Origin: a virus
Lineage: Duplodnaviria; Heunggongvirae; Uroviricota; Caudoviricetes
Reading direction: 5' to 3' (one strand)
Virus record (IMG/VR): IMGVR_UViG_2703718788_000013
DNA length: 44,513 nt
In this document: positions 1-44,513 of the stretch, in pieces
Position numbering within the stretch: position 1 is the first letter of the stretch
How the letters are laid out: the number at the start of each line of letters is the position of its first letter
Program-made: the position numbers and the translations under genes
The notes under the pieces: generated by a model
What the model saw: only the letters and a program-made list of their open reading frames with translations
What the model was told of the DNA's origin: nothing
Databases searched by the model: none

Positions 1-798
1 TTAATGAACATTCGTCGCCGAAAACGGGTCTGTATCATTAGCGTGATGCAGTCTCTGCAAAGGATCTTGTTGATAAAATTGACAGAAACGTTGCCACAAT
101 GAAGGGAAACGAGGAGCAAAAAGTTCTGGGGCGCTAAAGAAATATTCAGAAAGTACGGCAAAACATTCAGCAGGATCACTGGCAGCATAAGCATCAATGC
201 TCGCCGCATTCTCACCAACTAATTCGATTTCTTCCTGAATGTTGTTCATTGCAGCATGAAGATCGTGTTCCCAGCCAGCAACCTCACGCAACGAAATAAA
301 GGGAACTCCGCTGGCGCGATCGCCGTTACGGGTGTCCAGCTTATGAGCGACTTCATGAATAATCAGGTTAAAACCAGAAGCATCAAAAGAATCTTGTATA
401 TCCAACCAGTTCAAAACGATAGGCCCTTGCTGCCAGCTCTGACCTGACTGAACAATACGTTGGTTATGCACCAGACCGATATCGTCTTCCCATTCATCAT
501 CGACCACAAATGGCGCAGGATAAATTAAGATTTCATGAAAACCATCCAGCCATTCCAGTCCTAACTCCAGAACGGGCAGGCAAAATAGAAGTGCTATCCG
601 GCAGCTTCTTAATGAATTCAGCTCAAAGCCCTGTAAAGGAACAAGCCGTTTTTGCTGTAAAAAACGTTCGGCAAGAGCGACCAATTTGCTTTGTTCCTGT
701 TCTGTCAGACACGTTAAAAGGGGGATCGATAGTGCTTCCTGCCAGGGAAGGGCAGTTTGATGTGCTGATTCTTGTACTTTCCAGGGCCACTTAATCAT
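1..798 (-). CDS. mtfA: Mlc titration factor MtfA (host gene, zinc-dependent peptidase family)
   Basis: ORF-track 1..837 minus; in-frame ATG at 798 gives 265 aa starting [14 protein letters not shown], recognised from memory as E. coli MtfA/YeeI; stop codon is the first three bases of the window. Confidence 0.9.
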
Positions 799-891
799 CG
801 TTTTGCTCGCAAACTCGTCACTTGAACAAAATTGCACGGACAGGGACTGTTAAAATGCCAAATTTCCTGGCATCATGGCAACCATCTGAAC

Positions 892-981
892 GGAGAGATG
901 CCGGAGCGGCTGAACGGACCGGTCTCGAAAACCGGAGTGGGGGCAACTCCACCGGGGGTTCAAATCCCCCTCTCTCCGCCA
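892..981 (+). tRNA. serU: tRNA-Ser (anticodon CGA), serU-like; prophage attachment site (attL side)
   Basis: 90-nt cloverleaf GGAGAGATGCCGGAGCGGCTGAACGGACCGGTCTCGAAAACCGG...TCTCTCCGCCA with long variable arm and CCA end; anticodon loop CTCGAAA; integrase gene begins about 50 bp downstream. Confidence 0.9.
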
Positions 982-1026
982 AAATTCAATCACTTACACA
1001 TCATTAAGTCAGTGACAAAAATCACA

Positions 1027-1057
1027 CTTGGAATTACTTGGAATATTTTCTTGGAAT
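1027..1057. repeat. Three direct repeats of CTTGGAAT at the 3' end of int; candidate integrase arm-type (P') binding sites
   Basis: CTTGGAAT at 1027, 1037 and 1050, between tRNA-Ser end and int stop codon (1034-1036). Confidence 0.4.
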
Positions 1058-2059
1058 ATTATCAGGTAACGGGACATCAAGTGTTGGTGAAACTTTAACC
1101 TTTCTGTCATAGATTAGCACTTGCCCTTCGGTTTTGTGACCAGAGAAAAGTTGCTTATCCCGGCTGCTTCCTTCATAGTCTGAAATTCCTTTCGCCTTCA
1201 GATCATGAAAGGTGAAGTCGGTTAAAATACCTGAAATTTTGCCTGCGTGATTTCTTGCTTCTACCCACATTTCGTTAAAACCTTTGTACATATATCGGTT
1301 GCCATATTGATTGCTGATTACATAGGCAGATGTTGGTAACTGTTTTGCTTTTTCGATCGCCGCCTGTAATCGTGGACTCCATGCTTTTATCTGTTTTTTC
1401 CCTGTTTTCCCTTGCTGGATAAAGATCCCGTCGTTTCCAATCTGCTCCCATTTCAGTGATAACACATCGGAAACCCTCGCTGCACACAGATAGGCAATTT
1501 CCATTGCGATAAAAACAGGAAGAGGTGCAACACTTAATACTGCCTGGTATTCTTTGTCGGTTACATATCGTTCGCGGTTTTTGGCCTTGAATTTACTTAC
1601 ACCTGCACATGGGTTACCCTTCACGTACCCTCGCTCATACCCCCAACTGTAAACGCGGGACATACTGCTTTTTTCATGGTTGGCTTGCGTTTTACTCTGT
1701 TCCCCTCTCTTGTCCATGTATCGACGGATGTGTTCTGGTTTTATGGAATCTGCCGGCACCTTACCGAATACGGCAAGCAACTTTTTTTGATGTTGCAGAT
1801 AATCTTTTTGTGTTCTTGGACTGAGGTCACTGTAATAGGCGCTGGCGAGGAATTTTTCCCACAAGCGACCGAATGTCATTGCGCGATCGCGATTATTTAC
1901 AGTTTCCTCATACTTTTTCCATAAAGCAGCTAAACCATCCTTGATGGCGGTTAGTGTGACAGATTCTCTGGATGTTGGTTTCCATACATAACTATATTTA
2001 TTTGGGTATACATTTGGAGGTAATTTTTCGTGTTCAGGATTTTTCCTTCGTCTTCCCAT
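1034..2059 (-). CDS. int: Phage integrase, tyrosine recombinase (lambda Int family)
   Basis: 341-aa ORF adjacent to tRNA att site and downstream of xis; start codon overlaps xis stop (TGATG). Confidence 0.9.
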   Translation of the reverse strand: MGRRRKNPEHEKLPPNVYPNKYSYVWKPTSRESVTLTAIKDGLAALWKKYEETVNNRDRAMTFGRLWEKFLASAYYSDLSPRTQKDYLQHQKKLLAVFGKVPADSIKPEHIRRYMDKRGEQSKTQANHEKSSMSRVYSWGYERGYVKGNPCAGVSKFKAKNRERYVTDKEYQAVLSVAPLPVFIAMEIAYLCAARVSDVLSLKWEQIGNDGIFIQQGKTGKKQIKAWSPRLQAAIEKAKQLPTSAYVISNQYGNRYMYKGFNEMWVEARNHAGKISGILTDFTFHDLKAKGISDYEGSSRDKQLFSGHKTEGQVLIYDRKVKVSPTLDVPLPDNIPRKYSK

Positions 2060-2268
2060 CAGATTGCACCAAAATTCGGCTCTACCTCGCGCGGTGGTAA
2101 AGTTTTATTGCAGGTAAATAGATCCCGGCTGACAATCGGTTTGCCACTACGATTGGTATAGAACGGAAGCCCGTTTTCCATTAACCATTTTCGCTGGTGG
2201 CTTGCATATTTGCAGCCCGTTAATATTAGCAATTCATCTTCGGTTAAAAATAAGCTGCTCATAGCCAT
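2059..2268 (-). CDS. xis: Excisionase-like small DNA-binding protein
   Basis: 69-aa ORF immediately upstream of int on the same strand with overlapping stop/start; composition typical of excisionase/DUF4224-like proteins. Confidence 0.65.
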   Translation of the reverse strand: MAMSSLFLTEDELLILTGCKYASHQRKWLMENGLPFYTNRSGKPIVSRDLFTCNKTLPPREVEPNFGAI

Positions 2269-2320
2269 ATCTCATAACCGCCGCTAACTATATACGGTTA
2301 GCGGCAATTAGGGTTGAACA

Positions 2321-4792
2321 TTAAAAATCAGCCTGACTCGGGATCAGTTTTTGCCAGATAGCTGAAACGTATTTTGCTTGGTAACGAGCGTCATCAAGTG
2401 CATTATGGCGCTCACCTTCGAATGGGATAGCAGTTCTGGCATCGAAGTCTATGGCTTTCCCCAGCTCAACGATTGTGCGTATATCGCGATCGTTGTAGTA
2501 ACGCCACGGGCAGGGGATCCCCTGCCGTTCGTATGAACGGCGCAAAATCGTGTTGTCGAAGTTTGCTCCATTTCCCCAGACCTGAACAAAAAATTCACCG
2601 GAGTTTTCGTCGATAAATTCCCGCAATTGTAACAGTGCATCATCTAACGGGATTTCATCGGTCATAATGGCAGATTGCGCTTCGCGTGATTGCTTAAGCC
2701 ACCATTTAATGGTGTCCCGATCAATGACTCCGCCAGCAGTTTCCAGATCGACAGTCTTACTAAATTCCGGTCCCATATCTCCGGTTTGCGGATCGAAAAA
2801 TATTGCACCTATTGAGATAATCGGGGCATCAGGATTTTTTCCCATGGTTTCAAGGTCGATCATCAGATGAATCCCCGCTCTGCTGGTGGATGTGAGATTA
2901 TGATGACCGTTCATCTTAATTAAGGGATCTGACGCCTCGCCAGTTTCACTATCGCTGGCATGATGCTGATTGCCGCCAGTGTTCTCCTTGTGCTGATGCG
3001 CAGTGCCTTCCATTTCCTCCGGAACATTTTCCTGAACTTCAGGCTGATTCTCTTCATCGAATATTTCCTGGTATGTTGCGTCGCCCATCACCGCACCACA
3101 ATCAGGGCAGCTACCGCCGCCGGTCTGACCGCAGGCGGTGCAGGCTTTTTCCGGCTCCTGTTGCGCTACTGGTTCAACCTGTTTCGTTTCTGGCTCGTTT
3201 TGTTGCGCATTTGGGCTGTTTTGTTCCGTTTTTTGGTCGTTCTGTTCCGATTCTTGCTGGTTCTGGTTTACAGAGTCGCGGGTTTCAATCCCCTTCACCC
3301 ATTTCGGATCATTCGGGTCGCTAATCCCTGCAACAAATTCTCCGCGAGAGGCAGCAAGCAACTTATCGGCGTCAGGCTGGCTGATATTGGCTGCCTGCAT
3401 AATTTTGTTTACTTCTTCAGCGGTAACTTTTACCGGCTCTGGTTGTGCGGTCGTGTCAGATGCACCAGTATTTTGTTGTGAACCTGAGTATGTACTGTTT
3501 TTGCGGGCAAAATATTCTTCTTTCGTGATTTCAGTAGCCCCTGCAGTCAGCGCCTTATTCAGACCAGAAAGTTTGTTTGCGCGACCATATTTTTCGCCAT
3601 CCTTATCTGTGAAGAGGAAGTAGAACGGCCCTTCACGCTCTACAGATGGTTCGACTTCCACTTTGCATTCGGTTTTTTCGTTGTCCGGAATTGCCGTTTC
3701 CACTGCATCAGTTTCTGGTACTGGCGACGAGAGAGTATCAGTTGCGCTCTGATTTGTTCCTTCATCTTCAAACACGCCCTTTGTAGTCAGATATTCAGTA
3801 ATGTATTTGTTCAGTGCCACAGGGGTTTTGTGAATGTCGATCGGACGTTCACGGACAAGGCCAAAAATAGTCTGGCGGTCGTAGCGAAGGGCATCAGGCT
3901 GTTTGCGCATTGATGCCGAGATACGCTTCCAGTCTTCGCGGTCGTTGTCGATAACTTCATTTTTTGCCCAGCGATGGATGCTGCCGTCAATGTTTCCGGC
4001 ATCAATGTCACCAGGCCACAGAGCGTAGGCCAGTTCATCATCCAGTGTTTTCCATGTCTGCTTGTATTCGCGACGAATGGTGGCAGTGGCTGGGGGGATT
4101 TTCGCTACTGAGTTTTCAGTGTTCTGCCGGTTGACTCTGGCGCGGGCAAGATCAACAACAGACGTGTATTTCCCGGTTTCTTTGCGTTCGGCTTCGCGAC
4201 GTTTTTTCCAGGTGCGTAATTCTGTCTGGATCTCAGGCCATTTTGCTCCCGGCTTACATTTATGTTTAACCCACCCGATGGCGAGCAGCTTGAGCTCTGA
4301 ATACATGACGTTAACTTCAGGCATTTTCATCAATGCCTCAACGATATGCCCGTCGAATGTTGCCATGTCCTCCTGCAGTAATTCCTGAGCACTAATCACC
4401 ATATCAACGGTGATGTTTTCACATGTACCGAACTTAACCAGGACCGCGTTCTGTACTTCAAGGGACAGCTTGTTAAAATTGACGTTCATCGGATCGGATT
4501 CTGGTTCGACCGGAATAAAGGAAGCGGATTCCTCATCCCAGCGGTTTTCCTGCATATATTCGGTATCCCAGGAGTCGATAGCAGGGCGGGGCATGCCGGG
4601 TTTATCCTCGCAGACAAGAAATTTATAAGCGCAGTCCTGAGCAGCCGGATATTGCTCCAGGAATTGCCAGGTAAATTTGGCACGGGCGCGGCGTTCGTCA
4701 CCGGCTTCAATGGCAGTGGCTACAGCAATTGCACCTTCTTCCTTTATTGCCTGTTCGTCCGGAATGGCGGCGCAAATAAAGACTTTACTCAT
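2321..4792 (-). CDS. Large exonuclease-family protein with C-terminal DnaQ-like DEDDh 3'-5' exonuclease domain (RecE position)
   Basis: 823-aa ORF, GAGG ribosome-binding site 10 nt upstream; C-terminal motifs IDLETMG (Exo I), WGNGANFD (Exo II), HNALDDA (Exo III); central acidic/Q-rich linker with CxxC...CxxC (CTACGQTGGGSCPDCG). Confidence 0.8.
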   Translation of the reverse strand: MSKVFICAAIPDEQAIKEEGAIAVATAIEAGDERRARAKFTWQFLEQYPAAQDCAYKFLVCEDKPGMPRPAIDSWDTEYMQENRWDEESASFIPVEPESDPMNVNFNKLSLEVQNAVLVKFGTCENITVDMVISAQELLQEDMATFDGHIVEALMKMPEVNVMYSELKLLAIGWVKHKCKPGAKWPEIQTELRTWKKRREAERKETGKYTSVVDLARARVNRQNTENSVAKIPPATATIRREYKQTWKTLDDELAYALWPGDIDAGNIDGSIHRWAKNEVIDNDREDWKRISASMRKQPDALRYDRQTIFGLVRERPIDIHKTPVALNKYITEYLTTKGVFEDEGTNQSATDTLSSPVPETDAVETAIPDNEKTECKVEVEPSVEREGPFYFLFTDKDGEKYGRANKLSGLNKALTAGATEITKEEYFARKNSTYSGSQQNTGASDTTAQPEPVKVTAEEVNKIMQAANISQPDADKLLAASRGEFVAGISDPNDPKWVKGIETRDSVNQNQQESEQNDQKTEQNSPNAQQNEPETKQVEPVAQQEPEKACTACGQTGGGSCPDCGAVMGDATYQEIFDEENQPEVQENVPEEMEGTAHQHKENTGGNQHHASDSETGEASDPLIKMNGHHNLTSTSRAGIHLMIDLETMGKNPDAPIISIGAIFFDPQTGDMGPEFSKTVDLETAGGVIDRDTIKWWLKQSREAQSAIMTDEIPLDDALLQLREFIDENSGEFFVQVWGNGANFDNTILRRSYERQGIPCPWRYYNDRDIRTIVELGKAIDFDARTAIPFEGERHNALDDARYQAKYVSAIWQKLIPSQADF

Positions 4793-4915
4793 TTTGTTTT
4801 AACCTCATGACATATTTAAGGATGAACAAATCCCTGCCATTGCTGGCATATAAGAATCAAATCTGATGTATTCATTAAGCTGAATGTCGTATTGTGGCAG
4901 TTATTTTATTACTGC

Positions 4916-5137
4916 TCACCATGACTCTGCTTTTACAGGTAAACCATCACGACCAAGGAAGACTTTTATCATGGTTTCCTTAATACAGTGTTGTGTGGAA
5001 AAATCACGAATATAGAGCCGTTGTTTTTTAATGTTGTTTACCGAAGCAATATATGTTCTTCCTTTATGAATAACATAATCACCGGGAGTCACGCACTGAC
5101 GAGGAATCTCATCAGTTCCGAAGTGATGAGCAATCAT
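4916..5137 (-). CDS. KilR-like small protein (putative cell-division inhibitor), 73 aa
   Basis: ORF-track 4916..5149; GGAG ribosome-binding site favours internal ATG at 5137 ([12 protein letters not shown]...); size and position next to exonuclease gene match Rac kilR; identity recalled from memory only. Confidence 0.5.
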
Positions 5138-5311
5138 AATTATCTCCATTTTTACAAATGAACTTTGTTGATGCGGTGCCTGGTGCCTCCAGGTGACGTT
5201 AACCAGTTAACAATTAACGCCGGATACAGAGAATCCACCCATAACACTGTTTTTGGTTTTAACTGTTCCGCGTGCGCTTAGCCGCATTCACCGCATCACA
5301 AAATTCACTTT

Positions 5312-5369
5312 AAAAAGGGCGGCAGAGCAGTCACGGAGTAAAACTGATACCGCCAAACGCCACCAGAAA
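5312..5369 (-). ncRNA. dicF: DicF-like small RNA (ftsZ translation inhibitor family) with intrinsic terminator
   Basis: Minus-strand sequence TTTTCTGGTGGCGTTTGGCGGTATCAGTTTTACTCCGTGACTGCTCTGCCGCCCTTTTT matches the remembered E. coli DicF sequence with one mismatch; GGCGG...CCGCC stem then U-run; no ORF in the region. Confidence 0.7.
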
Positions 5370-5705
5370 ATTGATAACAGAGGGCGTTGTAGCGGGGTTG
5401 TCACTTAAGCGTATGGTCAACCTGACAACCCGGTGTCCTCAACGGGGAAGGAATAACCCCGCCATACTTACCGCCGCGCCATTTCGCGGAGTGCCACAAC
5501 CGGAAGCGCACGGTCGAATTAAATTTAACGACACCGTACAGAGAGACCAATTTCGCCGTGCGCTTTCGCGTTATGCCTTGGCTTTTCAGGGATATATCCT
5601 TTCAGTAAACTGTCAGTACCGGATTCTTATCCGTGTCCGGCGCACGACCACACGTGACAGCGTGTTGGTCTCCATTTTTAACCCAGAACCTCAATGGAGG
5701 ATAAA

Positions 5706-5915
5706 ATGCCAAACAAAAAAAGAAATCCGCTTATTGAAAAACAGATTGAATGCCTGGTAAATCAACTCAGGCAATCAGGGTTATTAAAAACTCATTCAGA
5801 GTTGAGGCTCACAGAATCAGCATTCGACGATAAATTAAATAATGTCCTTTATAATGGCATTATTGATTTTAATCGTTCTGTTGGTCGCCGCGGCCCTGCT
5901 GGTGTTTCCTTATAA
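5706..5915 (+). CDS. Hypothetical 69-aa protein, encoded antisense to the early-left operon
   Basis: ATG at 5706 preceded by GGAGG 5 nt upstream; ORF-track 5694..5915. Confidence 0.45.
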   Translation: MPNKKRNPLIEKQIECLVNQLRQSGLLKTHSELRLTESAFDDKLNNVLYNGIIDFNRSVGRRGPAGVSL

Positions 5916-6554
5916 TTACCAGTCAATCCAGAGCGGACCGTGTTCAGCGTAAATATAACTGTACACATCCAGATTATATTTGTGGTCTGTTAAGAACAGG
6001 CCGCAAATACATGCCGAAGCTTCCAGGGCAGCGGCTCTGTTACTGAATAACCATGTAGCAACATTCCAGCGTTTTTCTGCATCCCAGTCTTTCTCAAGGC
6101 CTGATACCATGAAGAAACCGTTAGTGTTGCCATCAAATAATTCTGTTTCCAGATTTTTAAGCAATGCCTGATGGACTCTTGCCAGGTATTCCGCCGGAAT
6201 TTCGCCACGAATTCTGATGAGATTGTCATAAACAAACATGTTCCCCGCATATGGCGATTTTTCTTTCTTGTTTTTTAAACCAGCATCATGAGCAAACTGA
6301 TCAATTTCTTCTTCCGTTGGTTTCGTATTGATGTTTTGCGCTGTCGTTTCTGCAATTTTATTTGCCACACTCTCTGAGTCGTGTTTATTTACAGACGCAC
6401 AGAAATACAATCCGGTAAACGCATCGCGCACATTACGAGCCATATTATCAGTGTCTTTTTTCGTTACCGATTCCAATGCAAGTTCGTTCAGACGATGACG
6501 AAGTGTGTGTGCTGCAATCTCCTGGATTGAAGTAGGTAAATCTTTAAATTCCAT
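5916..6554 (-). CDS. Hypothetical early-left protein, 212 aa
   Basis: ORF-track 5916..6566; ATG at 6554 (MEFKDLPTSIQ) has GAGG 7 nt upstream and follows the stop of the upstream ORF. Confidence 0.6.
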   Translation of the reverse strand: MEFKDLPTSIQEIAAHTLRHRLNELALESVTKKDTDNMARNVRDAFTGLYFCASVNKHDSESVANKIAETTAQNINTKPTEEEIDQFAHDAGLKNKKEKSPYAGNMFVYDNLIRIRGEIPAEYLARVHQALLKNLETELFDGNTNGFFMVSGLEKDWDAEKRWNVATWLFSNRAAALEASACICGLFLTDHKYNLDVYSYIYAEHGPLWIDW

Positions 6555-6565
6555 CGTCAACCTCA

Positions 6566-6796
6566 TCAGTCAGAGTTTCTTGCTAACCAGCGATGCGCGC
6601 CAGCTTCGGTTTTAAACGTTTTACTTTTGGTATACGTCATCGCGGTGAACGTGCCGTCCTGGTTGGGAAACACGCCGTACACCAGAGATTCGTTGTTGCC
6701 AAGATCGATAGTATCCATGCTGACCTCATTTCCCCTTAACGCCGGGGTAGCGGAACAAAAACCTGCTGCATAGTTAAAGTTGAACCCTGCCGTCAT
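6566..6796 (-). CDS. Hypothetical early-left protein, 76 aa (first gene after putative pL)
   Basis: ORF-track 6566..6796 minus; tightly coupled to downstream ORF. Confidence 0.5.
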   Translation of the reverse strand: MTAGFNFNYAAGFCSATPALRGNEVSMDTIDLGNNESLVYGVFPNQDGTFTAMTYTKSKTFKTEAGAHRWLARNSD

Positions 6797-6899
6797 GTTC
6801 TTACGCCTCGGGCTGGCTACTTAACCCCTGACCACTGCCTGGTAACTCGAAGTATTGCCCTGCGTGCTGTGGGGCGGGGTGGGTTGGTATGTTGTCAAG

Positions 6900-6913
6900 G
6901 TAACAAGAGTTAC
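6900..6913. promoter_or_regulatory. OL-like operator, GTAAC-N4-GTTAC palindrome
   Basis: GTAACAAGAGTTAC between repressor gene end and first early-left ORF; same motif as the two sites in the cI-cro intergenic region. Confidence 0.5.
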
Positions 6914-6955
6914 CGGAAAAGTCAATGAGATGTTGCAAAAGGTACATACAGGAGC

Positions 6956-6981
6956 GCAAAAAACCCGCAATGAATGCGGGT
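6956..6981 (-). terminator. Intrinsic terminator downstream of repressor gene
   Basis: Minus-strand AACCCGCA / TGCGGGTT 8-bp stem followed by TTTTTT, just after repressor stop. Confidence 0.6.
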
Positions 6982-6987
6982 TCTGAC

Positions 6988-7662
6988 TCAGTCTAAATAT
7001 TGATGTATTTGTGAAACTTTACCTTTAATAGTGTAACCACCATTCAGTTCAATGGGTTTGTAAAGCGGATTCAGTGACAGCAGATAGATGTTTGGTCCGT
7101 CAATCGCAACTTTTTTTAGTGTTACGTTCGGCGTTCCTTCCAATTGGATTAAGATTATTTTTCCCACCAGTTCTCTAATGTTACTTGAGCATGGCGTGAT
7201 CAGCACGGTAGATCCGTCGGGGATGGTTGGGAGGCCGTTAGAGTTCGTCATCGCATCTCCCTCAACGCGCAATAAAAAAGAGTTTTCAGCGGTTTTTGTC
7301 ATGACATCAACCCAATTCTTAATACCAGGAATCTCGGTTACTGGGCAACTCATATCCCAATAACCAGCCTGTTCCCACGTTAAAACGGGCAACCGGGCGA
7401 TGTTGTCACTAATGTAAAGGTACTGATTCAGACGCAGATCGTCGGTTTTATCGTGACCATCCTTTCCATAAAGAATCCATTCAGGAGATTTGGAAAGCAA
7501 TTTTGACAGCAGATGCAAATTCTCACCGTCAGGTTTTGAAGAGCCATTTTCCCATTTTGTTACGGATACGCGAGATATGCCGATTGCTTTCGCAACCTGC
7601 TGTTGAGTTAGTCCAACGTCTTTTCGACGATTCCGAATACGTTCGCTGATAGTGTTTTTCAT
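6988..7662 (-). CDS. cI: CI-like repressor (HTH_XRE N-terminal domain plus S24 LexA-like C-terminal domain)
   Basis: ORF-track 6988..7761; C-terminal region aligns by eye with lambda CI (VEGDAMT versus VEGNSMT, TLKKV versus TFKKL, QAG linker); start placed at ATG 7662 to leave a 91-bp operator region before cro (ATG 7704 is an alternative). Confidence 0.8.
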   Translation of the reverse strand: MKNTISERIRNRRKDVGLTQQQVAKAIGISRVSVTKWENGSSKPDGENLHLLSKLLSKSPEWILYGKDGHDKTDDLRLNQYLYISDNIARLPVLTWEQAGYWDMSCPVTEIPGIKNWVDVMTKTAENSFLLRVEGDAMTNSNGLPTIPDGSTVLITPCSSNIRELVGKIILIQLEGTPNVTLKKVAIDGPNIYLLSLNPLYKPIELNGGYTIKGKVSQIHQYLD

Positions 7663-7724
7663 GTAACCAATGTTACCACCAAGTGATGTTACTGTGGTTG
7701 ACATCTTTATGTAACTATTGTTAC
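7663..7724. promoter_or_regulatory. OR-like operator region with GTAAC-N4-GTTAC palindromes between cI and cro
   Basis: GTAACCAATGTTAC at 7663-7676 and GTAACTATTGTTAC at 7711-7724, plus a GTTAC half-site near 7688; divergent cI/cro starts flank it. Confidence 0.55.
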
Positions 7725-7753
7725 CCTTTTGTTCGAAATAACAGGAGAGTTTT

Positions 7754-7969
7754 ATGTTCAAAGATGATGTTCTGCGCTATTTCAAAAAAAAGCGACTAGT
7801 AGCTGAGGCTCTTGGAATTTCACATGTGGCTGTTGTGCGGTGGAAAGCAGTTATTCCCAAACTTCGCGCAATGGAGCTGGATGAAATTACTAACGGTGAA
7901 TTGAAATACAATCCAGAACTTTACAAGAAGCAGGATAGCACCTCGAACGAAGGAAAGAATGATTCATGA
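7754..7969 (+). CDS. cro: Cro-like small HTH regulator
   Basis: 71-aa ORF divergent from cI, AGGAG ribosome-binding site at 7743-7749; HTH-like segment RLVAEALGISHVAVVRWK. Confidence 0.7.
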   Translation: MFKDDVLRYFKKKRLVAEALGISHVAVVRWKAVIPKLRAMELDEITNGELKYNPELYKKQDSTSNEGKNDS

Positions 7970-8391
7970 AAATCAAGCATGAACACATCCGCATGGCGAT
8001 GAATGCCTGGGCGCATCCGGACGGCGAAAAAATACCGGCTGCGAAAATTACCAAAGCGTATTTCGAACTGGGAATGACGTTCCCGGAACTGTATGACGAC
8101 AGCCATCCGGAAGCTCTGGCTCGCAATACTCAGAAAATTTTCCGCTGGGTAGAGAAAGACACCCCTGATGCAGTTGAAAAAATTCAGGCGTTGTTACCAG
8201 CGATCGAAAAGGCAATGCCACCTTTGCTGGTGGCCAGAATGCGCAGCCACAGTTCAGCTTATTTTCGGGAGCTGGTGGAAACGCGGGAGCGATTGGTGAG
8301 AGACGCTGATGATTTTGTCGCAGTGGCAATCGCCGGTTTCAATCAGATGAACCGTGGTGGCCCGGCAGGAAATGCTGTGGCAGTACATTGA
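7966..8391 (+). CDS. YdaT-like protein (CII-position regulator)
   Basis: 141-aa ORF translationally coupled to cro (ATGA overlap); N-terminus MKIKHEHIRMAMNAW resembles Rac YdaT as remembered. Confidence 0.5.
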   Translation: MKIKHEHIRMAMNAWAHPDGEKIPAAKITKAYFELGMTFPELYDDSHPEALARNTQKIFRWVEKDTPDAVEKIQALLPAIEKAMPPLLVARMRSHSSAYFRELVETRERLVRDADDFVAVAIAGFNQMNRGGPAGNAVAVH

Positions 8392-8462
8392 CTGACAATA
8401 GCCATATCGAATCGCTTCCGGCAACTCGTGAGTAAAAAGATTCGGTATCAGAAGAGGTGAGT

Positions 8463-9533
8463 ATGGCTAACGCCTGGCTCAGATTATGGCATGACATGCC
8501 GAATGACCCTAAGTGGCGAACAATTGCCAGGGTGTCAGGGCAGCCAATTGCAACAGTGATGGCAGTGTATATCCACCTCCTGGTGAGCGCGTCACGAAAT
8601 GTCACGCGAGGTCACATTGATGTCACGACAGAAGATTTGGCAAGTGCGCTCGACGTGACAGAAGAGGTAATTGATTCAATTTTGCAGACGATGCAGGGGC
8701 GGGTACTTGATGGTGATTTAATCACTGGATGGGAAAAACGCCAGGTGCTGAAAGAGGACAACGGCAATATTTCGCAAACCGCAAAATCTCCTGCAGAGCG
8801 CAAGAGGGCGCAGCGAGAGAGGGAAAGAAAGCGGGAACAAAATGGCGATTGTCACGGCGCGTCACGAAATGTCACGCACATGTCACGACGAGTCACGACA
8901 GATAAAGATACAGATAAAGATACAGATAAAGAAGATCAAAACACTATGGTCCATGGCGTAAAAAACGCCACGAACCAGGCAGGGGATGTTCAGTCCGTCA
9001 ATCCTGGTCAGCCAGCAGGCACGACACCGGAAGCCGATTCAGCGTATGCGCTGAAAGCCGATTCGGGCGCTGTGCAGCAGGTGATGACCGCAAGGCCGGA
9101 GCAATCACTCCAACTGCAGCAGCCTGAAGCCGATTCCGCCATTCAGCGGGAGGCCGAGCGGGTAGCCCCGGAAAACACCGGGCAGCCTGTGGGACGAGTG
9201 GATTATCCAGAAGTGTTCGAACAGGTCTGGCGGGAATACCCGTTGCGTGCCGGGGCAAACCCGAAGAAATCCGCTTTCAGTGCCTGGAAGGCCAGATTAC
9301 GCGAGGGGGTGCCACCAGAGGCCATGCTAGATGGTGTGAGGCGTTACGCAAGATACCTGGCGGCTACCGGGAAAACGGGAACGGAATTTGTTCAGCGAGC
9401 GACGACGTTTTTTGGACCGGACCGGAATTTTGAAAACCCCTGGTTGCTCCCGGTAAGCGGTACGAACAACCAGCGTTGCGTGAATCACATTTCTGAACCA
9501 GATACCGAAATTCCACCGGGCTTCAGGGGGTAA
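8463..9533 (+). CDS. Replication initiation protein (O-like), with origin repeats inside the coding sequence
   Basis: 356 aa from ATG 8463 with GAAGAGG upstream; positioned after the cro/cII-like genes; contains two iteron clusters and an AT-rich repeat. Confidence 0.65.
   Translation: MANAWLRLWHDMPNDPKWRTIARVSGQPIATVMAVYIHLLVSASRNVTRGHIDVTTEDLASALDVTEEVIDSILQTMQGRVLDGDLITGWEKRQVLKEDNGNISQTAKSPAERKRAQRERERKREQNGDCHGASRNVTHMSRRVTTDKDTDKDTDKEDQNTMVHGVKNATNQAGDVQSVNPGQPAGTTPEADSAYALKADSGAVQQVMTARPEQSLQLQQPEADSAIQREAERVAPENTGQPVGRVDYPEVFEQVWREYPLRAGANPKKSAFSAWKARLREGVPPEAMLDGVRRYARYLAATGKTGTEFVQRATTFFGPDRNFENPWLLPVSGTNNQRCVNHISEPDTEIPPGFRG
8591..8934. repeat. Putative replication origin: two clusters of GTCACG iterons plus three tandem 11-bp GATAAAGATAC repeats
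   Basis: GTCAC(G/A) at 8591, 8601, 8611, 8623 and at 8851, 8861, 8871, 8882, 8892 with about 10-bp periodicity; tandem repeat at 8901-8934. Confidence 0.6.
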
Positions 9534-9573
9534 GTGTTTATTTCAGGTCACGAGGTAATTTTCAGGAGGACTT

Positions 9574-9996
9574 GTGGCAAAAGTTTTTACACAAGAAGAG
9601 CGAGAAAAAATTAAAGGGCAGGTTGTTGAACTCGTACGCCAGAGTGGGCGTGAGACGTTACGGCAACTGGAAGTCAAGACAGGTGCGACAAGATATCTGA
9701 TGAGCGTTCTCGCAAGAGAGCTGGTTGCCAGCGGCGATGTATACAACTCTGGTTACGGGTTATTCCCGTCTGAACAGGCGCGTAAGGACTGGCAAAATGC
9801 CCGTAAAAAGCTCTCAAGGGCAAAGCTGAAGAAACCATCTGCGGTTGATCCGGACCTTATCTGGTCATTACCTGATGGAGAAATACGTCGTTACGACAGG
9901 CGTCATAATATAATTTGTACTGAGTGTCGTAAAAGCGAAGTTATGCAGCGCATATTGTCGTTTTATCAGGGGGATGTTCGGTATTTATTGAAGTGA
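9574..9996 (+). CDS. Hypothetical 140-aa protein
   Basis: GTG start at 9574 with AGGAGG 5 nt upstream; occupies the position where lambda carries the helicase loader. Confidence 0.55.
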   Translation: MAKVFTQEEREKIKGQVVELVRQSGRETLRQLEVKTGATRYLMSVLARELVASGDVYNSGYGLFPSEQARKDWQNARKKLSRAKLKKPSAVDPDLIWSLPDGEIRRYDRRHNIICTECRKSEVMQRILSFYQGDVRYLLK

Positions 9997-10238
9997 CGAG
10001 ATTAAAATGCATTAGTTAAGATGTGAATTGACATTTTGTGGCACAGGATAGAGCTAGCGTGGTTGTCCGCTTTGTGCCAAAAGCGGACGTTAAGCTTACC
10101 AACTCATATTTTAAGGTCATAGGTGCGTATAAACGAAGTACCACGCTTAGGAGTAGTGAATTTACAGACTTACAAAATCATTTATTTCAGGCCAATTTAT
10201 GTAATGGCATAATCAGGTTGGTGAAAGAGAGGGCTGAA

Positions 10239-10823
10239 ATGGATAAAAAATCTAAAAATCAGATAGTAGATAGCGATATTGCACGTTTATTGCTTAAACA
10301 TAGGAAGGCTCGCAATTTGACTGTAACAGAGCTTGCTCAACGATCGGGCGTCAGTCAGGCCATGATTAGTAAGATTGAACGAGGCATCTCCAGCCCTAGT
10401 GCAACTATCCTTAGCCGCCTGGCCAACGCCATGAATGTAACGCTATCTAAACTCTTTGCAGAGCTTGAGCAACATCAGAATTCTCTGGTTCGTTTTGCTC
10501 ATCAGCAACAGCACTGGACGGATGAGCAATCAGGCATCACTCGTTGGTCTTTGTCTCCTGCGGGGGCATGCCCGGAACTGATCAAAGTTGAAATTCCTGC
10601 AATGGGTGAGTTGACGATACCCGCCTCCGCAAATGAGCATCTTTCCGGGCAAACGCTTTGGGTGATGAGTGGTAGCCTTGATTTTCGAGTCAAAAATCAG
10701 ACCCATCATTTACGTGCCGGTGACTGTCTTGCCCTTACCTTTGCAAGCGAGTACCAAATGAGCAATCCAGATAGTGAGCAGAGCTGTTCTTACATCGTGG
10801 CTTTTAGCCAAAAAAATCAATGA
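10239..10823 (+). CDS. Transcriptional regulator, HTH_XRE N-terminus plus cupin-like C-terminal domain
   Basis: ORF-track 10038..10823; ATG at 10239 (MDKKSKNQ); HTH segment LTVTELAQRSGVSQAMISKIERG. Confidence 0.7.
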   Translation: MDKKSKNQIVDSDIARLLLKHRKARNLTVTELAQRSGVSQAMISKIERGISSPSATILSRLANAMNVTLSKLFAELEQHQNSLVRFAHQQQHWTDEQSGITRWSLSPAGACPELIKVEIPAMGELTIPASANEHLSGQTLWVMSGSLDFRVKNQTHHLRAGDCLALTFASEYQMSNPDSEQSCSYIVAFSQKNQ

Positions 10824-10843
10824 TATCTTCTCTGCCACATTGG

Positions 10844-11287
10844 TTACATGTTATTGGCCATTCTCAGATGCAACAAGGGGTATGGCCTTCCCTGATTATC
10901 CAGATCGGAACGCCCTGATACCTGAAACCCCATATGCTGATAAAACCCTACAGCCTGCTGGTTTTGTTCATTTACATCAACGCTTAGCTCTGGATGCAGC
11001 GCCAGTGCATGAGAGATCAAACGTTTTCCGACGCCAAGTCCGCGAGCAGAGCCTGCTACAAAAAGTGCCTCCAGATGGCCCTTATGCAAAAACATAAATC
11101 CTAGCGGTTGGTCATCCTGATTTGTTGCAACCCATACAGGAGTTTCTGAGAAAAAGCCGACAACTTCTTTTTCGATTTCTTGTCGGTCATGACCTGTAAG
11201 AAAGTCGTGGGTAGCATCCACTGAACTCTTCCAGATTTGTATGATCTCATCTGCTTCAGATGGTCGTGACATTCTGATATCTAACAT
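10844..11287 (-). CDS. GNAT-family N-acetyltransferase
   Basis: 147-aa ORF with acetyl-CoA binding-like segment (ARGLGVGKRLI); convergent with the HTH-cupin gene. Confidence 0.7.
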   Translation of the reverse strand: MLDIRMSRPSEADEIIQIWKSSVDATHDFLTGHDRQEIEKEVVGFFSETPVWVATNQDDQPLGFMFLHKGHLEALFVAGSARGLGVGKRLISHALALHPELSVDVNEQNQQAVGFYQHMGFQVSGRSDLDNQGRPYPLLHLRMANNM

Positions 11288-11685
11288 TTTTCAACCTTAG
11301 AGTGAACTTTATTTTGTGTAATAACGAACGAAAAGAACTTACTTTAATTTACTATAGTAAAATGATATTCACAATAGTATTTGTGATTTCTATGCCTTAT
11401 CAACGTGATGAGAAGTGCTAAGTTAGTCTGATCCTCTTTATCATCATCAACGACAATGTTCCTGAGCTTTATCACATTGAATGTCCGCTTCTCGCTCAAA
11501 GCGGACTAGAAGGTTAGCTTGCGTCGGACTTGGCGTATTTAAAGAAGTGCTGGTGGTGACTGGTTGTCGTGTTCCATTTCTACAGAACAAAATCACAGAA
11601 ACTATACCCAATAGTTGTATTGAATCACTGACGAGACAGCCTCATATTTATCAGGACTGGTGTACGTCCAATACAGGAGGTTGTG

Positions 11686-11775
11686 GTGCTGGTTCTCAAA
11701 TGTGCGCTGGCTATTGCTGCTGTAATGGCAATTTATTGCCTTGCTGTTGTTCTTATGGATCGCCTTTCTGACTGA
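11686..11775 (+). CDS. Candidate small hydrophobic membrane peptide (about 29 aa)
   Basis: AGGAGG at 11675-11680 then GTG; product VLVLKCALAIAAVMAIYCLAVVLMDRLSD; overlaps in another frame the Cys-rich 96-aa ORF-track call 11481..11771. Confidence 0.3.
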   Translation: MLVLKCALAIAAVMAIYCLAVVLMDRLSD

Positions 11776-11986
11776 TTTCATATTGGCGAGGTAACGGTAG
11801 TTAAGTAGAATGGCTGTGGGTGCTTGAGGCTATCTGCCTCGGGCATGAACACCAACGGCAGATAGAGAAAAGCCCCAGTTAACATTACGCGTCCTGCAAG
11901 ACGCTTAACATTAATCTGAGGCCAATTTCATGCTAGACACATGTAGGTTAGCCTCTTACGTGCCGAAAGGCAAGGAGAAGCAGGCT

Positions 11987-12142
11987 ATGAAGCAGCAAAA
12001 GGCGATGTTAATCGCCCTGATCGTCATCTGTTTAACCGTCATAGTGACGGCACTGGTAACGAGGAAAGACCTCTGCGAGGTACGAATCCGAACCGACCAG
12101 ACGGAGGTCGCTGTCTTCACAGCTTACGAACCTGAGGAGTAA
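11987..12142 (+). CDS. hok: Hok/Gef-family type I toxin
   Basis: 51-aa product MKQQKAMLIALIVICLTVIVTALVTRKDLCEVRIRTDQTEVAVFTAYEPEE, near-identical to remembered HokD/RelF; AAGGAGAAG ribosome-binding site; 8-bp hairpin at 12151-12170. Confidence 0.85.
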   Translation: MKQQKAMLIALIVICLTVIVTALVTRKDLCEVRIRTDQTEVAVFTAYEPEE

Positions 12143-12309
12143 GAGACCAGGCGAGGGAGAAATCCCTCGCCACCTTTGATGTGTCAGGCATCCTCAACGC
12201 ACCCGCACTTAACCCGTTTCGGCGGGTTTTGTTTTTTCCTGGCATTCTGGTTTACAATTCGCACGCCAGCCTGAACAACTGGCACCTGCTGCGCCAGCAG
12301 AGACAGCCG

Positions 12310-12588
12310 ATGGCGCACGATACCAAATTACACTATTCTGATGATTCTGCCGTCTTTGCCAGCAGGTGTGGACGGCGTTTTCACGCATTCAAATCGGACT
12401 GGTTCCAGCATCCTCCATGCACTGAAGAGCAGGCTGAATGGATAATTCAGTGTTACCGCAGGCGCGGATACGAGGTTAAGAAAGCCCTCAGCCTCGATTA
12501 TCGTCACTGGATAATCTCCGTCAGGCTTCCTTACTCCGAACGCCCACCGCGTCCGTCCCGCACATTCCAGCAACGAATCTGGAGGTAA
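12310..12588 (+). CDS. Rem-like hypothetical protein
   Basis: In-frame ATG at 12310 (MAHDTKLHYSDD) within ORF-track 12181..12588; gene order hok - this ORF - DUF968 mirrors Qin hokD-rem-ydfU. Confidence 0.45.
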   Translation: MAHDTKLHYSDDSAVFASRCGRRFHAFKSDWFQHPPCTEEQAEWIIQCYRRRGYEVKKALSLDYRHWIISVRLPYSERPPRPSRTFQQRIWR

Positions 12589-12589
12589 C

Positions 12590-13645
12590 GTGCGGGTATT
12601 ACTTCGACCTGTTCTGGTACCGGAACTCGGGCTGGTGGTCCTTAAGCCAGGTCGTGAATCCATGCAGGTATTTCACAATCCTCGAGTGCTGGTGGAGCCG
12701 GAACCGAAAAGCATGCGTAATCTGCCGTCCGGGGTCGTTCCTGCCGTTCGCCAGCCGCTGGTGGAAGACAAAACATTGCTGCCGTTTTTCAGTAACGCAC
12801 GGGTGATTCGTGCTGCTGGTGGTGCTGGTGCATTGTCTGACTGGCTGTTGCGCCATATTAAATCCTGCCAGTGGCCACACGGCGATTATCATCACAGCGA
12901 AACCGTCATTCACCGTTATGGTACCGGCGCAATGGTGTTGTGCTGGCACTGCGACAACCAGCTGCGTGACCAGACATCCGAATCACTCGAGCAACTTGCT
13001 CATCAAAACCTGTCAGCATGGATGATTGACGCCATCGGTCACGCAATAAGCGGTACGCAGGAGCGTGAATTATCTCTGGCTGAATTATCCTGGTGGGCGG
13101 TCCGCAATCAGGTGGCGGACGCGCTACCGGAAGCGGTATTACGTCGTTCGCTGGGGTTGCGTGCGGAAAAAATCCGCTCAATGTACCGTGAAAGCGACAT
13201 CGTACCGGGAGAGCAGACCGCCACCAGCATACTGAAGCAGCGCACAAAAAATCTTGCGCCGCTGCCTCACGCCCACCAGCAAAACCCGCCACAGGAAAAG
13301 ACGGTGGTCAGCATTGCCGTTGATCCGGAGTCACCGGCTCAGTATCTCCAGCGCCAGAAACCACAACGGGAAGAGATGCCTGTATACACGCGCTGGGTAA
13401 AAACGCAGAAATGCATGACGTGCGGTAATCAGGCAGATGATCCGCATCACATCATTGGTCATGGACTGGGAGGGATGGGAACAAAGGCTGATGATTTGTT
13501 TGTTATTCCGCTGTGCCGCAAATGTCATAACGAACTGCACGCCGGGGTAAAAGATTTTGAAGAAAAACACGGCAGCCAGCTGTTGTTGCTGATTCGTTTT
13601 TTAATGCACGCGAGAAATTCGGGTGTCTTGAAGTGGAAAGCATGA
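12590..13645 (+). CDS. DUF968/YdfU-like protein with C-terminal HNH-like motif
   Basis: GTG start with GGAGG 4 nt upstream; C-terminus CMTCGNQADDPHHIIGH...CRKCHNELH. Confidence 0.7.
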   Translation: MRVLLRPVLVPELGLVVLKPGRESMQVFHNPRVLVEPEPKSMRNLPSGVVPAVRQPLVEDKTLLPFFSNARVIRAAGGAGALSDWLLRHIKSCQWPHGDYHHSETVIHRYGTGAMVLCWHCDNQLRDQTSESLEQLAHQNLSAWMIDAIGHAISGTQERELSLAELSWWAVRNQVADALPEAVLRRSLGLRAEKIRSMYRESDIVPGEQTATSILKQRTKNLAPLPHAHQQNPPQEKTVVSIAVDPESPAQYLQRQKPQREEMPVYTRWVKTQKCMTCGNQADDPHHIIGHGLGGMGTKADDLFVIPLCRKCHNELHAGVKDFEEKHGSQLLLLIRFLMHARNSGVLKWKA

Positions 13646-14011
13646 ATGACTGAACGCATAGAATTTGTTTTGCCTTACCCGCCGACGGTGAATACTTACT
13701 GGCGACGTCGTGGCAACACATATTTTGTATCAAAAGTCGGTGAGCGTTATCGCCGTGATGTGGCGCTAATTGTTCGCCAGCAGCGGCTGAAATTAAACCT
13801 GTCCGGAAGGCTGGCGATAAAGATTATTGCAGAGCCACCGGATAAGCGCCGTCGTGACCTGGACAATATCCTGAAAGCACCACTGGATGCGCTGACGCAT
13901 GCCGGACTTCTCATAGACGACGAGCAGTTTGATGAAATCAATATTGTGCGCGGTCAGCTCGTTCCTGGTGGGCGGCTGGGGATAAAAATCACAGAACTGG
14001 AGTGCGCATGA
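13646..14011 (+). CDS. rusA: RusA-family Holliday junction resolvase
   Basis: 121 aa; conserved RRRDLDN region and size match RusA. Confidence 0.85.
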   Translation: MTERIEFVLPYPPTVNTYWRRRGNTYFVSKVGERYRRDVALIVRQQRLKLNLSGRLAIKIIAEPPDKRRRDLDNILKAPLDALTHAGLLIDDEQFDEINIVRGQLVPGGRLGIKITELECA

Positions 14012-14697
14012 ATAGCCAGTATTTACAGTTTGTGCGTGAGCAGCTCATTATCGCCACCGCTGATTTGAGTGGGGCAACAAAAGGTCAGCTTGAAGCCTGG
14101 CAGGAGAATGCCATGTTCGATACAGGGCGTTACAGGCGTAAAAAAATCCGGTACCGGGATGAGGTGACTGGAAAAATGATAACGCGGGATAATCCACCAA
14201 TCCCGGGAAAACAATCACTGGCGAAGGGGACGTCAATTCCTCTGGTCAGTCCGGTTGAGTTTTCGACATCATCGTGGCGGCGGGCTGTTCTGTCTCTTGA
14301 AGAACATCATAAAGCCTGGTTGTTGTGGTGTTACAGCGGGAATATTTGTTGGGAATATCAGATCGCGATAACACAGTGGGCGTGGAATGAATTTAATACT
14401 CAATCCGGTACCAGAAAAATTGCAGGGAAAACGCAGGAACGCCTGAAAAAATTAATCTGGCTGGCGGCGCAGGCAGTAAAAGCAGAACTTTTGGGTGGGG
14501 AAGGTTATGAATACCAGGAGCTGGCATTACTGGCGGGAGTGACAACTAAAAACTGGTCCAAAACATTTACTCGTCACTGGGTTGCAATGAAACACATTTT
14601 TTACCGACTGGATAGTGAGGCTTTATTGTTTGTAATGAGAACACGTTCAAAACAAAAGGCGGCATTTTCAAAGCAAAGTGTTGCAAAAGTAGATTGA
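14008..14697 (+). CDS. Late-gene antiterminator Q-like protein
   Basis: 229 aa; overlaps rusA stop (ATGA); immediately upstream of a promoter-plus-terminator unit of the PR'/tR' type. Confidence 0.7.
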   Translation: MNSQYLQFVREQLIIATADLSGATKGQLEAWQENAMFDTGRYRRKKIRYRDEVTGKMITRDNPPIPGKQSLAKGTSIPLVSPVEFSTSSWRRAVLSLEEHHKAWLLWCYSGNICWEYQIAITQWAWNEFNTQSGTRKIAGKTQERLKKLIWLAAQAVKAELLGGEGYEYQELALLAGVTTKNWSKTFTRHWVAMKHIFYRLDSEALLFVMRTRSKQKAAFSKQSVAKVD

Positions 14698-14709
14698 AAG
14701 GCATATATT
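14681..14709 (+). promoter_or_regulatory. PR'-like late promoter
   Basis: -35 TTGCAA at 14681-14686, 17-bp spacer, -10 TATATT at 14704-14709, at the 3' end of Q. Confidence 0.5.
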
Positions 14710-14762
14710 TCATGCAAATCTGATATTTTGCCGATTTTGTACGTGATGGCAAAAGCAAACAA

Positions 14763-14788
14763 AACCCGCCCACAAGCGGGTTTTTTTG
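14763..14788 (+). terminator. tR'-like intrinsic terminator
   Basis: CCCGC CCACAA GCGGG hairpin followed by TTTTTTT, about 55 nt downstream of the PR'-like -10. Confidence 0.75.
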
Positions 14789-14869
14789 TGCCACTTATCT
14801 CGGATAGACATGGTGAATGCGCTGGTGGAGGAAGTAAGGGTGATTTTTAATCAGGTGATTTTTGAATGC

Positions 14870-14898
14870 TTGCAACATTGATTTCGTAACGTTATTAT
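14870..14898 (+). promoter_or_regulatory. Sigma70-type promoter for the tRNA array
   Basis: -35 TTGCAA at 14870-14875, 17-bp spacer, -10 TATTAT at 14893-14898, ending 9 nt before tRNA 1. Confidence 0.5.
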
Positions 14899-14907
14899 CC
14901 TGCACCC

Positions 14908-14983
14908 GGCCCTTTAGCTCAGTGGTGAGAGCGAGCGACTCATAATCGCCAGGTCGCTGGTTCAAATCCAGCAAGGGCCACCA
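14908..14983 (+). tRNA. tRNA with CAT anticodon, ileX-like (tRNA-Ile2 or Met)
   Basis: 76-nt cloverleaf, acceptor GGCCCTT/AAGGGCC, anticodon loop CTCATAA, CCA end; resembles remembered E. coli ileX. Confidence 0.8.
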
Positions 14984-14984
14984 A

Positions 14985-15061
14985 CCGCCACTAGCTCATC
15001 AGGAAAGAGCGTCAACCCTTTAAGTTGAGTGTGCGAGGTTCGAGTCCCCGGTGGCGGTCCA
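14985..15061 (+). tRNA. tRNA-like gene, apparent anticodon TTT (Lys-like), non-canonical features
   Basis: Acceptor CCGCCAC/GTGGCGG, anticodon stem TCAAC/GTTGA, loop CCTTTAA (C at position 33), T-loop TTCGAGT, CCA end; A-C mismatch in T-stem. Confidence 0.55.
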
Positions 15062-15063
15062 GT

Positions 15064-15139
<76 letters not shown>

Positions 15140-15142
15140 TAT

Positions 15143-15217
<75 letters not shown>

Positions 15218-15380
15218 GTATTTATCTGCATATTTCCTTTTGAGTCCCGTTTTGTTAGAGGTATTGGGCTGTTGACGGGGCTGATATCCACTCTCCACCT
15301 TTCAGGGAGATAGGATTTAAGGAGCCAACCGGTTAGAGTCTGCTTTGTTCCTAACCAGTTGGTTATGTTATTTGAGATGG

Positions 15381-15944
15381 TTAGTTTTTATTCGCCGTCC
15401 ATTTACCACAAATTGGTCTGGAGAAGATTGCCAGAATGGCAATAAAGGATATTTCAATTGAAACAGACCAGCATATATGTCCAATCAGTTCGCTCCAGAA
15501 TTCATAGCCGTTTAGATTCCATAGCCACCCTCTTTCATGGCCGGGAAGATACGCGGGAAATCTGAAGCCCAGCGCGGGTATTAAAATACCATGCATGACT
15601 AATGTAATAAGAATTCCATATACAGCCCCATACCACATGCGGACTCGTGGAATAAAAACAGACAGGTATATGTATACAAAGGCAAAAATGAAACTAAAAA
15701 GCCAATGATAGAGCATAACAGCTCCGGGAATTGTTACTCCCTGGTAAATGTAATCCAGCGAGTGTGAATTTATTCCCAGAAAACCCAACCAGGCGTCGAT
15801 ATTCATTGCTGGTGGAGAAATTTCTCCGGCCATTCTTGGGGGCATGTTAGCTTCAGTTCCTGATTTCACCAGAGAGCTGATCGCGCCACCGACCAGTGTT
15901 GCCCAAAGTATGATTTTTAGATTTACGCTATTCCATTTACACAT
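15381..15944 (-). CDS. YagU-like inner membrane protein (DUF1440 family), moron
   Basis: ORF-track 15381..16223; ATG at 15944 (MCKWNSVNLKIILWATLVGG) has GAGG 7 nt upstream; several hydrophobic segments; ELIGHICWSVSIEI resembles the YagU motif; antisense to late transcription. Confidence 0.65.
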   Translation of the reverse strand: MCKWNSVNLKIILWATLVGGAISSLVKSGTEANMPPRMAGEISPPAMNIDAWLGFLGINSHSLDYIYQGVTIPGAVMLYHWLFSFIFAFVYIYLSVFIPRVRMWYGAVYGILITLVMHGILIPALGFRFPAYLPGHERGWLWNLNGYEFWSELIGHICWSVSIEISFIAILAIFSRPICGKWTANKN

Positions 15945-16228
15945 AAACAACCTCTTGTTTGTTGGGTTGGGGTTATCATACATGACTGCTTGTTGCGATT
16001 TTGTATCGCAATGTTTCTGTTTGTTGTCTTTTGTGTTGTTTGTCTCTTTAGTGTTCTGTGTGTGACTATGTACATTCTGTATAGTGGGGGCTCCCGTTGG
16101 TGCAGAGAATAACGAAATCTGAAAATAACCGTTTTCAGTTGTGGCGCTCGCAACAAAAGCGCATGCTGACTGTGCGAAGATAATCTCGCTGTGACGAGTA
16201 ATCTCGAACGTCATTGTTTTCATTTATG

Positions 16229-16255
16229 CCAGCTACCCAAAGCTGGCTTTTTTTG
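16229..16255 (+). terminator. Intrinsic terminator-like hairpin upstream of lysis cassette
   Basis: GCCAGCT ACCCAA AGCTGGC followed by TTTTTTT; further weaker hairpin/T-run elements at 16496-16518 and near 16598-16620. Confidence 0.55.
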
Positions 16256-16659
16256 AGGTCTGCTCCGGCAGGCTTTTTTTATTCCGGCATATATAACTAT
16301 GGAGTATTGCGACAACCTGATAAAAGTCTGCATATCGCGATCCAACGGTAGAAGCGATAAACGGGCTGAGCGATATGTTTCCAGAGGAGAAGAGGTTGAG
16401 CGATACGAAGAAACAGCTAAGTATATTAAGAGAATGTTAATGTGCTTCATTGCTGATCAGAAGCTATCGGGATAATCATCAGTTTTTTGTATTGAGGCTC
16501 GCTACGGCGGGCCTTTTTCACATCCGCGTCACGCCCGGCGCACATCACATCAGATAACGCTATACAAAAGGCATCTTCGGGTGCCTTTGATGGGGGGGCG
16601 GGCCGCTGGTGGCTTTTTTTGTTTCCATTACACAGCCCCCGCATCTGCGAGGTGGGGTT

Positions 16660-16875
16660 ATGAAATCCATGGATAAGTTAACAACGGGTGTCGCCTATGG
16701 CACCTCAGCAGGTAGTGCCGGGTACTGGTTTTTACAGTTGCTCGATAAAGTCACGCCCTCACAGTGGGCGGCAATAGGTGTGCTGGGTAGTCTGGTATTT
16801 GGCTTGCTGACGTATCTGACAAACCTTTATTTCAAGATTAAAGAAGATAAGCGTAAGGCTGCGAGAGGTGAATAA
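16660..16875 (+). CDS. Class II holin (phage 21 S-type pinholin)
   Basis: 71 aa MKSMDKL... with dual-start motif and two hydrophobic segments; very similar to remembered S21. Confidence 0.9.
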
Positions 16876-17372
16876 TGTCGCCATCATTACGCAAGGCTGT
16901 TGCTGCTGCTATTGGTGGTGGGGCTGTTGCCATAGCGTCTGTGCTCATCACTGGTCCGAGTGGTGACGATGGTCTGGAAGGTGTCAGCTACATACCATAC
17001 AAAGATATCGTTGGCGTATGGACTGTATGTCACGGACACACCGGAAAAGACATCATTCCCGGTAAAACGTATACCGAAGCAGAATGCAAAGCCCTCCTGA
17101 ATAAAGACCTTGCCACGGTCGCCAGACAAATTAACCCGTACATCAAAGTCGATATACCGGAAACAACGCGCGGCGCTCTTTACTCGTTCGTTTACAACGT
17201 GGGTGCTGGTAATTTCAGAACATCGACGCTTCTTCGCAAAATAAACCAGGGCGATATCAAAGGCGCATGTGATCAGCTACGGCGCTGGACATACGCTGGC
17301 GGTAAGCAATGGAAAGGGCTGATGACTCGCCGTGAGATTGAGCGTGAAGTCTGTTTATGGGGGCAACAATGA
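16875..17372 (+). CDS. SAR endolysin (lysozyme with N-terminal signal-anchor-release domain)
   Basis: 165 aa; N-terminus [23 protein letters not shown]; start overlaps holin stop (TAATG). Confidence 0.9.
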
Positions 17373-17836
17373 GCAGAGTTACCGCGATTATCTCCACACT
17401 GGTTATCTGCATCATCGTCTGCCTGTCGTTGGCGGTCAATCATTACCGTGATAATGCCATCGCCTACAAAGAACAGCGTGATAAAAAAGTCAGTGAGCTG
17501 AAGCAGGCGATCGCCACCATCGCTGACATGCAGCAGCGTCAGCGTGATGTTGCTGCGCTAGATGCAAAGTACTTGAGAGAATTAGCCAATGCGAAAGCTG
17601 AAAATGAAACTCTGCGCGCTGATGTTGCCGCTGGTCGTAAGCGCCTGCGGGTCAATGCCAGTTGCTCCGCAGCCGTGCGTGAGGCCACCGGCCCCACCCG
17701 CGTGGATAATGCAACCAGCCCCCGACTGGCAGACACCGCTGAGCGGGATTATTTCACCCTCAGAGAACGGCTGATGACAATGCAAAAGCAACTGGAAGGG
17801 GCACAGGAATATATCCGTACCCAGTGTATACCGTGA
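17369..17836 (+). CDS. Rz-like inner-membrane spanin
   Basis: ATG at 17369 overlapping endolysin stop; N-terminal transmembrane segment then coiled-coil-like sequence. Confidence 0.85.
17589..17774 (+). CDS. Rz1-like outer-membrane lipoprotein spanin, embedded in Rz in the +1 frame
   Basis: 61 aa with lipobox VVSAC and proline-rich mature part; entirely inside Rz. Confidence 0.85.
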
Positions 17837-18180
17837 TGTTTTGTTATAAAGGTGTTGATGGTTGTGTTAGGGGGGATTTAACAAAAAGCCAGTTCCGGAC
17901 TTTATAGTGTGCTCAGATCATGGCCAAAAACGATTTCTGTGATAAATATTTTGAATATTATTTACAGGTAAATGACGTGGGTCGCATGAATGAAAATATT
18001 ACAATAGAGTATTAAGTATATGTTCATATTGTATGGGCTGAGAAGGCAAAACACGGTAATTCCTTATGTTGCTATGATACTTGATTGGCAGAATAGTTAT
18101 TTGGTCTTGAGTATATAGTCAGCGTTTTTTGTTCAGTAATAGTTCTTTCAGTAAAAAACAATAAATAGCGTGATTATTTC

Positions 18181-18238
18181 TGTTTGTTATTTATATTTTT
18201 GTTTGTTGTTTATATTTTTGTTTGTTGTTTTATTGTCT
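18181..18238. repeat. Three tandem copies of a roughly 19-bp T-rich repeat upstream of the PerC-like gene
   Basis: TGTTTGTTATTTATATTTT / TGTTTGTTGTTTATATTTT / TGTTTGTTGTTTTATTG in an AT-rich intergenic region. Confidence 0.6.
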
Positions 18239-18320
18239 TTCTGTGGAGGGGGGAGTATTGTTCCCTTATTAAGGGCAGGTAAATTTAGAATGGTAATCTG
18301 TAGATAATTGGAGGTCACTT

Positions 18321-18635
18321 ATGCTACATGATCACCTGGCTGAATGTCTGGAGAAAAAAGGACTGTACCGGAGAGCGGCTGAACGATGGGCAAAAGTGAT
18401 GGTACAGCTAAGTGATGATCAGAAAAGAAAAATCGCGGCACAGAAACGAGCAGAGTGTTTGCGTAAGGCGCGCCGGACTTCGGTTGCACCGGTGAATCTG
18501 ACAGAAATAAAGCAAGCGGTCAACAGACTACATTCTGAGTTGGGAATGGGATTTGAAGAGCGGCGGATATTCCGACGATATAAAGGGACAGGAGAACAGA
18601 ATACGTCCGGAAACGCGCGGTCAAAAAAATGCTAA
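18321..18635 (+). CDS. PerC-family transcriptional regulator (Pch-like)
   Basis: 104 aa; GGAGG 7 nt upstream; N-terminal ...LEKKGLYRRAAERW... matches remembered PerC/Pch pattern. Confidence 0.6.
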   Translation: MLHDHLAECLEKKGLYRRAAERWAKVMVQLSDDQKRKIAAQKRAECLRKARRTSVAPVNLTEIKQAVNRLHSELGMGFEERRIFRRYKGTGEQNTSGNARSKKC

Positions 18636-18675
18636 AAAATATCTGAGAAAGTTATTGCCTGTTACCATAATAAAA

Positions 18676-18699
18676 AGCGACTTTAGTAGTCGCTTTTTG
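18676..18699 (+). terminator. Intrinsic terminator after PerC-like gene
   Basis: AGCGACT TTAGT AGTCGCT followed by TTTTT. Confidence 0.7.
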
Positions 18700-18803
18700 T
18701 GTCATATATACGTCGTTTAAGTAAACCTGTCTGAACAGGTGCTCTGGTCGTGTTTGTTTTTGTTGGGTACAAATTGAGAATGTTTTTCATTAATTAGTCT
18801 TCT

Positions 18804-18941
18804 TCAGCAGACTTCAATAATCCACGCTGAAAAAATTCCTGAACCTTTCTGACCAAAAGCGATGTTAATTTGTTCAATCATCTGGTTTGGAAATCGGATG
18901 TTGAGGGCTGTTGTTCTGCGGGTTCTGTTCTTTGATGACAT
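18804..18941 (-). CDS. Small hypothetical protein (45 aa) in the lysis-to-cos interval
   Basis: Translated by hand: MSSKNRTRRTTALNIRFPNQMIEQINIAFGQKGSGIFSAWIIEVC; below ORF-track length cutoff. Confidence 0.35.
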   Translation of the reverse strand: MSSKNRTRRTTALNIRFPNQMIEQINIAFGQKGSGIFSAWIIEVC

Positions 18942-19099
18942 AATGTTGCCCCATATTCAGTGTTGCTGGTTTGTATTTTCTGAAGTTGCTTTTACGTTAA
19001 TTTGATGTGGATCAATTGATGCAATGCCTGCGTCATAATTGATCATTTCTTGTGGTTAGATTGCGTACACACACGTTCTGATGAGTCATCATGCAGATG

Positions 19100-19339
19100 A
19101 TAACTATTCTCATTTTTTGTGGGTCCTTTCCGGCGATCTGACAGGCTACGGGGCGGAAGGCGCGCGGATTTTCGCTATTTATGAAAATTTTCCGGTTTAA
19201 GGCGTTTCCGTTCTTCTTCTCCGTAACGTCATGTTTTTATTTAAAACCCCCCCTGAAAAGAAAGGAAACGACAGGTGCTGAAAACGGGCTTTTTGGCCTC
19301 TGTCGTTTCCTTTCTCTGTTTTTGTCCGTGGAATGAACA
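19100..19339. other. cos site (cosN/cosB) of a lambda-type packaging system
   Basis: Sequence from about 19147 through the Nu1 start closely follows the remembered lambda left-end sequence, with a different central hexamer in the putative 12-nt cohesive end (GGGCGGAAGGCG at about 19151-19162). Confidence 0.75.
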
Positions 19340-19859
19340 ATGGAAGTCAACAAAAAGCAGCTGGCTGACATTTTCGGTGCGAGTATCCGTACCATTCAGA
19401 ACTGGCAGGAGCAGGGAATGCCCGTTCTGCGAGGCGGTGGCAAGGGTAATGAGGTGCTTTATGATTCTGCCGCCGTCATAAAATGGTATGCCGAAAGGGA
19501 TGCTGAAATTGAGAACGAAAAGCTGCGCCGGGAGGTTGAAGAACTGCGGCTGGCCAGCGAGGCAGATCTTCAACCCGGAACACTTGAATTTGAGCGCCAT
19601 CGCCTGACTCGTGCTCAGGCGACGGCGCAGGAACTGAAAAATGCCAAAGAATCGGCTGAAGTGGTGGAAACCGCATTCTGTACTTTCGTGCTGTCGCGTA
19701 TAGCAAGGGAAATATCCAGTATTCTCGACGGTATTCCTCTGTCGGTGCAGCGACGTTTTCCTGAGCTGGATAACCGGCATGTTGATTTCCTGAAACGGGA
19801 TATCATCAAAGCCATGAACAAAGCAGCCGCGCTGGATGAACTGATACCGGGGTTGCTGA

Positions 19860-19885
<26 letters not shown>
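19340..19885 (+). CDS. nu1: Terminase small subunit Nu1
   Basis: 181 aa, near-identical to remembered lambda Nu1 (MEVNKKQLADIFGASIRTIQNWQEQGMPV...). Confidence 0.95.
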
Positions 19886-23572
<3,687 letters not shown>

Positions 23573-23592
<20 letters not shown>

Positions 23593-24892
23593 TCTCCCGC
23601 ATATTGCCAGCATGGCCTTTAATGAGCCGCTGATGCTTGAACCCGCCTATGCGCGGGTTTTCTTTTGTGCGCTTGCCGGCCAGCTTGGGATCAGCCGCCT
23701 GACGGATGCGGTGTCCGGTGACAGCCTGACTGCCGGAGAGGCACCCGCGGCGCTGGCGTTATCCGTTGATGATGACGGACCACGACAGGCCCGCAGTTAT
23801 CAGGTCATGAACGGCATCGCCGTGCTGCCGGTGTCCGGCACGCTGGTCAGCCGGACGCGGGCGCTGCAGCCGTATTCGGGGATGACCGGTTACAACGGCA
23901 TTATCGCCCGTCTGCAACAGGCTGCCAGCGATCCGATGGTGGACGGCATTCTGCTCGATATGGACACGCCCGGCGGGATGGTGGCGGGGGCATTTGACTG
24001 CGCTGACATCATCGCCCGTGTGCGTGACATAAAACCGGTATGGGCGCTGGCCAATGACATGAACTGCAGTGCAGGTCAGCTGCTTGCCAGCGCCGCTTCC
24101 CGGCGTCTGGTCACGCAGACCGCCCGGACAGGCTCCATCGGCGTCATGATGGCTCACAGTAATTACGGCGCTGCGCTGGAGAAACAGGGCGTGGAAATCA
24201 CGCTGATTTACAGCGGCAGCCATAAGGTGGATGGCAACCCCTACAGCCATCTTCCGGATGACGTCCGGGAGACACTGCAGTCCCGGATGGATGCAACCCG
24301 CCGGATGTTTGCACAGAAGGTGTCGGCATATACCGGCCTGTCCGTGCAGGCTGTTCTGGATACCGAGGCTGCAGTGTACAGCGGTCAGGAGGCCATTGAT
24401 GCCGGACTGGCTGATGAACTTGTTAACAGCACCGATGCGATCACCATCATGCGTGATGCACTGGATGCACGTAAATCCCGTCTCTCAGGAGGGCGAATGA
24501 CCAAAGAGACCCAATCAACAACTGTTTCAGCCACTGCTTCGCAGGCTGACATCACCACCGTGGAGCCTGCGAAGGAGGGCGAAAACGCCAGCGCGGCGCA
24601 GCCGGACGTGAACGCGCAGATCACCGCAGCGGTTGCGGCAGAAAACAGCCGCATTATGGGGATCCTCAACTGTGAGGAGGCCCACGGACGCGAAGAACAG
24701 GCACGCGTACTGGCAGAAACCCCCGGAATGACCGTGGAAACGGCCCGCCGCATTCTGGCCGCAGCACCACAGAGTGCACAGGCGCGCAGTGACACTGCGC
24801 TGGATCGTCTGATGCAGGGTGCACCGGCACCGCTGGCTGCAGATAACCCGGCATCTGATGCCGTTAACGATTTGCTGAACACACCAGTGTAA
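23573..24892 (+). CDS. C: Head protease/scaffold protein C (S49 peptidase family)
   Basis: GTG start at 23573 with AGGAGGAG upstream (VTAELRNLPHIASMAF...), lambda gpC-like, 439 aa. Confidence 0.9.
24287..24892 (+). CDS. nu3: Scaffolding protein Nu3, nested in-frame within the 3' part of C
   Basis: Internal ATG at 24287 (MDATRRMFAQKV...), same frame and stop as C; 606-nt length as in lambda. Confidence 0.75.
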   Translation: MDATRRMFAQKVSAYTGLSVQAVLDTEAAVYSGQEAIDAGLADELVNSTDAITIMRDALDARKSRLSGGRMTKETQSTTVSATASQADITTVEPAKEGENASAAQPDVNAQITAAVAAENSRIMGILNCEEAHGREEQARVLAETPGMTVETARRILAAAPQSAQARSDTALDRLMQGAPAPLAADNPASDAVNDLLNTPV

Positions 24893-24901
24893 GGGATGTT
24901 T

Positions 24902-25234
24902 ATGACGAGCAAAGAAACCTTTACTCATTACCAGCCGCTGGGTGGCAGTGACCCGGCACATACGGCAACCGCGCCCGGCGGATTGAGTGCGAAAGCGCCT
25001 GCAATGACCCCGCTGATGCCGGACACCTCCACCCGTAAGCTGGTTGCGTGGGATGGCACCACCGATGGTGCTGCTGTTGGCATTCTTGCTGTTGCTGCTG
25101 ACCAGACCAGCACCACGCTGACGTTCTACAAGTCCGGCACGTTCCGTTATGAGGATGTGCTCTGGCCGGAGGCTGCCAGCGACGAGACGAAAAAACGGAC
25201 CGCGTTTGCCGGAACGGCAATCAGCATCGTTTAA
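24902..25234 (+). CDS. D: Head decoration protein D
   Basis: 110 aa [27 protein letters not shown]..., lambda gpD-like. Confidence 0.95.
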
Positions 25235-25289
25235 CCTGACCCTTCATCACTAAAGGCCGCCTGTGCGGCTTTTTTTACGGGATTTTTTT

Positions 25290-26315
25290 ATGTCGATGTA
25301 CACAACCGCCCAGCTGCTGGCGGCAAATGAGCAGAAATTTAAGTTTGATCCGCTGTTTCTGCGTCTCTTTTTCCGTGAGAGCTATCCCTTCACCACGGAG
25401 AAAGTCTATCTCTCACAAATTCCGGGACTGGTAAACATGGCGCTGTACGTTTCGCCGATTGTTTCCGGTGAGGTTATCCGCTCCCGTGGCGGCTCCACCT
25501 CTGAATTTACGCCGGGATATGTCAAACCCAAGCATGAAGTGAATCCGCAGATGACCCTGCGTCGCCTGCCGGATGAAGATCCGCAGAATCTGGCAGACCC
25601 GGCTTACCGCCGCCGTCGCATCATCATGCAGAACATGCGTGACGAAGAGCTGGCCATTGCCCAGGTCGAAGAGATGCAGGCCGTTTCTGCCGTGCTTAAG
25701 GGCAAATACACCATGACCGGTGAAGCCTTCGATCCGGTTGAGGTGGATATGGGCCGCAGTGAGGCGAATAACATCACGCAGTCCGGCGGCACGGAGTGGA
25801 GCAAGCGTGACAAGTCCACGTATGACCCGACCGACGATATCGAAGCTTATGCGCTGAACGCCAGCGGTGTGATTGATATCATCGTGTTTGATCCGAAAGG
25901 CTGGGCGCTGTTCCGTTCCTTCAAAGCCGTCAGGGAGAAGCTGGATACCCGTCGTGGCTCTCATTCCGAGCTGGAGACAGCGGTAAAAGACCTGGGCAAA
26001 GTGGTGTCTTATAAGGGAATGTATGGCGATGTGGCCATCGTCGTATATTCCGGACAGTACGTGGAAAACGGCGTCAAAAAGAACTTCCTGCCGGACAACA
26101 CGATGGTGCTGGGTAACACTCATGCACGCGGTCTGCGCACTTATGGCTGTATTCAGGATGCGGATGCATTGAGTGAGGGTATTAATGCGTCTCCCCGTTA
26201 TCCGAAAAACTGGAAGACATCCGGCGATCCGGCGCGAGAGTTCACCATGATTCAGTCAGCACCGCTGATGCTGCTGGCTGACCCTGATGAGTTCGTGTCC
26301 GTACAACTGGCGTAA
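25290..26315 (+). CDS. E: Major capsid protein E
   Basis: 341 aa MSMYTTAQLLAANEQKFKFDPLFLRLFF..., lambda gpE-like. Confidence 0.95.
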   Translation: MSMYTTAQLLAANEQKFKFDPLFLRLFFRESYPFTTEKVYLSQIPGLVNMALYVSPIVSGEVIRSRGGSTSEFTPGYVKPKHEVNPQMTLRRLPDEDPQNLADPAYRRRRIIMQNMRDEELAIAQVEEMQAVSAVLKGKYTMTGEAFDPVEVDMGRSEANNITQSGGTEWSKRDKSTYDPTDDIEAYALNASGVIDIIVFDPKGWALFRSFKAVREKLDTRRGSHSELETAVKDLGKVVSYKGMYGDVAIVVYSGQYVENGVKKNFLPDNTMVLGNTHARGLRTYGCIQDADALSEGINASPRYPKNWKTSGDPAREFTMIQSAPLMLLADPDEFVSVQLA

Positions 26316-26356
26316 AAATGGCCCTTCGGGGCCATTTTTTCTCTGTGGAGGAGTCC

Positions 26357-26752
26357 ATGACGAAAGATGAACTGATTGCCCGTCTCCGCTCGCTGGGTGA
26401 GCAACTGAACCGTGATGTCTGCCTGACGGGGACGAAAGAAGAACTGGCGCTCCGTGTGGCAGAGCTGGAAGAAGAGCTTGATGACACGGATGACACTGCC
26501 GGTCAGGACACCCCTCTCAGCCCGGAAAATGTGCTGACCGGGCATGAAAATGAGGTGGTATCAGCGCAGCCGGGTACCGTGACTGATACGGCTGCTCTGG
26601 TCACGGTCGTGGCACTGGTGACGCTGCATACTGATGCACTTCACGCCACGCGGGATGAACCTGTGGCATTTGTGCTGCCGGGAACGGCGTTCCGTGTCTC
26701 TGCCGGTGTGGCAGCTGAAATGACAGAGCGCGGCCTGGCCAGAATGCAATAA
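26357..26752 (+). CDS. FI: DNA packaging protein FI
   Basis: 131 aa MTKDELIARLRSLGEQL..., lambda gpFI-like; hairpin plus T-run at 26319-26345 precedes it. Confidence 0.9.
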   Translation: MTKDELIARLRSLGEQLNRDVCLTGTKEELALRVAELEEELDDTDDTAGQDTPLSPENVLTGHENEVVSAQPGTVTDTAALVTVVALVTLHTDALHATRDEPVAFVLPGTAFRVSAGVAAEMTERGLARMQ

Positions 26753-26763
26753 CGGGAGGCACT

Positions 26764-27117
26764 GTGGCTGATTTCGATAACCTGTTCGATGCTGCCATTG
26801 CCCGCGCCGATGAAACGATACGCGGGTACATGGGAACGTCAGCCACCATTACATCCGGTGAGCAGTCCGGTGCTGTGATACGTGGTGTTTTTGATGACCC
26901 TGAAAATATCAGCTATGCCGGACAGGGCGTACGCGTTGAAGGCTCCAGCCCGTCCCTGTTTGTCCGGACTGATGATGTGCGGCAGCTGCGGCGCGGCGAC
27001 ACGCTGACCATCGGTGAGGAAAACTTCTGGATAGACCGGATTTCGCCGGATGATGGCGGAAGCTGTCATCTCTGGCTCGGTCGGGGCGTACCGCCTGCCG
27101 TAAACCGTCGCCGCTGA
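26764..27117 (+). CDS. FII: Head-tail connector FII
   Basis: 117 aa, GTG start, lambda gpFII-like. Confidence 0.9.
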   Translation: MADFDNLFDAAIARADETIRGYMGTSATITSGEQSGAVIRGVFDDPENISYAGQGVRVEGSSPSLFVRTDDVRQLRRGDTLTIGEENFWIDRISPDDGGSCHLWLGRGVPPAVNRRR

Positions 27118-27128
27118 AAGGGGGATGT

Positions 27129-27707
27129 ATGGCCATACAGGGTCTTGAGCAGGCCGTTGAAAACCTCAGCCGTATCAGCAAAACGGCGGTGCCCGGTGCC
27201 GCCGCAATGGCCATTAACCGCGTTGCTTCATCCGCGATATCTCAGTCGGCGTCACAGGTTGCCCGTGAGACAAAGGTGCGCCGGAAACTGGTAAAGGAAA
27301 GGGCCAGGCTGAAAAGGGCCACGGTCAAAAATCCGCAGGCCAGAATCAAGGTTAACCGGGGGGATTTGCCCGTAATCAGGCTGGGGAATGCGCGGGTTGT
27401 CCTGTCCCGCCGCAGGCGTCGTAAAAAGGGGCAGCGTTCATCCCTGAAAGGTGGCGGCAGCGTGCTTGTGGTGGGAAACCGTCGTATTCCCGGCGCGTTT
27501 ATTCAGCAACTGAAAAATGGCCGGTGGCATGTCATGCAGCGTGTGGCCGGGAAAAACCGTTACCCCATTGATGTGGTGAAAATCCCGATGGCGGTGCCGC
27601 TGACCACGGCGTTTAAACAGAATATTGAACGGATACGGCGTGAACGTCTTCCGAAAGAGCTGGGCTATGCGCTGCAGCATCAACTGAGAATGGTAATAAA
27701 GCGATGA
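27129..27707 (+). CDS. Z: Tail completion protein Z
   Basis: 192 aa, lambda gpZ-like. Confidence 0.9.
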   Translation: MAIQGLEQAVENLSRISKTAVPGAAAMAINRVASSAISQSASQVARETKVRRKLVKERARLKRATVKNPQARIKVNRGDLPVIRLGNARVVLSRRRRRKKGQRSSLKGGGSVLVVGNRRIPGAFIQQLKNGRWHVMQRVAGKNRYPIDVVKIPMAVPLTTAFKQNIERIRRERLPKELGYALQHQLRMVIKR

Positions 27708-28099
27708 AACATACTGAACTCCGTGCAGCCGTACTGGATGCACTGGAGAAGCATGACACCGGGGCGACGCTTTTTGATGGTCGCCCCGCTGTTTTTGATG
27801 AGGAGGATTTTCCGGCAGTTGCCGTTTATCTCACCGGCGCTGAATACACGGGCGAAGAGCTGGACAGCGATACCTGGCAGGCAGAGCTGCATATCGAAGT
27901 TTTCCTGCCTGCTCAGGTGCCGGATTCAGAGCTGGATTCGTGGATGGAGTCCCGGATTTATCCGGTGATGAGCGATATCCCGGCACTGTCAGATTTGATC
28001 ACCAGTATGGTGGCCAGTGGCTATGACTACCGGCGCGACGATGATGCGGGCCTGTGGAGTTCAGCCGATCTGACTTATGTCATTACCTATGAAATGTGA
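27704..28099 (+). CDS. U: Tail terminator protein U
   Basis: 131 aa, lambda gpU-like. Confidence 0.9.
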
Positions 28100-28106
28100 G
28101 GACGAT

Positions 28107-28847
28107 ATGCCTGTACCAAATCCAGTAATGCCGGTGAAAGGTGCCGGGACCACACTGTGGGTTTATAAGGGGAACGGTGACCCTTATGCGAATCCGCTTT
28201 CAGACGTTGACTGGTCGCGTCTGGCTAAAGTTAAAGACCTGACGCCCGGCGAACTGACCGCTGAGTCCTGTGACGACAGTTATCTCGATGATGAAGATGC
28301 TGACTGGACCGCGACCGGACAGGGGCAGAAGTCAGCCGGAGATACCAGCTTCACGCTGGCGTGGATGCCCGGAGAGCAGGGGCAGCAGGCGCTGCTGGCG
28401 TGGTTTAATGAGGGGGATGTCCGGGCCTATAAAATCCGCTTCCCGAACGGCACGGTCGATGTGTTCCGTGGCTGGGTCAGCAGTATCGGTAAGGCGGTGA
28501 CGGCGAAGGAAGTGATCACCCGTACGGTGAAGGTCACCAATGTGGGCCGTCCGTCAATGGCAGAAGATCGCAGCACGGTGACAGCGGCAACCGGCATGAC
28601 GGTGACACCCGCCAGTGCTTCCGTAGTGAAAGGGCAGAGCACCACGCTGACCGTGGCATTCCAGCCGGAAGGTGCAACCGACAAGAGCTTCCGGGCGGTG
28701 TCTGCGGATAAAACAAAAGCCACGGTGTCGGTCAGTGGTATGACCATCACCGTGAAGGGCGTTGCTGCAGGTAAGGTCAACATTCCGGTTGTATCCGGTA
28801 ATGGTGAGTTTGCTGCGGTTGCAGAAATCAACGTCACCGCCAGTTAA
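28107..28847 (+). CDS. V: Major tail tube protein V
   Basis: 246 aa [22 protein letters not shown]..., lambda gpV-like. Confidence 0.95.
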
Positions 28848-28862
28848 TCCGGAGAGTCAGCG

Positions 28863-29285
28863 ATGTTTCTGAAAACCGAATCATTTGAACATAACGGCGT
28901 GACCGTCACGCTTTCTGAACTGTCAGCCCTGCAGCGCATTGAGCATCTCGCCCTGATGAAACGGCAGGCAGAACAGGCGGAGTCAGACAGTAACCGGAAG
29001 TTTACTGTGGAAGACGTCATCAGAACCGGCGCTTTTGTGGTGGCGATGTCCCTGTGGCATAACCATCCGAAGAAGACGCAGATGCCGTCCATGAATGAAG
29101 CCGTTAAACAGATTGAGCAGGAGGTGCTCACCACCTGGCCCACAGAGGCGATTTCTCATGCTGAAAACGTGGTGTACCGGCTGTCCGGTATGTATGAGTT
29201 TGTGGTGAATGATGCCCCTGAACAGGCAGAGGACGCCGGGCCTGCAGAGCCTGTTTCTGCGGGAAAGTGTTCGACGGTGAGCTGA
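28863..29285 (+). CDS. G: Tail assembly chaperone G
   Basis: 140 aa, lambda gpG-like; ends just after slippery heptamer GGGAAAG (29261-29267). Confidence 0.9.
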   Translation: MFLKTESFEHNGVTVTLSELSALQRIEHLALMKRQAEQAESDSNRKFTVEDVIRTGAFVVAMSLWHNHPKKTQMPSMNEAVKQIEQEVLTTWPTEAISHAENVVYRLSGMYEFVVNDAPEQAEDAGPAEPVSAGKCSTVS

Positions 29286-29692
29286 GTTTTGCCCTGAAAC
29301 TGGCGCGTGAGATGGGGCGACCCGACTGGCGTGCCATGCTTGCCGGGATGTCATCCACGGAGTATGCCGACTGGCACCGCTTTTACAGTACCCATTATTT
29401 TCATGATGTTCTGCTGGATATGCACTTTTCCGGGCTGACGTACACCGTACTCAGCCTGTTTTTCAGCGATCCGGATATGCATCCGCTGGATTTCAGTTTG
29501 CTGAACCGGCGCGGGGCTGACGAAGAGCCTGAAGATGATGTGCTGATGCAGAAAGCGGCAGGGCTTGCCGGAGGTGTTCGTTTTGGTCCGGACGGGAATG
29601 AAGTTATCCCCGCTTCCCCGGACATGACGGAGGATGACGCAATGCTGATGACAGTATCAGAAGGGATCGCAGGAGGAGTCCGGTATGGCTGA
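29261..29692 (+). CDS. T: T portion of G-T tail assembly chaperone, reached by programmed -1 frameshift from G
   Basis: Slippery G GGA AAG in G zero frame; -1 frame ORF continues to 29692 with lambda gpT-like sequence. Confidence 0.8.
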   Translation, partial: GKVFDGELSFALKLAREMGRPDWRAMLAGMSSTEYADWHRFYSTHYFHDVLLDMHFSGLTYTVLSLFFSDPDMHPLDFSLLNRRGADEEPEDDVLMQKAAGLAGGVRFGPDGNEVIPASPDMTEDDAMLMTVSEGIAGGVRYG

Positions 29693-32246
29693 ACCGGTAG
29701 GCGATCTGGTCGTTGATTTAAGTCTGGATGCAGCCAGATTTGACGAGCAGATGGCCAGAGTCAGGCGTCATTTTTCCGGTACGGAAAGTGATGCGAAAAA
29801 AACAGCGGCAGTTGTTGAGCAGTCGATGAACCGGCAGGCGCTGGCTGCACAGAAAGCGGGGATTTCCGTCGGGCAGTATAAAGCCGCCATGCGTATGCTG
29901 CCTGCACAGTTCACCGACGTGGCCACACAGCTTGCAGGGGGGCAGAATCCCTGGCTGATTCTGTTGCAACAGGGCGGTCAGGTTAAGGACTCCTTCGGCG
30001 GGATGATCCCCATGTTCAGGGGGCTTGCCGGTGCAGTCACCCTGCCAATGGTCGGGGTCACCTCGCTGGCGGTGGCAACCAGTGCGCTGGCGTATGCCTG
30101 GTATCAGGGTGACTCAACCCTGTCTAATTTCAACAAAACGCTGGTCCTTTCCGGTAATCAGGCGGGACTGACGGCAGATCGTATGCTGGTCCTGTCCAGA
30201 GCCGGGCAGGCGGCAGGGCTGACGTTTAACCAGACCAGCGAGTCACTCAGCGCACTGGTTAAGGCGGGAGTAAGCGGTGAGGCTCAGATTGCATCCATCA
30301 GCCAGAGTGTGGCGCGTTTTTCCTCCGTATCCGGCGTGGAGGTGGACAAGGTCGCTGAAGCCTTCGGGAAGCTGACCACTGACCCGACGTCGGGGCTGAC
30401 GGCGATGGCGCGCCAGTTCCATAACGTGACGGCGGAGCAGATTGCGTATGTTGCTCAGTTGCAGCGTTCCGGCGATGAAGCCGGGGCATTGCAGGCGGCG
30501 AACGAGGCCGCAACGAAAGGGTTTGATGACCAGACCCGCCGCCTGAAAGATAACATGGGCACGCTGGAGACCTGGGCAGACAGGACAGCACGGGCATTTA
30601 AATCCATGTGGGATGCGGTGCTGGATATTGGTCGTCCTGATACCGCGCAGGAGATGCTGATTAAGGCAGAGGCTGCGTTTAAGAAAGCAGACGACATCTG
30701 GAATCTGCGCAAGGATGATTATTTTGTTAACGATGAAGCACGGGCGCGTTACTGGGATGATCGTGAAAAGGCCCGTCTTGCGCTTGAAGCCGCCCGAAAG
30801 AAGGCTGAACAGCAGAGTCAACAGGACAAAAATGCGCAGCAGCAGAGCGATACCGAAGCGTCACGGCTGAAATATACCGAAGAGGCGCAGAAGGCTTACG
30901 AACGTCTGCAGACGCCGCTGGAGAAATATACCGCCCGTCAGGAAGAACTGAACAAGGCACTGAAGGACGGGAAAATCCTGCAGGCAGATTACAACACGCT
31001 GATGGCGGCAGCGAAAAAGGACTATGAAGCGACGCTGAAAAAACCAAAGCAGTCCGGCGTGAAAGTGTCTGCAGGCGATCGCCAGGAAGACAGTGCTCAT
31101 GCTGCCCTGCTGACGCTTCAGGCAGAACTCCGGACGCTGGAGAAGCATGCCGGAGCGAATGAGAAAATCAGCCAGCAGCGCCGGGATTTGTGGAAAGCGG
31201 AGAGTCAGTTCGCGGTACTGGAGGAGGCGGCACAACGTCGCCAGCTGTCCGCACAGGAGAAATCCCTGCTGGTACATAAAGAGGAGACGCTGGAGTACAA
31301 ACGACAACTGGCGGAGTTAGGCGATAAGGTCGAACATCAGAAACGCCTGAATACACTGGCGCAGCAGGCGGATAAATTCGCACAGCAACAAAGGGCAAAA
31401 CGGGCTGCCATTGATGCGAAAAACCGGGGGATGACAGACCGGCAGGCAGCGCGGGAAGCCACTGAACAGCGCCTGAAGGAACAGTATGGCGATAATACGC
31501 TGGCGCTGAATAACGTCCTGTCAGAACAGAAAAAGACCTGGGCGGCTGAAGACCAGCTTAACGGGAGCTGGATGGCTGGCCTGAAGTCCGGCTGGAGCGA
31601 GTGGAAAGAGAGTGCCACGGACAGTATGTCGCAGGTTAAAAGTGCTGCCACGCAGACCTTTGATGGTATTGCGCAGAATATGGCGGCGATGCTGACCGGC
31701 AGTGAGCAGAACTGGCGCAGCTTCACCCGTTCCGTGCTGTCCATGATGACAGAAATTCTGCTTAAGCAGGCAATGGTGGGGATTGTCGGGAGTATCGGCA
31801 GCGCCATTGGCGGAGCTGTTGGTGGCGGCGCATCAGCGTCAGGCGGTACAGCCATTCAGGCTGCTGCGGCGAAATTCCATTTTGCGACCGGAGGTTTTAC
31901 GGGGACCGGCGGCAAATATGAGCCTGCGGGGATTGTCCACCGTGGTGAATTTGTCTTCACGAAGGAGGCAACCAGCCGGATTGGCGTGGGGAATCTCTAC
32001 CGGCTGATGCGCGGCTATGCCACCGGTGGTTATGTCGGTGGCACCGGAAGTCCGGCGCAAATGCGGCGTTCAGAGGGTATCAGGTTTGAGCAGAACAACA
32101 ACGTGGTGATTAACAACGACGGTACGAATGGTCTGCCAGGTCCACAGATGATGAAGGCGGTGTATGACATGGCCCGCAAGGGTGCCCGTGATGAAATCCA
32201 GGCACAGATGCGTGATGGTGGCCTGTTCTCCGGAGGTGGACGATGA
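29685..32246 (+). CDS. H: Tail tape measure protein H
   Basis: 853 aa, lambda gpH-like. Confidence 0.95.
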   Translation: MAEPVGDLVVDLSLDAARFDEQMARVRRHFSGTESDAKKTAAVVEQSMNRQALAAQKAGISVGQYKAAMRMLPAQFTDVATQLAGGQNPWLILLQQGGQVKDSFGGMIPMFRGLAGAVTLPMVGVTSLAVATSALAYAWYQGDSTLSNFNKTLVLSGNQAGLTADRMLVLSRAGQAAGLTFNQTSESLSALVKAGVSGEAQIASISQSVARFSSVSGVEVDKVAEAFGKLTTDPTSGLTAMARQFHNVTAEQIAYVAQLQRSGDEAGALQAANEAATKGFDDQTRRLKDNMGTLETWADRTARAFKSMWDAVLDIGRPDTAQEMLIKAEAAFKKADDIWNLRKDDYFVNDEARARYWDDREKARLALEAARKKAEQQSQQDKNAQQQSDTEASRLKYTEEAQKAYERLQTPLEKYTARQEELNKALKDGKILQADYNTLMAAAKKDYEATLKKPKQSGVKVSAGDRQEDSAHAALLTLQAELRTLEKHAGANEKISQQRRDLWKAESQFAVLEEAAQRRQLSAQEKSLLVHKEETLEYKRQLAELGDKVEHQKRLNTLAQQADKFAQQQRAKRAAIDAKNRGMTDRQAAREATEQRLKEQYGDNTLALNNVLSEQKKTWAAEDQLNGSWMAGLKSGWSEWKESATDSMSQVKSAATQTFDGIAQNMAAMLTGSEQNWRSFTRSVLSMMTEILLKQAMVGIVGSIGSAIGGAVGGGASASGGTAIQAAAAKFHFATGGFTGTGGKYEPAGIVHRGEFVFTKEATSRIGVGNLYRLMRGYATGGYVGGTGSPAQMRRSEGIRFEQNNNVVINNDGTNGLPGPQMMKAVYDMARKGARDEIQAQMRDGGLFSGGGR

Positions 32247-32572
32247 AGACCTTCCGCTGGAAAGTGAAACCCGGTATGGATGTGGCTTCGGCCCCTTCCG
32301 TCAGGAAAGTGCGCTTTGGTGATGGCTATTCCCAGCGAGCGCCTGCCGGGCTGAATTCCAACCTGAAAACGTACAGCGTGACGCTGTCTGTCTCCCGCGA
32401 GGAGGCCACGGCGCTGGAGTCGTTTCTGGCTGAGCACGGGGGCTGGAAAGCCTTTCTGTGGACGCCGCCTTATGAGTGGCGGCAGATAAAGGTGACCTGC
32501 GCAAAATGGTCGTCGCGGGTCAGTATGCTGCGTGTTGAGTTCAGCGCAGAGTTTGAACAGGTGGTGAACTGA
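32243..32572 (+). CDS. M: Minor tail protein M
   Basis: 109 aa, lambda gpM-like. Confidence 0.9.
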   Translation: MKTFRWKVKPGMDVASAPSVRKVRFGDGYSQRAPAGLNSNLKTYSVTLSVSREEATALESFLAEHGGWKAFLWTPPYEWRQIKVTCAKWSSRVSMLRVEFSAEFEQVVN

Positions 32573-33270
32573 TGCAGGATATCCGGCAGGAAACACTGAA
32601 TGAATGCACCCGTGCGGAGCAGTCGGCCAGCGTGGTGCTCTGGGAAATCGACCTGACAGAGGTCGGTGGAGAACGTTATTTTTTCTGCAATGAGCAGAAC
32701 GAAAAAGGTGAGCCGGTCACCTGGCAGGGGCGACAGTATCAGCCGTATCCCATTCAGGGGAGTGGTTTTGAGCTGAATGGCAAAGGCACCAGTACGCGCC
32801 CCACGCTGACGGTTTCTAACCTGTACGGTATGGTCACCGGCATGGTGGAAGATATGCAGAGTCTGGTCGGCGGAACGGTGGTCCGGCGTAAGGTTTACGC
32901 CCGTTTTCTGGATGCGGTGAACTTCGTCAACGGAAACATCGATGCAGACCCGGAGCAGGAGGCGATCAGCCGCTGGCGCATCGAACAGTGCAGCGAACTG
33001 AGCGCGGTGAGTGCGTCTTTTGTACTGTCCACGCCGACGGAAACGGATGGTGCTGTTTTTCCGGGACGTATTATGCTGGCCAACACCTGCACCTGGACCT
33101 ATCGCGGCGATGAGTGCGGTTATAACGGTCCGGCGGTCGCGGATGAATATGACCAGCCAACGTCCGATATCACGAAGGATAAATGCAGCAAATGCCTGAG
33201 CGGTTGTAAGTTCCGCAATAACGTCGGCAACTTTGGCGGCTTCCTTTCCATTAACAAACTTTCGCAGTAA
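32572..33270 (+). CDS. L: Minor tail protein L
   Basis: 232 aa, lambda gpL-like. Confidence 0.95.
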   Translation: MQDIRQETLNECTRAEQSASVVLWEIDLTEVGGERYFFCNEQNEKGEPVTWQGRQYQPYPIQGSGFELNGKGTSTRPTLTVSNLYGMVTGMVEDMQSLVGGTVVRRKVYARFLDAVNFVNGNIDADPEQEAISRWRIEQCSELSAVSASFVLSTPTETDGAVFPGRIMLANTCTWTYRGDECGYNGPAVADEYDQPTSDITKDKCSKCLSGCKFRNNVGNFGGFLSINKLSQ

Positions 33271-33274
33271 TCCC

Positions 33275-34018
33275 ATGACAGAGACAGAATCAGCGATTCT
33301 GGCGCACGCCCGGCGATGTGCGCCAGCGGAGTCGTGCGGCTTCGTGGTAAGCACGCCGGAGGGAGAAAGATATTTTCCCTGCGTGAATATCTCCGGTGAG
33401 CCGGAGGATTATTTCAGGCTGTCGCCGGAGGACTGGCTGCGGGCAGAGATGCAGGGTGAGATTGTGGCGCTGGTCCACAGCCACCCCGGTGGTCTGCCCT
33501 GGCTGAGTGAGGCCGACCGGCGGTTGCAGGTGCAGAGTGATTTGCCGTGGTGGCTGGTCTGCCGGGGGGCGATTCACAAGTTCCGCTGTGTGCCACATCT
33601 CACCGGGCGGCGCTTTGAGCACGGGGTGACAGATTGTTACACGCTGTTCCGGGATGCTTACCATCTGGCGGGGATTGAGATGCCGGATTTTCATCGTGAG
33701 GATGACTGGTGGCGTCACGGTCAGAATCTCTATCTGGATAATCTGGAGGCCACAGGGCTGTATCAGGTGCCGTTGTCATCAGTACAACCGGGTGATGTGC
33801 TGCTGTGCTGTTTTGGTTCATCGGTGCCAAATCATGCCGCTATTTACTGTGGTGACGGCGAGCTGCTGCACCATATTCCTGAACAACTGAGCAAACGAGA
33901 GAGGTATACCGACAAATGGCAGCGACGCACACACTCCCTCTGGCGTCATCGGGCATGGCACGCATCTGCCTTTACGGGGATTTACAACGATTTGGCCGGC
34001 GCATCGACCTTCGTGTGA
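33275..34018 (+). CDS. K: Tail assembly protein K (NlpC/P60-like)
   Basis: ATG at 33275 (MTETESAILAHARRC...), lambda gpK-like. Confidence 0.9.
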   Translation: MTETESAILAHARRCAPAESCGFVVSTPEGERYFPCVNISGEPEDYFRLSPEDWLRAEMQGEIVALVHSHPGGLPWLSEADRRLQVQSDLPWWLVCRGAIHKFRCVPHLTGRRFEHGVTDCYTLFRDAYHLAGIEMPDFHREDDWWRHGQNLYLDNLEATGLYQVPLSSVQPGDVLLCCFGSSVPNHAAIYCGDGELLHHIPEQLSKRERYTDKWQRRTHSLWRHRAWHASAFTGIYNDLAGASTFV

Positions 34019-34587
34019 AAACGGGGGCTGAAGCCATCCGGGCACTGGCCACACAGCTCCCGGCGTTTCGTCAGAAACTGAGCGACGGCTGGTATCAGGT
34101 ACGGATTGCCGGGCAGGATGTCAGCACGTCCGGATTAACGGCGCAGTTACATGAGACTCTGCCTGATGGCGCTGTGATTCATATTGTTCCCAGAGTCGCC
34201 GGGGCCAAGTCAGGTGGTGTATTCCAGATTGTCCTGGGAGCAGCCGCCATTGCCGGATCATTCTTTACCGCCGGAGCCACCCTTGCAGCATGGGGGGCAG
34301 CCATTGGGGCCGGTGGTATGACCGGCATCCTGTTTTCTCTCGGTGCCAGTATGGTGCTTGGCGGTGTGGCCCAGATGCTGGCCCCTAAACCCAGAACTCC
34401 CCGCACACAAACAACGGATAACGGTAAGCAGAACACGTATTTCTCGTCACTGGACAACATGGTTGCCCAGGGCAATGTTCTGCCTGTTCTGTACGGTGAA
34501 ATGCGCGTGGGGTCACGTGTTGTCTCTCAGGAGATCAGCACGGCAGACGAGGGGGACGGTGGTCAGGTTGTGGTGATTGGTCGTTGA
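33916..34587 (+). CDS. I: Tail assembly protein I
   Basis: 223 aa, lambda gpI-like, overlapping the 3' end of K as in lambda. Confidence 0.9.
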   Translation: MAATHTLPLASSGMARICLYGDLQRFGRRIDLRVKTGAEAIRALATQLPAFRQKLSDGWYQVRIAGQDVSTSGLTAQLHETLPDGAVIHIVPRVAGAKSGGVFQIVLGAAAIAGSFFTAGATLAAWGAAIGAGGMTGILFSLGASMVLGGVAQMLAPKPRTPRTQTTDNGKQNTYFSSLDNMVAQGNVLPVLYGEMRVGSRVVSQEISTADEGDGGQVVVIGR

Positions 34588-34647
34588 TGAAAAACGTTTT
34601 ATGTGAAACCGCCTCAGGGCGGTTTTGTCGTTTCTGGAGCGAGAGGA

Positions 34648-37600
34648 ATGGGTAAAGGCAGCAGTAAGGGGCATACCCCGCGCGAAGCGAAGGACAACCT
34701 GAAATCATCCCAGCTGCTGAGCGTGATAGACGCCATCAGTGAAGGGCCGATTGAAGGTCCGGTGGACGGATTAAAAAGTGTGCTGCTGAACAGTACGCCG
34801 GTGCTGGACAGTGAGGGGAATACCAATATCTCCGGTGTCACGGTGGTGTTCCGGGCAGGTGAGCAGGAGCAGACACCGCCGGAGGGATTTGAATCCTCCG
34901 GTTCAGAAACCGTTATCGGTGCAGAATTAAAATATGACAATCCGCTCACCCGGACCATCACGTCGGCAAACATCGACCGTCTGCGCCTGACCTTCGGTGT
35001 GCAGGCACTGGTGGAAACCACTTCAAAGGGGGACCGGAATCCGTCGGAAGTCCGCCTGCTGGTTCAGATACAACGTAACGGTGGCTGGGTGACGGAAAAA
35101 GACATCACCATTAAGGGCAAAACCACCTCACAGTATCTGGCCTCGGTGGTGGTGGATAACCTGCCGCCGCGCCCGTTCAGTATCCGGCTGCGCAGGATGA
35201 CGCCGGACAGCACCACAGACCAGCTGCAGAACAAAACGCTCTGGTCGTCATACACCGAAATTATCGATGTGAAACAGTGCTACCCGAACACGGCACTGGT
35301 CGGCGTACAGGTGGATTCGGAGCAGTTCGGCAGCCAGCAGGTGAGCCGTAATTATCATCTTCGCGGGCGCATTCTGCAGGTGCCGTCGAACTATAACCCG
35401 CAGACGCGGCAATACAGCGGTATCTGGGACGGAACGTTAAAACCGGCATACAGCAACAACATGGCCTGGTGTCTGTGGGATATGCTGACCCACCCGCGCT
35501 ACGGCATGGGGAAACGTCTTGGTGCGGCGGATGTTGATAAATGGGCGTTGTATGCCATCGGTCGGTACTGCGACCAGTCGGTACCGGATGGCTCTGGCGG
35601 CACGGAGCCGCGCATCACCTGTAATGCGTACCTGACCACACAGCGCAAGGCGTGGGATGTGCTCAGTGATTTCTGCTCGGCGATGCGCTGTATGCCGGTA
35701 TGGAACGGGCAGACGCTGACGTTCGTGCAGGACCGGCCATCGGATAAGGTGTGGACCTATAACCGCAGTAATGTGGTGATGCCGGATGATGGCGCGCCGT
35801 TCCGCTACAGCTTCAGCGCCCTGAAGGACCGCCATAATGCCGTTGAGGTGAACTGGATTGACCCGAACAACGGCTGGGAGACGGCGACAGAGCTTGTTGA
35901 AGATACGCAGGCCATTGCCCGTTACGGTCGTAATGTTACGAAGATGGATGCCTTTGGCTGTACCAGTCGGGGGCAGGCACACAGAGCCGGGCTGTGGCTG
36001 ATTAAAACGGAGCTGCTGGAAACGCAGACCGTGGATTTCAGCGTGGGCGCAGAAGGGCTTCGCCATGTACCGGGCGATGTCATTGAAATCTGTGATGATG
36101 ACTATGCCGGTATCAGCACCGGCGGGCGCGTGCTGGCGGTAAACAGCCAGACCCGGACGCTGACGCTCGACCGTGAAATCACGCTGCCATCCTCCGGCAC
36201 CACGCTGATAAGCCTGGTTGACGGAAATGGCAATCCGGTCAGCGTGGAGGTTCAGTCCGTCACTGATGGCGTGAAGGTAAAAGTGAGCCGTGTTCCTGAC
36301 GGCGTTGCCGGATACAGTGTATGGGGGCTGAAGCTGCCGATGCTGCGCCAGCGCCTGTTCCGCTGCGTGAGTATCCGTGAGAACGACGACAGCACGTATG
36401 CCATCACCGCCGTGCAGCATGTACCGGAAAAAGAGGCCATCGTGGATAACGGGGCGCACTTTGACGGCGACCAGAGTGGCACGGTGAATGGTGTCACGCC
36501 GCCAGCGGTGCAGCACCTGACCGCAGAAGTCACCGCAGACAGTGGGGAATATCAGGTGCTGGCGCGCTGGGACACGCCGAAGATGGTGAAGGGCGTGAGC
36601 TTCCTGCTTCGCCTGACCGTGGCAGCGGACGATGGCAGTGAGCGGCTGGTCAGCACGGCCAGGACGACGGAAACCACATACCGCTTCACGCAACTGGCAC
36701 TGGGAAATTACAGGCTGACAGTCCGGGCGGTAAATGCGTGGGGACAGCAGGGCGATCCGGCATCGGTATCGTTCCGGATTGCCGCACCGGCAGCACCGTC
36801 GCGGATTGAGCTGACGCCGGGCTATTTTCAGATAACCGCCACGCCGCATCTTGCGGTTTATGATCCGACGGTACAGTTTGACTTCTGGTTCTCGGAAAAA
36901 CGGATTGCTGATATCAGGCAGGTTGAAACCAGCGCGCGTTATCTTGGTACGGCGCTGTACTGGATAGCCGCCAGTATCAATATCAAACCGGGCCATGATT
37001 ATTATTTTTACGTTCGCAGTGTGAACACCGTTGGCAAATCGGCATTCGTGGAGGCTGTCGGTCAGCCGAGTGATGATGCATCAGGCTATCTGGATTTTTT
37101 CAAAGGCGAGATAGGGAAAACCCATCTGGCTCAGGAGCTGTGGACGCAGATTGATAACGGTCAGCTTGCGCCTGACCTGACTGAAATCAGGACGTCCATA
37201 ACGGATGTCAGCAATGAAATAACACAGACCGTCAATAAGAAACTGGAAGACCAGAGTGCAGCGATCCAGCAGATACAGAAGGTTCAGGTTGATACAAATA
37301 ATAACCTGAACAGCATGTGGGCAGTGAAGCTGCAGCAGATGCAGGATGGACGCCTTTATATTGCGGGTATCGGTGCCGGTATTGAGAACACCCCCGACGG
37401 CATGCAGAGTCAGGTGCTGCTGGCGGCAGACAGGATTGCGATGATTAATCCTGCGAATGGCAACACAAAGCCGATGTTTGTTGGTCAGGGCGATCAGATA
37501 TTCATGAACGACGTGTTCCTGAAGCGTCTGACGGCCCCGACCATCACCAGCGGCGGCAATCCTCCGGCATTTTCCCTGACACCGGACGGGCGCCTGACGG

Positions 37601-38145
37601 CGAAAAACGCTGATATCAGCGGTAACGTGAATGCGAACTCAGGAACGCTCAACAATGTCACGATAAGTGAGAACTGTACGATTAAGGGCATGCTGGAGGC
37701 GACCCAGGTCAGAGGGGATTTCGTTAAAGCTGTATCAAAAGCCTTCCCGAAAAAAGTCGGTACGTGGGGTAACACGGAAACACCAGACGGTACGGTTACA
37801 GTCACCATCAGCGATGATCATAACTTTGACCGTCAAATCATTATTCCGCCCATTATTTTTAACGGTATAGCGTATACCGATCCGGGGAGCGGAAATAACC
37901 CCGGAGGCACGCGATACACGGGTTATGGTTTTGAAGTTCGCAAAAACGGCGTATTAATCGCATCCAGAGAAACTAAAGGGGCCATTCCCGGTAGTTACAG
38001 TGCGGTTATTGATATGCCGGGTGGCAGGGGAAGCGTCACTCTGGAGTTTAAGATTTACCAGAAAGGCAATCAGGGGGCAGGCAATATCACCGACTGTACG
38101 GTGATTGTGACCAAAAAAGCGGCTTCCGGCATCAGTATCCGTTGA
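34648..38145 (+). CDS. J: Central tail fiber / host specificity protein J
   Basis: 1165 aa from ATG 34648 ([20 protein letters not shown]...); lambda gpJ-like for about 950 aa, then a C-terminal region that does not resemble lambda J. Confidence 0.95.
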
Positions 38146-38166
38146 AATATTTATAACCCGATAACG

Positions 38167-38190
38167 GGCGCCAGAAATGGCGCCTTTTTT
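38167..38190 (+). terminator. Intrinsic terminator after J
   Basis: GGCGCC AGAAAT GGCGCC followed by TTTTTT. Confidence 0.7.
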
Positions 38191-38205
38191 ATTTGTGGAG
38201 TGAGT

Positions 38206-39519
38206 ATGGCAGTACAGATTTCAGGTGTACTGAAAGATGGTGCAGGTAAGCCGATACAAAACTGCACCATTCAGCTAAAGGCCAGACGTAACAGCACCAC
38301 GGTGGTGGTGAACACGGTGGCTTCAGAAAACCCGGATGAAGCCGGGCGTTACACAATGGACGTTGAGTACGGTCAGTACAGCGTCATTCTGTTGGTGGAG
38401 GGATTTCCGCCGTCACATGCCGGGACCATCACCGTGTATGAAGATTCTCAGCCGGGTACGCTGAATGATTTTCTCGGTGCCATGACGGAGGAGGATGTCC
38501 GACCGGAGGCACTGCGCCGTTTTGAACAGATGGTGGAGGAGGCAGCGCGTCACGCTGAGGAGGCGAAGAAGAATGCCGGAGAGGCAGAGACGTCAGCGAG
38601 GAATGCGGGTATATCAGCCGGCCAGGCGGAAAAGAGTGCAGTAAATGCTGAGACTTCAGCAGGGGATGCATCGGAGTCAGCCCGGCAGGCGACGGAAAGT
38701 GCAGCCTCAGCAAAGCAGTCAGAGGATGCGTCCTCGTCCTCGGCTTCTGCGGCCGCTCAAAAAGCCAGTGAGTCATCACAAAGTGCAGCAGAAGCTGAAT
38801 TGTCAAGAAAGACGGCAGAAAGTGCAGCCGGTAATGCATCCAGGGATGCAACGACCGCAGCAGAAAAAGCCCGGGAGTCAGCAGAAAGCGCACAGTCAGC
38901 GGAACAAAGCAGGATAGCGGCGGAAGAGGCCGTAAACCGAATCCCCACCGTGGTGGGACCTCCCGGGCCAAAGGGGGAACAGGGGCCCGCTGGCCCTCAG
39001 GGGCCGAAGGGTGATAAGGGAGAGCGTGGTGACACCGGCCCTGTCGGGGCAACCGGCGAACGGGGACCGAGAGGAGATACAGGTCCGGCAGGCCCGCAGG
39101 GGCCGAAAGGCGACAGGGGGGAACGGGGAGAGACCGGTCTGACGGGAAGTACAGGTCCACAGGGGCCAAAGGGAGATACCGGTGCAGCAGGCCCGGCAGG
39201 CCCACAGGGACCGAAAGGAGAAACAGGAGCGGCAGGTCCGGTGGGGGCTACCGGACCTCAGGGGCCGAAGGGAGACCCGGGCGAGACACAAATCCGTTTT
39301 CGTCTGGGGCCGATGAGCATTATTGAGACAAACAGCTATGGCTGGTTCCCGGATACAGATGGTGCGCTCATCACCGGACTGACCTTTCTTGACCCCAAAG
39401 ATGCCACACAGGTTCAGGGGATGTTTCAGCATTTGCAGGTCAGATTTGGTGACGGGCCGTGGCAGGATGTTAAGGGGCTGGATGAAGTGGGCAGTGATAC
39501 AGGCAGAACAGGAGAATGA
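38206..39519 (+). CDS. stf: Side tail fiber protein (lambda Stf-like N-terminus, collagen-like Gly-X-Y repeats)
   Basis: 437 aa; N-terminal about 90 aa resemble lambda Stf ([26 protein letters not shown]...); long GPxGxxG repeat tract between residues about 245 and 350. Confidence 0.85.
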
Positions 39520-39520
39520 C

Positions 39521-39790
39521 ATGAACATACTAAAAAAACTTATGCAGCGTCTGTGCGGTTGCGGAAAGCATGATGGCCGTGAACACGGGCAGTCACTTAC
39601 AGCACAACTGCGACTGGGGCCGGCAGACATCCTGGAGTCAGATGAGAATGGTATTATCCCGGAGCAGGCCATGGTAATCACTCAGGTGGTGATACTGGAT
39701 GCGGATAAAAAGCAGATACAGTGCGTGGTAAGACCGCTGCAAATTCTGCGTGCTGACGGGACGTGGGAAAATATTGGCGGGATGAAGTAA
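39521..39790 (+). CDS. Hypothetical 89-aa protein downstream of stf (tail fiber assembly position)
   Basis: ATG at 39521, two bases after stf stop; ORF-track 39389..39790 in frame. Confidence 0.5.
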   Translation: MNILKKLMQRLCGCGKHDGREHGQSLTAQLRLGPADILESDENGIIPEQAMVITQVVILDADKKQIQCVVRPLQILRADGTWENIGGMK

Positions 39791-39806
39791 CCCGACAGTT
39801 TCACAA

Positions 39807-39830
39807 AACCGGAGTCCGGCTCCGGTTTTT
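39807..39830 (+). terminator. Intrinsic terminator at end of tail module
   Basis: ACCGGAG TCCGG CTCCGGT followed by TTTTT. Confidence 0.7.
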
Positions 39831-39999
39831 GTGTTGCAATGTCCGGGGGATATTTGTTAAGTAGATGACAGAGGAGCTAATTTAACAGGGAGATAAATTA
39901 ATGCCGATAAATCTGACATCTTATTTGGGGTTACAGGGGGCGAAAGTTGTCCCGGCAGTTGTTTTTTCTAAAATTTAGTCTTGTTGGGGAAAATGACAT

Positions 40000-40590
40000 A
40001 TGCCATTGATAACATCCAGCCTTTCATCAAATGTTGCTTTGCAGAGTATTGAAATATTACGTGAAGCTGCCAGACAAAACCTGATTACGAAAGCTATTAC
40101 TATAAATGGGCAGAAAGTTGGTATTCATTATTATCACCGCCCTGACGTTTTTCTAGTTTCTGGTTGTAAGGATGGGATGTTAAAAACATTATTAGAGTTA
40201 GGGTTAAATGGTAGCAATGAGTCAGCCAAAAGGCTTCGTTCATGGCAAATTTCCTCTGTAATTGATACTCATCTGAGTTTTTTACCATTAGGTATATGCT
40301 ATAAAATACTTTCAAGTTCTTTTCCTGTACATTCGGAAGAGGTTTTTTTTCCAGAAGAACATCTCAAGTGTCCAATAATATTAGATGCTCCAGATAATGG
40401 TGTTTTTATAAAGAACTCTGTAAGTGCAAAAGTTTGTAACCTATATGATAAAAATGCAATGTTAAAGTTAGTTATATCTGGTTCTCCACATCCATTAAGT
40501 AGAGAGCCAATAACAGAATCAATGATTATGAGAAAAGATGAATGTTATTTTGATCCCAAAACAGAGTCTTTTGTTGTAAATGATGTTTAA
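40000..40590 (+). CDS. nleG: NleG-like type III effector (U-box E3 ubiquitin ligase family)
   Basis: 196 aa in AT-rich DNA; C-terminal region HLKCPIILDAPDNGVFIKNSVSAKVCNLYD...SPHPLSREPIT resembles NleG U-box domain as remembered. Confidence 0.6.
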   Translation: MPLITSSLSSNVALQSIEILREAARQNLITKAITINGQKVGIHYYHRPDVFLVSGCKDGMLKTLLELGLNGSNESAKRLRSWQISSVIDTHLSFLPLGICYKILSSSFPVHSEEVFFPEEHLKCPIILDAPDNGVFIKNSVSAKVCNLYDKNAMLKLVISGSPHPLSREPITESMIMRKDECYFDPKTESFVVNDV

Positions 40591-40640
40591 TTTTTTTATT
40601 GGTGTTACTTTTAGTGGACTAAGTTGAAGGAGTGCGATAA

Positions 40641-44513: not shown

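Follow-up and report, generated by a model that had tools for sequence, protein, structure and literature searches.

Does the stretch between positions 4916 and 5369 of a phage genome carry two inhibitors of cell division in one early operon, an RNA of the DicF family and a protein of the KilR family? A first-pass annotation, made from the letters alone, had proposed this for a record of Caudoviricetes DNA of 44,513 nucleotides (IMG/VR IMGVR_UViG_2703718788_000013), which at its full length is called the window here. Our comparisons confirmed the observation and supported both family assignments at the level of sequence. We read the locus, very probably correctly, as a division-inhibition module in the PL-type operon of a lambdoid prophage, in which a leader, DicF and spacer of Qin type are combined with a kilR gene of Rac type that replaces dicB-ydfD.

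The prophage and its early-left operon

The window matched positions 2903137-2947649 of the genome of E. coli strain 377323_2f (NZ_CP039404.1) with 99.99% identity (3 mismatches and 1 gap). The matching element is a lambdoid prophage with a full set of head, tail and lysis genes, located at a tRNA-Ser gene beside mtfA. The features of the window that bear on the locus are the following.

1009-2059 (minus strand) and 892-981 (plus strand): integrase region and prophage insertion site at tRNA-Ser beside mtfA
2321-4792, minus strand: exonuclease of 823 aa, downstream in the operon (Pfam Rv2179c-like; 5' part a ydfE homologue)
4916-5137, minus strand: kilR (kil), KilR-family FtsZ/cell-division inhibitor of 73 aa (NCBIfam, PHROG, identity to K-12 KilR)
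5138-5311, minus strand: structured spacer, the kilR 5' UTR (conserved in Qin, Rac, an O157:H7 prophage and the window)
5164-5247, minus strand: pseudogene row 'DicB, incomplete' of PGAP; spacer in the Qin dicB frame, not a gene
5312-5369, minus strand: DicF small RNA (5' single-stranded seed, terminator hairpin GGCGG...CCGCC, U-tail; A10G allele)
5370-5646, minus strand: non-coding leader preceding DicF (homologous to the region between ydfC and dicF in Qin)
5706-5915, plus strand: ORF of 69 aa (WP_001133037.1, phrog_4274), unknown function
5916-6566, minus strand: protein of 212-216 aa (phrog_2151), unknown function
6566-6796, minus strand: DUF1391/ydfA-like gene (93% identical to ydfA)
6988-7761, minus strand: repressor with DicA-like HTH and S24 LexA-type peptidase (Pfam HTH_3, Peptidase_S24)

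The genes on the minus strand follow one another in the order repressor, DUF1391/ydfA-like gene, phrog_2151 protein, DicF, kilR, exonuclease, DUF4224 gene and integrase. DicF stands in an early operon by the immunity region, after the ydfA-like gene and the DicA-like repressor. The placement of the pair in the early-left operon was upheld: repressor and ydfA-like gene precede the pair, and exonuclease and integrase come after it. The repressor scored 81.4 bits against the DicA subfamily model of NCBIfam, under its cut-off of 101; PGAP starts it at 7704 and names it 'LexA family protein'. It presumably silences the leftward early operon. A consensus scan of positions 4700-8000 detected no sigma-70-like minus-strand promoter in the interval that separates the first early gene from the repressor, and PL was not located. 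A consensus scan of the same region for terminators passed over that of DicF because its loop is longer than the scan allows.

Three features of this operon were observed in passing. The 69-aa ORF on the plus strand lies a short distance upstream of the DicF leader and converges on the PL transcript; its transcription would run antisense to the early-left transcript. The exonuclease is of hybrid build. The RecE (exonuclease VIII) model is matched only in its middle part, by residues 218-626 and with a score far under the cut-off; residues 642-813 form an Rv2179c-like 3'-5' exoribonuclease domain and not a RecE nuclease, and no recT follows. The integrase is marked as frameshifted by PGAP in the near-identical genome, and the window carries an ORF of 341 aa at 1034-2059 (minus strand); since the integrase is called frameshifted, the prophage may not be fully functional or may be unable to excise.

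The DicF RNA and the kilR reading frame

Scanning of the whole window at the Rfam gathering thresholds placed the DicF model (RF00039) on the minus strand at 5317-5368 with 76.4 bits (E = 3e-15), against a gathering score of 48. The match ran over model positions 1-52 of 52, with all consensus pairs formed and zero non-canonical pairs flagged. A leading U and the U-tail extend the RNA to 5369-5312, in agreement with the coordinates proposed earlier for a DicF-like RNA with a terminator. Its letters in the window are UUUCUGGUGGCGUUUGGCGGUAUCAGUUUUACUCCGUGACUGCUCUGCCGCCCUUUUU. A single base change, A10G, separates this RNA from dicF of E. coli K-12, and positions 11-58 are the same at all bases. 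The comparisons that had been recommended, with dicF itself and with the Rfam model, both identified the candidate as DicF. The exact A10G allele (best hit of at least 99% identity) was found in 30 of 3,959 matching E. coli records, and nearly all of the remaining records were one base off the A10G RNA.

The 3' part of DicF that pairs with ftsZ, taken as the region described in PMC5069750, is intact in the window by its identity to K-12. When DicF was paired with the K-12 ftsZ leader in RNAduplex, 155 of 500 shuffled sequences did equally well. Since the duplex energy did not separate DicF from the shuffles, we base the claim of ftsZ pairing on the identity to the K-12 sequence. The RefSeq/PGAP annotation of NZ_CP039404.1 has no DicF ncRNA row between a hypothetical protein and kil.

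The kilR frame starts with an ATG at 5137 and ends with the stop codon at 4916-4918, which gives 73 aa; its GGAG Shine-Dalgarno sequence lies upstream, at about 5147-5144. An alternative in-frame ATG at 5149, which the list of open reading frames takes as the start of this frame, would give 77 aa. This start was rejected: it overlaps the Shine-Dalgarno sequence and is used neither by PGAP nor by K-12 KilR. The NCBIfam profile NF008465, 'FtsZ inhibitor protein', matched the ORF with 139.7 bits over positions 1-73 of 73 (curated cut-off 92 bits), and PHROG 294, 'Kil protein for bacterial septation inhibition', matched it with E = 7.9e-33. The alignment with KilR of K-12 Rac (b1352) was gapless, 73 against 73 aa, with 81% identity, and the N-terminal 22 and C-terminal 15 residues were invariant across the three sequences aligned. 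In the near-identical genome RefSeq already names the ORF kil (WP_000560212.1). The family score well above its cut-off and the end-to-end identity bear out the proposal, originally made from size and position, that the ORF is KilR-like. The Pfam search of the ORF returned no family, whereas NCBIfam and PHROGs each have one; a search for a solved structure of any KilR relative found none.

The neighbourhood of the gene is not that of Rac, kilR-ydaE-racC-recE-recT: ydaE, racC and recT are absent from the window, and the 823-aa exonuclease with the Rv2179c-like domain comes directly after kilR. Membership in the KilR family is unaffected by this, since the protein family is not defined by gene context.

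Qin and Rac blocks and the spacer that joins them

To place the locus we aligned the Qin and Rac loci of K-12 with the window and mapped the boundaries by blastn. Leader, DicF and spacer (window 5646-5157) aligned with Qin (L003 2603-3094) with 92.5% identity; in Qin the block starts 60 nt past ydfC and stops 16 nt short of the dicB ATG, and the homology ends at window position 5157. A second Qin-like block, window 4877-4026, matched the ydfE pseudogene with 87% identity. Between the two, kilR occupies the place of Qin dicB-ydfD, and the ydfE-homologous 5' part of the exonuclease marks the right-hand boundary of the swap. The sequence in common with Rac, window 5322-4901 (82% identity), begins at the 3' arm of the DicF terminator and runs through kilR. 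On the evidence of these alignments, the locus is a natural recombinant in which the leader, DicF and spacer of Qin type were joined to kilR of Rac type.

The likeness to the Qin dicBF operon (ydfABC-dicF-dicB-ydfD) extends to its order, in which a DicA-type repressor is followed by a ydfA-like gene, a small RNA and a small division-inhibitor protein, with ydfE-like sequence next. DicF is one base off, and leader and spacer are retained over 490 nt at the identity given above. The two loci differ in the protein slot, which holds dicB-ydfD in Qin and kilR in the window; with kilR in that slot, the protein-level hit would be one of KilR on FtsZ, in place of the DicB-MinC-ZipA route of Qin. They differ also in that Qin has ydfB and ydfC where the window has the phrog_2151 protein and the 69-aa ORF on the opposite strand, and in the S24 peptidase domain of the window repressor.

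With the kilS-kilR locus of Rac the window has in common the kilR ORF with its Shine-Dalgarno sequence and, further upstream, the spacer and the terminator 3' arm, as well as the position in an early-left operon with an exonuclease gene downstream. The body of the small RNA is KilS (b4833) in Rac and DicF in the window. In addition to the genes already named as absent, the window is without the opposing sieB, and the C-terminal domain of its exonuclease (Rv2179c-like) is different. KilS is a small RNA from the kilR 5' UTR that has been verified by northern blotting (PMC8175672). We considered whether the small RNA of the window could be KilS and rejected this assignment: the alignment follows Qin DicF, beginning with the leader and continuing as far as the terminator's 5' arm, only the 3' arm and the sequence downstream are common to Rac, and Rfam agrees. 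The Rfam search of the Rac locus detected no DicF. KilS (L004 6406-6503, K-12 Rac) and DicF have a common terminator core, GGCGG.AUCAGUUUU...CCGCCCUUUUU, while each has its own 5' body and loop. From their sequences they look like diverged alleles of one locus and not like unrelated insertions.

We then counted how often each combination occurs by megablast searches of 5,426 complete E. coli genomes. The chimeric queries consisted of the specific part of the small RNA and the inhibitor ORF, so that a coverage of 80% needs both halves in one place. The counts below are of genomes, not of independent events, and are lower bounds at the sensitivity of megablast.

DicF-DicB: 3,702 of 5,426 genomes
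KilS-KilR: 1,458 of 5,426 genomes
DicF-KilR: 126 of 5,426 genomes
KilS-DicB: 1 of 5,426 genomes

As a recombinant form of a well-known module of two inhibitors, DicF-KilR is in the minority but is well represented in public data. Escherichia phage Evi carries DicF, spacer and kil in the same arrangement (99.3% identity over 454 nt). A prophage of O157:H7 strain 7.1_Anguil also has DicF (75 bits) followed by kil. The O157/O145 prophages differ from the window in that their DicF has A10 and another substitution, their kil allele is 81% identical in amino acids, and ydaE-recE-recT follow downstream.

DicF had been described as lying immediately upstream of the ORF. The order is correct, but the two do not abut: a spacer of 179 nt separates the last annotated base of DicF (5317) from the kilR ATG (5137), or 174 nt (5311-5138) when it is measured from the end of the U-tail (5312). 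According to the alignment this spacer is common to Qin (dicF-dicB), Rac (kilS-kilR), the O157:H7 prophage and the window. It is predicted to be closed by a stem of about 28 bp, with the 5' arm at 5316-5289 and the 3' arm at 5178-5149, which encloses several hairpins and whose arms extend a few bases past 5138-5311 on both sides. The RNAalifold consensus of the four spacers contained 60 pairs, 4 of them with compensatory changes, although a consensus of four related sequences is weak structural evidence. The long stem is retained in all four, where the differences are G-U pairs, and an inner hairpin has two compensatory changes in Rac; the long stem was also present in the fold of a single sequence of 581 nt. 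This model suggests that the stem is a likely RNase III site, and a long perfect duplex that starts with the U-tail of DicF agrees with the RNase III cut published for the full-length dicBF mRNA (PMC5069750). Since the 3' arm ends at the kilR Shine-Dalgarno sequence, cleavage there would also set the 5' end of the kilR mRNA.

The incomplete DicB that PGAP reports between DicF and kilR was considered as a dicB remnant and rejected. In Qin this peptide is encoded in a frame that stays open up to the dicB ATG and is in register with it; the homologous frame of the window stops before kilR, and neither the dicB coding sequence nor an intact dicB (62 aa) follows the spacer. The 'DicB fragment' is explained by the conservation of the spacer, whose frame happens to be open upstream of dicB in Qin, so that PGAP reads a conserved 5' UTR as coding. 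Reading the locus as DicF plus KilR mends the annotation on two points, the missing DicF and the spurious 'DicB fragment'.

The locus is an ordinary Qin/Rac recombinant that follows a recognised pattern, that of dicF-dicB in Qin, with kilR as the substituted gene. It can be regarded as already known, since both families are characterised, kil is in RefSeq, and the pairing occurs in more than 100 complete genomes and one sequenced phage. In the literature searched, which did not reach back to the early primary work, we found no explicit account of the DicF-KilR pairing or of the A10G allele. The combination counts and the spacer stem are small additions to what is known. If our reading is right, lambdoid prophages keep a two-slot module against FtsZ, composed of a small RNA and a small protein, whose parts can be swapped over a structured spacer common to them. 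Work on DicF alleles or on the regulation of KilR could start from the combination counts and from the A10G allele.

Proposed expression of the module and alternative readings

Expression, processing and phenotype of the module are inferred from the K-12 homologues. DicF of K-12 base-pairs with ftsZ to repress its translation directly and in an Hfq-dependent manner, and it pairs with ftsZ through its 3' part and acts on xylR through its 5' end (PMC5069750). The 5' end of Qin DicF is made by RNase E, its 53-nt form by termination and its 72-nt form by RNase III; the latter comes from the full-length dicBF mRNA and extends past the 53-nt form by about 19 nt (PMC5069750). KilR disturbs FtsZ function, and a weakening of NusG/Rho-dependent termination unmasks it (PMC10798246), and formation of the FtsZ ring is prevented by kil of Rac (PMC3961180); the function of KilR has been characterised in K-12 only (PMC3961180, PMC10798246). 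The earlier statement that both families target FtsZ is in accordance with this literature on the K-12 homologues (PMC5069750 for DicF; PMC10798246 and PMC3961180 for KilR).

By analogy, the DicA/LexA-type repressor would hold the operon off in the lysogen; in Qin a PL-like dicB promoter is under DicA repression (PMC6832061). Derepression, for which the S24 peptidase domain suggests SOS as the trigger, would give a long leftward transcript. [quoted passage not shown] On read-through the spacer would fold into the long duplex, and a cut by RNase III would yield a longer DicF and a kilR mRNA with a short leader. The features of the window that bear on such processing are the sequence identity of its leader and the predicted long stem. 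Together with Hfq, the 3' part of DicF would pair with the ribosome-binding region of ftsZ and reduce FtsZ, and the 5' seed would target other mRNAs (xylR, pykA). KilR protein would stop the formation of the Z-ring, and division would be halted by two hits on FtsZ, one at the level of RNA and one at the level of protein.

This scheme has both inhibitors expressed. It could instead be that only DicF is normally made and that the terminator, perhaps with the help of Rho, insulates kilR, which would be a silent toxic passenger unmasked when termination fails. The strong hairpin and U-tail directly upstream of the spacer would suit such an arrangement, K-12 kilR is expressed on NusG repression with read-through (PMC10798246), and the counterpart position in Rac gives a separate small RNA, KilS, possibly from its own promoter (PMC8175672). 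Qin has the same terminator and spacer, however, and yet makes a full-length dicBF mRNA that is processed by RNase III (PMC5069750). The conservation of spacer and Shine-Dalgarno sequence in Qin, Rac, O157 and the window also argues that the downstream ORF is in use, and we consider an insulated kilR unlikely. Another possibility concerns the RNA. In the predicted minimum free energy fold of isolated A10G DicF, positions 6-12 pair with positions 46-52 in the 3' arm of the terminator (-18.5 kcal/mol, against -15.9 kcal/mol predicted for the canonical fold of K-12 DicF). This fold could sequester the 5' seed and alter the activity of DicF on 5'-seed targets of the xylR/pykA type, leaving a narrower or weaker regulator; regulation of xylR does use the DicF 5' end (PMC5069750), and the allele is rare. 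In the 581-nt precursor, however, the canonical terminator hairpin is predicted, and the thermodynamic difference of 2.6 kcal/mol ignores Hfq and co-transcriptional folding. Phage Evi DicF likewise has A10G, so this is not obviously a dead copy. An altered DicF of this kind seems to us quite improbable.

The module might also be kept for a role other than division, such as superinfection exclusion or metabolic reprogramming, with FtsZ inhibition as a side effect. DicB, which kilR replaces here, guards against lambda infection via ManYZ (PMC6832061), and exclusion genes typically lie, as this module does, close to the immunity region. Metabolic genes are among those that DicF controls, and ftsZ regulation alone does not account for the toxicity of DicF in K-12 (PMC5069750), which means that division arrest may not be the selected function. 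No such role is reported for KilR in the literature searched, however, and no feature of the sequence bears on it; we judge this explanation to be improbable to much the same degree as an altered DicF. We hold it very improbable, finally, that the spacer is a dual linker, which would split the small RNA from the inhibitor mRNA and also serve as a homology patch for independent shuffling of the slots, with co-adaptation of the pairs and retuning through A10G. Were this true, the occupants of the small RNA slot, DicF or KilS, would have been exchanged independently of those of the protein slot, DicB or KilR, the 3,702 and 1,458 genomes against 126 and 1 would mirror co-adapted pairs of RNA and protein, and A10G DicF with the kilR allele of the window would be a compensatory retuning of the small RNA. 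The reading that we prefer remains the module of DicF and KilR, with both directed against FtsZ.

Several other genes of the prophage were noted. Type III effector cargo lies at about 40000-44260 (plus strand) and comprises an NleG-family gene, a gene for a HECT-type E3 ubiquitin transferase and nleC; a gene for a PerC-family regulator is found near 18320-18640. The cargo and the regulator suggest an attaching-effacing E. coli host. In such an effector-carrying host, filamentation by both routes would be the expected result of prophage induction or of weakened transcription termination. A hok/sok type I toxin-antitoxin system was detected at 11818-11992 (plus strand; Rfam sok, 115.3 bits, gathering score 59), with the hokD CDS, annotated in the matching genome, at about 11987-12142 (plus strand). 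Four tRNA genes (Ile, Lys, Thr and Gly according to PGAP) stand at 14908-15214 (plus strand), after the Q antiterminator gene and before the lysis genes. A tRNA cluster in such a place is typical of late regions like those of Stx phages.

Follow-up and report, generated by a model that had tools for sequence, protein, structure and literature searches.

A covariation-supported RNA domain directly upstream of DicF in the early-left leader of a lambdoid prophage

DicF was among the first bacterial small RNAs to become known, and the 340 nt ahead of it have been treated in the literature as a plain untranslated spacer. [quoted passage not shown] Northern blots and primer extension in K-12 detected a 190-nt DicF species with an RNase III-dependent 5'-end, which accumulates in stationary phase and rises upon RNase E inactivation (PMC10448788). 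The 53-nt DicF needs RNase E, and an internal promoter for DicF is absent (PMC10448788). Ragunathan 2023 confirmed Faubladier 1990 on these points, and Fig. S1 of the former depicts exactly the K-12 sequence that corresponds to the region studied here (PMC10448788). Transcripts ending at the DicF terminator in K-12 are the 53-nt DicF and a 1146-nt ydfABC-dicF RNA (PMC10448788).

Two further groups of described RNAs resemble the locus. The first comprises putL and putR of phage HK022 and the putL-like RNA of phage HK639. These are structured RNAs without a protein partner gene, located in sense orientation downstream of an early promoter in N-less lambdoid phages and ahead of terminators. The put RNAs act in cis and cause RNA polymerase to read through terminators, for which the beta' zinc-binding domain is required. 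The second group are operon-embedded sRNA precursors such as 3'-UTR-derived sRNAs and the C4 and CI RNAs of phages P1 and P4, respectively, which the host enzymes RNase III or RNase E excise from a longer early transcript and which have a terminator hairpin at their 3'-end. Early leaders also harbor the C4 and CI RNAs.

The DNA analyzed here, referred to as the window, is a stretch of 44,513 nt that comprises an entire lambdoid prophage. A prophage of E. coli strain 377323_2f, integrated between mtfA and tRNA-Ser, has 100% identity to it. A sequence-only reading had drawn attention to a segment next to a DicF-like RNA in its early-left operon. This RNA proved to be genuine DicF according to its Rfam match (Table 1), and the segment starts directly 5' of it on the same strand. 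The region 5369-5705 constitutes the non-coding leader for the DicF-kil portion of the early-left (pL) operon.

Table 1. Coordinates of the leader upstream of DicF, its structural elements and the neighboring genes in the window
Feature	Position	Strand	Remarks
CI/LexA-type repressor	6988-7761	minus	early-left operon, first in order
DUF1391/ydfA-like gene	6566-6796	minus	early-left operon
216-aa gene	5916-6566	minus	PHROG 2151; early-left operon
69-aa ORF	5706-5915	plus	ribosome-binding site GGAGGA at 5696-5701
Start cassette of antisense cargo gene	5646-5705	plus	runs up to the ATG
Hairpin, then five T at 5675-5679	5646-5670	plus	in start cassette
Stem CUCCAUU/AAUGGAG	5670-5676/5693-5699	plus	overlaps ribosome-binding site GGAGGA
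Gene-free segment	5369-5705	minus	untranslated leader, between 216-aa gene and DicF
Upstream part of conserved leader	5576-5645	minus	hairpin CCGGA/UCCGG at 5619-5640, seen in folds; conserved in phage records to 5646
RNase III-type hairpin	5501-5575	minus	core stem 5569-5549/5520-5501; directly 5' of domain
Conserved RNA domain	5386-5500 (115 nt)	minus	four-way junction with loop pseudoknot; covariation
Closing helix P1	5500-5493/5393-5386	minus	RNAalifold consensus
Helix H1	5489-5485/5478-5474	minus	RNAalifold consensus
3-bp helix GGU/ACC	5472-5470/5434-5432	minus	RNAalifold consensus
Variable hairpin H2	5461-5457/5447-5443	minus	RNAalifold consensus
Helix H3	5431-5423/5403-5395	minus	RNAalifold consensus; 9-bp stem of the sequence-only reading
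Pseudoknot GUAUGG/CCAUAC	5467-5462 with 5416-5411	minus	added to RNAalifold consensus
Single-stranded 17-nt linker GCCCUCUGUUAUCAAUU	5369-5385	minus	ends at DicF 5'-end, the RNase E site in K-12
DicF sRNA with own terminator hairpin	5317-5368	minus	Rfam RF00039, 76.4 bits, E = 3e-15
DicF-kil spacer	5130-5316	minus	resembles Rfam STnc100
kil	4916-5137	minus	3' of DicF-kil spacer; followed by recE-like exonuclease gene

[quoted passage not shown] The window aligns with K-12 without gaps from 5369 to approximately 5646, where homology stops. Within the aligned part, identity amounts to 100% in the linker, 97.4% in the 115-nt domain, 76.9% in the RNase III-type hairpin and 86% in the remainder up to 5646. 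DicF itself is 98.1% identical and the DicF-kil spacer 97%, and the start cassette is just 44% identical. Both loci thus share the 340-nt gene-free gap, the position relative to DicF, the hairpin into which the RNase III-made 5'-end maps, and an identical linker with the RNase E site. They differ upstream of 5646, where the window carries the 216-aa gene and the antisense 69-aa gene and K-12 carries ydfB-ydfC, as well as downstream, where the window has kil and K-12 has dicB.

The sequence-only reading had described the segment as free of ORFs and highly structured. It indeed holds no credible gene, although a mechanical 129-aa ORF starting with TTG extends over 5371-5760 on the plus strand. 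This ORF was rejected as a gene, lacking a Pfam or PHROG match and losing its frame in relatives, in which the open stretches across the domain core range from 48 to 166 codons. Furthermore, the variable hairpin shows length differences of 1 or 4 nt between copies, and these indels are not multiples of three. With regard to structure, the comparative evidence supports the description, but the fold energy is weak (minus strand z = -1.5 over 421 nt). For the 125-nt domain alone the value is likewise just -1.5. Hence, it is covariation, and not thermodynamics alone, that argues for structure beyond chance. The mechanical ORF, the 'hypothetical proteins' annotated over the region in some phage records and the weak energy of the isolated domain would fit the remnant of a protein gene or a fortuitous structure, in either case without its own function. 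This explanation is hardly credible in view of the compensatory changes in four helices and a pseudoknot described below, the disrupted frame, and the occurrence of the domain in 80% of the complete E. coli genomes at 90-100% identity.

The individual inverted repeats seen in the sequence were recovered. The arms of the 9-bp stem, helix H3 in Table 1, are 100% complementary. The octamers GCGCACGG at 5506-5513 and CCGTGCGC at 5556-5563 are the core of 20-nt arms (5501-5520/5549-5568) with 80% complementarity. The stem placed around 5650-5680 shifts slightly in its coordinates and corresponds to the bulged 9-bp hairpin of the start cassette; the plus strand of 5640-5705 folds with z = -2.67. A triple TTAAC repeat is present as well (5199-5203, 5207-5211 and 5214-5218), but it lies outside the segment, in the DicF-kil spacer. 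For the segment itself, a scan with the Rfam 15 covariance models of a 901-nt and a 209-nt slice, including relaxed thresholds, yielded only chance-level matches, the best of which were mascRNA (14.3 bits) and gut-2 (11.2 bits). ARAGORN predicted neither a tRNA nor a tmRNA.

An alignment of 16 representatives, computed with MAFFT and reaching down to 65% identity to the window copy, supported the fold listed in Table 1. In this alignment 95.7% of the cells are paired, and 8 pairs are changed on both sides, compared to 1.8 +/- 1.2 in shuffled alignments (0 of 500 reached 8). Sliding the partner columns lowered pairing to 33-57%. A model-guided alignment of 65 copies gave a similar picture, with 96.9% paired cells and 24 double-change cells versus 3.2 in shuffles. 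Compensatory changes were found in four helices and in the pseudoknot. The latter can form in all 16 representatives, and both of its sides are changed in phage P1 (GCAUGG/CCAUGC). Read directly from the sequences, hairpin H2 occurs with at least 5 different helix sequences, e.g. CGGGG/CCCCG, CUGGG/CCCAG, CAGGUG/CACCUG and CAGGGG/CUCCUG. The minimum-energy fold of the window copy alone equals the comparative structure.

The most conserved bases of the domain are unpaired and belong to loops and junctions (GGUAAG, CAGGUUGACCAU and ACACC). Such conservation is typical of RNAs that adopt a tertiary structure or have a specific partner. Conservation of the domain also exceeds that of DicF. As judged by these comparisons, the 115-nt domain is a structured RNA conserved independently of DicF. 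The suggestion that the 5'-flank of DicF may hold a second RNA thereby gains support, in that the 9-bp stem turned out to be one helix of a separately conserved domain backed by covariation.

Two positions of the closing helix are rich in G-U pairs among the 65 copies (UG in 37 with UA in 22, and GU in 45 with GC in 14), which identifies the minus strand as the one giving rise to the functional RNA. The corresponding plus-strand positions would be A-C mismatches. This weighs against a functional plus strand, which could act as promoter and 5'-UTR of the antisense cargo gene or as an antisense RNA to the DicF precursor. The plus strand of 5300-5720 does fold with z = -3.13, carries the bulged hairpin followed by five T (5646-5679) and contains a promoter-like site at 5207-5234; moreover, the cargo gene needs some upstream promoter and none was found adjacent to it. 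However, the promoter-like matches do not exceed shuffle expectation and the T run has decayed in loci with the inverted hairpin. In addition, the domain is conserved in phage P1, cdtI and K-12, all of which lack the antisense cargo gene. A plus-strand function is therefore very unlikely.

The 125-nt core was detected in 4315 of 5426 complete E. coli genomes (approximately 80%) with 90-100% identity and up to 8 copies per genome. Among the records listed no annotated feature covers it, and it is absent from the RefSeq annotation. In distant BLAST comparisons with phage records the segment splits into modules, and a block of approximately 5378-5500 recurs alone. This block was found with 77-82% identity in phages P1 and P7 and P1-like plasmids, as well as in phages cdtI, Ayreon and 2H10, Stx2c phages and Salmonella phage F1055. 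The leaders of cdtI, Stx2c, the Salmonella phage and the ban operon of phage P1 contain the domain without a canonical DicF. In the GenBank record of phage P1 an overlapping 'dicF-like region' is annotated; hence the similarity has already been noticed at the sequence level.

A pattern scan of IMG/VR in which the suspected pairing positions were left free resulted in more than 120 loci with 68 distinct cores. A DicF pattern scan of a one-genome-per-species collection gave just 7 loci and was of little use for assessing diversity. A single copy of the domain was present at the locus in the window and at each of 64 further loci, and the covariance model found no second copy in the early-right operon of the window. 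All copies lie in sense orientation within an early operon, and none stands alone as a gene. Thousands of prophages could be annotated with a covariance model of this domain.

The elements on either side of the domain are conserved in kind rather than in sequence. On the 5'-side, 10 of 12 upstream sequence groups carry a long hairpin directly adjoining the domain, and two unrelated stem sequences occur in it, GCGAAAGCGCACGG/CCGUGCGCUUCCG and GAUGAGAGCAC/GUGCUCUCUUC. The groups lacking it are phage P1, in which the P1ban promoter lies approximately 27 nt upstream, and one deletion variant. In the window the 84-nt hairpin folds with z = -3.07, and none of 200 shuffles was as good. On the 3'-side, in all 14 downstream sequence groups (133 copies), the closing helix is followed after about 8-35 nt by a GC-rich hairpin and a U run; this distance is approximately 8 nt in phage P1 and 12 nt in cdtI. 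The tail and the terminator hairpin vary by group and include canonical DicF, DicF-like variants that are not called by Rfam, and the cdtI, F1055 and P1 types. We found no description in the literature of the pseudoknotted four-way-junction fold, of the DicF-independent conservation of the domain in phage P1 and several lambdoid groups, or of the invariable association of domain and terminator; earlier descriptions may exist.

The proposal that this flank may hold processing sites agrees with the K-12 data. [quoted passage not shown] From this length and the alignment, the 5'-end of a 190-nt species is expected near 5506. This position is in the 3'-arm of the hairpin, inside the GCGCACGG/CCGTGCGC stem and 6 nt before the next helix.

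Since both ends of the unit are fixed by conserved features, the terminator at the 3'-side and the hairpin at the 5'-side, it can be read as a discrete molecule. The discrete nature and the accumulation of the 190-nt RNA in K-12 favor a released RNA. We therefore tentatively prefer, with somewhat less than even confidence, the reading that the domain is the body of a discrete, end-defined non-coding RNA of approximately 150-190 nt that DicF rides on. Judging from gene order, the pL transcript would pass the 216-aa gene and then the antisense strand of the 69-aa gene. The approximately 75-nt hairpin (5575-5501) would form and RNase III would cut near 5506, a cleavage established for the K-12 homolog only and presumed to occur here, while the 115-nt four-way junction with its loop pseudoknot (5500-5386) would adopt the fold indicated by covariation. 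Transcription would partly stop at the DicF terminator, giving the approximately 190-nt RNA known from K-12. A cut by RNase E in the 17-nt linker, likewise known from K-12, would then set free the 53-nt DicF, and a structured RNA of about 137 nt would be left.

With respect to the role of the domain, we infer that it may represent a stable body controlling the release or presentation of a 3'-tail. This tail would be DicF in the present prophage and a different or minimal one in other phages, and the conserved loops and junctions would imply a specific partner for the domain. The tails between domain and terminator differ among the groups, as expected for sRNA seeds. No obvious seed was seen in the tails of phage P1 or cdtI, which speaks against a released RNA; there the domain itself must carry the function. 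The domain surpasses DicF in conservation and is most conserved at unpaired bases, and to our knowledge no known Hfq-type sRNA has such a 5'-body, which also counts against this reading. The sense placement inside early operons fits a cis-acting leader as well. Compared to the operon-embedded precursors mentioned above, which form either one hairpin or a small cloverleaf-like fold and possess a defined antisense seed, the conserved part here is a 115-nt tertiary-structured body and the variable part is the tail. The Rfam C4 model did not match the domain. As a released RNA body, the domain would be a candidate answer to the question of what the 190-nt 'long DicF' is for.

The genomic contexts in other phages bring a cis-acting function into consideration, i.e. 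an antiterminator functionally analogous to put of HK022. In such a case the domain would bind its own RNA polymerase and allow read-through of the adjacent and later terminators, so that early-left genes would be expressed without N. A position resembling that of put is found in the cdtI, Ayreon and Stx2c phages and in the ban leader of phage P1. In the three former, the order is cI, the cI terminator, a near-consensus pL (TTGACA-16-CATAAT in cdtI and Ayreon), an untranslated leader of approximately 590 nt composed of hairpin, domain and terminator, and the first early-left gene, with no N gene. In phage P1 the domain belongs to the leader of the ban operon, which is long and under C1 control, and the P1ban promoter lies about 27 nt before the start of the domain. 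In two of the other loci (L099 and L064) the hairpin-domain-terminator unit is found upstream of IsrK-C4-antirepressor-kil-recE. The prophage in the window has Q, no annotated N, and at least two terminator-like sites upstream of its recE-like gene.

Several observations argue against this antiterminator. Our covariance model of the domain (R1) had no significant match in the early region of HK022 (best 11.6 bits) and none in HK639 33000-38500, a region that includes the annotated putL-like RNA at 34187-34312. The architecture differs as well, with two stem-loops of approximately 70 nt in put (PMC9378689) and a four-way junction with a pseudoknot here, and sequence similarity is lacking. Moreover, the terminator follows the domain at once, and K-12 transcripts do end there. 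The domain is preceded by an RNase III hairpin, and 5'-trimming at such a conserved hairpin would be of no obvious use to a polymerase-bound element. Finally, the domain is more than 1 kb away from pL in the window. We consider an antiterminator of the put kind the main rival to the released RNA, possible but doubtful.

A broader form of this idea would regard the domain as representing a new class of RNAs that act in cis, independently of protein, in antitermination or terminator control. In that case it would be the missing early antitermination device of N-less lambdoid phages of the Rac/Qin, cdtI and Stx2c types and of the ban operon of phage P1, and DicF would be a by-product of the controlled terminator. 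This we consider unlikely. It would nevertheless make the domain a candidate answer to the question of how N-less lambdoid phages carry early transcription past terminators.

The adjacent terminator may also be set by a signal. In this case the domain would be a riboswitch-like or factor-sensing attenuator with an aptamer for a metabolite, an ion, a protein or a tRNA. The layout is that of a classic riboswitch, in which a conserved, pseudoknotted multi-helix domain, here backed by covariation, is situated in an untranslated leader ahead of an intrinsic terminator of variable sequence. In addition, an alternative fold is possible, in which GUUGUG, the 5'-strand of the closing helix, pairs with CAUAAC, CACAAC or UGCAAC at the beginning of the upstream hairpin's 5'-arm. 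This competing helix, however, is located upstream and not in an expression platform, and the closing helix wins at equilibrium. The alternative pairing would therefore matter only kinetically, or before RNase III cleavage. By eye, no conserved pairing between domain and terminator was seen in the DicF, cdtI, F1055 and P1 types, no riboswitch family of Rfam matched, and the content of downstream genes suggests no ligand. An attenuator thus appears improbable, and a released structured RNA remains the reading that we tentatively prefer.

Upstream of the leader, the antisense 69-aa ORF with its strong ribosome-binding site was found as predicted from the sequence. It corresponds to WP_001133037.1 and belongs to PHROG 4274 (phrog_4274, E = 1.2e-51, positions 1-69 of 69). 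This group is functionally unannotated, and searches of Pfam, NCBIfam, PADLOC and PDB folds gave no match that would hint at a function. Homologs with 85-89% DNA identity keep the ribosome-binding site, the start, the stop and the length, and in the comparison with the homologous locus L125 changes favor the third codon position (15 versus 7 and 7). A Salmonella homolog of equal length has 77% protein identity. Taken from these sequence comparisons, the ORF probably is a real protein gene. AlphaFold2 predicted a plain two-helix hairpin (pLDDT 74.5). A hydrophobic, toxin-like 36-aa ORF at 5842-5952 was considered and rejected. Most substitutions hit its second codon positions, which coincide with third positions in the 69-aa frame; the 36-aa ORF is accordingly a by-product of the overlap.

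The same start cassette occurs ahead of four unrelated ORFs (64, 69, 61 and 94 aa) in different loci, and its hairpin is reverse-complemented in L126, L118 and L025-type loci. It defines a slot for cargo genes that are oriented against the early-left operon. By its shared occurrence, the cassette marks a place where small accessory genes recombine in these phages. As in phage morons, a small gene in opposite orientation is inserted in an early operon, and alternative cargo genes share the slot and the upstream cassette. Unlike in morons, an own promoter or terminator of the 69-aa gene was not identified. The single consensus promoter match for this gene (5678-5707) would start transcription inside the ORF, and such matches are not above shuffle expectation.

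Downstream of DicF, the DicF-kil spacer matched the Rfam family STnc100 (RF02076) over the full model length with 38.3 bits (E = 1.3e-6), compared to a gathering score of 47. By this match the spacer appears related to STnc100 but stays under the family threshold. It also contains an inverted repeat that can form a long-range duplex (5151-5178/5289-5316). A 72-nt DicF species has been described (PMC5069750), and the duplex is likely the RNase III site that makes its 3'-end.

In six related loci (L015, L031, L064, L099, L119 and L042), the conserved 115-nt RNA domain that lies 5' of DicF in the window is followed by single-stranded tails that differ from locus to locus, and the terminator hairpins behind it differ as well. 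Rfam made no DicF call at the gathering score for the RNAs in the DicF position of these loci. They may represent DicF-like sRNAs with other targets. In several related phages the antisense RNA gene C4 is adjoined by IsrK, and in L099 and L064 this pair is located directly 3' of the unit formed by the domain and its terminator, on the same strand.

DicF of the window itself (5317-5368) scored 76 bits in Rfam, although RefSeq does not annotate the gene in the identical genome NZ_CP039404.1. RefSeq does place a 'partial DicB' pseudogene at 5164-5247, within the non-coding spacer. The DicF-kil spacer is bracketed by a long-range 28-nt duplex (5151-5178/5289-5316), the distal arm of which starts immediately after DicF and should be the place of the RNase III-made 3'-end of the 72-nt DicF. 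An STnc100-like match was also found in P1, directly upstream of tciA (L011 3842-3961). This element may be a common leader of the division-inhibitor genes dicB, kil and tciA.

The H1 helix region of the domain is similar to the 5' arm of the adjacent RNase III hairpin, and a direct repeat with 75% identity connects positions 5472-5495 and 5554-5577. The variant in L064 has neither the RNase III hairpin nor the 5' side of the closing helix, and looks like the result of a deletion between the two repeat copies.

The hairpin at 5646-5670, in front of the antisense 69-aa gene, is reverse-complemented in some relatives (L126, L118 and L025-type loci), with its flanks remaining collinear. Since the homology to the K-12 Qin prophage stops at this hairpin, it is likely a recombination joint. 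Further downstream, the frame of the 36-aa ORF is open in relatives too, and its substitution pattern gave no sign of selection on it.

Location of additional features (window positions unless a related locus is named)
Feature	Position	Strand	Remarks
STnc100-like DicF-kil spacer	5130-5316	minus	Rfam match, 38.3 bits, below threshold
Hydrophobic 36-aa ORF	5842-5952	plus	overlaps end of 69-aa gene
hok/sok module	11818-11992		sok 115 bits, hokD
Four phage tRNA genes (Ile, Lys, Thr, Gly)	14908-15214		downstream of Q
Type III secretion effector cargo (nleC, HECT-type E3 ligase, nleG)	~40000-44260		tail-fibre end of prophage
IsrK and C4 antisense RNA genes	L012 40-228; L099 1171-1359; L064 4732-4920		adjacent pair

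Follow-up and report, generated by a model that had tools for sequence, protein, structure and literature searches.

The closest described counterpart of the region considered here is the dicBF operon of the Escherichia coli K-12 prophage Qin, which has the order dicBp-ydfA-ydfB-ydfC-dicF-dicB-ydfD. [quoted passage not shown] DicF is processed out of the polycistronic dicBF RNA (PMC10448788). A related arrangement exists in the Rac prophage (racR-ydaG-ydaF/sieB), in which ydaG is followed by the DUF1391 gene ydaF and the exclusion gene sieB, expressed in the lysogen, is convergent to ydaF and overlaps it by 4 nt. In P22 and lambda the exclusion gene sieB is reportedly countered by the phage's own Esc product together with an antisense RNA (sas), a finding said to come from the work of Ranade and Poteete in 1993. 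Esc is an in-frame product of sieB and not of a separate convergent gene, and we know of no polymorphic cassettes described for this system. Polymorphism of another kind is found in the toxin-immunity loci (CDI cdiA-CT/cdiI, Rhs and colicin/immunity) and in modular type II toxin-antitoxin systems, where a constant N-terminus is combined with alternative C-termini, a small gene next to each of these being specific to it, and exchange takes place between conserved flanks.

The window, by which is meant the whole stretch of 44,513 nucleotides that was analysed (IMG/VR record IMGVR_UViG_2703718788_000013), contains an operon that compares closely with the first two of these systems. Over bases 5600-7000 the window and the chromosome of E. 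coli 377323_2f (NZ_CP039404.1) are 100% identical, and of 5426 complete E. coli genomes 4384 contain parts of this segment. According to the RefSeq annotation of NZ_CP039404 the host element is a lambdoid E. coli prophage adjoining tRNA-Ser/mtfA. It carries a frameshifted integrase gene, the gene for an 823-aa exonuclease, kil and a dicB remnant; these are followed by ORF1 and ORF2, a LexA-like repressor gene, cro, a YdaT-like gene, replication genes, Q and the lysis genes, and at the far end there are T3SS effector genes. The structural genes (head and tail) and the lysis genes are intact. The features of the region are collected in Table 1.

Table 1. Features of the early-left region of the prophage, with positions in the window.
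Feature	Positions	Strand	Description
kil	4916-5137		Gene distinct from ORF1 and ORF2 (profile search)
DicF sRNA gene	5317-5368	minus	Match to Rfam RF00039 with 76.4 bits (gathering score 48)
Flank between DicF and B	5369-5705		As far as 5646, homologous to the untranslated region between ydfC and dicF in Qin; 5647-5705 common to alternative cassettes
Gene B	5706-5915	plus	69 aa; phrog_4274; WP_001133037.1; Shine-Dalgarno GGAGG at 5696-5700
ORF2 (protein A)	6554-5916	minus	212 aa (216 aa from the ATG at 6566)
A, C-terminal domain	5916-6269	minus	Residues 96-212 and stop; beta-beta-alpha-beta-beta-alpha-beta fold (AF2)
A, linker	6270-6380	minus	Residues 59-95; variable, including an acidic segment; indels in the alignment and low pLDDT
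A, N-terminal module	6381-6554	minus	Residues 1-58; predicted two-helix hairpin, helices 8-24 and 32-55 (AF2 model)
ORF1, longest frame	6796-6566	minus	76 aa
ORF1 proper, ydfA homologue	6566-6718	minus	50 aa from the ATG at 6718
Conserved untranslated leader	6719-6894	minus	Includes the 26-codon 'extension' of the 76-aa ORF
Putative pL (dicBp equivalent)	6897-6925	minus	-35 TTGACT at 6925-6920, 17-nt spacer, -10 TACCTT at 6902-6897
Intrinsic terminator-like hairpin	~6958-6984	minus	AACCCGCA-TTCA-TTGCGGGTT and T run, directly after the cI-like stop; read from sequence
cI-like repressor gene	6988-7704/7761		HTH_3 and Peptidase_S24 domains (profile search)

Homology to K-12 Qin is found in two blocks of the window, 5157-5646 (DicF and its upstream untranslated region, 92% identical) and 6573-6756 (ydfA). 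The intervening DNA (5647-6572) thus takes the place of ydfB-ydfC, and it is here that the A and B genes are located. The presence of DicF downstream on the same strand, together with the Qin homology, indicates that ORF1 and ORF2 form the promoter-proximal part of a dicBF-type operon, and the region as a whole is the beginning of an early-left operon of the Qin/Rac dicBF type, with the order repressor-controlled pL, conserved leader of approximately 175 nt, YdfA/DUF1391 (50 aa), protein A (212 aa), DicF, dicB remnant, kil and exonuclease gene. The operon type and gene order are those of Qin. Unlike Qin, however, the window has neither ydfB nor ydfC between ydfA and dicF, its dicB is a partial pseudogene in RefSeq followed by a Rac-type kil, and its repressor is a LexA-like S24 CI and not DicA. 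With Rac the window shares the DUF1391 gene, a homologous leader, a kilR-type gene downstream and the placing of an opposite-strand gene convergent with the pL-proximal genes, the position of B being that of sieB. It differs from Rac in that no A-type gene is present there, the first genes of Rac being ydaG and then ydaF, and in that SieB, with 162 aa, has no relation to B, which has 69 aa and looks soluble.

The earlier note on this DNA had placed ORF1 and ORF2 downstream of a putative pL and had reported no N-like antiterminator, and both statements are borne out. The cI-like gene is followed by the terminator-like hairpin, beyond which a 16-bp operator palindrome, GGTAACTCTTGTTACC, lies at 6914-6899 inside the putative promoter. 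This palindrome belongs to an operator family (GTAAC-N4-GTTAC) with three copies in the window (6899-6914, 7658-7677 and 7706-7725), the two located between cI and cro matching that at pL. The promoter hexamers themselves were picked by eye and were not reported by a consensus scan; homology to Rac and Qin-like leaders begins at approximately 6894, where transcription from pL would start. The leader shares 88-95% identity with the DNA ahead of ydaG in Rac and with the leaders of Qin-like phages. A put-like or other RNA in the leader was rejected, as no match was found in Rfam and there is no excess of RNA folding energy or structure (z = +1.3). Reading of the sequence revealed no boxA-like GCTCTT in the leader and no arginine-rich N-like ORF in the stretch. 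The region thus departs from what would be expected of a lambda N-type antitermination system: the ORF1 and ORF2 products are acidic or neutral, a boxA-like site is absent and the leader gives no structure signal.

Both ORFs of the earlier note, of 76 and 212 aa on the minus strand, are present where it had placed them and the size of the second is correct, but the conserved part of the first is only 50 aa. The earlier note could place neither in a known family; this holds for ORF2 and not for ORF1, which matches PF07151 (DUF1391) with E = 1.2e-28 and a score of 98.9 bits against a cut-off of 27.3, is 94% identical to K-12 YdfA and 82% identical to YdaF, and lies between the repressor gene and DicF, in the pL-proximal position known from the left operons of Qin and Rac. 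ORF1 is therefore YdfA/DUF1391 and, by sequence and position, an orthologue of ydfA. The Pfam match covers all of the profile (positions 1-48 of 48) and residues 28-75 of the 76-aa frame, K-12 YdfA and YdaF align from Met27 of that frame, the RefSeq start is the ATG at 6718 and this is preceded by a GAGG Shine-Dalgarno sequence at 6727-6724. About half of the sampled DUF1391 loci have no Met in the upstream 26 codons, and this extension has few variable sites and no third-position bias, which the core does show (25/8/4 variable sites). These findings together suggest that the real ORF1 is the 50-aa gene, that the 26 codons are leader and that the 76-aa form is most likely an over-extension. 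The gene is under purifying selection (dN/dS 0.09-0.21) and invariably comes first behind pL, whichever of the many immunity types is present. YdfA is thus a separate, ordinary member of a known but uncharacterised family, and a literature search revealed no paper mentioning DUF1391 and none assigning a function to YdfA or YdaF. The ORF1 stop codon (TGA, 6568-6566) lies 11 nt ahead of the ORF2 ATG, a spacing that recurs in more than 55 related loci, and the ORF2 Shine-Dalgarno sequence (GAGG, 6564-6561, 6 nt before the ATG at 6554) abuts this stop and overlaps the alternative ATG at 6566-6564. The two genes are thus closely spaced and may be translationally coupled, as had been stated in the earlier note.

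All homologues of ORF2 begin MEFKDLP, which confirms the 212-aa size, and full-length homologues are limited to Escherichia and a few Salmonella. A profile search of 1.8 billion representative proteins showed that the protein is modular. The N-terminal module is common to about 45 representative clusters of proteins of 85-201 aa whose C-termini are unrelated, while the C-terminal domain (approximately residues 96-212) recurs in Salmonella proteins of 206-315 aa with a different N-terminus, some of them with HTH_3. Between the E. coli and Salmonella N-termini no homology could be detected (hhalign probability 1%). Giant repeat proteins that matched the N-module profile were set aside as compositional. 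The modules also evolve differently, with dN/dS values of 0.3-0.65 for the N-module, 0.4-1.3 for residues 61-95 and approximately 0.2 for the C-domain; that is, the linker evolves almost neutrally and the C-domain is under purifying selection. All A proteins are acidic (pI 4.6-5.5).

ORF2 belongs to PHROG 2151, of unknown function, and its other PHROG matches were likewise to families of unknown function only. It has no Pfam or NCBIfam family at E <= 0.1, no PADLOC match and no HTH by profile search, and PDB sequence and profile searches with ORF2, its domains and B returned nothing. An AF2 model of the C-domain (29-sequence alignment) reached a pLDDT of 79 and a pTM of 0.74; that of full-length ORF2 was poor (pLDDT 62) and was left out of the fold search. 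The Foldseek check that the earlier note had called for was run on the C-domain model and gave no informative fold, PDB matches having E >= 5e-3 and being only generic two-layer alpha/beta sandwiches. A Prp/YsxB-like cysteine protease fold was suggested by BFVD/Foldseek (TM 0.36-0.46, best E 3.7e-4) and was rejected, since the C-domain alignment contains no invariant Cys or His. An identity of ORF2 with YdfB, YdfC or YdaG was likewise dismissed, as comparison showed no similarity. ORF1 and ORF2 are accessory early-left-operon genes and not housekeeping phage genes; confident homology to a housekeeping phage function was looked for and none was found. The more particular functions named in the earlier note, restriction alleviation, anti-RecBCD activity or a known exclusion protein, find no backing: neither ORF has a reportable Pfam, NCBIfam or PADLOC link to any of them, and ORF2 matches no Ral, Gam, SieB or Kil-type family among Pfam, NCBIfam and PHROG profiles. 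The earlier reading was therefore right in kind and unsupported in its specifics.

The opposite-strand gene B, which had been overlooked in the earlier note, abuts ORF2 in a convergent arrangement such that the two stop codons adjoin. B is under purifying selection (dN/dS 0.19-0.30). A homologue of it, a convergent 3'-overlapping gene of 64-69 aa, follows the C-domain genes of Salmonella, which are located directly after cox in prophages with an int-C-cox switch. These Salmonella homologues of B are 44-52% identical to that of the window and retain its C-terminal GRRGPAGV motif, and the pairing persists even where the C-domains themselves are only 27-40% identical. Among 84 loci selected for carrying B (74 from IMG/VR, four Salmonella loci found via A and six found via B) a C-domain ORF is convergent and adjacent in every case; in two of the six Salmonella loci found via B it is a stand-alone ORF that had been missed by gene callers. 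Conversely, B lies downstream in 62 of 64 distinct contexts chosen for the C-domain (the A0 contexts). The two families occur in the same narrow set of hosts, Escherichia and Salmonella, and show similar synonymous divergence (dS 0.42-0.52 for the C-domain versus 0.27-0.46 for B, with dN/dS of approximately 0.2 for both). In Salmonella the pairing is kept with an unrelated N-terminus or with a stand-alone C-domain; linkage between the E. coli flanks cannot explain these cases, and the C-domain and B therefore appear to be one functional unit. The evidence thus points to B as the functional partner of the ORF2 C-domain, and the two form a single conserved two-gene cassette.

Exceptions to the pairing are of both kinds, with A intact in the absence of B (loci L173 and L114) and B intact where A is frameshifted (L061 and L076), so that no asymmetry of the sort expected of a toxin and its antidote is visible. 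Scans of the window and of the Salmonella loci revealed no convincing consensus sigma-70 promoter ahead of B, and an alignment of the B upstream flank showed conservation but no clear hexamers; expression of B in the lysogen is for this reason an assumption. B has no PADLOC match, belongs to no Pfam or NCBIfam family, has no PDB match and was not found in a scan of GTDB species representatives. Neither the C-domain nor B was found in 50,697 deposited phage genomes, which suggests that carriers may be mostly non-inducible prophages. A literature search for DUF1391, the accessions, 'ybl81' and peptide strings returned no relevant paper; a yeast directed-evolution preprint dealing with YdfC and YdaG was judged not relevant to native function.

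The cassette of the window is one of several. Clustering of 155 distinct N-module gene contexts gave at least seven cassette types, each of which combines a distinct A C-terminus with a convergent B specific to that type, and in all types the 3' ends of A and B abut or overlap by 11-130 nt. The alternative B genes encode proteins of 63-99 aa, one of which is Zn-ribbon-like while the others look helical, and all start at the same conserved Shine-Dalgarno sequence and ATG, just past the flank shared with the DicF precursor region. As the N-module is common to all A genes, the variable block is bounded by the 5' ends of the two convergent genes, and cassettes are exchanged between the conserved 5' end of A and the conserved 5' flank of B. 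Half of ORF2 accordingly belongs to a conserved convergent gene pair, and this pair is one of the alleles found at a polymorphic cassette locus. Many different immunity regions occur together with the cassette, the sequence beyond 6900 being shared by only 4% of loci. Profile searches matched none of the alternative A C-termini or B proteins to a known family, and the B proteins have no charge pattern or family in common across cassettes. Charge complementarity between A and B was considered as a general rule and discarded, as only cassette types 0 and 6 show it. As far as our searches reach, a cassette locus of this kind inside the dicBF operon has not previously been described.

These features invite comparison with the polymorphic toxin-immunity loci. 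The constant N-terminus with alternative C-termini, each with its own small gene, is common to both, and is represented here by seven pairs in 155 contexts. The A and B genes differ from those loci, however, in that no secretion or delivery domain and no recognised toxin or immunity family was matched, in that the partner gene is convergent and not co-oriented or co-transcribed, and in their location inside a phage early operon. The convergent layout similarly sets them apart from type II toxin-antitoxin systems, to none of whose known toxin or antitoxin superfamilies they could be matched, and the PADLOC-DB v2 defence models gave no match for ORF2 or B. A working analogy is offered by the sieB/esc/sas system, in which a lysogen-expressed factor is encoded in the pL region and is neutralised by the phage's own early expression, with antisense transcription involved. 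There is no sequence similarity between its components and A or B, and the in-frame relation of Esc to SieB contrasts with the convergent A and B genes.

It may be proposed, although we place the probability a little short of even, that the A C-domain binds its cognate B and that the two are expressed antagonistically. A would be made from pL only once the repressor has been lost, while transcription of B, on the other strand, would be countered by read-through from pL. The active factor, present in the lysogen and resembling an exclusion protein or toxin, could then be B, with A as an early-expressed neutraliser that would allow the prophage's own lytic growth to escape. The outcome would be a cassette-type-specific interference between related prophages, and interference of this type would explain the polymorphism. 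The assignment of B as the active factor and A as the neutraliser is slightly favoured; the reverse, in which A would be the effector and B would confer immunity, is nearly as likely. A and B may thus possibly play a role in competition between prophages, and an exclusion-type role is possible by a route other than that considered in the earlier note. It is rather unlikely, in our estimation, that A and B would constitute a previously undescribed class of polymorphic convergent effector-neutraliser modules in enterobacterial prophage early operons, serving type-specific exclusion or escape between competing prophages, or prophage addiction.

Several observations stand against a pair of this kind. 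The convergent layout is unlike that of classical toxin-antitoxin or toxin-immunity operons, B has no consensus promoter, there are orphans of both kinds, the B proteins share no common property, neither A nor B has a PADLOC match, the cassette is absent from the deposited phage genomes, and within E. coli the conserved recombination flanks could by themselves account for the co-occurrence through linkage. The last point is the basis of a different and somewhat less probable account, in which A and B are accessory genes with no connection other than their joint movement, ORF2 being a lone early host-takeover or anti-defence protein of the sort put forward in the earlier note and B an independent moron. 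Conserved flanks on both sides would indeed move the intervening DNA as a block, and such an account would accommodate the loci in which one partner is absent or broken, the position directly after pL and the acidity of the A proteins, a property of many early anti-restriction proteins. Against it stands the retention of the C-domain/B pair at 30-50% identity in Salmonella, where the flanks and the switch type are different and the N-module is different or absent; nor does A resemble Ral, Gam, Ocr/Ard or any other known family.

It is also conceivable that YdfA, A or both serve the operon itself, either as regulators (a substitute for N-like antitermination, or a factor in the processing or stability of DicF) or because their translation shields the transcript from Rho for the benefit of DicF, DicB and Kil. 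In keeping with this, ydfA is the constant and strongly conserved first gene after pL across immunity types, an N gene is absent here, Salmonella relatives of A can have HTH_3 and DicF is processed from this polycistronic RNA (PMC10448788). We nevertheless regard such a role as improbable: seven unrelated C-termini, each with an antisense partner gene, would not be expected of a protein that regulates a conserved operon, DicF is made by K-12 Qin although A and B are absent from it, the leader in the window is unstructured and lacks a nut/boxA-like site, and the A protein encoded there has no HTH. More improbable still is the suggestion that ORF1 and ORF2 no longer have a function and are decaying along with a defective prophage. 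The frameshifted integrase, the dicB remnant and the absence of the cassette from deposited phage genomes would fit with decay, but dN/dS values of 0.1-0.3 for ydfA, the C-domain and B, frames that are intact in hundreds of genomes and the intact structural and lysis genes of the prophage all argue against it.

Matched polymorphic gene pairs are a signature of a specificity system, be it one of immunity, exclusion or addiction. If the proposed cognate pairing of the A C-domain with B is correct, each type would consist of a small lysogen-expressed factor and a matching early domain, with at least seven specificities in E. coli, one of which is shared with Salmonella. Should A and B interact, they would constitute a new and compact means of conflict among prophages or between prophage and host, with natural specificity variants ready for swapping. 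The cassette is located in one of the best-studied operons of cryptic prophages and is present in approximately 11% of complete E. coli genomes (600 of 5426, in 536 of them at >=99% identity), including that of O157:H7 EDL933.

A final observation concerns the annotation of YdfA. ORF1 has a weak PADLOC match to AbiEi (E 0.004, 14.8 bits), which was treated as noise, and a weak PDB match to the lambda head decoration protein gpD (E 0.085), which was rejected on the same grounds. The latter probably explains why an ORF1 homologue, the YdfA of phage record ON470583, has been labelled 'head decoration protein D'. Pipelines that call a 76-aa YdfA or a 'head decoration protein D' at this position are probably wrong.

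The left arm of the prophage beyond the cassette is a hybrid of Qin and Rac: an intact DicF sRNA gene and a remnant of dicB are followed by a kil gene of the Rac type (see table). A match to the sRNA STnc100 at 5130-5315 (-), immediately downstream of DicF and covering the dicB remnant, was sub-threshold in Rfam (38 bits vs a gathering score of 47, E = 3e-6).

Features of the left arm and operator copies
Feature	Position	Strand	Basis
kil, Rac-type	4916-5137	-	NF008465, E = 2e-41; KilR identity 81%
dicB, remnant only	5165-5248		pseudogene in RefSeq
DicF sRNA gene, intact	5317-5368	-	
Operator GTAAC-N4-GTTAC, copy at pL	6899-6914		
Operator GTAAC-N4-GTTAC, two copies between cI-like and cro-like genes	7658-7677, 7706-7725		

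The flank between DicF and B, the 69-aa gene convergent with the 212-aa ORF (A), contains an inverted repeat, (A/G)CCGGATTCTTATCCGTGTCCGGC, at approximately 5618-5641, which is kept in all cassette types. This repeat could mark where the DicF precursor RNA is processed, or could be a site through which B is regulated. A promoter-like element, TTAACA-16-GAGAAT, lies at 5207-5234 (+) and, going by this consensus match only, would direct an RNA antisense to DicF and heading toward gene B. At a Salmonella B locus (L006) a terminator-like hairpin with a 10-bp stem was found at 6776-6801 (-), approximately 50 nt beyond the B stop codon and within the coding region of A, and this could be the end point of the B transcript; no equivalent hairpin was seen in the window.

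At the other end of the operon, the leader that follows the putative promoter pL (6719-6894 (-), approximately 175 nt) is non-coding and shows 88-95% identity to the Rac leader that precedes ydaG and to those of Qin-like phages. RNA structure in this leader was not in excess (z = +1.3) and an Rfam search with it returned no match. Operators of one family are present both at pL and in the cI-cro interval (see table); candidate starts of the cI-like gene are TTG 7761, ATG 7704 (the RefSeq choice) or a later Met.

The C-domain of A also occurs as a stand-alone ORF of approximately 120-130 aa, missed by gene callers, at 3214-3564 (-) in two comparison loci (L091 and L092), with 79% identity to the window's C-domain. 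There a B homologue is convergent with that ORF and is flanked on its other side by an N-module gene with a different C-terminus. In phage vB_EcoS-689R5 (ON470583) the YdfA homologue, in its long form (2991-3227), is labelled 'head-DNA stabilization protein D'. The label is likely a mis-annotation and probably derives from chance similarity to lambda gpD (PDB 1td0, E = 0.085).

The window's prophage, which belongs to an attaching-effacing E. coli, is lambdoid, carries effector genes and has a frameshifted integrase. A sok antitoxin RNA (11818-11992 (+), 115 bits) accompanies hokD, giving a type I toxin-antitoxin system within the prophage. Four clustered tRNA genes (Ile, Lys, Thr and Gly in RefSeq) lie downstream of the Q antiterminator gene at 14908-15214 (+). 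Past the tail fibre genes, at approximately 40100-44260, the annotation of NZ_CP039404 places genes for T3SS effectors: nleC, a member of the NleG family and a HECT-type E3 ligase effector.

Follow-up and report, generated by a model that had tools for sequence, protein, structure and literature searches.

Are the palindromes that flank the repressor gene of this Escherichia coli prophage the operators of its lysis/lysogeny switch and, if so, to which known type of switch do they belong? The initial annotation had reported a 14-bp motif, GTAAC-N4-GTTAC, on both sides of the gene, and a motif search of the whole window (the complete stretch of 44,513 bp analyzed here) agrees: the exact pattern GTAACNNNNGTTAC is found exactly three times, at 6900–6913, 7663–7676, and 7711–7724. 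This is not a motif met at similar frequency at random positions, as three matches were observed against 0.01 expected (the mean number in shuffled windows), and 0 of 100 dinucleotide shuffles reached three. When one mismatch is allowed, the whole window yields a single additional match, at 11791–11804, which fits the analytic chance estimate of ~1.3 such matches; this intergenic sequence, between an acetyltransferase gene and hokD, was rejected as a fourth operator, being consistent with chance.

Genes of the Immunity Region

The genes surrounding the three sites are the following.

6566–6718 or 6566–6796: first early-left ORF, DUF1391
6988–7662, minus strand: repressor, 224 aa, with HTH_3 and Peptidase_S24 domains and a P22 c2-like N-terminal domain
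7754–7969, plus strand: Cro, 71 aa, P22_Cro family (Pfam E-value 2.9e-16)
7959–7976, no strand: YdaT-type box ATGATTCATGAAAATCAA at the cro/ydaT junction, candidate cII-analogue site for PRE-like establishment control
7966–8391, plus strand: YdaT-family protein (Pfam YdaT_toxin, E-value 7.4e-10)

Both domains of the repressor are recognized by Pfam (HTH_3, E-value 2e-16; Peptidase_S24, E-value 2.5e-17). Its residues 5–67 align without gaps with P22 c2 (1adr, 2r1j, and 3jxb; phmmer E-value about 3e-12), its recognition helix (helix 3) reads SRVSVTKWE, and its C-terminal domain matches lambda cI (3bdn, E-value 1e-13); the homology of the N-terminal domain to the 434 repressor is weak (1per, E-value 3e-5). 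The S24 domain has the expected fold but lacks the catalytic Ser–Lys dyad: the alignment with lambda cI shows that the QAG sequence (Ala–Gly cleavage motif) and the Lys of the dyad are retained, and that the catalytic Ser is replaced by Ala (codon 7252–7254; GDAMT vs. GNSMT in lambda). This Ala allele is present in 681 of 683 E. coli copies, and Ser in all 29 other relatives. The repressor is thus probably non-SOS-inducible, and induction as in a classical switch may be inoperative. Cro matches P22 Cro (1rzs, E-value 9e-12). When up to one mismatch is tolerated, the box at the cro/ydaT junction is the window's sole match to TTGATTN6AATCAA, against 0.13 expected, and the footprinted OM site of CP-933P sits at the corresponding location (PMC9986795). 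YdaT is a functional analogue of cII (PMC9986795, PMC8630535).

The locus was compared with 28 relatives from other genera, whose repressors are about 40–54% identical to that of the window; 20 belong to clade A (about 42–54% identical, at least 12 genera) and 8 to clade B.

Proposed Right Operator Region

The elements of the repressor–cro interval can be described as follows.

7663–7676, no strand: OR3, GTAACCAATGTTAC, perfect palindrome flush with the repressor ATG and covering the putative PRM -10
7670–7675, minus strand: putative PRM -10, TAACAT, 7 nt upstream of the start-codon A
7688–7701, no strand: weak site at the OR2 position, GTTACTGTGGTTGA, three mismatches, overlapping the PR -35
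7698–7703, plus strand: predicted PR -35, TTGACA
7711–7724, no strand: OR1, GTAACTATTGTTAC, perfect palindrome between the PR -35 and -10
7722–7727, plus strand: predicted PR -10, TACCCT, 18-nt spacer, sharing the last three bases of OR1

OR1 and OR3 are both perfect and lie 48 bp apart. The OR2 position divides this distance into 25 bp (to OR3) and 23 bp (to OR1), and the three centers fall at -7.5, -32.5, and -55.5 relative to the ATG. Both perfect sites are invariant in the E. coli copies, whereas the OR2 position is variable among them. The half-site that had been noticed between the two palindromes is indeed present (GTTAC, 7688–7692) but is not kept in the closest E. coli copies, which read GTTGC and GTCAC. 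Its central base is also flipped when set against the OR2 half-site seen in more distant relatives. Among these, 14 of 19 from clade A and 7 of the 8 clade B loci have a perfect inner OR2 half-site, although the conservation score of OR2 owes part to the overlapping PR -35. The PR -10 of the relatives is TACCTT, with a 17-nt spacer.

Every clade A and clade B locus has AT as the first two bases of its OR3 spacer, yielding TAACAT or TAGGAT as putative PRM -10; as a putative -35 of PRM, ACCACA is very poor. A consensus promoter and terminator scan of 6700–7800, with thresholds of at least 4/6 per hexamer, called nothing. It missed the promoters because this threshold excludes TACCTT, TACCCT, and TAACAT, -10 hexamers that match TATAAT at only 3–4 of six positions.

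Proposed Left Operator Region

On the other side of the repressor gene, we identified the following elements.

6897–6902, minus strand: predicted PL -10, TACCTT, sharing the last three bases of OL1 and missed by the consensus scanner
6900–6913, no strand: OL1, GTAACAAGAGTTAC, perfect palindrome between the PL -35 and -10
6920–6925, minus strand: predicted PL -35, TTGACT, 17-nt spacer to the -10
6932–6945, no strand: element at the OL2 position, GTTGCAAAAGGTAC, three mismatches, upstream of the PL -35
~6958–6985, minus strand: intrinsic terminator of the repressor gene, a hairpin of AACCCGCA/TGCGGGTT and a T run

The third palindrome thus lies, as first described, between the repressor terminator and the first early-left ORF (DUF1391, from 6566). 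The terminator folds well (dG -18.2 kcal/mol, z -3.79) although it escaped the T-run rule of the scanner, and a hairpin with a T run follows the repressor stop in most relatives. In an 83%-identical copy, the OL1 half-sites are retained while the spacer changes from AAGA to AGAA. The PL -35 is kept as TTGAC(A/C/T) in most relatives, and a site homologous to OL1 begins 6 nt after it there and also in P22; the PL -10 register is TACATT in relatives and TAAATT in P22. At the OL2 position, most relatives have a site with at most two mismatches, usually 34–35 bp from OL1, whereas the position is degenerate in the window (32 bp from OL1, center to center) and in loci L001 and L002, and varies among E. 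coli copies. No OL3 was seen in the window. In an Rfam scan of 5500–9000 that admitted E-values up to 1, the only matches were two chance ones below threshold, so that the conserved PL leader is unexplained by known RNA families.

Positional Conservation and Covariation

The positions of the sites stay fixed across the 28 relatives while the neighboring DNA diverges. The OR3 site starts at -14 from the repressor ATG in 27 of them and at -17 in the remaining one, and the OR1 site is found at -62 with at most one mismatch in 26; in L022, whose sites are shifted by 3 nt, it lies at -65, and in L010 it lies at -62 with two mismatches. One to three sites are present 39–122 bp past the repressor stop in 25 of the 28. 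The information content of the half-sites is 1.8–2.0 bits per column (1.7–2.0 at OR3), compared with 0.48 bits in the gap from -25 to -15. The repressor–cro interval measures ~87–99 bp in relatives with a locatable cro start (91 bp in the window).

In clade B, GTAGG/CCTAC half-sites occupy the corresponding positions, and the helix 3 sequences of repressor and Cro differ accordingly. GTAAC is associated with SRVSVTKWE in the repressor and H(V/P)AV(V/C/S)RW in Cro, GTAGG with NRVT(V/I)TGWE and HASVSGW, and CTAAG with SDV(A/S/T)VG(Y/F)WE and (S/P)EA(V/F)YQW, respectively; in P22 (TTAAG), helix 3 is SNVAISQWE in the repressor and SDAAVSQW in Cro. The half-site therefore appears to match helix 3, the recognition helix, which changes in parallel in repressor and Cro across the three specificity clades and P22, a relationship that has the nature of a correlation. 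The variable half-site positions coincide with the least constrained positions of the predicted -10 elements.

Immunity Cassette and Distribution

6894–7959, no strand: exchangeable immunity cassette (OL, PL, terminator, repressor, OR, and cro), delimited by homology breakpoints

Homology with phages Evi and Tritos, which have different repressors, stops at 6893 and 6884 and resumes at 7960. Because homology with these other-immunity phages breaks at 6893 and 7960, the three sites lie inside an exchangeable cassette. We infer, with good support, that the operators define immunity specificity. The immunity module was found in 702 of 5,426 complete E. coli genomes (about 13%). A DNA search did not find it in 50,697 sequenced phage records, the matches in the phage collection being limited to the flanks or weak (~67–75%) within other CI genes. 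Full-text searches of the literature, covering operators of GTAAC/GTTAC type and switches of YdaT type, gave no account of the GTAAC specificity, and a preprint on CI clades of Stx phages gives no operators. The element is ordinary in kind, with a DNA specificity that we did not find described.

Repressor Start and Alternative Explanations

RefSeq/PGAP starts the repressor at 7704, which gives a 238-aa protein in ~700 genomes. If this start were used, 7663–7676 would be coding sequence (...GGNIGY) conserved at the protein level and 7711–7724 the sole OR operator, and 'NIGYM' indeed looks conserved in a protein alignment. However, among the 25 relatives outside the L004–L006 group, 20 have no upstream in-frame ATG and 17 have an in-frame stop within 6–14 codons upstream of the ATG, yet the DNA motif is invariant there; protein-level conservation of the 'NIGY' extension was accordingly rejected. 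Moreover, clade B has a different palindrome at this position, the upstream ATG (7702–7704) is the PR -35 and the next T (TTGACAT) read backwards, and in the short form the Pfam HTH_3 domain starts from residue 9. The coding reading is thus very improbable, and the true start is supported to be ATG 7662. Because the repressor starts there, the 91-bp interval (7663–7753) with its two perfect palindromes holds as initially given; it would not with the annotated start. Just as slim is the chance that another factor binds the palindromes, be it YdaT, a restriction-modification controller, or a host protein, or that they are structural or chance repeats devoid of regulatory role. Against this stand the number of matches expected by chance, the characterized YdaT motif, which differs, the covariation between the half-site and helix 3 in both neighboring proteins, repressor and Cro, and the fact that the sites travel with the immunity cassette.

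A third alternative accepts the operators as real and departs from our preferred explanation in the PRM sub-mechanism only. The repressor mRNA would not be leaderless but would start upstream; its promoter would lie inside OR or past it, or would be a PRE-like one in cro that YdaT activates. OR3 would be a roadblock or a 5'-UTR element. The poor putative PRM -35 and the failure of the scanner to call a promoter are in its favor, as are an AGGA 8–9 nt before the ATG in clade B, possibly a Shine–Dalgarno sequence, and the YdaT-type box at the cro/ydaT junction, which suggests a long-leader establishment transcript. On the other hand, no Shine–Dalgarno sequence precedes the ATG in clade A, two specificity clades keep a TAnnAT hexamer 7 nt upstream of it, with the same operator register in P22, and related switches are documented to have leaderless repressor mRNAs, namely those of lambda cI, CP-933P PaaR2, and PY54 cI (PMC8630535, PMC4488713). 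A leadered mRNA therefore seems unlikely, though much less so than the two previous readings, and the repressor mRNA is probably leaderless, starting at the A of ATG 7662.

A Probable P22-Type Switch

Taken together, the data make it highly probable that the three palindromes serve as operators in a lysis/lysogeny switch of P22 type, carried by a lambdoid E. coli prophage. The OR/OL layout proposed in the initial annotation is supported by five independent comparisons: the gene homologies, the fixed positions, the covariation, the spacing and register shared with P22, and the cassette exchange; it is to be amended in that OR would rather comprise three sites, with a weak, decaying OR2, and OL one strong and one degenerate site. 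In the model that we favor, a c2-like repressor dimer and a P22-type Cro dimer would each recognize a pair of GTAAC half-sites with four bases between them; these central bases are uncontacted in P22. Because OR1 sits between the two predicted hexamers of PR, and OL1 between those of PL, each sharing three bases with the -10, bound repressor would exclude RNA polymerase and thereby silence cro, ydaT, and replication rightwards and the ydfA-kil-dicB-exo operon leftwards. OR3 would contain the -10 of the maintenance promoter (TAACAT) and abuts the repressor ATG, hence the probable leaderless mRNA; its occupation by excess repressor or by Cro would turn repressor synthesis off. The weak OR2 and the degenerate OL2 sit at the positions of the cooperative partners of P22, cooperativity and activation of PRM being presumed features of the model. 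A possible reason why TA never varies in the half-site is that it doubles as the -12/-11 TA of the -10 elements of all three promoters.

In the E. coli lineage, OR1, OR3, and OL1 stay perfect while OR2 and OL2 decay, alongside the Ser to Ala change in the repressor (681/683). Given the degenerate and variable OR2 and OL2, the tripartite cooperative OR model may no longer be applicable in this lineage. We tentatively propose, with somewhat less than even confidence, that the operators there serve a one-way, SOS-blind lock instead of a switch. Such a lock would permanently silence the toxic genes of kil/dicB type and stabilize an effector-carrying lambdoid prophage, and induction would proceed via an antirepressor yet to be discovered, or not at all. 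The prophage in the source strain carries the T3SS effectors nleC, nleG, espJ, and a HECT E3 ligase, so that in this strain a probably non-SOS-inducible repressor would control a prophage with virulence effectors.

These results provide an operator code, a promoter layout, and the correct start codon for a module present in ~13% of complete E. coli genomes. The code predicts which prophages are mutually immune. GTAAC, GTAGG, CTAAG, and TTAAG (P22) form a natural specificity series on one fixed architecture, which may serve as a test set for the recognition rules of helix-turn-helix proteins and for the design of orthogonal repressor/operator pairs.

Comparison with Known Systems

The closest parallel is the immC region of P22, whose c2 repressor N-terminal domain and Cro are homologous to those of the window. 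In P22 sites, positions 2–7 and 12–17 are contacted and positions 8–11 are not (PMC4267663); the sites of the window, judged by their sequence, share this arrangement of 5–6 contacted bases, 4 uncontacted, and 5–6 contacted. The P22 OR centers, at -9.5, -34.5, and -57.5, show the same 25 + 23 bp spacing, the sites of the window being 2 bp nearer the ATG. OR3 likewise adjoins the repressor ATG in P22; there TAAGAT has the same register within the operator and precedes the ATG by 9 nt, and P22 PL (TTGACC, 6 nt, then the core site, with a -10 overlapping the site) resembles that of the window. The two systems differ in half-site (GTAAC vs. TTAAG) and helix 3 (SRVSVTKWE vs. SNVAISQWE), and while P22 has OR1–3 and OL1–3, in the window OR2 and OL2 are degenerate and OL3 is not seen. 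Furthermore, the window has a YdaT-type protein in place of c1/cII, no N/nut system beside PL, and a repressor whose catalytic Ser is Ala.

Lambda resembles the window in its homologous repressor C-terminal domain, its divergent promoters, an OR3 that overlaps PRM, and a leaderless repressor mRNA (probably so in the window), but has 17-bp operators of unrelated sequence and a Cro of different fold. Lambda OR3 is placed between the PRM -35 and -10, whereas that of the window would cover PRM from the -10 through +1. With CP-933P of E. coli O157:H7 (PaaR2/YdaS/YdaT) and Rac (RacR/YdaS/YdaT), the window shares the gene order (repressor, then divergent cro-like gene and ydaT), the YdaT box at the cro/ydaT junction, and early-left genes of kil/dicB type; the CP-933P repressor mRNA is leaderless by 5' RACE, as is probably that of the window. 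However, PaaR2 and RacR are short, lack an S24 domain, and have different operators, whereas the repressor of the window is a full two-domain protein of c2/cI type and its Cro belongs to the P22_Cro family. Phage 434, whose repressor is a more distant homolog, has an ACAA half-site with a 6-bp center; its 14-bp operators, with uncontacted central bases that modulate affinity, can be likened to the sites of the window.

Distribution of the Palindrome and Its Gene Context

A pattern search of the whole 44,513-bp window for GTAACNNNNGTTAC returned exactly three matches, against 0.01 expected, and none of 100 dinucleotide-preserving shuffles contained three. Allowing one mismatch added a single site, GTAACGGTAGTTAA at 11791-11804, which lies in the unrelated intergenic region separating an acetyltransferase gene from hokD and is consistent with chance (about 1.3 expected by analytic estimate). 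The motif that the initial annotation had noticed on both sides of the repressor gene is, over the whole prophage, found only in the two regulatory regions that border this gene. The features concerned are:

6566-6796, minus strand, DUF1391 (YdfA-like) protein, with kil, a dicB remnant, and exo following to its left
6900-6913, palindrome GTAACAAGAGTTAC, exact match (OL1)
6988-7662, minus strand, repressor, 224 aa, HTH_3 and Peptidase_S24 domain matches
7663-7676, palindrome GTAACCAATGTTAC, exact match (OR3)
7698-7703 and 7722-7727, plus strand, PR -35 (TTGACA) and -10 (TACCCT), the -35 lying 7 nt before OR1, as read from the sequence
7711-7724, palindrome GTAACTATTGTTAC, exact match (OR1)
7754-7969, plus strand, Cro, 71 aa, P22_Cro family (Pfam E-value 2.9e-16; P22 Cro 1rzs, 9e-12)
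7959-7976, cro/ydaT junction, YdaT-type box ATGATTCATGAAAATCAA, one mismatch to TTGATTN6AATCAA
7966-8391, plus strand, YdaT-family protein (family assignment)

The N-terminal domain of the repressor aligns without gaps to P22 c2 (1adr/2r1j; E-value about 3e-12) and its C-terminal domain to lambda cI (3bdn; 1e-13). The YdaT family is a functional analogue of cII (PMC9986795, PMC8630535). The window is a lambdoid prophage that matches E. coli 377323_2f at 100% and adjoins tRNA-Ser/mtfA there. Its lambda-like structural module is full and looks complete, but its integrase is frameshifted in that genome and its dicB truncated. Downstream of the tail fibre genes (~37,000-44,513; NZ_CP039404.1 2,903,137-2,910,000) lies type III secretion effector cargo comprising an NleG-family protein, a HECT-type E3 ubiquitin ligase effector, and NleC. 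Shortly past the window end are EspF-repeat and EspJ genes.

Position of the Repressor Start Codon

In the RefSeq/PGAP annotation the repressor begins at ATG 7704 (238 aa, identical in all three E. coli records examined), which would place the 7663-7676 palindrome within the coding sequence and leave an interval of only 49 bp. The 'NIGYM' extension was considered as real protein, as it looks conserved down to 45% identity in protein alignment, but NIGY is simply the translation of the palindrome (GT-AAC-ATT-GGT-TAC), so that OR3, read within the annotated extension (7663-7704), creates spurious conservation in protein alignments. Among 25 relatives, counted without the L004-L006 group of loci, the upstream in-frame ATG is absent in 20 and an in-frame stop occurs within 6-14 codons of the ATG in 17, while the palindrome remains invariant and flush with the ATG; the E. 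coli upstream ATG is itself the PR -35 (TTGACAT) in reverse reading. Because of this DNA-level comparison we place the repressor start at ATG 7662, and the 91-bp interval of the initial annotation is therefore right. The 7704 start probably extends to most of the roughly 700 genomes bearing the module and is probably wrong across them.

Conservation of the Sites in Relatives

By scanning one genome per species we obtained 59 loci, which include groups (clades A, B, and C) differing in half-site specificity. Clade A comprises 20 loci, with repressors about 42-54% identical, from genera that include Arsenophonus, Yersinia, Chania, Buttiauxella, Rahnella, Kluyvera, Kosakonia, Mangrovibacter, Phytobacter, Erwinia, Edwardsiella, Pseudescherichia, Klebsiella, Celerinatantimonas, and Superficieibacter. 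GTAAC-N4-GTTAC (at most one mismatch) starts at -14 in 19 of these 20 loci and at -17 in the remaining one (L022). Position -62 is the start of a second site in 18 loci and, with two mismatches, in L010; the second site of L022 starts at -65. The eight loci of clade B (L024-L029, L033, L046; repressors about 40% identical) carry GTAGG/CCTAC half-sites at the same positions, -14, -62, and past the terminator. Of the 28 loci in clades A and B, 25 have one to three OL sites 39-122 bp beyond the repressor stop, with neighbours mostly 34-35 bp apart. Across 22 distinct clade A sequences, including three E. coli copies, the OR1 and OR3 half-sites hold 1.8-2.0 bits per column, compared with 0.48 bits in the -25 to -15 gap and 0.56 bits in the upstream flank. 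An E. coli copy with 83% identity has both OR palindromes unaltered, and its OL retains the half-sites with the spacer changed from AAGA to AGAA.

Proposed Operator and Promoter Layout

Contacts of the P22 repressor with its 18-bp site fall at positions 2-7 and 12-17, leaving 8-11 uncontacted (PMC4267663), and this geometry is that of xGTAAC-N4-GTTACx here. In a P22-species genome, the OR cores are centered at -9.5, -34.5, and -57.5 from the c2 ATG (spacings of 25 and 23 bp); in the window, OR3 and OR1 are centered at -7.5 and -55.5, and a 14-mer at -32.5 (7688-7701) occupies the OR2 position. Among the relatives, 14 of 19 loci in clade A and 7 of 8 in clade B have a perfect inner half-site there, and the outer half overlaps the PR -35. 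The half-site reported earlier between the palindromes (GTTAC, 7688-7692) is present, but it is the inner half of OR2 with its central base flipped, and other E. coli copies have GTTGC or GTCAC in its place. Since this variation adds to three mismatches in the window OR2 (GTTACTGTGGTTGA), the site appears to be weak and decaying in this lineage. PL keeps the P22 register: P22 has TTGACC, 6 nt, and the core site, with the -10 overlapping its last bases, and the window has, on the minus strand, TTGACT (6925-6920), 6 nt, OL1, and the -10 TACCTT (6902-6897). The element at the OL2 position (6932-6945) has three mismatches, most relatives having two at most there. A consensus promoter scanner called none of the PR/PL hexamers, which are our reading of the sequence.

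Covariation of Half-Sites and Recognition Helices

Clade C (a subset of L031-L059; repressors about 35% identical) has CTAAG-N4-CTTAG-like sites and a leadered repressor gene. Helix 3 of the repressor and of Cro both track the half-site sequence, and clades A, B, and C together with P22 offer a series of natural specificities built on a single scaffold.

Half-sites and helix 3 sequences of repressor and Cro
GTAAC (clade A): repressor SRVSVTKWE (S/T at first position); Cro H(V/P)AV(V/C/S)RW
GTAGG (clade B): repressor NRVT(V/I)TGWE; Cro HASVSGW
CTAAG (clade C): repressor SDV(A/S/T)VG(Y/F)WE; Cro (S/P)EA(V/F)YQW
TTAAG (P22): repressor SNVAISQWE; Cro SDAAVSQW

Because two unrelated DNA-binding folds sharing sites change in parallel, this strong correlative evidence indicates that repressor and Cro would both read these palindromes, which would set immunity specificity.

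Proposed Maintenance Promoter and Switch

The OR3 spacer starts with AT in all clade A and B loci, which yields TAACAT or TAGGAT, and TAAGAT stands in the matching operator register of P22; from the end of this TAnnAT hexamer to the A of the ATG there are 7 nt here and 9 nt in P22. No Shine-Dalgarno sequence was found in clade A. This arrangement makes it fairly likely that a maintenance promoter (PRM) with its -10 inside OR3 produces a leaderless repressor mRNA, for which lambda cI, CP-933P PaaR2 (by 5' RACE; PMC8630535), and PY54 cI (PMC4488713) are precedents. As a corollary, the invariant TA of the half-sites (GTAAC, GTAGG, CTAAG, TTAAG) would also serve as the -12/-11 TA in the -10 elements of PR, PL, and PRM, and the specificity-determining half-site positions would coincide with the least constrained -10 positions.

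In the proposed switch, repressor on OR1 and OL1 would block access to PR and PL. OR3 would be the site of negative autoregulation and of the shut-off of repressor synthesis by Cro, and OR2 and OL2, weak at present, would assist cooperatively. The box at 7959-7976 is the sole match with at most one mismatch in the window (0.13 expected) and sits at the right-hand breakpoint of the exchangeable cassette described below. Because its position is that of the footprinted YdaT operator of CP-933P (OM site, TTGATTN6AATCAA, at the same cro/ydaT junction), it suggests that YdaT may drive establishment transcription of the repressor gene.

Upstream of the DUF1391 gene, the PL leader (about 6719-6895, minus strand) is long, highly conserved between E. 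coli copies, and common to phages of other immunity types. Its start in relatives from other genera (...CATCAACAGCGAACAGGCAGGACGCCCACGAAGTAGCC...) resembles that of the P22 PL transcript (CATCAGCAGGACGCTGGTAGCC). It matched no Rfam family and might act in processing, antitermination, or translational control.

Loss of the Catalytic Serine

Members of the c2/cI repressor family are defined in part by the S24 catalytic serine, which is replaced here by alanine (residue 137, GDAMT; minus-strand codon GCG, 7252-7254), at the position of lambda cI S149 and LexA S119. An identical 61-mer with the alanine codon occurs in 681 of 683 E. coli genomes and the serine version in none, while G(D/E)SM is kept in all 29 other relatives (the 83%-identical E. 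coli copy and 28 from other genera). LexA S119A and lambda cI S149A are established precedents for loss of RecA-stimulated self-cleavage. By analogy, the change should abolish self-cleavage of this repressor, which implies that the prophage would not be SOS-inducible by that route. No antirepressor is annotated in the prophage.

An Exchangeable Immunity Cassette of the P22 Type

Phages Evi and Tritos have flanks 93-99% identical to the window and different repressors. Homology stops at 6893 (Evi) or 6884 (Tritos) and resumes at 7960. The segment so delimited, a cassette of roughly 1.07 kb, contains the repressor gene and the terminator, cro, both promoters, and all three palindromes, and fits what is classically called an immunity region. 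Among 5,426 complete E. coli genomes, 702 carry it; a search of 50,697 phage records gave no instance.

Fixed positions in relatives, helix 3 covariation, P22 architecture, and exchange as a cassette all uphold the OR/OL reading of the initial annotation, and we consider it very likely that the palindromes are repressor/Cro operators; the layout is refined in its start codon, its weak OR2, its degenerate OL2, and a probably leaderless PRM. We found no description of the GTAAC half-site specificity in the literature searched. The interest of the locus lies in its clean series of natural specificities, a start-codon annotation that is probably wrong in many genomes, and what appears to be a protease-dead repressor. 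The element itself is of a textbook kind, a P22-type immC region with a GTAAC half-site and a known mechanism rather than a new one.

Follow-up and report, generated by a model that had tools for sequence, protein, structure and literature searches.

The lambdoid prophage contained in the 44,513 nucleotide stretch of DNA analysed here (hereafter the window) encodes a CI-type immunity repressor in which the nucleophilic serine of the C-terminal S24 protease fold is replaced by alanine. The substitution is confirmed by alignment, is fixed in large clades of related repressors, lies in a domain under purifying selection and is flanked by an intact operator, promoter, Cro and YdaT switch. We consider it probable (roughly 70%) that this protein is a natural CI of the ind-minus type, in which a dead protease domain would be kept for dimerisation and cooperativity, with induction by stochastic switching or by a factor acting in trans.

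The repressor gene occupies positions 6988..7662 on the minus strand and encodes 224 amino acids plus a stop codon, as identified from the list of open reading frames, Pfam and the match to lambda CI; the frame ending at 6988 reads ...LLRVEGDAMTNSNG... on that strand. An HTH_3 domain at the N-terminus (7474-7638, minus strand; Pfam E = 2e-16) is joined by a linker to a C-terminal Peptidase_S24 fold (7015-7389, minus strand; Pfam E = 2.5e-17) that covers profile positions 1-115 of 116, which is the full-length architecture of lambda CI. A phmmer search of PDB sequences matched the full-length lambda repressor 3bdn (E = 9.8e-14), and the same structure was the best PDB match of the AlphaFold model of the repressor (mean pLDDT 77.8) according to Foldseek. 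The model matched fragments of the lambda C-terminal domain with a TMt of 0.64, and its N-terminal domain matched P22 c2 with a TMt of 0.93-0.95 at 41–42% identity. [quoted passage not shown] Translation probably begins at the ATG at 7662-7660, giving the 224 residue product, because more distant homologues open at this methionine and because the longer PGAP start would translate the operator GGTAACATTGGTTACATG between cI and cro as GNIGYM. We therefore disfavoured the longer TTG and PGAP starts, the '..GNIGYM' N-terminal extension of the latter being translated operator. The extension in the RefSeq/PGAP gene model (MSTTVTSLGGNIGYM...) corresponds to positions 7663-7704 of the window and overlaps this operator. 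Across homologues, the apparent protein conservation of 'NIGYM' is conservation of operator DNA, which suggests a shared operator specificity (homoimmunity) among clusters carrying alanine and clusters carrying serine.

An earlier note on this DNA had claimed that the C-terminal domain follows lambda CI motif for motif, with the cleavage site and dyad lysine in place and an alanine at the nucleophile position, and had proposed alignment with lambda CI, LexA and UmuD as a check. The phmmer alignment to 3bdn agrees, placing 'vegdamt' of the repressor over 'vegnsmt' of lambda, 'eqagyw' over 'vqagmf' (A111-G112) and 'vtlkkv' over 'ftfkkl' (K192). Reading of the minus strand (...GTT GAG GGA GAT GCG ATG ACG..., VEGDAMT) also bore out the GCG codon at 7252..7254, one base away from TCG, which encodes Ala137. 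When the repressor was aligned by MAFFT to lambda CI, LexA of E. coli and UmuD, Ala137 fell under the nucleophiles S149, S119 and S60, respectively. In the same alignment the canonical cleavage-site dipeptide Ala99-Gly100 (GCT GGT, 7363..7368, minus strand) fell under lambda A111-G112, LexA A84-G85 and UmuD C24-G25, and the general-base lysine of the Ser-Lys dyad, Lys183 (AAA, 7114..7116, minus strand), under K192, K156 and K97. A further alignment of 103 sequences returned the same columns for all three features, and the possibility of a misaligned catalytic serine elsewhere in the repressor was ruled out by these three independent alignments. By structure the protein is a member of the S24 family, but it is without the catalytic nucleophile of that family: the lysine and the Ala-Gly bond are retained and the serine of the G-x-S-M motif is absent. 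LexA S119A and lambda CI S149A are non-cleavable, and Ala137 should for this reason abolish autoproteolysis. By analogy with these two mutants, we infer that the window repressor would be incapable of self-cleavage, whether stimulated by RecA or by alkaline conditions. The earlier note had predicted the same, and the sequence evidence supports its reading.

To determine how widespread the substitution is we searched complete E. coli genomes by megablast and found the repressor gene in 702 of 5426, with a median of one copy of the repressor family per carrier. The catalytic codon was typed with 55-nt queries whose variable base was at position 28, which forced any 28-nt seed to span it. GCG was found in 686 of the 702 carriers and TCG in 14 (Ala:Ser about 49:1). 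Only three of the GCG genomes matched the query with window-type flanks, because the flanks are polymorphic, and the other 683 matched the query with the flanks of the major haplotype; TCG on the major haplotype was not found in any complete E. coli genome with this query. Serine was carried by O55:H7 strains (CB9615, RM12579, DEC5A/D and TB182A) and by eight genomes whose variant is 87% identical. Between the O55:H7 protein and the window repressor there are 13 residue differences, among them the alanine to serine change at the catalytic position. Carriers of the alanine allele include ST131, ETEC, EPEC/EHEC-type strains and E. albertii.

Among related proteins, the state of the catalytic residue is uniform within each 90% cluster. 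Alanine is present in 15/15 members of the cluster shared by E. coli and E. albertii, in 9/9 members of a second E. coli cluster (89% identity) and in 15/15 members of a Salmonella enterica cluster (70% identity), in which the codon is GCA. Serine is present in 15/15 members of a third E. coli cluster (87% identity), in 5/5 members of an Enterobacter cluster (67% identity) and in all relatives more distant than the latter in the cluster comparison. The comparison of codons across related repressors called for in the earlier note thus returns GCG as the dominant form, with natural TCG alleles and a GCA cluster in Salmonella. The alanine allele predominates in an immunity module that is widespread, and it is not a private mutation; the same GCG codon in 686 complete genomes, together with natural TCG alleles in 14, led us to reject a sequencing error.

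Serine is the ancestral state at this position, since the more distant relatives all carry it. A neighbour-joining tree requires at least three changes at the catalytic codon; on the same tree the average column of the C-terminal domain takes 2.8 steps. Variable-site patterns among the repressor alleles conflict with one another, which suggests recombination among alleles. With the average column at 2.8 steps and this recombination signal, we dropped convergent serine to alanine change as proof of selection, and would claim at most two to three Ser/Ala change events, or recombination. The serine codon of O55:H7 could have come by gene conversion from the 87% cluster, but no patch resembling that cluster (cluster 3) was found around the codon. 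Evidence on selection comes from substitution rates (Nei-Gojobori). Between two alanine alleles the dN/dS of the C-terminal domain is 0.06 (12 non-synonymous and 44 synonymous differences), equal to that of a pair of serine alleles (0.05), and the main alanine clade shows one non-synonymous against nine synonymous differences. The linker of the repressor evolves far faster (dN/dS about 0.5). [quoted passage not shown]

These data also bear on whether the alanine means what it appears to mean. It might mark a sequencing or assembly artefact or a pseudogene, or another residue might act as nucleophile and preserve autocleavage, a formal possibility for which the Thr two residues later (GDAMT) is available. 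The first two are opposed by the identical codon in 686 independent complete genomes, the intact frame and the low dN/dS. The third is opposed by the presence of the same Thr in the GDSMT motif of serine alleles, so that there is no compensating change, and by the established non-cleavability of the S119A and S149A mutants. We regard all of these as extremely improbable.

Related HTH-S24 repressors have lost the serine fairly often, which lowers the surprise of its absence here. Among full-length representatives of 50% clusters, the 101 closest to the repressor include 15 without it (5 Thr, 4 Ala and 6 others) and 86 that retain it. The lysine is kept in 94 of the 101, including most of those without serine, and the Ala-Gly dipeptide in 61. 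Self-cleavage features have been lost in different ways in the family: in proteins P0010-P0015 from Symbiopectobacterium and Arsenophonus (about 50% identity) the Ser-Lys dyad is kept and IS or LS replaces Ala-Gly, and in P0017 from Arsenophonus nasoniae the G-D-S-M motif is wholly gone. We also noted an HTH-only truncated repressor of 132 amino acids in E. coli (P0009), 88% identical over the N-terminal 57% and present in one complete genome, which is a possible intermediate toward the short DicA-like repressors.

Two perfect GTAAC-N4-GTTAC palindromes (7663-7676 and 7711-7724), located by pattern search, form the right operator region (7663..7724). By reading of the sequence, the second of these lies within the spacer of a PR-like promoter, TTGACA (7699-7704)-18-TACCCT. 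A left operator, GTAACAAGAGTTAC (6900..6913), lies inside a PL-like promoter on the minus strand (TTGACT-17-TACCTT), situated between the cI terminator hairpin and the DUF1391 gene that lies downstream. The palindrome occurs four times in the window against 0.55 expected, a count reached in none of 100 shuffles, and each promoter-proximal copy sits in the spacer of a predicted TTGAC(A/T)-17/18-TACC(C/T)T promoter-like element. Divergent from cI is a gene for a Cro-type lytic repressor (7754..7969, plus strand) of the P22_Cro family (Pfam PF14549, 2.9e-16) with weak similarity to YdaS, followed by a YdaT-family (YdaT_toxin) gene (7966..8391, plus strand; PF06254, 7.4e-10). The DUF1391 (YdfA-like) gene (6566..6718, minus strand; PF07151, 3.5e-29), the first conserved gene of the PL operon, adjoins the repressor in both alanine and serine prophages. 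The region thus contains the divergent cI and cro genes, the repeated palindromic operators over promoters and the left operator of a lambdoid switch, and the place of a CII-type regulator downstream of cro is taken by YdaT, which is known from the literature as a functional analogue of CII (PMC8630535). On this evidence the switch around the alanine repressor looks intact and functional.

The same layout, with a CI-like repressor divergent from a Cro/YdaS-like gene and then YdaT, is found in the PaaR2-YdaS-YdaT module of the cryptic prophage CP-933P of E. coli O157:H7 (PMC8630535). The PaaR2 repressor is without a functional peptidase motif, and the system is reported not to respond to mitomycin C and to adopt bistable heritable states, which makes it a precedent for stochastic switching (PMC8630535). 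The two differ in that PaaR2 has no peptidase motif at all and the paaA2-parE2 toxin-antitoxin genes come after it, whereas in the window repressor the complete S24 fold, the Ala-Gly site and the lysine are preserved, and the terminator, PL and DUF1391 lie downstream of it, with no toxin-antitoxin pair.

Non-cleavable repressors that are inactivated by an antirepressor are known from coliphages 186 (CI/Tum) and N15 (CB/AntC). Among enterobacterial prophages, GfoR and GtgR of the Gifsy phages, DicA of Qin and RacR of Rac are likewise non-cleavable lysogeny repressors (PMC3121763), and crosstalk of the Gifsy type provides a precedent for an antirepressor acting in trans (PMC3121763). All of these repressors are short (about 135–150 amino acids), have no S24 domain and are paired with a LexA-controlled antirepressor encoded by their own prophage, whereas the window repressor has 224 amino acids and a complete S24 domain, and neither an antirepressor nor a LexA box was found in its prophage. 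The earlier note had seen no antirepressor in the window, and this observation was borne out. When at least ten unannotated early open reading frames were scanned with PHROGs and Pfam, no antirepressor family was hit; the scans returned only families of unknown function, a replication initiator, a Ren-like protein, an HTH plus cupin regulator and a GNAT protein. Nor does RefSeq list an antirepressor for the near-identical 377323_2f prophage. LexA boxes were no more frequent than chance, with 16 matches to CTGT-N8-ACAG in the window against 14.2 expected, and the best hit of a LexA position-specific scoring matrix built from about 20 sites lay inside mtfA and scored 15.4 bits, whereas shuffled sequences reached up to 15.8 bits.

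Indirect SOS induction, in which a LexA-controlled antirepressor elsewhere in the genome (e.g. in a co-resident prophage) inactivates the non-cleavable repressor, therefore has to be weighed. Antirepressor induction and prophage crosstalk are established for non-cleavable repressors, including those of the DicA/RacR type in Qin/Rac-like prophages (PMC3121763), and the horizontal spread of the alanine module among prophages suggests some route of induction. In the 44.5 kb window, however, neither an antirepressor family nor a LexA box was found, and the three genes that alone accompany the module consistently (DUF1391, cro and ydaT) are linked to serine alleles just as closely. We consider this route unlikely.

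The sequence around the cleavage site raises a further alternative. Ala-Gly and its flanks (LPVLTWEQAG-W) are invariant across alanine clusters down to 70% identity, which would be explained if the intact bond were cut in trans by a serine-bearing S24 partner, such as a homoimmune repressor or a LexA-like protein, or by another protease; intermolecular cleavage by the C-terminal domains of LexA and CI is known. However, with a median of one family copy per carrier genome a homologous serine partner is usually absent, the cleavage-site strand forms part of the domain fold, its conservation may be structural, and one member of the Salmonella cluster has VG instead of AG. Cleavage in trans is in our estimation very improbable. 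The strict conservation of Ala-Gly and lysine in alanine alleles might still reflect some residual role related to proteolysis, although for the lysine this argument is weakened by its retention in 94 of the 101 relatives, including most of those without serine.

The window is a Qin/Rac-like lambdoid prophage located at tRNA-Ser/mtfA in E. coli. Its first 16.6 kb are identical to E. coli 377323_2f (NZ_CP039404.1) except for one base; after about position 16600 the two lose register, indicating either an indel or that different segments lie between Q and the lysis genes. The left arm is Qin/Rac-like, with DUF1391, the DicF small RNA, kil, a RecE-like exonuclease and an integrase. DicF (5317-5368, minus strand; Rfam RF00039, 76 bits) has kil and a truncated dicB nearby, and together these features mark a left arm of Qin type in which the S24 repressor fills the dicA slot of an arrangement that otherwise comprises a ydfA-like gene, DicF, kil/dicB and a recE-like exonuclease gene. 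The early and middle regions encode a replication initiator, DUF977, hok/sok, DUF968, RusA, Q and a tRNA block, and the late regions encode lysis, head and tail genes. The type I toxin-antitoxin locus hok/sok (11818-12142; Rfam sok, 115 bits) contains a hokD-like open reading frame (11930-12142), and four tRNA genes (Met/Ile-CAT, Lys, Thr and Gly; 14908-15217) lie just downstream of Q. Between the replication genes and hok is a convergent pair comprising an HTH_3 regulator with a weak cupin domain (10239-10823, plus strand), which could be a small-molecule-sensing regulator, and a GNAT acetyltransferase (10844-11287, minus strand). We regard this pair as cargo outside the switch because it is absent from the other examined prophages with the same immunity module. 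A PerC-like activator is encoded at 18321-18635. Beyond the tail fibres, at the right end, are genes for three type III secretion effectors: an NleG family member (40000-40590), a HECT-type E3 ubiquitin ligase (40641-43013) and NleC (43267-44259). The integrase open reading frame (341 aa; 1034-2059, minus strand) retains a C-terminal ...GHKTEGQVLIYDRK motif with the presumed catalytic Tyr. The integrase carries a 'frameshifted' label in the near-identical RefSeq genome, as do the integrases of other prophages at the serU and yccA sites; the att junction beside tRNA-Ser (892-981) may have given rise to this label artefactually.

The same alanine module was found in prophages at serU/mtfA, ompW and yccA that differ in their integrases and replication genes. 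The yccA prophages occur in O111:H8, E2855 and cluster 2, and the ompW prophage occurs in ST131, where int and xis are intact. This distribution at three sites indicates that the module is mosaic and moved horizontally after acquiring the alanine. Some carrier prophages are decayed: IS1203 sits in recE, the exonuclease gene, or the gene for Q or DUF977 is frameshifted. The best phage homologues of the repressor are 36–43% identical, and none above 43% was found among 50,697 phage records. Absence from phage collections was dropped as evidence of non-inducibility, since the serine clusters are equally absent.

In another explanation, the change would be a grounding mutation of a prophage on its way to domestication: host selection would have fixed an ind-minus allele, leaving an essentially cryptic, vertically inherited island kept for immunity and effector cargo. 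The carrier defects just described, the absence of close relatives from phage records and the effector genes at the right end all favour this alternative, the second without discriminating, as it applies equally to serine alleles. Against a grounded element stand the intact repressor, operators, cro and ydaT under strong purifying selection, the apparently complete replication, Q, lysis, head and tail modules of the window prophage, the intact int and xis of the ST131 copy, and the occurrence of the module at three attachment sites and in two species. On balance we think grounding a somewhat doubtful explanation.

The natural ind-minus reading that we favour would work as follows. Ala137 would prevent self-cleavage, so that activated RecA could not inactivate the repressor directly, and the dead protease domain would be retained as a module for dimerisation and for cooperative repression at the paired operators. 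The prophage would in consequence be shielded from SOS as far as its own repressor is concerned, and the allele would be a natural ind-minus one. Lytic development could then be reached through rare stochastic or physiological flips of a bistable CI/Cro-YdaT switch or, alternatively, through an inactivating factor from outside the window. The predominance of alanine (about 49:1) is consistent with selection at the level of the host for lysogens that keep their cargo without DNA-damage lysis. This prevalence may also owe something to oversampled clones such as ST131 and to vertical persistence of cryptic prophages, as several carrier prophages are decayed. A counterpoint to the ind-minus reading is that a totally uninducible phage would spread poorly: the movement of the module between prophages and into E. 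albertii after acquisition of the alanine implies that the carrier phages, or phages with which they recombined, stayed mobile. It is also imaginable, if quite improbable, that the single-nucleotide TCG to GCG difference acts as a reversible toggle of SOS inducibility and that the dead form still interacts with activated RecA or with a protease in trans, serving as decoy, sensor or substrate. The two states would then be a long-lived polymorphism within one homoimmune lambdoid family of E. coli, E. albertii and Salmonella, and Ala-Gly and lysine would be kept for this purpose; prophage control would then be exerted in a new way, through an S24 pseudo-enzyme.

As a natural ind-minus allele the window repressor has its closest counterparts in the laboratory. 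Lambda CI S149A, LexA S119A and the classical ind-minus mutants carry the same kind of change, serine to alanine in an intact HTH-S24 repressor with its Ala-Gly bond, and stable repression without RecA-stimulated cleavage is expected of them. Unlike these mutants, which were engineered or selected, the alanine allele is natural and fixed in several clusters (E. coli, E. albertii and Salmonella), and it persists in 686 of 5426 complete E. coli genomes under purifying selection. The canonical cleavable CI proteins of lambda, P22 (c2), phage 21 and Stx phages share the two-domain architecture and motifs of the window repressor. In Stx phages, CI clades I–VII all keep the catalytic serine (PMC8951638), in contrast to the repressor described here. 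In full-text searches of the literature, no natural Ser-to-Ala CI was described, and the RefSeq accession numbers were mentioned in no paper. Non-cleavable repressors as such are already known, and a natural Ser-to-Ala CI that retains its S24 domain is a further variant. Together with the 15 of 101 related clusters without serine, it suggests that S24 pseudo-protease repressors are an under-described class.

If the prediction is true, about 13% of complete E. coli genomes (one in eight) carry a lambdoid prophage with a repressor that is blind to RecA. Many of the carrier prophages hold virulence cargo, in the window NleG, the HECT-type E3 ligase and NleC, and the finding would bear on the mobilisation of prophage virulence genes by SOS-inducing antibiotics, or on its failure. 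It would equally bear on bioinformatic calls that equate 'HTH + S24' with 'SOS-inducible'. The near-identical serine (O55:H7) and alanine alleles, with catalytic codons one base apart, amount to a natural experiment that permits a direct test of selection on prophage inducibility.

Follow-up and report, generated by a model that had tools for sequence, protein, structure and literature searches.

A putative iteron-type replication origin inside the initiator gene of a lambdoid Escherichia coli prophage

Two arrays of short direct repeats were identified within a gene for a predicted replication initiator in the DNA of a tailed phage (IMG/VR record IMGVR_UViG_2703718788_000013; the whole stretch of 44,513 nucleotides that was analysed is referred to here as the window). 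Judged from sequence comparisons, these repeats are likely to be the origin from which a lambdoid E. coli prophage replicates, located inside its own initiator gene, and we put the probability of this reading at roughly 80%. Such an origin is of a known kind, and it is a member of a widespread family, of which 63 loci were scanned. Literature searches on GTCACG iterons, on replisome organizers and DnaT and on phage replication modules returned no description of it, no published description was found of the repeat sequence and its bipartite layout, and the Eru classification papers dealing with the replication regions of Stx phages do not cover it.

Genomic organisation of the replication region

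The replication initiator gene (8463..9533, + strand) is an ORF with a CDS of 1071 nt, encoding a protein of 356 amino acids. Upstream of it are located a divergent S24 repressor gene (6988-7761), a P22-Cro-like gene (7754-7969) and a YdaT/cII-like gene (7966-8391). Profile comparison matched the initiator to phrog_3729 ("replication initiation protein") with an E value of 1e-253 over 356/356 positions, and the annotations of phages Tritos and Evi contain the same 1071-nt CDS. Of 5426 complete E. coli genomes, 1647 (approximately 30%) have an intact copy of the gene. Among the E. coli matches listed, most copies carry the RefSeq name "hypothetical protein", while the name given to close relatives of the initiator is "phage replisome organizer". 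Knowledge of the origin and of its site sequence would allow the correct annotation of what is a very common prophage replication module, and the module might also serve as a tool, being a compact origin cassette of one gene.

Iteron arrays

Cluster 1 (8591..8627, + strand) consists of four copies of GTCAC(G/A), starting at 8591, 8601, 8611 (GTCACA) and 8622, and cluster 2 (8851..8897, + strand) consists of five copies of GTCACG, starting at 8851, 8861, 8871, 8882 and 8892. Spacings are 10, 10 and 11 bp in cluster 1 and 10, 10, 11 and 10 bp in cluster 2, with a start-to-start distance of 260 bp between the clusters; these recomputed values agree with an earlier note on this DNA, which had reported nine such repeats in two clusters about 260 bp apart and phased at about 10 bp. 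All copies of both clusters are in the same orientation. Short copies of one orientation placed about one helical turn apart, here four and five of them, are characteristic of iteron-type origins. A single inverted copy was identified at 8654..8659 (- strand, reading GAC GTG ACA on the + strand), with GTGAC occurring at this position in 19 of 23 ungapped sequences of the GTCACG class and the valine codon there always being GTG. One more GTCACR copy is found on the + strand at 9547.

Across the entire window the motif GTCACR shows no enrichment (49 matches vs 42.4 +/- 6.1 in shuffled sequences); ten of these 49 matches are packed into 307 bp, where approximately 0.34 would be expected (Poisson estimate of about 4e-12). 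Over the initial 600 nt of the gene the phased-pentamer score was 9, while 200 shuffles averaged 2.0 and never exceeded 4. Among 24 genes of the GTCACG class the conserved core of the iteron is only 6 bp, with a weak preference for T at position -1, and its flanks are variable. Cluster 1 encodes a loop (aa 43-56, ASRNVTRGHIDVT) inside the N-terminal domain of the protein and cluster 2 encodes aa 130-145 of a disordered linker. The hexamers are spread over all three reading frames (GCG TCA CGA, AAT GTC ACG and GGT CAC ATT), showing that the repeat belongs to the DNA and not to the peptide. No DnaA boxes were detected within the element, an Rfam search of 8300-9700 gave no match, and scans for sigma-70 promoters and terminators gave matches at chance level only.

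A-rich tract, purine tract and palindrome

An A-rich tandem repeat together with GAAGATCAAAA (8898..8940, + strand; translated DKDTDKDTDKEDQ) is a candidate DNA-unwinding element. The unit ACAGATAAAGAT occurs 2.9 times at 8898-8932 with 100% matches. Where three tandem repeats of 11 bp had been described earlier, a tandem repeat is indeed present, with a period of 12 rather than 11; this period equals four codons, read DKDT, and the accompanying claim that the repeat is translated as a DKDTDKDTDK linker was confirmed (aa 147-156). The region 8898-8940 holds the least stable 40-mer of 8300-9700 (99.7th percentile window-wide), contains the GC minimum of 0.33 and displays a marked skew of A over T on the + strand. 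An easily melted AT-rich tract adjoining the array is a further characteristic of iteron-type origins. A tract of the AGATAAAGATAAAGA type is located directly 3' of cluster 2 in 24/24 genes of the GTCACG class; the sequence following the cluster in these 24/24 genes has the form (A/C)(C/T)AGATAAAGATA(A/C)AGA..., with an AT content of 0.60-0.82. For the other hexamer classes, GAA- or GAT-rich purine tracts occupy the place of the A-rich tract.

Just 5' of cluster 2 lies a purine-rich tract (8802..8841, + strand) with a purine fraction of 0.875, the highest of any 40-mer in the whole window, and an AT skew of up to +0.76. It codes for KRAQRERERKREQ, part of a basic helix of the initiator. On the other side, 15 bases beyond the A-rich tract, an imperfect inverted repeat of 13 bp with a 5-nt loop was identified (8947..8977; TGGTCCATGGCGT AAAAA ACGCCACGAACCA), with a predicted DNA fold of -8.7 kcal/mol (z -2.2). 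Read on the minus strand, this palindrome is the one terminator-like match of the region. It is part of the module formed by the C-terminal half of the gene and is kept in phage POCJ13 and in three related loci (L152-L154) described below. In a small number of sequences, at two pairs, a change in one arm is matched by a compensating change in the other, and the encoded amino acids are altered by these changes. Lambdoid origins have a palindrome 3' of the AT tract, as is the case in the window, and from its sequence the palindrome may be a third element of the origin.

Conservation of the iterons at the DNA level

The iterons are almost invariant in 66 close relatives, and codon usage was examined in 23 ungapped genes of the GTCACG class, drawn from different genera and with 63-100% amino acid identity. 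At conserved residues, codon entropy was 0.13 bits for codons with their third base inside an iteron versus 1.41 bits elsewhere (Mann-Whitney p 1.3e-4, a value that is only indicative as the sequences are related). Codons were fixed for V47 (GTC, 23/23), T48 (ACG, 23/23) and G50 (GGT, 23/23), and also for H51 (CAC, 22/22) and, with one exception, S44 (TCA, 22/23), while four codons (CGA, CGC, CGT and CGG) are in use for R49, which lies between these fixed residues. Synonymous sites flanking the iterons look saturated in the same set of genes. As far as aligned sequences can demonstrate it, the iterons are under purifying selection at the level of DNA. Conservation across genera extends to the linker peptide QCHxxSRNVTLDKD, despite a pLDDT of about 30 in the AF2 model, and conservation of a disordered linker is expected if the DNA, and not the protein, is constrained. 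The gene clearly exemplifies how a DNA element can dictate the sequence of a protein, with both a domain loop and a "disordered" linker conserved as putative binding sites.

The scan of loci, using one genome per species, yielded 63 loci, distributed over the gamma-, beta- and alpha-proteobacteria and a small number of other phyla. The two-cluster layout is present in 42 of the 63, and approximately 12 more have the linker cluster alone. Cluster 2 is the cluster that nearly all relatives possess (3-5 copies in 24/24 genes of the GTCACG class); that cluster 1 is without a counterpart in these approximately 12 relatives counts against the origin reading. Four classes of hexamer were distinguished, namely GTCACG (26 loci), GTAACG, CGAACG/GAACGC and GCAACG. 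Cluster 1 and cluster 2 of any locus always belong to one hexamer class: the identity of the hexamer varies with the N-terminal domain lineage, and the two clusters switch together. Pseudomonas phage phita81A carries GTCACG at gene positions 129/139/149/160 and 388-418, and Ralstonia phage Firinga carries GCAACG at gene positions 130-161 and 401-431. CGAACG is found at both positions in MW202785 and in many beta- and alpha-proteobacterial loci, a homologue from an uncultured phage has CGAACG in the same two places, and GTAACG is found at these two positions in L152-L154. Should the origin reading be right, the four iteron classes would permit the prediction of which prophages are mutually compatible or exclusive, and would offer a natural system in which to study the co-switching of an initiator and about ten sites in its own gene.

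The initiator itself is a mosaic. Its N-terminal region (aa 1-138) shares 69.5% identity with a protein of a Pseudomonas phage and 38-47% with the proteins of the Ralstonia phage and the uncultured phage. Its C-terminal half recurs in the replication proteins of the phages POCJ13, SfV and ST64B and of Stx phages, whose N-terminal domains are different. The repeats go with the N-terminal domain and not with the C-terminal half: they are present in the Pseudomonas, Ralstonia and uncultured phage homologues, whereas gp16 of POCJ13, with the same C-terminal domain and a different N-terminal domain, is without iterons.

The initiator protein

AF2 modelling of the protein gave a mean pLDDT of 56, with values of 66-91 for the folded parts. 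The model predicts a helical N-terminal domain with a beta hairpin (aa 2-88), a basic helix (aa 110-126), a disordered linker (aa 127-244), a helical C-terminal domain (aa 250-316, within a domain delimited at aa 245-320) and a disordered tail. The N-terminal domain (aa 1-90) is, on this model, a predicted winged-helix domain; the loop residues encoded by cluster 1 (aa 46-52) have a pLDDT below 50. At the canonical position of the recognition helix (aa 67-77) the protein is acidic, which was counted against the origin reading.

Searches of Pfam with the full protein gave no family at E <= 0.01, and hence no membership of Phage_rep_O, and searches with its two halves gave only sub-threshold matches to Phage_rep_org_N and HTH_Crp_2. 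The match to PF09681 scored 16.0 bits against a cutoff of 23.3 (E 0.013), aligning aa 5-123 with positions 1-119 of the 121 in the model, and that to TIGR01714 was likewise sub-threshold at 15.4 bits against a cutoff of 49.8 (E values for the two of 0.013-0.016). The sole NCBIfam match was to the DnaT tail. A PDB sequence search with the protein returned only matches to this tail and one designed repeat protein, and a PDB search with a profile of the N-terminal domain returned nothing meaningful. DUF1376 is absent, with no Pfam match and with BLASTP against YdaU of E. coli K-12 aligning the tail and linker only.

DnaT-like C-terminal domain

The coding sequence for a DnaT-like part was located at 9282..9530 (+ strand), corresponding to aa 274-356, which align with DnaT residues 106-178 and end in the tail ISEPDTEIPPGFRG. 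With phmmer, the DnaT chains 6aep, 2ru8 and 9zbt were matched in the PDB. Alignment of a profile of the C-terminal domain with DnaT 106-178 using hhalign gave a probability of 88.8% (E 2.5e-6), and BLASTP against DnaT of K-12 gave 15/25 identical residues (E 3e-7). The protein is not a DnaT equivalog, scoring 18.2 bits against the 201-bit cutoff of NF002770 with aa 333-356 alone matched; PF17948 gave no match in the initiator, and DnaT was not among the best 50 and best 60 fold-search matches listed. The tail is clearly shared with DnaT; beyond it the homology is moderate (88.8%), which was counted against the origin reading.

Like DnaT, the initiator has helices that align with the C-terminal ssDNA-binding bundle, followed by a last stretch of 21 residues (QRCVNHISEPDTEIPPGFRG in the initiator) that is near-identical, and relatives of the initiator have a dnaC-like gene as their partner, just as dnaT is partnered by dnaC. 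It differs in possessing neither the N-terminal domain nor the acidic linker of DnaT and in being fused to a putative origin-binding domain. Initiators with C-terminal domains of at least three kinds carry a DnaT-like tail of the form SEPDxxIPPGFRG, and their genes usually lie beside a dnaC-like gene. It has been described that the C-terminal domain of DnaT forms filaments on ssDNA (PMC4132743, PMC13377028) and that truncation of the tail reduces both affinity for ssDNA and cooperativity (PMC4132743). In a structural study from 2026 the N-terminal domain of DnaT was suggested to be the recruiter of DnaB/DnaC (PMC13377028); the initiator is without this domain, a point counted against the reading. 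We regard it as a tentative and rather doubtful proposal that the initiator might be a one-protein module acting as DnaT at the phage origin, by which host DnaB-DnaC would be handed onto the A-rich tract with no phage loader. If true, the SEPDxxIPPGFRG tail would be a portable contact to DnaC/DnaB or to PriA, and the finding would bear on how DnaT recruits the helicase, pointing away from the DnaT N-terminal domain.

Absence of a helicase loader gene

The gene next to the initiator is a DUF977/LygF/Ren-like gene (9574-9996, + strand; Pfam DUF977 with E 4e-29, phrog_142), after which come cargo genes; the absence of a P- or DnaC-like loader or of a helicase downstream, as remarked in the earlier note, holds for the window. 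The DUF977 gene occupies the slot in which relatives hold a DnaC-like loader gene. Downstream of the N-terminal domain module, as surveyed in 52 loci, were found lambda-P-like genes (10), DnaB-like genes (7), DnaC-like genes (4) and Toprim genes (2). The initiators of L152-L154 share with the present one the architecture of both N- and C-terminal domains (47-48% identity, GTAACG iterons), and an IstB_IS21/DnaC-like gene is located directly 3' of the initiator gene in 3/3 of these loci. A DnaC-like gene is also located 3' of the initiator gene in POCJ13 (gp16-gp17) and in Rac (YdaU-YdaV). Given its presence in L152-L154, POCJ13 and Rac, the loader gene has been lost from the lineage of the window; the simplest inference from this loss is that the lineage probably uses host DnaB-DnaC, most likely directly.

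Phage Evi, an isolated coliphage (PMC10910852), carries the module at 97% identity, with no helicase, loader or primase annotated anywhere in its 40 kb, and phage Tritos has the same layout. A variant of this kind, with a DnaT-like tail and no loader, would give a genetic handle on how proteins of the DnaT type engage DnaB-DnaC.

Proposed mode of action and alternative explanations

Under the origin reading, transcription from the early rightward promoter through cro, the cII-like gene and the initiator gene would lead to production of the initiator. The predicted winged-helix N-terminal domain and the adjoining basic helix would then bind cooperatively to the iterons, which lie on the same face of the DNA. 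The core nucleoprotein complex would be assembled on the array in the linker region, beside the A-rich tract, with the upstream array 260 bp away possibly serving as an auxiliary or looping site. Strain from this complex would open the GATAAAGATA tract, after which the DnaT-like C-terminal domain and tail would engage the exposed single strand and bring the helicase.

The arrays might instead be control or incompatibility sites, acting in titration, handcuffing, autoregulation or the exclusion of related phages, with replication starting elsewhere. The existence of two separate arrays and the lack of cluster 1 in approximately 12 relatives would fit such a role, as plasmids such as P1 and F use auxiliary sets of iterons for copy control and cloned phage origins are able to confer exclusion. 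We nevertheless consider it unlikely, since cluster 2 adjoins a conserved A-rich tract of low stability, an arrangement that marks an opening site, no further origin candidate turned up close to the replication genes, and the position in the linker agrees with that in lambda (PMC7466680); for cluster 1 alone, control may be the correct explanation. Binding of the arrays by another protein (the cII-like protein, the product of the DUF977 gene or a host factor), or an action at the level of RNA through mRNA structure or translation, has a very small chance of being right. A DUF977 gene with an HTH does adjoin, and the palindrome at 8947-8977 could act in RNA. However, the hexamer class follows the lineage of the N-terminal domain while neighbouring genes and C-terminal domains are swapped freely, direct repeats at a pitch of 10-11 bp have no RNA-pairing logic, and the region is without an Rfam match and the element without a DnaA box, as noted above.

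The absence of a loader also raises the question of whether the origin reading describes a dead relic, in which loss of the DnaC-like loader has made replication impossible; all three architectural homologues (3/3) have the IstB/DnaC-like gene downstream that is missing here. This explanation was rejected on the evidence of phage Evi, an isolated coliphage whose module likewise lacks a loader and is 97% identical (PMC10910852), and we give it next to no weight. The loader-less module is likewise present in Tritos and in several induced phages, and both the number of E. coli genomes with an intact gene (1647/5426) and the near-invariance of the iterons in 66 relatives argue against decay. Constraint on the protein, through an SRNVT/VT motif and an acidic, lysine-containing linker of low complexity, with no role for the DNA, would explain the recurrence of the peptides ASRNVT and DKDT and the retention of the loop motif AS...RG even in relatives that lack cluster 1. 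Such a peptide-repeat reading was rejected on the evidence of reading frames and codons and is scarcely credible: the hexamers, in three frames, code for SR, VT, GH, CH and MSR, codons with four- and six-fold degeneracy are fixed inside the hexamers only, lineages alter the peptide so as to alter the hexamer in both clusters together, and disorder is predicted for the stretch encoded by cluster 2.

Comparison with known origins

In phage lambda the origin consists of iterons and an AT-rich tract located midway through gene O, the iterons being imperfect inverted repeats of 19 bp that are bound by dimers (PMC7466680). The earlier note had likened the element to this origin, and every computational test that was applied supports this reading, among them the layout, the frozen codons, the co-varying clusters and the A-tract. 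The qualifications concern homology to O, the type of iteron and the cluster in the N-terminal domain, and also the comparison with Rac YdaU. As in lambda, the putative origin is located mid-gene between a DNA-binding N-terminal domain and a C-terminal domain (cluster 2 and the A-tract covering aa 130-159 of 356), with an array of sites and then, going with transcription, an A/T-rich tract that is read as a linker rich in K, D, T and E, and the gene belongs to a pR operon behind cro and cII-like genes (PMC7466680). Unlike lambda, the window encodes an initiator with no sequence homology to O, its iterons are 6-bp cores of one orientation at a pitch of 10-11 bp, a second array lies within the coding region of the N-terminal domain where lambda has none, and there is no P gene, the C-terminal domain being DnaT-like where that of lambda binds P.

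Replisome organizers of Gram-positive phages (SPP1 G38P/oriL and lactococcal rep of the P335 type) also have binding repeats and an AT-rich tract inside their own gene. The window shares with them this arrangement and a DNA-binding domain at the N-terminus, here putative. It differs in that the hosts are Proteobacteria and in that the match to PF09681/TIGR01714 is sub-threshold. Iteron plasmids (P1 incC/incA, F and R6K) and the origins of SaPIs are built from several short direct repeats with helical spacing, arranged as two sets and with an AT-rich neighbour. Two separated sets of direct repeats at helical pitch beside an AT-rich region are likewise present in the window, but the repeats of those elements are mostly intergenic and 17-22 bp in length (6-8 bp in SaPIs), whereas both sets of the window are translated within the initiator.

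Rac ydaU, to which the earlier note had also pointed, is alike in design, but it differs in its DUF1376 N-terminal domain and in its repeats, having no GTCACG. Both genes occupy a genomic slot after ydaS/ydaT-like genes and have a DUF977 gene downstream, and YdaU ends in the same DnaT-like C-terminal tail (VSLPDSAIPPGFRG). The N-terminal domain of YdaU is unrelated and its C-terminal domain is of another type, and YdaU is followed by the DnaC-like YdaV, which has no counterpart in the window. YdaU has direct repeats of its own in the coding regions of the N-terminal domain and the linker, followed by AATAAAGATACAGATAAAGATC: AAnCAGATGTTCAA occurs four times in the linker, with two related copies upstream.

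Iteron arrays

The number of iterons varies naturally, since an in-frame insertion brings two more of them into cluster 1 of the initiator gene in some relatives. This insertion was found in the locus of Escherichia albertii (L087, gene nt 129-181) and in the relative P0111; the peptide reads ...NVTTCHGVSLRGH.... In another relative, P0169, a 13-aa peptide (VTRGNAGVTHGNA) is identical between cluster 1 and cluster 2, and this sequence identity suggests gene conversion between the two iteron arrays. An extra GTCACG (9547-9552) falls between the stop codon of the initiator gene and the DUF977 gene, which are separated by 40 bp; its conservation is uninformative because the only relatives with this region in common are approximately 97% identical.

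Sequences flanking cluster 2 and the A-rich tract

Immediately 5' of cluster 2 is a purine-rich tract, AAGAGGGCGCAGCGAGAGAGGGAAAGAAAGCGGGAACAAA (8802-8841), with a purine fraction of 0.875, the top 40-mer value of the entire window. The tract encodes an invariant basic helix, RKRAQRERERKRE. Directly 3' of the A-rich tract is an imperfect 13-bp palindrome (8947-8977), which was terminator-like in a scan of the minus strand. The palindrome is retained in phage POCJ13 and in three homologues of the same architecture (L152-L154), where its arms carry compensatory changes, and these alter the encoded amino acids (V/E, N/I).

Rac ydaU and the DnaT-like tail

The design of ydaU of the E. coli K-12 Rac prophage (L150) is like that of the window element, whereas the N-domain of Rac YdaU differs. 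The gene carries four direct repeats of AAnCAGATGTTCAA (L150 2472-2563) and the repeats GCTGATGTT(C/G)AA at 2263 and 2348, after which comes AATAAAGATACAGATAAAGATC (region 2263-2640). Rac YdaU ends in VSLPDSAIPPGFRG. Phage initiators whose C-domains are of at least three unrelated types end in the C-terminal tail motif of DnaT, (S/Q)xPDxxIPxGF(R/K)G; the motif is encoded at 9474-9530 of the window, with further cases in L098, L109, L150, P0033 and P0039. Of eight tail-bearing initiators examined, six have a dnaC-like gene beside them, a pairing that mirrors the dnaT-dnaC operon of the host.

Other genes and RNAs of the prophage

The interval from the replication genes to the hok/sok locus contains two genes, one for an XRE-HTH/cupin regulator (10038-10823, +) and one for a GNAT acetyltransferase (10844-11287, -); these look like cargo genes, as the same pair is present in the annotation of coliphage Evi. 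Two features typical of Qin/Rac-like prophages were identified: a DicF sRNA (5317-5368, -; 76 bits) and, at 11818-12142 (+), a sok antitoxin RNA (115 bits) together with its Hok-family toxin ORF (11930-12142). A tRNA-Ser(CGA) close to the left end (892-981) is possibly the integration site, and a cluster of four tRNAs (Met, Lys, Thr, Gly; 14908-15217) is located in the prophage's late-regulatory region.

Follow-up and report, generated by a model that had tools for sequence, protein, structure and literature searches.

The region of the prophage studied here consists of one phage backbone gene followed by one mobile cassette, a complete two-gene module of 1,442 bp (10065-11506) whose outer ends hold a separate putative promoter region for each gene (Table 1; the window is the whole 44,513-nt stretch of viral DNA that was analysed). 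We assign a probability of roughly 70% to the reading under which a Ren-like backbone gene precedes a mobile cassette of chromosomal origin, whose regulator would act as a ligand-released repressor controlling a GNAT acetyltransferase. A sequence-only reading had correctly located three open reading frames (9574-9996 and 10038-10823 on the plus strand, 10844-11287 on the minus strand; 140, 261 and 147 aa, the second being the maximal ORF) and had taken them for a single cargo block, which instead divides into one backbone gene and one two-gene cassette. Its description of all three genes as atypical of phage housekeeping fits the regulator and the acetyltransferase but not the 140-aa ORF, which belongs to the DUF977/PHROG 142 backbone. 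The AT-richness that it noted is pronounced at 9900-10350 and 11100-11550, the non-coding flanks, where the GC content is 36-40%; in the coding parts it is only mild (45-50% GC versus 50-60% in neighbours).

Table 1. Features of the backbone gene and the cassette, in order of position in the window
Feature	Position	Strand	Evidence or remarks
DUF977/LygF/"Ren-like" gene, 140 aa	9574..9996	+	Pfam DUF977 and PHROG 142; phage backbone, outside cargo
Left boundary element L (GTCCGCTTTGTGCCAAAAGCGGAC)	10065..10088	+	24 bp; 9-bp inverted arms, 6-nt centre
Putative extended -10 promoter (TGgCATAAT) of the regulator gene	10205..10213	+	Kept in all Enterobacterales copies aligned; presumed function
XRE-family HTH and cupin transcriptional regulator, 194 aa	10239..10823	+	HTH_3, PuuR profile, AlphaFold, Foldseek
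YjaB-family GNAT N-acetyltransferase, 147 aa	10844..11287	-	NCBIfam PRK10514, PDB 2kcw; convergent with regulator
Putative sigma-70 promoter of the GNAT gene	11346..11374	-	-35 TTGTGA, 17-nt spacer, -10 TAAATT; read from alignment
Two tandem imperfect palindromes TACTATTGTGAAT / TACTATAGTAAAT, 20 bp apart	11347..11379	-	Putative operators of the cassette regulator
Right boundary element R (GTCCGCTTCTCGCTCAAAGCGGAC)	11483..11506	+	24-bp palindromic; homology end point

A backbone gene and two cargo genes

The 140-aa ORF, previously counted as cargo, is part of the phage backbone and corresponds to lambda ren by position and by remote homology. It matches Pfam DUF977 (E 4e-29) and PHROG 142 (E 7e-45 over residues 1-137), and a DUF977 gene is present in 4,024 of 5,426 complete E. 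coli genomes, always after the replication gene, and therefore belongs to the lambdoid backbone. The similarity to lambda Ren itself is weak and C-terminal, with a direct match of 20 aa only; both the family profile and the position directly behind the replication protein gene agree with lambda Ren/PHROG 142. We identify the ORF as the Ren-like DUF977 gene found behind the replication gene in lambdoid prophages of the Rac type, and not as a helicase-loader analogue, an identity that had also been considered. A literature search on DUF977 found nothing relevant.

Domain searches bore out the earlier assignments of the other two proteins, an HTH-cupin regulator and a GNAT acetyltransferase. The start of the regulator gene was corrected from that of the maximal ORF to the ATG at 10239, because the homologues are all about 194 aa long, because cross-genus homology begins only at about 10157 and because the 5' extension crosses a cassette-boundary element. 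The N-terminal domain is a Cro/C1-type HTH (Pfam HTH_3, 60.8 bits versus a cutoff of 23). The Pfam Cupin_2 match is below threshold (20.5 versus 27.2 bits); three further results confirm a C-terminal cupin: an alignment with the PuuR profile over the full length (E 1e-11), an AlphaFold model (pLDDT 82) with a beta-barrel at residues 84-191, and a Foldseek search, which returned 1y9q as the best PDB match and many cupins at rmsd of about 2 A. Because the PuuR alignment scores 44.5 bits against an equivalog cutoff of 211, the protein is not PuuR but PuuR-like in architecture only. It shares the N-terminal Cro/C1 HTH and C-terminal cupin barrel with E. coli PuuR and with the V. cholerae HTH_3 regulator 1y9q; unlike PuuR, it appears to target just one GNAT promoter, which carries two palindromes of 10-13 bp. 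The metal-binding histidines are missing from the cupin, which therefore appears to be a sensor rather than an enzyme.

The acetyltransferase is labelled merely "acetyltransferase" in all sources. Besides matching Pfam Acetyltransf_10, Acetyltransf_7 and Acetyltransf_1, it exceeds the cutoff of the NCBIfam equivalog PRK10514 (230 bits versus 134, residues 1-144 of 147) and aligns to the YjaB structure 2kcw at E 3e-49. Chromosomal aac(6') genes of similar size occur in S. marcescens and A. haemolyticus; an AAC(6')-type resistance enzyme was rejected here, as the NCBIfam scan returned PRK10514/YjaB and no resistance-family match. In Acinetobacter and Serratia, ars genes or an ArsP_1 permease adjoin the pair, which prompted the idea of an ArsN-like organoarsenical acetyltransferase; this candidate found no support, given that the neighbours differ in all other genera and that there was no PDB match beyond YjaB.

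The acetyl-CoA motif of the cassette enzyme (R82-x-x-G-x-G87, here R82-G-L-G-V-G87) and Tyr116 are intact, and Tyr116 aligns to Y117 of YjaB, the general-acid tyrosine whose mutation abolishes activity (PMC6199490). From this equivalence, the enzyme is predicted to be catalytically competent. E. coli K-12 YjaB, a GNAT reported to be a protein lysine acetyltransferase and one without a clear phenotype, is encoded by a monocistronic gene without such a regulator partner (Christensen et al. 2018; PMC6199490). The cassette enzyme equals YjaB in length (147 aa) and is identical to it at about half of its residues from end to end, but it belongs to a distinct sub-lineage and is mobile and prophage-borne, away from the yjaB locus, and the paired enzymes, unlike YjaB, are always accompanied by a convergent XRE-cupin regulator and a conserved operator.

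Distribution, mobility and selection of the gene pair

The same pair, convergent and with 19-20 nt between its stop codons (exactly 20 nt in the window, in line with the roughly 20 bp estimated earlier), recurs at unrelated non-phage chromosomal loci in Serratia marcescens, Raoultella, Klebsiella aerogenes, Pantoea, Leclercia and Cedecea, as well as in six Acinetobacter species at 60-74% protein identity. Among species genomes with a regulator at least 59% identical, the GNAT gene lies convergently just downstream in 11 of 12. Among themselves, the paired GNATs share 72-86% identity, against only about 52% with K-12 YjaB. The genes around the chromosomal pair are metabolic and different in every genus, and the locus is fixed and not on an island in all five Serratia strains shown, and likewise in Acinetobacter, Klebsiella and Pantoea. 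For distant regulators (about 40% identical; Alphaproteobacteria, Actinobacteria), no YjaB-like GNAT was found within 5 kb; weak GNAT-like matches were present at 8 of 68 such loci, where ORF picking is noisy owing to the high GC content. These comparisons show that the module is older than the phage and that the E. coli prophage took it from a bacterial chromosome. As such, the pair is a clean case of a temperate phage capturing a complete chromosomal sensor-plus-enzyme module.

In E. coli, the module is a moron placed in at least four mobile contexts: the same slot in phage Evi and strain 2015C-4136CT1; the P2 fun locus of a P2-like prophage, which lies between the genes for tail-fibre assembly and the sheath; a CP4-like island at tRNA-Asp; and, in a version with 80% nt identity, icd-site prophages, among them the induced phage PhiR29_1, where it sits at the prophage end beside ompT or sitABCD. 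Pantoea megaplasmids carry the pair too. The version more than 95% identical occurs in 13 of the 5,426 complete E. coli genomes and the full pair in 119. The sequence-only reading of these two genes as cargo is thus upheld by their rarity, by the conserved putative promoters at both ends and by the sibling phages, which fill the slot otherwise: between the DUF977 gene and hokD, other genes are found in phages Tritos and mEp460_ev081 and in strains CUVET21-37, cS76a and GPEC1354, so that the pair lies between backbone genes that other cargo separates in related phages. At this position, lambdoid phages do not conserve the pair.

Purifying selection on both genes is strong: dN/dS is about 0.05 in the regulator and 0.09-0.12 in the GNAT, and the range of 0.05-0.12 also applies between the two phage-borne lineages. 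This uncharacterised pair, which has spread among unrelated mobile elements, is conserved from Acinetobacter to Escherichia.

The closest described counterpart outside phages is "Onion Virulence Region C" of Pantoea ananatis, in which both genes of the pair, annotated puuR-like (585 nt) and yjaB (444 nt), are likewise convergent and in the same order, at 86.9% nucleotide identity to the window, but lie on a 161-kb plasmid of a plant pathogen. This region correlates with onion-pathogenic strains, a purely statistical association (Stice et al. 2018; PMC5817063). The correlation fits a chemical-niche trait.

Proposed control of the acetyltransferase gene and competing explanations

Both hexamers of the putative GNAT promoter are conserved from E. 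coli to Acinetobacter in upstream alignments; each is a weak consensus match (4 of 6 positions). A consensus scan gives the alternative TTGATA/TACTAT, and in a generic scan promoter-like sites were no commoner than in shuffled sequence. The two tandem palindromes overlap the -35 and -10 of this promoter and are invariant over the same taxonomic range. In the phylogenetic footprint, their consensus, CACTATTGTGAATTTAATTTCACTATAGTAAATTT, has 16 invariant columns across 15 taxa, the remaining spacer being not alignable, and the two sites are the sole exact matches to it in the window. We consider them putative operators of the cassette regulator, an assignment made solely from co-conservation. No similar palindrome was found in the alignment upstream of the regulator gene, so that autoregulation is not indicated. 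Repression is favoured over activation only because the sites overlap the core promoter. No terminator was detected between the two genes and no intrinsic terminator for the cassette in our scan; therefore, the convergent transcripts may overlap and interfere.

Under this model, a regulator dimer would bind both palindromes and repress the GNAT promoter, until a small molecule in the cupin domain releases it. The acetyltransferase would then N-acetylate an amine with acetyl-CoA; the substrate could be a small toxic or plant-derived compound, a polyamine-like molecule, or else lysines in proteins, which YjaB is reported to modify. The lysogen would thereby acquire a conditional stress or detoxification trait. 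That the pairing is kept across two bacterial orders, together with the conserved double operator over the GNAT promoter, makes a regulator-controlled acetyltransferase, as proposed from the sequence alone, the best reading. The predicted operator provides a handle on the inducing ligand and thereby on the substrate of a YjaB-type enzyme, a family still without a phenotype.

The most serious competitor, which we nonetheless regard as unlikely, is that the pair is an anti-phage or inter-phage competition system not recognised before, with the XRE-cupin protein silencing the system or sensing infection and the GNAT acetylating a phage or host target and so blocking infection. The cassette is patchy and mobile within E. 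coli, and the DUF977-hokD slot that it fills holds PD-T7-1 (E 4e-157), an FRG/PDC-S15 protein, DUF262, SMEK, a ThsB-like TIR protein, PDC-S33, PDC-S51 or an HNH protein in sibling prophages; it also occupies the P2 fun locus, the second defence-enriched locus of Vassallo et al. (PMC9519451). However, plainly metabolic cargo uses the same slots (a BCCT transporter; MFS, LysR and ChaC; alkyl sulfatase, MscS and FadL; an iron-uptake operon), and location alone is therefore weak evidence of defence. The GNAT matched none of the PADLOC-DB v2 families at E<=0.01 and the regulator only generic HTH models, and the Rousset 2022, Vassallo 2022 and NAR 2026 papers mention no acetyltransferase, GNAT or cupin. 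The fixed metabolic loci of the pair in other genera and its strong, housekeeping-like conservation also argue against a defence function.

GNAT toxins are a known class, frequent on mobile elements. As in TacAT, AtaRT and KacAT, a GNAT lies here beside a DNA-binding protein on a mobile element, a hok/sok addiction locus adjoins the cassette, and the regulator weakly matches HipB/Y4mF/PezA-type HTH antitoxin profiles, all of which would suit a type II toxin-antitoxin system with the HTH protein as antitoxin. We give this reading, against which the sequence-only reading had argued from gene orientation, very little credence: unlike in those systems, the two genes converge in every genus, each from its own putative promoter, and occupy conserved chromosomal metabolic loci; the GNAT is a YjaB equivalog and not a member of the tRNA-acetylating toxin family, without a DUF1778/RHH partner or a PADLOC match; the antitoxin-profile matches cover the HTH part only and are far under the cutoffs; and the regulator carries a ligand-type cupin domain. 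It is somewhat less improbable, yet still hard to credit, that the cassette has no function in the lysogen, being either carried along neutrally or in decay. In favour of this, the prophage has a frameshifted integrase, most O157:H7 genomes contain an icd-site copy that is cut short within the GNAT, the GNAT is interrupted in A. haemolyticus CIP 64.3 and none is called in one Serratia strain. Against decay stand the intact ORFs of both genes in the prophage and in all 13 close copies, the low dN/dS, including that between phage-borne lineages, the conserved promoter and operator, and independent acquisitions in several mobile contexts, with carriage by phages Evi and PhiR29_1, which are plaque-forming or induced.

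The cargo slot and its boundary elements

The regulator-acetyltransferase cassette resembles phage morons and hotspots such as lambda ren/nin and P2 fun (PMC9519451) in being a putatively independent unit, with conserved promoter-like elements at both ends, between backbone genes and in being replaced by other genes in some relatives. It differs from them in carrying a regulator and an enzyme of chromosomal origin instead of a gene with a recognised role in defence or virulence, in that no terminator was found, and in that it is bounded by specific 24-bp palindromic elements, of which the papers on these hotspots say nothing. These ends may matter more than the gene pair itself. Homology to the P2-like and island copies starts exactly at L, an element of which none is expected by chance in the window, and ends at R. 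Together, L and R bound at least 26 different cargo types in lambdoid and P2-like prophages, identical cargo being found between them in both phage families; R also ends the other cargos, with hokD following after about 450 nt or the P2 sheath gene after about 215 nt, and tandem cassettes are joined as R-18 nt-L. The slot acts as a swap-slot, with anti-phage or metabolic genes in other prophages and a sensor-enzyme pair here.

The recombination junctions map within the elements. Position 8 of L is T in 39 of 39 lambdoid contexts and C in 16 of 17 P2 or island contexts, and position 21 of R is G in 37 of 37 lambdoid and A in 11 of 11 P2 contexts, such that the outer arm of each element tracks the host element and the inner arm the cargo. 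As judged from these patterns, cargo exchange is shown to occur at L and R, which mark the exact exchange junctions in two phage families and one island type.

Several identities of the elements were considered and rejected. Both are predicted to fold (L, -9.6 kcal/mol, z -4.4; R, -8.4 kcal/mol, z -4.0), but neither is followed by a T-tract, as an intrinsic terminator would be, and the only Rfam match within 9400-12400 is sok. Selection for a hairpin is not apparent either: stem positions vary without compensation and C·A mismatches are frequent, position 17 of L taking all four bases whatever position 8 is, in a test biased by the L set having been found with a pattern that requires both arms. 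Sequence-specific sites or plain homology are therefore likelier than a conserved fold.

Integron attC cassettes and the pdif modules of Acinetobacter plasmids are site-bounded gene cassettes. L and R are comparable to them as short palindromic sites of two arms and a 6-nt centre around interchangeable cargo, with tandem cassettes and junctions inside the sites. Unlike attC and pdif sites, they have no sequence similarity to the consensus attC cores or XerC/XerD arms, for which reason an identity as integron attC or XerCD sites was rejected; no dedicated recombinase was identified, and their stem positions lack compensatory changes. Exchange by short-homology recombination is possible.

How cargo moves between P2/P4 phages and other elements was described as unknown in an analysis of their defence hotspots (PMC13586616), and our literature search on repeats bounding such cassettes and defence hotspots in lambdoid phages found nothing relevant. 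We tentatively suggest, rating it as somewhat doubtful, that L and R are working sites of a cassette-exchange system of lambdoid prophages, P2-like prophages and CP4-like islands of E. coli. Such a system may carry defence genes and chromosomal modules such as the regulator-acetyltransferase pair, by a route that may be site-specific, through a recombinase or a hairpin-recognising enzyme, or may merely be short-homology recombination. The lambdoid-type L element is present in 2,194 of the 5,426 E. coli genomes (about 40%), which makes the question of exchange directly testable.

The prophage and its three-gene interval

The window is a Rac-type lambdoid element. It is 100% identical to a prophage of Escherichia coli strain 377323_2f that is integrated beside tRNA-Ser/mtfA, and the corresponding region of phage Evi (LR597642) is 98% identical. 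A frameshifted integrase, a RecE-like exonuclease and kil are followed by a LexA-family repressor, a cro-like gene, a YdaT/cII-like gene, a replication gene and three ORFs (9574-11287), and then by hok/sok, DUF968/HNH, RusA, Q, a tRNA cluster, and lysis and head genes. The integrase, next to tRNA-Ser (3436-4486 in locus L001, the 377323_2f copy), is annotated as frameshifted, so this copy of the prophage may be unable to excise. The first tRNA of the cluster is called tRNA-Ile in RefSeq as opposed to Met(CAT) in ARAGORN; the RefSeq call would fit a lysidine-modified CAT anticodon.

Features of the window; domain assignments of the three ORFs are from Pfam, PHROG and NCBIfam profiles
Feature	Position	Strand	Length	Description
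Integrase	about 1009-2059			annotated as frameshifted
Replication protein	8457-9533		358 aa	PHROG 3729, full length
ORF 1	9574-9996	+	140 aa	DUF977 (E 4e-29); PHROG 142 'Ren-like exclusion protein' (E 7e-45)
ORF 2, regulator	10038-10823 (maximal frame)	+		HTH_3, 60.8 bits; Cupin_2, sub-threshold
Element L	10065-10088		24 bp	GTCCGCTTTGTGCCAAAAGCGGAC
Extended -10 upstream of regulator	10205-10213			TGgCATAAT, conserved
ORF 3, GNAT	10844-11287	-	147 aa	GNAT; NCBIfam PRK10514 (YjaB equivalog), 230 bits against a cutoff of 134
Palindrome pattern YACTATWGTRAAT	11347-11359			exact match
Palindrome pattern YACTATWGTRAAT	11367-11379			exact match
Element R	11483-11506		24 bp	GTCCGCTTCTCGCTCAAAGCGGAC
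hok/sok	11818-12142			type I toxin-antitoxin locus directly after the cassette; Rfam sok, 115 bits; Pfam Hok/gef, E 3e-21; annotated hokD
tRNA cluster	14908-15217		four tRNAs	Met(CAT), Lys, Thr, Gly (ARAGORN); downstream of the Q antiterminator gene

The sequence-only reading had treated the three ORFs as a single cargo block. For the 140-aa ORF this view has to be abandoned: of 5426 complete E. coli genomes, 4024 carry the DUF977 gene, in at most five copies each, and it lies directly 3' of the replication gene in every context inspected, so that it is part of the phage backbone and not cargo. Lambda Ren is a member of the same PHROG, and a pairwise test detected a short C-terminal motif common to the two proteins (20 aa, E 1e-5); together with its position, this makes the ORF the positional, remotely homologous counterpart of ren. 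The C-terminal part of the replication protein matches DnaD-like helicase-loader and DnaT-like profiles; the Pfam search gave no match for this protein, and profile searches of the window found no separate lambda-P or DnaC-like loader gene.

The other two genes are arranged tail-to-tail as described, with the stops, put at about 20 bp apart, separated by exactly 20 nt. The AT-rich character ascribed to the segment holds for the non-coding flanks (36-40% GC) and only in part for the two genes, at 45-50% against 50-60% in their neighbours. ORF 3 matches E. coli YjaB, whose structure is solved (2kcw), over its whole length (E 3e-49). ORF 2 matches the NCBIfam PuuR model at full length with a score far below the cutoff, and its AlphaFold model (pLDDT 82) consists of five N-terminal helices and a C-terminal beta-barrel; among PDB structures, 1y9q, an HTH_3/cupin regulator of Vibrio cholerae, matches the model best, and many cupins can be superposed on it to about 2 A. 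The regulator starts at the ATG at 10239 rather than at 10038, because its homologues are about 194 aa long, cross-genus DNA homology begins at about 10157, and the longer frame crosses a non-coding boundary element.

Distribution of the regulator-acetyltransferase pair

The two genes are the actual cargo, a mobile, prophage-borne YjaB-family GNAT under the probable control of an XRE-cupin regulator, and the proposal that they constitute a moron is borne out by their rarity and their varied mobile contexts. A version with more than 95% identity is present in 13 of 5426 complete E. coli genomes, and any full-length pair in 119. The same 1,442 bp recur at 97-99% identity in three kinds of element: the Rac-type prophage slot between the DUF977 gene and hokD (the window, phage Evi and strain 2015C-4136CT1), the interval between the tail-fibre-assembly and sheath genes of P2-like prophages (the fun locus), and a CP4-like island at tRNA-Asp. 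A more distant version (80% identical in DNA, 86% in protein) is found in icd-site prophages at their att-proximal end, where ompT or sitABCD is the neighbour; among its carriers are E. coli 536, O55:H7, some O157:H7 and PhiR29_1, an induced phage. In most O157:H7 genomes this copy is truncated within the GNAT gene, with an autotransporter gene annotated at the break, whereas it is intact in strain 493/89 and O55:H7.

Beyond E. coli, the distribution shows that the module is older than the phages. Regulator relatives that are 86-94% identical occur in Serratia, Raoultella, Klebsiella aerogenes, Pantoea, Leclercia, Cedecea, Mangrovibacter and Pseudescherichia, and those of Acinetobacter are about 60% identical. 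Of the 12 species genomes whose regulator is at least 59% identical, 11 carry a YjaB-like GNAT gene convergent just downstream; one Enterobacteriaceae MAG has the regulator without the GNAT. Most Enterobacterales have 19-20 nt between the two stop codons; Mangrovibacter has 11 nt, the icd-site copy 24 nt and Acinetobacter 50-74 nt. The flanking genes are ordinary metabolic ones and differ in every genus: S. marcescens (five strains) has nrdDG and phn there, K. aerogenes an aldehyde dehydrogenase gene, Pantoea mntP and A. haemolyticus ars genes. Raoultella terrigena provides the nearest chromosomal DNA match (85%). The paired GNATs, which share 72-86% identity across two orders but only about 52% with K-12 YjaB (as rebuilt from the 2kcw alignment, with the termini added), form a sub-lineage of their own, annotated in all databases just as 'acetyltransferase'. 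In A. haemolyticus CIP 64.3 (L024 5658-8591), a 2.7-kb insertion splits the GNAT gene, and in one S. marcescens strain (L010) the regulator is intact and no GNAT gene is called; these two strains are natural GNAT knock-outs.

Pantoea megaplasmids also carry the pair, and the copy on a plasmid of P. ananatis PNA 97-1R (L232 7009-8056) shows 86.9% nucleotide identity. The pair was published for P. ananatis under the name 'Onion Virulence Region C (puuR-like repressor + yjaB)' and belongs there to the accessory regions; its presence correlates with onion-pathogenic strains (PMC5817063).

Boundary elements of the cassette

Comparison of the window with the P2-like and island copies shows homology to start and stop exactly at two 24-bp elements, L and R, each with inverted arms of 8-9 bp around a centre of 6-8 nt; by chance, none would be expected in the window. 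Their conserved cores, GTCCGCTYTGTGCCAA in L and TCGCTCAAAGCGGAC in R, are imperfect terminal inverted repeats. A scan of IMG/VR with the L pattern matched at least 120 contigs. In 80 loci, L is preceded by the DUF977 gene at a distance of about 70 nt or by the P2 tail-fibre-assembly gene at about 65 nt; R comes 0.9-5.9 kb further on and is itself followed by hokD after about 450 nt or by the P2 sheath gene after about 215 nt. The 64 L...R intervals from these loci fall into 26 cargo clusters, three of them common to lambdoid and P2-like phages; in all, the elements enclose at least 26 cargos, and the hosts are lambdoid and P2-like prophages and one CP4-like island. In tandem cassettes, the junction is R-18 nt-L. 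The tRNA-Asp island of E. coli M19 (L231 20971-28183) contains two tandem cassettes, the regulator/GNAT pair and, after 18 nt, a 5.7-kb TonB-receptor/ABC iron-uptake operon, adjoining dynamin-family, RdcB-family and patatin genes.

Variation within the elements follows host and cargo. Position 8 of L is T in 39/39 lambdoid loci and C in 16/17 P2 or island loci, and position 21 of R is G in 37/37 lambdoid and A in 11/11 P2 loci; the inner arm is uniform within the cargo cluster in 10 of 10 clusters for L and 8 of 10 for R. This pattern indicates that the host element contributes the outer arms and the cargo the inner ones, with the junctions inside the elements. The lambdoid-type L with its flank is present in 2194 of the 5426 E. 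coli genomes, and the full-length P2-type L in 959. Exchange could be either site-specific or mediated by the short homology of the elements; a study of P2/P4 describes the mechanism of such exchanges as unknown (PMC13586616). Single-strand folding gives -9.6 kcal/mol for L and -8.4 for R, but we detected no compensatory changes at stem positions in a set of L elements ascertained with a pattern demanding both arms, so that a conserved fold is not supported. In strain 2015C-4136CT1 (L007), an IS110-family element lies inside L, with the breakpoint at window position 10081, which suggests that L is a preferred target of this element. The literature searched, with incomplete coverage, contained no description of L or R, and these elements merit study in their own right.

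Predicted regulation and function

Homology across genera reaches about 80 nt into the DNA upstream of the regulator and 95-135 nt into that upstream of the GNAT gene, indicating that both promoter regions travel with the genes. Upstream of the GNAT gene, the sole block kept from E. coli to Acinetobacter is CACTATTGTGAATTTAATTTCACTATAGTAAATTT, a pair of imperfect palindromes spaced 20 bp apart in which 16 columns are invariant across 15 taxa; a scan of the whole window yielded exact matches to the derived pattern only at these two sites. The block overlaps a conserved promoter predicted from the alignments (-35 TTGTGA, 17 nt, -10 TAAATT). No such palindrome was found in the upstream alignment of the regulator. 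We propose that the XRE-cupin dimer would repress the GNAT promoter and that a small ligand would release it. On sequence reading, the cupin is devoid of the usual metal-binding histidines, in keeping with a sensing and not an enzymatic role. The GNAT retains the R-x-x-G-x-G acetyl-CoA motif and Tyr116, aligned in 2kcw with YjaB Y117, a residue required for YjaB activity (PMC6199490). A terminator scan found none between the convergent genes, so their transcripts could overlap.

The most likely role of the cassette would be a regulated function in chemical stress or detoxification. That the pair is an anti-phage system is suggested by its company: in sibling prophages the same slot holds PD-T7-1, an FRG/PDC-S15 protein, DUF262, SMEK, a ThsB-like TIR protein, PDC-S33, PDC-S51 and an HNH protein, and the fun locus of P2 is known as a second site enriched in defence genes (PMC9519451). 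We nevertheless consider a defence function improbable, because the GNAT has no PADLOC match, the pair resides at fixed metabolic loci in several genera, and cargo of a metabolic kind (a BCCT transporter with DUF2254, MFS+LysR+ChaC, alkyl sulfatase+MscS+FadL, and the iron-uptake operon) is found in these slots too. Nor is the cassette likely to be a decaying remnant, given the signal of purifying selection on both genes (dN/dS of about 0.05 in the regulator and 0.09-0.12 in the GNAT, also when the two phage-borne lineages are compared with each other). A GNAT toxin-antitoxin operon, already disfavoured in the sequence-only reading, is rejected on gene orientation, GNAT family and partner type.

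Among individual occupants of the lambdoid slot, phage mEp460_ev081 (L102 5337-6686) carries the validated defence gene PD-T7-1 (E 4e-157) and phage Tritos (L101 5161-6495) an FRG-domain PDC-S15 candidate; FRG cargo is also found in two P2-like contigs (L121 and L188).

Follow-up and report, generated by a model that had tools for sequence, protein, structure and literature searches.

A reading frame of 29 codons, situated immediately 5' of the hokD/sok locus in an E. coli lambdoid prophage, is very probably a genuine and mostly unannotated protein-coding gene, judging from the comparison of its relatives. The frame runs on the plus strand from a GTG at 11686 to a TGA at 11773–11775 of the 44,513-nucleotide stretch of DNA that was analysed (hereafter the window), and on comparative grounds the combination of a hydrophobic open reading frame (ORF) with a ribosome-binding site (RBS) is far beyond what chance would give. 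The explanation that best fits the data as a whole, and which we consider probable, is that of a real, self-contained gene for a single-pass inner-membrane peptide acting in a tolerated accessory or modulating role. The lambdoid prophage cargo thereby gains a conserved membrane peptide that is probably expressed, beside a classic type I toxin locus; its gene belongs to no curated family and is almost always missed by PGAP in the genomes sampled. The region also illustrates clearly how a real small ORF can be told apart from a conspicuous ORF that overlaps it.

The window is an E. coli lambdoid prophage, identical over the small-ORF region to NZ_CP039404, a record in which hokD is annotated. 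The small ORF belongs to the early-right (nin) region, past the replication genes and ahead of Q. From left to right, the replication genes (O-like and DUF977) are followed by a variable cargo slot (10038–11287), by an unannotated block (11480–11780) that contains the small ORF, and by the hok promoter, the hok leader with sok, and hokD, after which come DUF968, RusA and Q. In the window the slot holds an HTH(XRE)-cupin gene (10038–10823, plus strand), whose product matches PADLOC models of the HTH, RmrA and CapH type only through its HTH region, and a GNAT acetyltransferase gene convergent with it (10844–11287, minus strand). Elsewhere the slot holds an FRG-domain gene, a gene for a 340-aa hypothetical protein, or ORF6N, DUF551 or Ead genes, or it is empty, and the block is kept. 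The slot is a cargo hotspot, possibly with a role in defence.

The block with its small gene was found in ~36% of complete E. coli genomes (1957/5426), and the block is also found in the isolated phages Evi, Tritos and mEp460. PGAP places no feature under it in 39 of 40 sampled genomes, and in the fortieth it is overlain by the end of a DUF977 CDS. A right-hand portion of 195 nt recurs at ~78% identity on the Shigella plasmid pINV and on some E. coli F-type plasmids, the small gene being carried by the virulence plasmid in all four Shigella species. Occurrences in MAGs labelled Collinsella, Candidatus Scatousia and Haemophilus (L008, L009, L011) are on short contigs with an E. coli prophage segment, and are probably binning contamination.

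The product of the small ORF, MLVLKCALAIAAVMAIYCLAVVLMDRLSD, has one predicted transmembrane (TM) helix (approximately residues 6–24) followed by a short charged tail of the form M-D/E-R/H-L-S-D, and its mean Kyte-Doolittle hydropathy is 1.8 overall and 2.7 in the core (residues 6–24). The initial annotation of this DNA had described an AGGAGG at 11675–11680 ahead of a GTG-initiated hydrophobic frame of about 29 residues ending in DRLSD. All of these elements are indeed present, and the frame and the size stand; what needs refinement is the start codon, as the ORF listing for this frame begins at the first of two consecutive GTG triplets (11683–11775, 30 aa). A start at the first GTG was rejected because most relatives have GTC, ATC, GTT or other triplets at this position, whereas at the second (11686) every relative has GTG, except for the Shigella pINV copies, which have ATG. 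With the start at the second GTG the product is 29 aa long.

Relatives were collected by an exact-pattern scan, which returned 133 loci; these yielded 86 different segments of 590 nt and 27 different ORF sequences. The retrieval pattern was fixed and located in the 3' half of the small ORF, so that variation in this half is under-sampled. An intact ORF is present at 130 of the 131 related loci, and none of the 86 distinct segments has an indel in it. Its variable sites are distributed 13/4/19 over the first, second and third codon positions (chi-square p = 0.009), and a hand count in the 45 nt that are free of the search-pattern constraint gave a split of 9/2/13. For this frame pN/pS is 0.31 overall and 0.15–0.43 in pairwise comparisons, with pairwise synonymous divergence reaching pS values of 0.44–0.60. 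A divergent copy (L136) carries an in-frame 3-nt insertion corresponding to one added codon, and GTG and ATG interchange as start codons among the copies. The small ORF is kept at 84–100% identity together with at least five unrelated types of upstream DNA, and likewise at 84–100% where another gene stands in for hok, as in L013, L022 and L047, in which hok is replaced by a convergent 120-aa ORF that may be TehB-like. In summary, selection in this frame is purifying, its start, stop and RBS are conserved and no indel breaks it, as is characteristic of protein-coding sequence. The sole disrupted copy (L080) has its TGA stop changed to TGC, which extends the ORF.

A match to BL21 (L002) had raised the idea that the block is a remnant of the 3' end of DUF977. 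In this strain a deletion fuses DUF977 into the block; the DUF977 CDS (2704–3063) is shortened to 119 aa, and its final 63 nt cross the small-ORF region in the third frame. The deletion took away the promoter of the small ORF and spared the RBS and the ORF itself. We rejected the idea, as the BL21 fusion is a deletion product in the third frame with the small ORF intact.

The Shine-Dalgarno sequence AGGAGG (11675–11680), read directly from the plus strand, ends 5 nt before the GTG. Nearly all of 36 distinct upstream sequences keep it, in the form AGGAGG, GGGAGG, AGGAGA or GGGGG, and one has AGAAGA. Further upstream we predict a sigma-70 promoter (11620–11648, plus strand) consisting of a -35 element TTGAAT (11620–11625), a 17-nt spacer and a -10 element CATATT (11643–11648). 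The arrangement TTGnnn-17-CATATT is present in 30 of these 36 sequences; its spacer is always 17 nt long and comes in 13 versions, and the CATATT ends 36–37 nt ahead of the start codon. When the 86 segments were scanned without bias for promoter-like sites, only this promoter (73/86) and the hok promoter (76/86) held their position. With only 8 of 12 consensus positions matched, the small-ORF promoter was not listed by a simple promoter scan. Transcription would be expected to start near 11655, leaving a 5' UTR of ~30 nt. In BL21, L134 and L136, which lack this promoter, the ORF stands in the sense orientation of the early-right operon.

The hok promoter (TTGGCG-17-TAGAAT, 11783–11811, plus strand), found by promoter scan, starts 8 nt past the stop codon of the small ORF. 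It is followed by the hokD/sok type I toxin-antitoxin locus (11818–12142, plus strand), made up of the hok leader with sok (11818–11992, plus strand; Rfam RF01794, 115 bits, E=1e-26) and the hokD CDS (11987–12142, plus strand). The small ORF is linked to hok in ~86% of its distinct copies, and also in two divergent lineages. No terminator was detected between the small-ORF stop codon and the hok promoter, and read-through of the small-ORF transcript into hok would thus be expected; a transcript reading into the hok promoter and leader may need to be considered in the regulation of prophage hok/sok.

The peptide has no significant match in Pfam, NCBIfam or PHROG (E up to 10) or in PADLOC (E up to 1), and profiles of Hok/Gef (Pfam PF01848) and of the other named enterobacterial toxin families do not match it. 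Homologous proteins were searched for with the 47-aa stop-to-stop translation as query. The 29-aa sequence appears in public protein collections in sporadic entries, as a hypothetical or membrane protein, one database form (P0029) being present on 650 contigs and the pINV form on 542 contigs. When 1.84 billion representative proteins were searched with a profile, only 17 matched, all of them members of the small-peptide family, and all of those with a named source come from Escherichia or Shigella. This family, which is uncurated and defined here, has the core (A/V)(I/V)YCL...L(M/W)(D/E)(R/H)L, also present in the window peptide. Two divergent members (P0045 and P0048) are encoded directly upstream of hok in lambdoid prophages, and the P0048 type is ECs_5710 (XECs145) of prophage Sp6 of E. 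coli O157:H7 Sakai. A position 5' of the hok promoter in the nin region is common to the window, L134, L136 and Sakai Sp6, the exceptions being the hok-less copies and pINV.

In a pairwise BLASTP comparison the window peptide and ECs_5710 are 54% identical (15/28 residues, E=5e-10). They share the core ...YCL.V.LMDRL.., a single predicted TM helix and a lambdoid prophage setting with the hok promoter directly downstream. In contrast to the window peptide, ECs_5710 has 34 aa, with an acidic N-terminal extension MSDDISLAMEG in place of MLVLKC, and its start codon is ATG; its upstream DNA is different and lacks the TTGAAT-17-CATATT promoter, and a perfect 22-bp palindrome, CGATATGGGAATTCCCATATCG (L137 3576–3597), with no U-tract after it, lies between its stop codon and the hok promoter.

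XECs145 is listed as a novel gene, with a predicted inner-membrane product having one TM helix, by Huecker et al. 2017 (PMC5597208). In LB its RNA RPKM was 79.1 and its ribosome RPKM 346.1, giving a ribosome coverage value of 4.35 with a coverage of 0.99; the corresponding values in BHI were 121.3, 150.1, 1.14 and 0.84, and under BHI stress 73.3, 1.1, 0.01 and 0.37 (PMC5597208 S2 Table). A member of the family is thus transcribed and ribosome-occupied in an uninduced lysogen, and this support applies to a paralogous subfamily, not to the window gene itself. A literature search with the peptide strings, ECs_5710 and XECs145 found no main-text mention, the only record being the supplements of PMC5597208. 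Prior traces of the gene are therefore partial: hypothetical-protein database entries and one paralogue with RIBOseq support.

We infer the role of the peptide from its size, hydrophobicity and context alone. With its own conserved sigma-70-type promoter and strong RBS, immediately 5' of hokD/sok, the gene would form a self-contained unit, and having its own promoter in the nin region the peptide could be made from the repressed prophage, and also via read-through of the phage early operon. The peptide, with its hydrophobic helix and charged tail, would insert in the inner membrane, where it may act as a tolerated accessory or modulator; its action could be directed at a membrane protein of the host, at a phage entering the cell or at Hok from the adjoining locus. 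This modulator mechanism is put forward as a tentative proposal that may well turn out otherwise, and the tight linkage to hok would suit a toxin just as well.

There are precedents for such a peptide among small regulatory inner-membrane and prophage proteins (KdpF, AcrZ, MgtS and PmrR, and DicB of Qin), which have a single TM segment in about 30 aa or are prophage-encoded and lysogen-expressed (PMC6832061). Like the proteins of the KdpF, AcrZ, MgtS and PmrR type, the window peptide may act by binding a larger membrane protein. None of these proteins, DicB included, is related to it in sequence, and DicB is soluble and larger than the window peptide. The gene also resembles phage morons, autonomous promoter-gene units between operon genes, in having its own predicted promoter, in lying between the replication genes and Q beside a highly variable cargo slot, and in having a lysogen-expressed homologue. 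Unlike a moron, it has no detected terminator of its own, and its transcripts should run into the hok promoter and leader.

A different account of the same peptide is that it is a new type I toxin, i.e., a membrane-damaging peptide whose translation is checked by an unrecognised antisense or structural RNA, and which forms a tandem small-toxin pair with Hok. We regard this as somewhat unlikely. The initial annotation had seen in the peptide a profile like that of small membrane type I toxins, a likeness that comes down to size and hydrophobicity: at 29 aa it is shorter than 60 aa, hydrophobic, and has one predicted TM helix and a charged tail. TisB, ZorO and Fst-type toxins are likewise small, with one TM helix and a charged tail, and the enterobacterial type I toxins as a group (Hok/Gef, TisB, ZorO, DinQ, Ldr, Ibs, ShoB) share with the window peptide a size of 19–50 aa, a single hydrophobic helix with a charged end and a location on prophages or other mobile elements, the small ORF adjoining a true Hok/Sok locus and lying directly beside hok in three divergent lineages. 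The window peptide differs from all of them in sequence, the profile libraries searched, toxin families included, gave it no match, and no antisense RNA was identified for it.

The control elements of a toxin locus were looked for in the window, an antitoxin being taken as an antisense RNA that overlaps in cis, or lies nearby, with at least 18 nt of complementarity. Elsewhere in the 44.5-kb window there is no complementary segment of at least 12 nt, only 11-mers at chance level, and Rfam detected nothing except the sok of the neighbouring hok. On the antisense strand of the small-ORF region we found no terminator and no positionally conserved promoter; the best minus-strand site, which the window has in a defective form, is found in 24 of 86 relatives. 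This site, TTAACT-18-TAAAAT, lies right after the stop codon in the relatives concerned, which have TTTTAT instead of TTTCAT, whereas the -10 of the window (11775–11780, minus strand) is TGAAAT, without the key A. As a sequence it is a reasonable candidate promoter, and a cis-antisense RNA could exist in some alleles. An antitoxin RNA encoded beyond the window, or one driven by a promoter of unusual type, would have escaped these searches.

Structure in the mRNA was likewise sought. The predicted folds of both strands are unremarkable, the small-ORF mRNA having a z-score of -0.19, and the predicted 5' UTR is short and unstructured, unlike those of enterobacterial type I toxins. RNAalifold pairs CAGGAGG, which includes the RBS, with CCUUUCUG at the 3' end of the ORF over a possible 7 bp; the changes at this pairing are one-sided only, and 2 of 12 sequences are broken at one pair. 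Together with the mostly GTG start, this pairing could limit translation as in toxin mRNAs. Against the toxin reading stand the pINV copies, with an ATG start and a consensus RBS, and the efficient translation of XECs145 during normal growth, its ribosome coverage value being 4.35 in growing lysogens; good translation of a homologue in an uninduced lysogen is more in keeping with a peptide that the cell tolerates than with a toxin kept silent. The label of type I toxin is therefore unproven, there being no match to a known family and no convincing antisense RNA or structured mRNA, and we think that a tolerated membrane peptide (a modulator, an exclusion factor or a partner of Hok) is more likely than a canonical antisense-controlled type I toxin.

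We consider it unlikely that the peptide works together with the Hok system as its functional partner, or that it is a new membrane toxin or defence effector in its own right. Were this the case, a 27-aa ORF ending in ...ICRWG, the 29–34-aa ORF described here and Hok would make up a TM-peptide module of E. coli lambdoid nin regions. The 27-aa ORF belongs to a second family of small TM ORFs (M.WPEAF...VY.ICRWG, with its own RBS) found in L137 (O157:H7 Sakai) at 3344–3427 and also in L020, L025, L090, L116 and L134–L136, ~35–900 nt upstream of the 29–34-aa ORF. Some prophages thus carry a run of small membrane-peptide genes formed by these two ORFs and hok; the 27-aa ORF is absent from the window. 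The same reading would also have consequences for virulence-plasmid biology, through an intact copy on pINV 290 bp upstream of icsP.

On pINV (L005, pWR501, NC_002698) this copy is an ATG-start small ORF at 2600–2689, preceded by its promoter (TTGAGT at 2535–2540, CATATT at 2558–2563). Downstream of it are a fossil hok promoter (TTGGCG at 2697–2702, TAGAAT at 2721–2726) and ~60 nt of the hok leader, the hok CDS itself having been lost. The ATG of icsP is at 2980, which puts the small ORF inside the much-studied icsP regulatory region.

It could also be argued that the ORF is incidental, and that the region serves the hok locus as a non-coding regulatory leader or upstream element, or is itself a small RNA. 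The block abuts the hok promoter and is left without annotation by PGAP, and the flanks of the ORF are 76–79% identical between the window and pINV, i.e., less diverged than the synonymous sites of the small ORF. We nevertheless hold this to be highly improbable in view of the codon-periodic substitutions, the conservative replacements and the in-frame indel, the survival of the small ORF without hok and with unrelated upstream DNA, the ribosome occupancy of the homologue ECs_5710/XECs145, and a small-ORF region in which neither an Rfam family nor a stable or covarying structure was found.

There is next to no chance that the real gene is instead a 96-aa Cys-rich ORF (11481–11771, plus strand) or an antisense 59-aa ORF (11602–11781, minus strand), as both are open in the window but only 8 of 67 distinct homologues have the former intact and only 22 of 86 the latter, and neither has a meaningful family match. 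The initial annotation had pointed to the extremely Cys-rich C-terminus of the 96-aa ORF, which is present, and had held that only one of the two overlapping frames was likely to be real, putting forward the short hydrophobic one with its strong RBS as the candidate gene; this judgement was borne out, with the hydrophobic frame as the coding one and the Cys-rich frame broken in most relatives (59/67). In the relatives the ATG of the Cys-rich ORF sits on a recombination junction, and stops and frameshifts interrupt the frame. The comparison of conservation and substitution rates proposed at the time separates the two clearly, since over the overlap pN/pS is 1.20 in the Cys-rich frame, against 0.31 in the 29-codon frame, for which a homologue also has ribosome-profiling support. 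The Cys-rich ORF is an out-of-frame artefact, and its composition results from Ala, Cys, Leu and Val codons being read out of frame. The annotation of phage HannyBb (L007, 2454–2743, minus strand) has two hypothetical CDSs on the minus strand over the small ORF and the hok promoter; these calls are probably spurious, because the antisense frame is not conserved.

The inverted repeat GGCAAT TT ATTGCC (11727–11740), to which the initial annotation had also drawn attention, is present inside the small ORF with its 6-bp arms, and is incidental, with no separate significance. The palindrome is perfect in no more than 6 of the 28 ORF variants, most having ATTGTC, since a Cys codon varies synonymously between TGC and TGT, and as a hairpin it is weak (5 bp with a 4-nt loop). 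A function as terminator or operator was rejected, the palindrome not being conserved and the hairpin being weak.

The left part of the conserved block (11481–11619, plus strand) is non-coding. It is 74–98% identical in most prophage copies, with length differences of 1, 15 and 24 nt (total lengths of 290, 276 and 315 nt in relatives versus 291), and is absent from the pINV copies and from the upstream DNA types B–E. Its fold has a z-score of +0.56. A hairpin, GTCCGCTT-N8-AAGCGGAC (11483–11506), lies exactly at the left junction with the cargo slot, with no T-run after it on either strand. In the WR3-3 relative both arms of this hairpin are changed, and the pairing is kept only as G.U on the plus-strand RNA.
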